Assembly: GCF_052425735.1 (NCBI RefSeq)
Contig: NC_135763.1
Coordinates: 25,482,001 to 25,546,000 of the forward strand
Length of the DNA: 64,000 nucleotides
Source of the DNA: Oculina patagonica
Lineage: Eukaryota
Direction of reading: 5' to 3'
Of the stretch, positions 1-64,000 are shown one piece after another. Under the pieces are notes generated by a model, which worked only from the letters and a program-made list of their open reading frames with translations, was not told the DNA's origin and made no database searches. A program made the position numbers and the translations under genes. Positions within the stretch are counted from its first letter, which is position 1. Each line of letters begins with the position of its first letter.

Positions 1-34372: not shown

Positions 34373-37300
34373 ATAAGAATAACTTATGATTATGAGTCAA
34401 TTAATAACTGCACAGATATCAATTGTGTTTGAAGATAAATTGATTTACGTGTATTTTGAGGATGTTTCTTTGAGAGAATTTCAAATGTTGTGTTGCCTAA
34501 TTAATTAATTCCTCTTTGCCTTTTATCATATTGCTTTGTTATGACAACGTTATTGCAATTAGGTGTATATTCAAGTGAATCTTTAAGTATACGCAATAAA
34601 GGCGAATTCAGACTGTACAAGGAGTTGCATTCTACACTTATAACTGGCGAAAATAAACTGATAGTAACCGAAAATGTTGTGACCTAGTCCTATAGGACCC
34701 TATAGGTGGTTTAGTCTTTCACCTCGGAAGAACCCCTTACTCTTACTTCAGCCTATATGTACATATAAAATCTTTTTGAAAGCTAGCATGCAACACTGTA
34801 ATCGACTTTTAATCTGACGAGACTGTTGATCCTGACTCCAGTCGGCTCGCTTTCTTTTCCTTTTTCCATTTTTTCTCAATGACCTGGCCCTAGTTGTGGT
34901 ATGTACGTAAAATTTTACGATCTGCCAGTTATAATCAAATAAACCTACGTCATTTACGACACACTGAAAATCCAAACGCTTGTTTTAAATAACTAAGTAC
35001 ATTCATCTTGACCTCGGCAATAAATAAACTAGTAATAAATACTTGTCGCAGGTCTGAAAAAAATTAGAAACGTAGCTTTCGGCCGTATCGCGCGGTCTTC
35101 ATTAGCGAAGTCAACAAATATAAATATTTTAATTTGCTTGATTTTCAATTCAAAAAAGGTTGAATATTGTTGAATATTACTCAAGTTATTAATGTTGATA
35201 ATATTGATAAAAAGCTGTTAAAAGGTGTACTGAACGGTTTCGATCTATAAAATCACCATCAAGCCGTCAAGTCTGCAAATGAAAACGAGTCAAGTAACAT
35301 TGAAAATGGTTAACAAAAACCAATTCCCATAGGACACAATATGAGTTGGCATACTGCGACTTGTTTTAAAGTTCGGAAAGTCCAGCAATATGATGAAATG
35401 ATTGTGCACTTTGGCCAAACTTGGTACAGTGATGATGTTCGATGAGCTGACCAATTTCAGATATAAGCCCATCCATCCATCTATCAAATTATCATTTTGG
35501 TAGTCATGGTCGCATTAACAGGTGGCAAAAATTCATAATGATCTCAAAAGCTGTGTTAACAGAACAGAATGTTAATCAATTTGTATTTCTACGTTTTCAT
35601 GATTTGTGCGTTCGGTTCTCAGCGTTCGCGTTGTTGGCTACCAACGACAGGAGAGTTCCGGCGACGTCGGAGGTCGATGAATCTACGCCAGCTTTACAAC
35701 AAGCAATCAGAACGCACAGGTCAGGACTCGTAGTGGCCAGTAGCGAATCAAGGTATCTCTGTCATCAGATAAATATCGGTGGGTAATTAAGTCAGAGTTC
35801 TTTTCATGATTACAAATATCAATGTTCTCAAGTAACCGAGTATTTTAACACTATATGTATTTAGCAGTAAGACATATTTATATTTATTACATATAATGAT
35901 CACGAACAGTGGGAGAATTAGGATTACCTCAAAACGCTTTATAGAACGGCATGGTCCCACCGGAAAATTCTCGCACAAAAGACTATACCTCGGCCACTTT
36001 AATGGGTGGAACCAGTTGGTGGTGGAAATTGACCGTTCCATTTTAAAAACGGTTCTTGCTTCAGATTAACGACTTATTTGCTAGTTTTATCTTAAATGTG
36101 TATTTGTAGATCTAAAACAAGTCAGTGCTGATAATTTATTTACACGTCGACGTTTTAATTTGAAAACGTGAAGTAGGTTTCTAGGCTGCGAAAGTATCTC
36201 AAAAGTATTTTAATAGTTTTCAACTAATTAAATTATTTTATCATAATACTAAAAATGACATTTTGCTTCTTTTTCAATCTGTTATCAGTTTGGTCATACA
36301 GAGTATTTAGAATTGTAAGGAGCTGATAAAATGAGTGCGCGACCACGGATAAAAGCTTACCAATACGTACGTGACGAACCCATTCAATTCCAACTCAGTG
36401 CAGAATTCTCCGGCGATAAAGGGAGACCAAGCTCAAGGGCCGTACTGGCAGAATAACGGCCTTAGTTCGTAAATAGAGGATAATACATTGCTGCGCGGAG
36501 ATATGAAATTTATCTTCGAGTGTTCAAATCGATAGCTCACGAGTGAGCGCTGCGAACGAGTGAGATATCGGTTTTGAACACGAGAAGATAAATTTCATAT
36601 ATCCAAGCAACCATGTATTATTCTGTTTATTACATGTCTGATACCATTTTTATCAATTTGCTACCAGTCGCTATACTATACCACTGCAGTTTATATAATA
36701 AAAAACTATTCTAGTAGTACGGCAGCACCCAAAGTAATCACTCTGGCCAATTAATCACAAAGGACACAGACAATCCAGTGAACCAATCAAAATTTGGAGT
36801 AAATACATCAGTAGCCGGCGCGGAGCGTGGAAAAACGTGTGCATGCGAGAGAGTTACGATTTTGTTTTGGTTTTACTTTTGGTTGGATGTAAAACTGTCG
36901 TGAGATTTTTAAACCAATCACTAAGCGTACTAATGCAAAACCAAAGCAAACGCGCATAACTTTTGTCACTCAAGTGAATATCGCTCTAAGGGAAAAGTTA
37001 AGACTTATAATTAATGATTCAAAACACTGGATCGACAATAAAGTATTCTGGTTAGCTGAGTTTAATTATAGGACTTCTCAGATGTCTGGAAAACGGACAA
37101 AGCGTGTACGATATCGTCTTTCCTTGATAAAAGGAAAGCTTTTCACATATTACATGTATACCAAGTAATCAATTGCTAAGCTAACCACCTTTTGGCATCT
37201 TGAAAACGATGGTTTTTCATACAACTAGCTGAAAAACTAAGCTGACTACCAGACACCTTTCGTCTTATTGATCTTACGATAATAAAGATTTTTAGATTCT

Positions 37301-37634
37301 AGTTCAAGAAAGTGCCCGAGGCGACTTTTCTTCGCTGATATTTTCAACGCCTTTTTGACTTTACCTCGCCCCCAATAACTGCCACTGGTTGTGACATTTT
37401 TGTGACTGTCTTTCAGTTTTTTTTTTGCGCTGAAATAGCAAAGCACGCGAGGTTTAAAAAAATATAATACAAATGATTATACCCACACGAGGCTCAGACA
37501 ACATCAGCTTGATCGGAGAGAAATAGAGGCAATATGACGAATTTTTCGTTTCAAACAAGGGTTTTAGGAACACCGGCTGTTTTGGAAAGTGTTTTAGGTA
37601 AACCGTCCGCCAATCCGGCTTGTTTGTCTGAGTC

Positions 37635-37721
37635 TATTCTCGACCCCAGAGCTCTTCTCTTTTGCGCATGACTGACGCCGTCAGTCACGTGCAAAAGACA
37701 AGAGCTCTGGGGTCGAGAATG
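37635..37721. mobile_element. Tiny palindromic MITE upstream of the GT10 gene
   Basis: attctcgaccccagagctctt...aagagctctggggtcgagaatg hairpin; imperfect 9-bp TSD gtctgagtc/gactgagtc. Confidence 0.7.
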
Positions 37722-38325
37722 GACTGAGTCTTGTCTGAGTCATGACATCACTTGCACACTTCGCTATTAGTCATACATTCTCGTCGTTTTTTTTTTGTTT
37801 GGCTTGGCTGGTGTATTTTTGCATATTTTCTGTGCAAGTTAGTTTTTTGGTGTCGCGTTATGTAATTGCTTTTTGTTATTTTCGTAACTTTATTAGCCCT
37901 ATTGTTGTCTTAAAAATCCGTATAAAAATTCGTACGTTTGGTTTTCACTGATATACGATTAGTTTTTGTATTCCGGAATAGCCGTAAGGATCTTGTAGGT
38001 ATTTATGTTATCTTCGTATTTTTCGCTGATTTCTTGTTCGATTGTTGTACATTTAGTTTGGTTTAGTTTTTTAAGGTCGTTGGTTTATTCTGTGTTTCCC
38101 TTATGTTTGTTTGTGTGTTCAAGTGAATCGCAAAGTAATGTATCGGCGAATTCACAACTGTACAAGGAGTGTTTTCTACAATGAGTATTGGTGACTCTTA
38201 GAAATTTATAAAAAAAGGTTCAATAAACTGTATACAGAGATTTTTCACTCCGACTTCGCAATGTGATGTGACTTATACGAACTATTGTTTAACAGGTACA
38301 ACAGAAGACTCCCGAGACGATAGCG

Positions 38326-39489
38326 ATGGCAGTAGATTTGTTTGTGTTAAAATATCTACCAGGCGTGTTATTCCTGGTAGTGCTATTATGGCAACTTGAG
38401 GTGAACTACGTTTCAGATAAAAATAGTTTATTTACGAAACCTGCCATAAAGAAGGTACAAACAGCACAGAGAGCAAATGCTGACCATAACAAACATTTAG
38501 GGAACCACGCAACAAAGACTTGGCTTATTGTTTACTGGTCAACGTTTTTTGGAAGACGACTAGATCTACATGAAAAATGGACAAATGGCAAATGCCCAGT
38601 ACCATGCGAGATAACCAGTGATATATCCCGAGCAAAAGAGGCTGATGGCTTCGTTGTCCATGCTAGGGATCCAAGTCCGTTTCCTCCTGAAGATTCTAAG
38701 CCATGGATTCTGCAAATACAGGAAAATCCCGTTTATACACCAATATTGAAAGATGCTGCGTTCATGTCCAAATTCAGCTTATTAAAAAGCTATCGCTTGG
38801 ATTCGGACTTCCCTAATCCTTCAGTTATGTTGCCTAAGTTAACACCACCGATCCCCTTTAAGCATGAAACTGGGCTCATAATGGTAGCGCTGTCAAATTG
38901 TGAGAGGGTGCGGACGGAATATATGAGGCAGTTGATGAAATTTGTACAGGTCGATTCTTACGGAGCCTGTCTTAGGAACAAAAGAGGTCTAGTTCAAAGG
39001 TATGGTAAAGATAAAGGCAAAGATTTCAGGCAAGTCAAATCTGAACTTGCCAGACAATACAAATTTACATTGGTGTTTTTTAACCAAGACTGTGATTATT
39101 TTGTTGATGCTCAACTACACCATGCATGGAATGCTGGCTCAGTTCCGGTAGTCATGGCAACAGACAAACTTGATGAGTTCCTGCCTGGACCATATCTTAA
39201 TCATTCAGTCATAAACGTCCGGGATTTTTCAACTCCACAGCATCTCGCCGAATACCTGAAATATCTTAGTAATAATGAAAATGAGTACAATAAATATCTA
39301 GAATGGAAGTGGAAAGGATTTGGGAATATAACTGGAACTGTTATTGGAGATTATTGGAAGCCAAAGTATCCACTGTGGTGCCAGGTCTGTGTGGCACTTT
39401 CAGAGGGGCGGGTGCACAATAATGGTCTTAAACCAATAACATGTAATCCAAGGCGTTTTGAAGACTGGGGAATAACAAAAGGGGCCTAG
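38326..39489 (+). CDS. GT10-family (alpha-1,3-fucosyltransferase-like) glycosyltransferase, single coding exon, 387 aa, atypical donor motif
   Basis: Type II N-terminal TM; CPVPCEIT, QENP, SYRLDSDFP, SNC...R..YM, VDSYGAC, YKFTLVFFNQDCDYFVDAQL, GSVPVV, LAEYLKYL...EYNKYLEWK. Confidence 0.9.
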   Translation: MAVDLFVLKYLPGVLFLVVLLWQLEVNYVSDKNSLFTKPAIKKVQTAQRANADHNKHLGNHATKTWLIVYWSTFFGRRLDLHEKWTNGKCPVPCEITSDISRAKEADGFVVHARDPSPFPPEDSKPWILQIQENPVYTPILKDAAFMSKFSLLKSYRLDSDFPNPSVMLPKLTPPIPFKHETGLIMVALSNCERVRTEYMRQLMKFVQVDSYGACLRNKRGLVQRYGKDKGKDFRQVKSELARQYKFTLVFFNQDCDYFVDAQLHHAWNAGSVPVVMATDKLDEFLPGPYLNHSVINVRDFSTPQHLAEYLKYLSNNENEYNKYLEWKWKGFGNITGTVIGDYWKPKYPLWCQVCVALSEGRVHNNGLKPITCNPRRFEDWGITKGA

Positions 39490-39820
39490 CGAGCTTTTAA
39501 GCTTTAGAAGTATGGAAAGGAAAACTTGCAGGACCTTACCAAACTAAGGAAGCGAGCTGGGAACAAGTGCTAGTTTTCGTAAATCCTTACACTGTAGGAA
39601 ACCATACAACGAAAAATAAAACCCAATATTTCTAATTCTTGTTCCTGCTCTCTTTTTGTAGAGATGTTCGTACCAGTAAAGTAAAGTAAAGTAAAACTTT
39701 ATTTACACAGGGTGGCCCATTCAGTTCTAAGGCTGGTCTCCATAGAGGCCCTGTATCTTAAAAAATGCAGATGTCATTTAAATGCATGGCTAGTACAACG
39801 GCAAAAGGACACTTTTAATG

Positions 39821-39861
39821 AGCCAATATTTCGACTAGTACTACTAGTCTTCTTCAGGGCT
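39821..39861 (-). ncRNA. Minimal type I hammerhead ribozyme motif (Penelope-associated)
   Basis: Minus strand reads AGCC-CUGAAGA-A-GACUAGU-AGU-ACUAGUC-GAAA-UAUU-GGCU: intact core, 7-bp stem II, 4-bp stem I, palindromic minimal stem III. Confidence 0.65.
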
Positions 39862-40359
39862 AGTGTTATTATGAAAGATAAAACAGTCTAAACTTAAAAA
39901 TTACAACACAAACAAAGTTGAAAGTTAACTAGTGTACATCGCAAAAATGTTTGTAACAGGAAAAGCGAAGAATATAAAAGATGCAATTAAAAGGTCTGAA
40001 AAGTGTCAAGCTGTGTCATGTAAAAAACAATTTGGTAATGTTTGAGATTTGATTCAATTATTCAATCTACATGTATATTTATTCATTCTTTGGAAAGCTT
40101 TATCAGCTCGGAAATTCCTTTAATCTTCGAATATCTTCTATCACCGATGCAGCAAAATATAACGGCACGGGTTTTTTCCATCTGTGTTTGCAATTGATAC
40201 TTGCAATCAGCGTTTTTCGCTCTCCCCTACAAATTAAACCGAGAGCCTGGAACAGGCTAAGGACGAATACGGCTGATAAAACCATATCCTTTGGTGCAGC
40301 ATAAACCTTAACCTGCGAACACAGCCGCCTCTCATCGCTCCCGCTACTACGTGCAGGGC

Positions 40360-41149
40360 CATAGGTGTACGAGGGGGGAGGGGGCTGCAGCCCCCCCATT
40401 TCCAATTTTTTTTTGGGCAAAATGCTTAGAATTCGGGCAACAAGCCTAGAGAAAAATAGAAAATAAGCCGAAAAGTCTAAACAACATTTCGTTCAAACGA
40501 ATTACATCAACAGCAAAAGTATTGGAAATATGCTAAACCAATTGAAAAGTCCAAAAAAAAAATTTCTCATTCATCTGCTTTCGTTTCCTCCCGCAAATTG
40601 CTATAATCATGTTCGATTTTTCTCACAAATTCTGCGTGATTCCTCAGTTTGATTCAGTTGCAATCAGCTTTTCCAAAGCTTGAGCGTTTGCGCACGATGG
40701 ATTTAGTGGAAGACTTTGAAACAACGCTGTTATAAATGTGATGAAGCTAATGCTTTCGACTCAAATCAGTAAGTTCTCAGGGCTAGCTTAAAACTTTCAA
40801 CGAAATGTTTTAAAACCAATTGTTTTACATGCTTTTGTATTTTTTTTTTAAATTTGGCCGGTGAAAACAATGTGAATTGGCTCCCCAAAACTAATTTAAG
40901 TTTTTGCCAAACAATAGTGAATAAATAAAATATTTTCGAAAAAGGATTCAGTGCATTGAAACCTTCGGACAACGCCACGAAATTTATTAAAGAACTAAAG
41001 CAAGCAGGCGAAGTTTGTACACAGCTGTTTCAATGCACGTTTTATTTTCCATTTTATATGCTTTTTTATTCGGCTTTCAACCTGTGCGAATTTTTTTTTT
41101 CGGGCAAAAAGGTCTCCCCCCCAGGACCGAAGGTGCCCGTACTCCTATG
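40360..41149. mobile_element. hAT-like MITE
   Basis: CATAGGTGTACG...CGTACTCCTATG termini and a gggggctgcagccccc subterminal motif; no TSD recognisable. Confidence 0.55.
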
Positions 41150-41857
41150 TCAAAACGTGCGAAACGCAAAGACAGAGCTTGTTGTCGAAATCGACGGCAG
41201 AAAGTCGAAGCACTCTGACCACTGCATAGCCTGTTCCAGGCTCTCGGTAGTTGGAGAAAGCAAAAACGCGGGCGAGCGAGGCAAAAACGAGGGGGTACGA
41301 AGGCGAGCGAAGGAAAGAGATATACCCTTCCTTCCTTCGCTCTCCTTCGTTCTGACTCATTTTTTTCCTGGCTCATCCGCGTTATTCGCTCTCCCATAAC
41401 TACCAAGAGCCTGTTCCAAATTACCAAGGGAAAAGCCCTGGGAACGAGGTTGTGCTTCCTCCCTTCCGTCCACACCCCTCCAATTATTATTCGCCGAATA
41501 GTATCTTGAAATAACCTTCCTCCTTCTTTGTTTTTATTTTTTTTTTAACTCCTTGCTCTTCCCGCTACTAAACAGGCTAGATTTTGGCCTGTGGCCGGGC
41601 TGTGGCCAATGGTGAACGCAAGTCTGGGTATCCTGTGCCCACAGCAACCTGAGCCAGCTGACCTCAATTACAGAGGATGTACCCAACTGAGATTTTGCAC
41701 GTCATTTACAATACATTGAAACTCAACAACACCTGTAATCTGCCGCCACGTTTCTTCTTGGGATATAATTTGCTTACTTCACGATTTAAAAAGGTTCCGG
41801 AACATTATGAACAGACAGTATTACTCAACTCCTAATACTGAGTAAGATATTTCAAAT

Positions 41858-44800
41858 ATGATAACAAGATCGCGAGCCGCAGAGGCAGCAACGAAAAGAA
41901 CAACATCTGCCATTCGTAACGAGGAGGAAGAGAGAAATGATTTTCATATTACAACGGTGAACGGTGTAGAGAAACAAGGAGAAAAAGACAAGGTTATGGA
42001 GAAAAGCAGTCAACAAACGAGTACAGGATGTATAAAGCGAGACAGAGGCAGCATAGCCCTGCTTGTGTTTCTTTACATTCTTCAAGGAATCCCTTTGGGG
42101 CTGGCCGGCGCTATGCCAATGTTGTTACAAACAAGAAAGGTTGCTTATAAGGACCAAGCAACGTTCAGCCTGGTGTTTTGGCCTTTTAGCATGAAGCTGT
42201 TGTGGGCGCCTATTGTTGACACTGCTTATTTCTCGCGATTTGGTCGAAGGAAGTCTTGGCTTGTACCAGTTCAATACCTACTTGGGATTTTTATGCTTGT
42301 TCTTTCAAGGGTAAGTTATACCACATTGTAAAATATAATTTTTCAGGCCCGTAGGCTGGGGGGGTTCGGGGGGTTCGGACGAACCCCCCCACCGCCTGAA
42401 AAGGTCCGGTCTGAATGGTGTAGCATTAATGTACCGGTCTGAATGGTACAGCATTAAAGGTCCGGTCTGAATGGTACAGCATACATATGGCCTACGCGCA
42501 TAATAAAATAAAAATAAAAACATACTGACGTTATTTGTATTGATTTTCAACAATATCGACTAATTTTCAAACGTTTCTCGTGTATTCCCCTCTTTTTTTG
42601 GTTTTCAGACTGGAACCATTAGCAAAGTGTGACTCAAGTTATAACACAGGTAACCAAAGCGTACTATGAGAGTTTGTATGGATGTACTAAGAAGGCTTGT
42701 ATGGATTTGAAATAAAGTTGAGAAAAATATCCCTTTTTACCGGTGAAAAGTTATGAAACTTTAAACCTTACCTGGTGTCACGATTTTGTATTTCTAGTGC
42801 TTTAGAAAGTCGTACGCGCGATTTTCGTCTTAACCGTCTGTTGCGTACTAAAAGAAAGACAAGGTAGGAAAGCAAATTCGAAAGGCGAACGCAGGCCTCT
42901 TCGAAAAACTCGCTAAAAGTACCTCAAAACCAGACCTACCTCGATCTTTTCCCTTCACGATCCAAGAGCGATAATTATTCCATCTTTCTATGTAATTGAA
43001 TTGCATTCAAGTTGAAGTTTGGAGCCAAGAACTTCATTTGAATTCACAACTTCGGCACAAATCGGGCGCCATTAGGGCCGTGAAATTCAAATGCGAGCAC
43101 CTAGCTAACGGTCGAGCCTAGGGCGAGTACAAAATCCACCCCATCCGGGGGAGACAGAGGAGACCTCTTGTAAGCACCATCTCATGCTCACTACAGCCAC
43201 TATAAGTTAATTTTTGTAACGTTCGGAACGGTGCACAGATTTGAATGTTGATTGAATGGGTTGCTGACGTTTGGGTTTACCCGCCGTTACAAAAATAACT
43301 TATAGTGGTTGTAGTGAGCATGAGATGGTGCTTACAAGAGGTCTCCTCTGTCTCCCCCGGATGGGGTGGATTTTGTACTCGCCCTAGGCTCGACCGTTAG
43401 CTAGGTGCTCGCATTTGAATTTCACGGCCCTAATGGCGCCCGATTTGTGCCGAAGTTGTGAATTCAAATGAAGTTCTTGGCTCCAAACTTCAACTTGAAT
43501 GCAATTCAATTACATAGAAAGATGGAATAATTATCGCTCTTGGATCGTGAAGGGAAAAGATCGAGGTAGGTCTGGTTTTGAGGTACTTTTAGCGAGTTTT
43601 TCGAAGAGGCCTGCGTTCGCCTTTCGAATTTGCTTTCCTACCTTGTCTTTCTTTTAGTACGCAACAGACGGTTAAGACGAAAATCGCGCGTACGACTTTC
43701 TAAAGCACTAGAAATACAAAATCGTGACACCAGGTAAGGTTTAAAGTTTCATAACTTTTCACCGGTAAAAAGGGATATTTTTCTCAACTTTATTTCAAAT
43801 CCATACAAGCCTTCTTAGTACATCCATACAAACTCTCATAGTACGCTTTGGTTACCTGTGGTTATAACTGATGTTGATTTCACCGATTTGAATATGTCGC
43901 GGTCGTATAAATAAATTAAATATATCTGAAGCTAAGCTCTGAAGCCTAACGCAAACAATATAATTGACATCCAATTCCCCTGGACAGCGTGACATTGTGG
44001 AAAGTAGAGCAAAGAAGGAAATTAAAAGAAATGACTTTGAATCACGTCATGACGGTAGCGGGGTAAACAAAATTCTTATTTAAAAGCCATCAGGATAAGG
44101 CCAGCTGGCAAACGAATAAGTACATGAGATAGTGCGCTCTGAGTCCTTAAATTCTCGTTCTCACTGATTTTGGAGAGTTGTGGCTTCCTATCTTTAATTT
44201 CTTGCTGTTGCTTAAAATTTCTTTCTCTCTTTGTCTTAATATTTTTAAGTGAAAACCGTAATGAAGCCCAACAAATTTTGGCAAGTATTACGTCCTTTGA
44301 GTTCATTGTCGTGTTTATGGCAGTGTACCAATATTTGTCGCACCTGGCTGGAATCACGGTTAAGCTACAGAGAGCAGCTCTTGACATCGTGGAGGCCCAT
44401 GGCATGATCACAGAAGTTGCTAGTTTCTACCGAAAACAAAGGGAAGATTGTGACAAAACCTTTTCAGCTGTTTACACTCAAAGTGTTGCAATGGCAGAAA
44501 AGGTGGGCCTGCTGCCGAAATGCCTCGAATTACGTCGAGACAACAGCATCGTTCCAATACCGAGGCTCAAAATCCTAAAATTTATTTCCAACGAAACGTG
44601 GCAATTCCTCTCCTTGATCACATCATCATGTGCATCAATGAGCAGTTTTCACCTTCGGCGACCGTTGCCGCGTCACTGCTTGGTCTCGTACCAAGTGTTC
44701 TCTGTTCAAAGAATGTTAATCTTGAAGCAGCTGTTAACAAGTACAATGATGATCTCCCCTCCCCTGAAATGTTTGAAATGGAGCTTATGCGATGGAGAGG

Positions 44801-47800
44801 TCGATACCTGGCGATGGAACCGGAATTAAGGCCAGCTTCACCTGCAGTGGCAATCAAAGATTGTGATGATGACCTCTTTCCAAACATCAGCATTCTTCTA
44901 AAAATTGCCTGCACCATACCAGTAACATCATGCGAATGTGGACGAAGTGCAAGCACGTTGCGACGACTGAATAACTACATGCGAGCGTCAATGGGAAAAG
45001 AAAGGTTGTCCAACCTTGCGCTTCTGCACATTCACTACGATACCCCCGTGGAGCTAGACACGGTAGTCAGCTGTTACGCCCACCTTCACCCCCGTCGACT
45101 ACAACTGGAAAATCTTCTTCAGTAACGGTATTTTTTTTTTAAATTCGTGGGACACTGGTAACTAATGGTCCGTTCTAAAAGAAAACGAACCTACCCGGGC
45201 AAAAACCAGCCTACGGGCCTGTTTTATTATGTGACTTACAACCTTTAAAGCTAAGCTTAATGTGGTCTTCAGTTTTAAGGATTTGTATTTAGGGTTATGG
45301 CCGGAAGTAAGGTTTTGCTCTTGTATTTAAAACAAATGATAGATTGAAAATGTGCATGCTGTCTTTCCAAAGGCTGGATTATTTAATATTTGAACAGAAC
45401 TGACCTTATTGATTTATTGATTTGTTTTTAAAATTTTCTATTTTCTATTTTCTTAATAACGATTGCAACCGGTATCTGGGAGGCCATGGGTTTGATTCCC
45501 ATCGGGGACTCAGATTTTTTGTTTGTCCCATGCGCGTGTAATTTTGAACACATCATCTTCATTATTTATCACTGAGCTTTAAATTCACCATTATTTTCGC
45601 TAGATTGAATTTTTAGCTGCCATCGATCACGGTTTTATATGATATCTACCAACTTTGAAAAAATGAAACAATCAAAATGGATCGGAATTGATTAATCGCA
45701 ACCCACAGTTTTCTGAGAGGTCCGTTAAGAGGATCGACGGCAGCAAAAAATGCAACTGTGAAATTGAGATTTAAATGAGAGGGTGTGCATGATTTTAAAA
45801 AGCACTGTAAGATTCTAAAGTGAACTTCAAATAGTACTGAATGACACTGCATTAAAGACTGTTAATTGTACATGTAAAGGTTGCCACAAAAGAGAAAACC
45901 ATAATATTGTCCAATAAAATTAATGTCACTTAACTTTGTTTCCCATTTTGTTTAGCTTATTGCCCCTTTTTTATAACGGTAAACATGGATTAGTAATCTT
46001 CCAACTGTACACTTCAGAACTTTAAGTAGCTGAATGTTTTATTTCTATTTTCCAGAACATCGAAGAATTGATGGGTGAGAAAAGCGAAGAAGGCCCAAGC
46101 ATAGTCTTTTTAACTGGGATCTTCTTCTGCCTGAATTTCCTTGCTGCAACTCAAGACATTGCGGTTGATGGCTGGGCGCTTACAATGTTGTCCAGGGACA
46201 ATGTCGGTTATGCCTCAACTTGCAACACTGTTGGTCAGACTGCTGGATTCTTCATGGGGAATGTTGTGTTCTTAGCCCTTAGTTCTGCCGACTTCAGTAA
46301 CAGATATCTAAGAACTGAGCCATTGCCAGACGGAGTAGTCACGTTTTCAGGATTTTTTTATTTCTGGGGAATTGTATTTTTAGTGAGCACTACATTAGTT
46401 GGACTGTTTAAGCGTGAAAAGTCTGAACAAGAACTTCATGGAGAGGAATCTGTTGAGGGAATTGTTGATGGGTACAAAACTTTGGTGAAAATCTTGCGCT
46501 GTCCGAGCATTCTAAGAGTCATAGTGATCTTACTCACATTTAAGGTAGGATTTTAAAACAACACTTGCTTTTCACATTTAAGTTTATAAGTTGACTAGTT
46601 TTACAATGTAATCAGGTCTACATGTTCATGTAGTTTTAAATGCATTTTGCTTAACCTTACATGTAATGTACATTGTATTCTTTCCCATTCCAAAGCTTTA
46701 CTAAGATATAATTTTTCTTAGATTTGTTATTACAATGTAAATTACATGTACATATACTCTGTAAAGGGGAAAGGGTTCTAAAAAATGCCAGCAAAACATT
46801 GATTCTGAGAGGCACAGTAGTTCACATGAAAAAAGTTACATGTAGGTCACTGGATTCAGGATGTGTTGGGCAATAAGGTGTGTCTCTCTAAATATGGAAA
46901 TTATCAGCATTTCCAAACCTACATGTACTGTAGAAATAAGGTTTGAGGGGCACTCTACAACGGACTAGCAGGCCACACAAACACAGTAGCAAAGAGATTC
47001 CAACCAAAAATGTGACTGATACAACAGTGTACTCAATAATCAATACATTGTAAACTTCTCCGAAAACCCTCCACACACTCATTGGACAGCTTGCCCTTGA
47101 GCTACATTGTACATGACTGAGACCTGTGAATGCCAGGTCATACATGTATATCTCAGTTTGGATGTGACTAATATCTTGCACACTGTACTTCATACAAGAT
47201 TACATGTACATAGAACTAGTTTTGTGTCGATATGTGTGTGAATGTACATTTATTCATGGAAAGATGTCATTATACGAAATGAGGCTCCATACAGTGATGT
47301 CATAAAAGGGATTGTATTAAGTTCATTTTGTTCATTCTCAGGTTGGTTTTTCAGCCGCTGACTCAGTGACTGGCCTCAAGCTGATTGAAGCTGGAGTTCC
47401 TAAAGAAAATCTTGCTCTTCTTGCTATACCTATGGTTCCAATCCAGATTCTTCTGCCGCTTTACATCAGCAGATACACTGCAGGTATGTACAGGAAGGCA
47501 TAGGGGCCCACATGCAATGGTTAGTGCTCTGGGCCCTTGATTGAGTGCTTTGAGCGCAGGCTACTGCATTATGTTCTTAAGCAAGACCGTTTACTCGTCT
47601 TCCACCCAGGTGTATACATTGTAAATGGGTACCAGTACATGTACATGTACATGTGATAAACTGTAACAGTAAGATGCACCCATTGTAATTGACAGTGAAT
47701 GAAGTTGTTGACACTTCTTTATTCATTTACATGTGCCATAGATTACATTTCTGTGCAGTACGTAAAACCTCTCCATATGGACACCTCTCAGTCTCTAATA

Positions 47801-60300: not shown

Positions 60301-63300
60301 GGAACTTCAGTCAATGAGTCGGACCACCAGGGCAGTCTGGGGGCTTGCAGTTAAAAGGGGGTGTACTCTATCTTCAGCCACCTGAAAACACCTCATCAGC
60401 TAAATGTAAGCAACGGATGGTTTTGCCAAGACGTTTGGTTAGGGAAGTACTTACTTCAATTCATGATGGTGTGGCAGGTGCTCACTTAGGAAGAATGAAG
60501 ACTTTGAAGAAGATGACTGCAAGGTTCTGGAGGCCTGGTCTAACAAAGGAGGTGCATCAGCACTGTGACGGTTACCTTACCTGTGCGAAGTGCAACTCTA
60601 AACCAAAACCAAGAGCCCCTCTGAAGCCAGTACCATCAGGAAACCCCATGCAAAGTTGACATAGTTGGCCCCTTGCCCCGTACTAGAAGAGGAAATCGCT
60701 ATATTTTGACAGTACAATGCAGCTTCACTAAGTGGGTTGAAGCATTTGCGATACCCAACCAGCGGGCCACGACGTGTGCAAAGGTACTTGTGAGGAACTG
60801 GATTTGTAGATTTGGTGTGCCTGACAGTATTCATAGTGACCAAGGTAGCAACTTCGAGTCAAAGGTTTTTGAAGAGATGTGCCGCATGCTTGAGATCCGT
60901 AAGACTCGGTCAACTACGTATCACTTAGAAGGTAATGGTCAAGTAGAGAACATTCACAAGACCCTAAAGGCCATGTTAAAAGCAAGAATTGAAGAGAATC
61001 CCAAGAGCTGGGATGAGCACCTGGACTACTGCATGATGGCTTACCGAAGCAGTGTCCATGCCTCTACAGGTCACACACCATTTGAACTTATGTTTGGACG
61101 AGAGATGAGGATCCCCTTGGATGTGATGATGGGTTCAGCTGATACCACTGATCACTCCTACACTGAATTGTTGCTGATCTTGATGAGAATTTGGAAACTG
61201 CTTATCGAGATGTACGGCAGGGGGTGAAGCACACAGTTTATCAAGCTGGTGATCTTGTCTTGCGTTTTTCGCCAGAACTGAAGCCAGGTGAAGCAAGCAA
61301 GTTTCACAGACAGTGGGAGGGACCTTACCTTGTCGAGAAAGTTGGCGGGCGCTCACGAAAGTCCAAAGTGGTCCATTTTAACAATTTACGATTATATGAG
61401 AGAAAGTCAGAAGGAGTGAGCGAGCGAGCAATGACTGATGCAGTTAGAAGTTCTGAGGGAGATGATACTGAGGTGGTGGAAGGTGAATGTGAGCATGAGC
61501 CACAGGTTCAAGATTCTGATGTTTTAGAAGACAGCGGATATCAGTCCCTTTATACGGATGTTTTGCAGTCTAGTTTGGTGGAAAGGGGTGCAGGTGGTGA
61601 TCCAGTGGTCGGAATGCCAGCAGCGAAGGGTGATACTGGAGGTGACAGTGTGGTGGATGAAAATGTTGAAGGAACTGACACTATCCAACCAGGAGGAGAA
61701 AGTGAAGAGTCTCTGTCTGGTCCAGCTGCCTTAAGTGGCGAGGAGAATGGGCAAAGTGAACCAGAGGTCGAGGAACAGGAGTATGCCTCACAGCGTCAAA
61801 GACCCACTATCCCACCAGGAGGTGAAAGTAAAAAGTCTCTGTCTGCTCCAGCTGACTTAAGTGGCGATGAGAATGGGCAACGTGAACCGGAGGTCGAGGA
61901 ACAGGAGTATGCCTCACAGAGTCAAAGACCCGTTCGTGTCAGAAAACCACCAGATCGATATGGAGAATGGGTTGTAAACAGCCTACAGCAGATTACAGAC
62001 CGTCTTCAGATGCTTGAGGACCAGCAGGCCATGGAAAAGGAGCGATTACGGAAACTAAAGCCAAAATTGTTAAAGAAAGCAAGAGCGTTAAGGGCACAAT
62101 AAGATGTTACTTTGTTGAAAACTTGTTCGAAATTATGCGAATTTGTTAAGAGAACATTGACAGAATATTAAGATGTTACTTTGTTGGGACTGAACTCATT
62201 AGGTTTCATAAACACTGTTCAGCCTTTGGTTATTGACTCTGAATCAGGAGATTCAAGCCTATTTTTCAGAAGAGGAGATGATGTAAGGGATTATAATACC
62301 GGACAGGACGATGCGTTTTACATGAAGTGTAATTAGATAGACCACGTGCGAGAGTCAGCGAGCGAACGTTGTGAATTCGTTCATGTTGTAGCGTCTAGGC
62401 GAGTTTTACGGCTTAATTACAGTTCAGTGAACGTCCTCCTTGTGTGGTTGTGTTCTTGCTCGAGTTTATTACAGCTTACTATGTACTGGGTATTGTTATT
62501 TTTTAATGTACGCCTTTGAAAAAAGATTTACAAAAATCTTTTTTTAGAAAAACTGTCACTGATAAATATTCAGGACGCTGTGCTTTAGAGAGCGACGAAA
62601 AATAAAGATAAACATGACCGATGAATACGAGATATTTTTTAAAGTACTCGTGAACGTTTGGCAGAACTGAAAACAGCCGGGGGTTAAAAGATGAGTCAGG
62701 GGCGAGCACCCACTTCCCCCCTGCAAAGTATTTCTTGCTCTTTCAAAATATATCCACTTCTTAACAAAACTTTTAAAACATGCAAAGTATAATATAATAT
62801 AATTCGTAAGCAAAAGCTTTGTTTGAGAGATTACTATTGTTTTGTGACAACCTCACGCTGTTTGAATTCAATTCATGAAAGAGTTAAACAGCTTTCCATG
62901 ACTTTATTTTCCCACGCAGATCTGTATAGAAAACTGAACTGAATTCAATGTGTTGGGAAAGCTTTATTTTCTTTTTCAGTGATACGGTACACTGCACGAT
63001 AAAATCCTTCTATAAAGAAGTGTGTTTTTGAAAAAGATTTATATTGTTTTGCAAAAATAAGTCAAGATAAACGTAGAAATATGTTTTTAAATATTTTGCC
63101 ACAAATTATCAAAAGCTGAAAAAACAAATACATTACGCCCTATTTTTAACATTGTTGTACACTTATGTGGCTATCGCTTTTAATGCTTTTACCTATAACG
63201 TTGCACTGCTACGTGACAAAGAAAAAAATATATTTGACTAGCTGTGTGAAATGGGCAGGACTAACCGTTCCAGTTACAAGAAAGAAGACTCAAGACTCGT

Positions 63301-63600
63301 ACTTTAAAGGAATATTTTCAACAACATTATTAGTTTGATCTGAGCCAATCACTTTTTTTTAAAGTATTCTATACTTAAATTCACAAAGAGGAAAGAAAAA
63401 TTCTTATTTGTACATTACATTTCATCTTGTGAAATAAATGAGCTGACTGTAATGACACTAAAAAGTAAATACCTTAGCTAGTATACAAAGTTATCAAAAA
63501 CAAATCTTTAAGATGCCTATGCCATACCATCTTGTGCCAAAGTCCATGAATGAGATAGCCAAGAGAAGAACAAACATTGGAGTAATAATACGTTGGGCAT
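53205..63600 (-). CDS. Secreted multidomain protein: signal peptide, PAN/Apple-like, 4-Cys EGF-like, Ser/Thr mucin stalk, two Ig domains, CASPR/neurexin-IV-type fibrinogen-like domain (~650 aa)
   Basis: Exons 63528-63600 (MPNVLLLQCLFFSWLSHSWTLAQD), 57526-57570, 57012-57265, 56599-56698; microexons 56095-56145, 55833-55883, 55489-55536, 55313-55363, 55095-55130, 54905-54955, 54534-54584; last exon 53205-54343. All GT-AG and phase-compatible. Exon 1 and microexon usage are predictions. Confidence 0.78.
54534..56315 (-). other. Array of tandemly duplicated 36-51-nt phase 1-1 Ser/Thr-rich microexons (7 intact, ~3 decayed)
   Basis: Repeated ag|T(G/A)...G|gta exons encoding e.g. VSTIPSLSPPTRSATKN, VLPTSSTNHIKSPIPTR, VVPSSTQSQSSNPPTK, VSTLSSSSSVATPSITN; intron motif taagagtaac..a....tccca repeated at ~55965, ~55205 and ~54735. 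Confidence 0.75.
57012..57265 (-). CDS. PAN/Apple-like domain exon
   Basis: ALQGHVF...CEARCFVEHDCLSYN...CELSDSDH; acceptor tgacag, donor gtaaat. Confidence 0.85.
57952..58157 (+). repeat. 206-bp direct duplication of host DNA (second copy 62474-62679) flanking the Gypsy element
   Basis: gcttactatgtactggg...gaactgaaaacagccg occurs on both sides, differing only at two T-run positions. Confidence 0.92.
58158..62102 (+). pseudogene. Gypsy pol polyprotein remnant (RT, RNase H, integrase) with stops and frameshifts
   Basis: ORF pieces 58328-59488, 59672-60385, 60345-60659, 60673-61227 and 61191-62102. Confidence 0.88.
62282..62473 (+). repeat. 3' LTR (192 bp)
   Basis: Follows a polypurine tract; TG...CA termini with a TGTAA/TTACA inverted repeat. 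Confidence 0.75.
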
Positions 63601-64000
63601 GTTTAGCAAATGAAATTAACGAAACACTCAGTTCGACGCGACAAAGTACACGTCAACTTACACGCAGTCCTACCCAACTTATTCCACAGCCTAGTTGTTT
63701 TGTAGAAACTTTTTAATGTTTATTTGTGTTTTTATTTAACAAGAACAATTGTTGCTAAGCAACAGAGTCAATGAATTGAATCTTTTACAGATGAAACAGT
63801 GGGTTTGAATGCACTTGCGATATCGCTTTCAATCTGTGGTATTGAGTCATTCAATCTGAAAAGATAGCCCTTCGGTGTTAAAAGGAAAATGCCTCTAAGA
63901 ATCGAGCAAAACTAAAACTTCGCGGCCACAGTCAAAATGTTGTATTTACCCATATTTTCCCATTGAAAGGTATTATCAAATAACTAAACGTGGTGTAGTT

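Follow-up and report, generated by a model that had tools for sequence, protein, structure and literature searches.

A conserved coral branch of the GT10 glycosyltransferases with a rewritten donor motif

The stretch of Oculina patagonica DNA analysed here, 64 kb in length and referred to as the window, carries on its forward strand a complete gene of the GT10 glycosyltransferase family, whose coding sequence is preceded by a non-coding exon and an intron. The following features were located:

35664 to 35782, forward strand: upstream non-coding exon (5' UTR), from spliced contigs, its 3' end set at the GT donor at 35783
35783 to 38295, forward strand: intron of about 2.5 kb with GT..AG ends, an interval skipped by the contigs and containing repeats
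38326 to 39489, forward strand: complete single-exon coding sequence of the GT10 family, stop codon included, 387 amino acids, reading frame intact
38356 to 38424, forward strand: N-terminal hydrophobic helix, residues ~11-33, a type II signal anchor (helix 11-33 in the AlphaFold2 model)
38722 to 38724, forward strand: Glu133 of QENP, equivalent of the catalytic base by HMMER alignment to FUT9 Glu137, AtFUT11 Glu158 and HpFucT Glu95
38893 to 38913, forward strand: phosphate/guanine loop S190-N-C-E193-R-V-R196, with Ser190 and Arg196 kept and Glu193 as a family-specific invariant
39058 to 39117, forward strand: rewritten donor motif YKFTLVFFNQDCDYFVDAQL, residues 245-264, from HMMER alignment and conservation
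39379 to 39390, forward strand: C-terminal C352-x-x-C355 motif, from the family alignment
39442 to 39468, forward strand: family-invariant Cys373, Arg376 and Trp381, downstream of the CxxC motif, from the family alignment

The 387 codons run uninterrupted from 38326 to 39489, and the predicted protein exceeds the curated Pfam cut-offs for both domains of the family, namely the C-terminal domain PF00852 (E 4.3e-29; 101.9 bits, cut-off 23.9) and the N-terminal domain PF17039 (E 1.9e-10; 41.6 bits, cut-off 28.7). An AlphaFold2 model built from an 88-sequence alignment (pLDDT 91.7, pTM 0.82) displays a GT-B domain, the fold expected of GT10, which Foldseek superposes on solved enzymes of the family: the top matches are human FUT9 (E 2e-17), AtFUT11 (7e-15), mango FT13 and Helicobacter pylori FucT (HpFucT), all with a probability of 1.00. 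HMMER returned the same four enzymes (AtFUT11 being Arabidopsis FUT11/FucTA) as the best solved relatives, and among reviewed AlphaFold models the top Foldseek matches were POFUT3/4 and Drosophila FucTB (E ~1e-21), with FUT3-9 returned as well. The signal anchor is followed by a disordered stem (residues 34-60, with pLDDT <50 at residues 36-53), and this layout of anchor and stem is common to all paralogues of the genome.

Contigs from two sequencing runs (X1, record 1, and X2, record 22) link positions 35664-35776 to 38295-38849 and bypass about 2.5 kb, and splice sites are present in the genome at both ends of the gap, with a GGTAAT donor at 35782/35783 and the acceptor ttgtttaacAG, whose AG lies at 38294-38295. 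Such a pattern would be expected of a spliced mRNA whose first exon is non-coding, from runs that are guessed to be RNA; a search for sequencing runs on record as RNA found none. Contigs of X11, a DNA-like run, read straight through the acceptor. Over the coding part, 51 of 555 positions of the spliced contig disagree with the window, so that its source may be an allele, a sister species or a very close paralogue. The intron holds high-copy repeats at ~36470-37060 and 37455-37848, where the summed contig depth reaches ~1.9e5 in run X11; these zones show numerous alternative joints as well as loose ends and resemble dispersed repeats or transposon fragments. Downstream of the gene, a short (AGTAA)n microsatellite lies at 39676-39700, some 190 bp past the stop codon, and depth is raised across 39622-39818 in all runs.

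Roles were assigned to residues by sequence alignment to AtFUT11, FUT9 and HpFucT. HMMER aligns the donor motif without gaps to those of FUT9 (CKFYLSFENSIHKDYITEKL) and AtFUT11, and the four substitutions named in the original prediction, E252F, Y259F, E262A and K263Q, are all recovered in this ungapped alignment, as are the elements which it regarded as kept, that is, the glutamate of QENP (Glu133), the arginine of SNC..R (Arg196) and the asparagine (Asn253); Ser190 is present too, and the reading frame is intact. Further changes, additional to those first reported, are S/T254Q, D258Y, T261D, a histidine at 266 and Glu193 in the phosphate loop. In the AlphaFold2 model, residues 245-251 form a strand and 252-262 a loop, and a helix begins with 263-270.

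The literature agrees with the statement, also made in the original prediction, that residues of this motif bind GDP-fucose in H. pylori FucT (PMC11468063, PMC4202792, PMC12717137, PMC12929593). Donor contacts in that enzyme include Tyr246, Glu249 and Lys250 (PMC11468063), and mutants of Glu249, the equivalent of Glu262 here, are virtually inactive (PMC4202792). The pattern E-N-X5-Y-X-T-E-K has been called invariant for this fucosyltransferase branch in a review (PMC12717137), and 100% of the pocket is common to all human GT10 enzymes (PMC11949838); the window protein reads F-N-X5-F-X-D-A-Q, of which only the asparagine and an aromatic residue conform. The loop that precedes the motif is in place, with Ser190, Asn191 and Arg196 present at the positions of AtFUT11 Ser218, Asn219 and Arg226, which bind guanosine and pyrophosphate (PMC12929593). 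Equivalences derived from the ungapped HMMER alignments and the published AtFUT11 contacts (PMC12929593) are listed below, each with the AtFUT11 residue, its role and the residue of the window protein:

AtFUT11 Glu158, catalytic base: Glu133
AtFUT11 Ser218 and Asn219, guanine and phosphate contacts: Ser190 and Asn191
AtFUT11 Arg226, pyrophosphate: Arg196
AtFUT11 Arg248, guanosine: Arg217
AtFUT11 Glu270, fucose hydroxyls: Phe252
AtFUT11 Asn271, pyrophosphate: Asn253
AtFUT11 Thr272, fucose: Gln254
AtFUT11 Glu280, guanosine: Ala262
AtFUT11 Lys281, diphosphate: Gln263

By this alignment, the radical changes cluster at the predicted contacts to the sugar hydroxyls (Glu252), the ribose (Glu262) and the beta-phosphate (Lys263), and the new carboxylates and histidine are predicted to render the site more acidic.

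Human FUT9 (PDB 8D0O/8D0W), an alpha-1,3-fucosyltransferase and the best match in both sequence and fold among solved structures (HMMER E 4e-17), shares with the window protein the GT-B fold, the type II topology, the YRxDSD segment and the residues aligned with Glu133, Arg196 and Asn253 (Glu137, Arg202 and Asn246, respectively); however, identity is ~24%, FUT9 possesses the full E-N-X5-Y-X-T-E-K motif, and it lacks the C-terminal CxxC extension found here. AtFUT11/FucTA (PDB 9S6A), a core alpha-1,3-fucosyltransferase (HMMER E 7.5e-17), resembles the window protein in the SNC..R loop, in CxRN and in the C-terminal CxxC, but its Glu270, Thr272, Glu280 and Lys281 are replaced by Phe252, Gln254, Ala262 and Gln263. 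H. pylori FucT (PDB 2NZW/2NZY) has the GT10 fold in common, while its Tyr246, Glu249 and Lys250 are all substituted. POFUT3/POFUT4 (FUT10/FUT11) and Drosophila FucTB share the C-terminal extension with CxxC, whereas the FUT10/11 types carry a canonical FENA.C.DYMTEK motif.

The rewritten motif is not confined to this gene. The form FFNQDC[DE]YFVD[DA]Q occurs in >150 homologues from soft corals and from both major clades of stony corals, and among the 120 top-ranking homologues, which share 57-80% identity with the protein, 118 carry FFNQDC[DE]YFVD[DA]QL or a one-residue variant. Sources include Desmophyllum, Oculina, Pocillopora, Montipora and Acropora among the stony corals, robust and complex, and Xenia and Dendronephthya among the octocorals. 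Since the motif is found in stony corals and octocorals alike, it is older than the split between hard and soft corals, and this version has been fixed since before that event. Relatives of the family are also encoded on eukaryotic contigs outside the named anthozoans; for two of them, P0139 and P0132, the search for encoding contigs gave only short metagenome scaffolds. One member comes from an Entosiphon transcriptome, where contamination is possible.

An exhaustive search of cluster representatives yielded a series of motif forms:

FENS.C.DY[IV]TEK: canonical GT10
FPN[AS]DC.[YF]YMTEK: Paramuricea and others
F[FM]N.DCDYFVDEK: Xenia and others
FMNQDCDYFVDDR (..VDDR type): includes L015, a paralogue from the same genome
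FFNQDCDYFVD[DA]Q: the group of the window gene
FMNADCDLWVDTR: some members fused to STELLO, Stealth or LicD domains

All forms without the glutamate of FEN group together in a single clade, separate from canonical GT10 with an SH-aLRT of 92; in a tree rooted on canonical GT10, the clade comprised 78 rows and its SH-aLRT was 99. The intermediate forms would fit a stepwise change under continuous function; the forms that retain TEK are not claimed to be ancestral because the backbone inside the clade lacks resolution. Rows of the FUT10/11 type (P0221 and P0332) sit among canonical GT10, outside the clade (SH-aLRT 99). Members of the family bear automatic names such as 'FUT11-like' and 'POFUT4-like', which are misleading: given that the FUT10/11 types fall outside the clade, these public names do not denote orthology. 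Orthology to POFUT3/POFUT4 (FUT10/FUT11) was accordingly rejected, on the placement of these types in the tree and their canonical motif. A literature search found no description of the rewritten-motif clade, which does not prove the absence of such a paper, and the clade is apparently an undescribed, conserved variant branch of GT10.

Several smaller groups were observed in these analyses. The sub-branch with FMNADCDLWVDTR (P0137, P0141, P0153, P0170 and P0318) is found in long multi-domain proteins with a STELLO-type glycosyltransferase, Stealth CR2 or LicD; one such member comes from a TARA small-size-fraction scaffold, and the sub-branch possibly represents protist proteins. P0142, P0150 and P0155 form another sub-branch, which reads FM[RK].DC.D[FY]IDEQ and in which Glu133 and Asn253 are gone but Arg196 and Ser190 persist. 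Outside the clade, the otherwise canonical P0166 and P0209 have alanine for the FEN glutamate and aspartate at the position of Thr261 (..DYVDEK), a combination that hints that the loss of Glu252 and the gain of Asp261 may be coupled. P0133 has a predicted N-terminal DUF5641 domain, which is retroelement-associated and probably reflects a gene-model fusion.

The genome of O. patagonica, a robust-clade coral, contains 15 members with the rewritten motif, 14 of them full-length open frames with a signal anchor of their own; L014 is shortened to an open frame of 284 amino acids that corresponds to the last ~270 residues only. The loci L002-L014 lie in small tandem or inverted clusters on several chromosomes (C3:29.48-29.60 Mb, C10:14.63-14.71 Mb and C2:5.23-5.35 Mb), and the translations of L008 and L009 are identical to NCBI proteins of this species. 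The genome match of L009 holds one TAA; a 376-aa open reading frame from the locus is identical to the annotated Oculina protein. In addition, the same genome has >20 canonical GT10 genes with FEN...TEK.

Among 42 non-redundant members of the family, Glu133, Glu193, Arg196, Asn253, Asp255, Cys256, Asp261, Thr279, Cys373, Arg376 and Trp381 are present in every one; a basic residue at position 217 is enriched (36/42). Within canonical GT10, Arg196 is found in 63/63 sequences and Glu133 in 60/63. Glu252 and Glu262, invariant in the 63 canonical sequences, are lost from the family together with Lys263, and the conserved residues that it has gained are Glu193, Asp255, Asp257, Asp261 and His266. At five positions where the 63 canonical sequences show no variation, the family has F, M, Q, H or T for Glu at position 252; F or W for Tyr at 259; D, A, T, S, N or V for Glu at 262, with Asp in most members; Q or R for Lys at 263; and G, S or A for Gly at 278. 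The alanine that the window protein has at 262 is a recurrent sub-variant, for which the tree indicates at least three origins inside the clade. The 23-residue stretch that starts at residue 245 has the lowest entropy of the protein (0.54 bits vs 1.28 for the whole domain), and the stretch at the motif is likewise the most conserved one in canonical GT10. Pairwise dN/dS (NG86) among 14 paralogues of the genome ranged from 0.10 to 0.33 (median 0.20), and that of the canonical GT10 paralogues of the same genome from 0.18 to 0.43 (median 0.29). The paralogues with the rewritten motif are, therefore, constrained no less than canonical GT10 genes of the same genome.

These data bear directly on whether the gene could be a decaying or recently inactivated copy with a one-off motif. 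Nothing other than the loss of canonical residues speaks for this, and it is contradicted by the intact frame, the spliced contig, the conservation of the motif across Anthozoa and the low dN/dS; on the last two grounds we rejected decay, whose probability is negligible. The original prediction had favoured a change over decay, a view that would have failed had the motif been unique to one gene evolving at a dN/dS near 1. The findings go the other way, with a widespread motif, dN/dS ratios of 0.10-0.33 and an FNQDCDYFVD motif that falls in a conserved clade of the GT10 phylogeny (SH-aLRT 92/99).

As to the function of the protein, we consider that the chances are about even that it is a functional, expressed member of an ancient, Anthozoa-wide GT10 subfamily acting as an inverting transferase with a changed donor or binding mode. 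In such a scheme, a type II membrane protein with a lumenal GT-B domain of catalytic type would retain the general base Glu133, the pyrophosphate-binding Arg196, Asn253, Ser190 and an aromatic residue at 259, and the sub-site that in all characterised GT10 enzymes accommodates the hydroxyls of fucose together with the ribose and the beta-phosphate would have been rebuilt into a more acidic, strictly conserved surface. The rebuilding would involve Glu252 to Phe/Met, Thr261 to Asp, Glu262 to Asp/Ala and Lys263 to Gln/Arg, with Glu193, Asp255, Asp257 and His266 as new residues. The functional groups may have been re-registered, E-N-S becoming F-N-Q and T-E-K becoming D-D-Q, with the basic residue at 217 or 376, or a cation, taking the place of the lysine; a divalent cation bound in place of the lost Lys is one possibility. 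Judged from the sequence, the protein is most likely still an inverting glycosyltransferase that depends on a nucleotide sugar, with a donor, or a manner of holding it, unlike that of every GT10 enzyme studied, and the 15 paralogues would differ mainly in their acceptors. The former donor pocket has stayed the core of the protein's function and gained new invariant residues, which argues for the binding of a ligand; the retained general base, arginine, asparagine and serine speak for a phosphorylated donor as this ligand and for continued transfer. Weighing against a changed-donor enzyme, Glu252 and Glu262 are invariant in canonical GT10, mutation of the H. pylori counterpart of Glu262 all but abolishes activity (PMC4202792), the predicted beta-phosphate ligand Lys263 is lost, and position 262 is relaxed in the family.

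A much less probable reading keeps GDP-fucose as the donor, the protein being an ordinary alpha-1,3-fucosyltransferase with near-normal kinetics in which Gln254, Asp261, Arg/Lys217 and Arg376 stand in for the lost residues. The functional groups do seem to have moved by 1-2 positions rather than to have been deleted, Y259F and K263R each occur singly in otherwise canonical sequences (e.g., P0163), and the basic residue at 217 is frequent in the family. On the other hand, no characterised GT10 enzyme lacks Glu252 or Glu262, the motif being invariant (PMC12717137) and the human pocket fully shared (PMC11949838), and this genome is already supplied with >20 canonical GT10 genes.

The serious rival to a transferase with a changed donor or binding mode is a lectin-like, non-catalytic protein derived from GT10, i.e., a pseudoenzyme serving as lectin, chaperone or regulator that would have preserved its fold and acceptor-side cleft in order to bind glycans or partner enzymes, and whose donor pocket would have been re-used for a ligand other than a nucleotide sugar; we regard it as somewhat less probable than not, though well within reach. 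Cosmc is a glycosyltransferase-derived pseudoenzyme in which the fold of the transferase was kept and the donor-binding residues were lost. The loss of three canonical donor-site invariants (Glu252, Glu262 and Lys263) and the near-complete inactivity of the H. pylori Glu249 mutant (PMC4202792) are in line with such a fate, and an acidic pocket formed by Glu193, Asp255, Asp257 and Asp261 would disfavour a diphosphate unless a metal is bound. Moreover, the lineage can go that way, as the related P0142, P0150 and P0155 have lost the catalytic glutamate and Asn253; since these three have kept Arg196 and Ser190, retention of the latter two is by itself no proof of donor binding. Judging by their residues, these three make stronger candidates for pseudoenzymes than the window gene does. 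In contrast to proteins of the Cosmc type, the window family has many copies, an invariant catalytic base and phosphate arginine, and a donor motif that is its most conserved part: Glu133, Arg196 and Asn253 are 100% conserved across the 42 members, and constraint is tightest, not relaxed, over the rewritten motif. The expansion to 15 copies with divergent stems is typical of enzyme families, and in one sub-branch the protein is joined to further transferase domains.

In all GT10 enzymes characterised, bacterial to human, GDP-fucose is used by means of one invariant motif; the coral branch has kept the base and rewritten the motif. A more specific form of the changed-donor reading, which we put forward tentatively and as the less probable outcome, is that the branch represents the first GT10 lineage without canonical use of GDP-fucose, made up of Anthozoa-wide Golgi transferases that employ a new donor sugar or metal-assisted binding to build an as yet unassigned glycan linkage of the glycocalyx or mucus of corals and soft corals. 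Within that reading, Glu193, Asp255-x-Asp257, Asp261 and His266 may form the metal-assisted site. If the proteins are active, they would perform a new glycosylation reaction in reef builders, animals in which symbiosis and colonisation by microbes are shaped by the mucus and the glycans of the surface; should they be inactive, they would constitute a large, selected family of binding proteins derived from glycosyltransferases.

One donor had been singled out in the original prediction, namely arabinose, and this part of it found no support and is very improbable. The proposal, of a GDP-D-arabinopyranose (pentose) transferase that makes the arabinose of coral mucus, draws on the fact that D-arabinopyranose (D-Arap) is fucose without the 6-methyl group and on the abundance of arabinose in the mucus of some corals, where it reaches ~46 mol% in Montipora (PMC11189453). 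Nevertheless, mucus arabinose is characteristic of complex-clade corals and absent in the robust clade (PMC11189453), and the family, with the same motif, is present and expanded in robust corals such as O. patagonica and the azooxanthellate Desmophyllum, and is found in Pocillopora and octocorals as well. The changes strike contacts to the hydroxyls, ribose and phosphate, and a switch to arabinose would demand none of these changes: the hydroxyl pattern of D-arabinopyranose equals that of L-fucose, and so there is no call for losing the hydroxyl-binding glutamate or the nucleotide contacts. Enzymes that use GDP-fucose also tend to accept GDP-D-Arap unchanged (bioRxiv 10.1101/2021.05.10.443387). 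Finally, the known D-Arap transferases, SCA1/2 of Leishmania, belong to CAZy family GT79 and not to GT10, and the window protein is assigned by Pfam to GT10, outside GT79.
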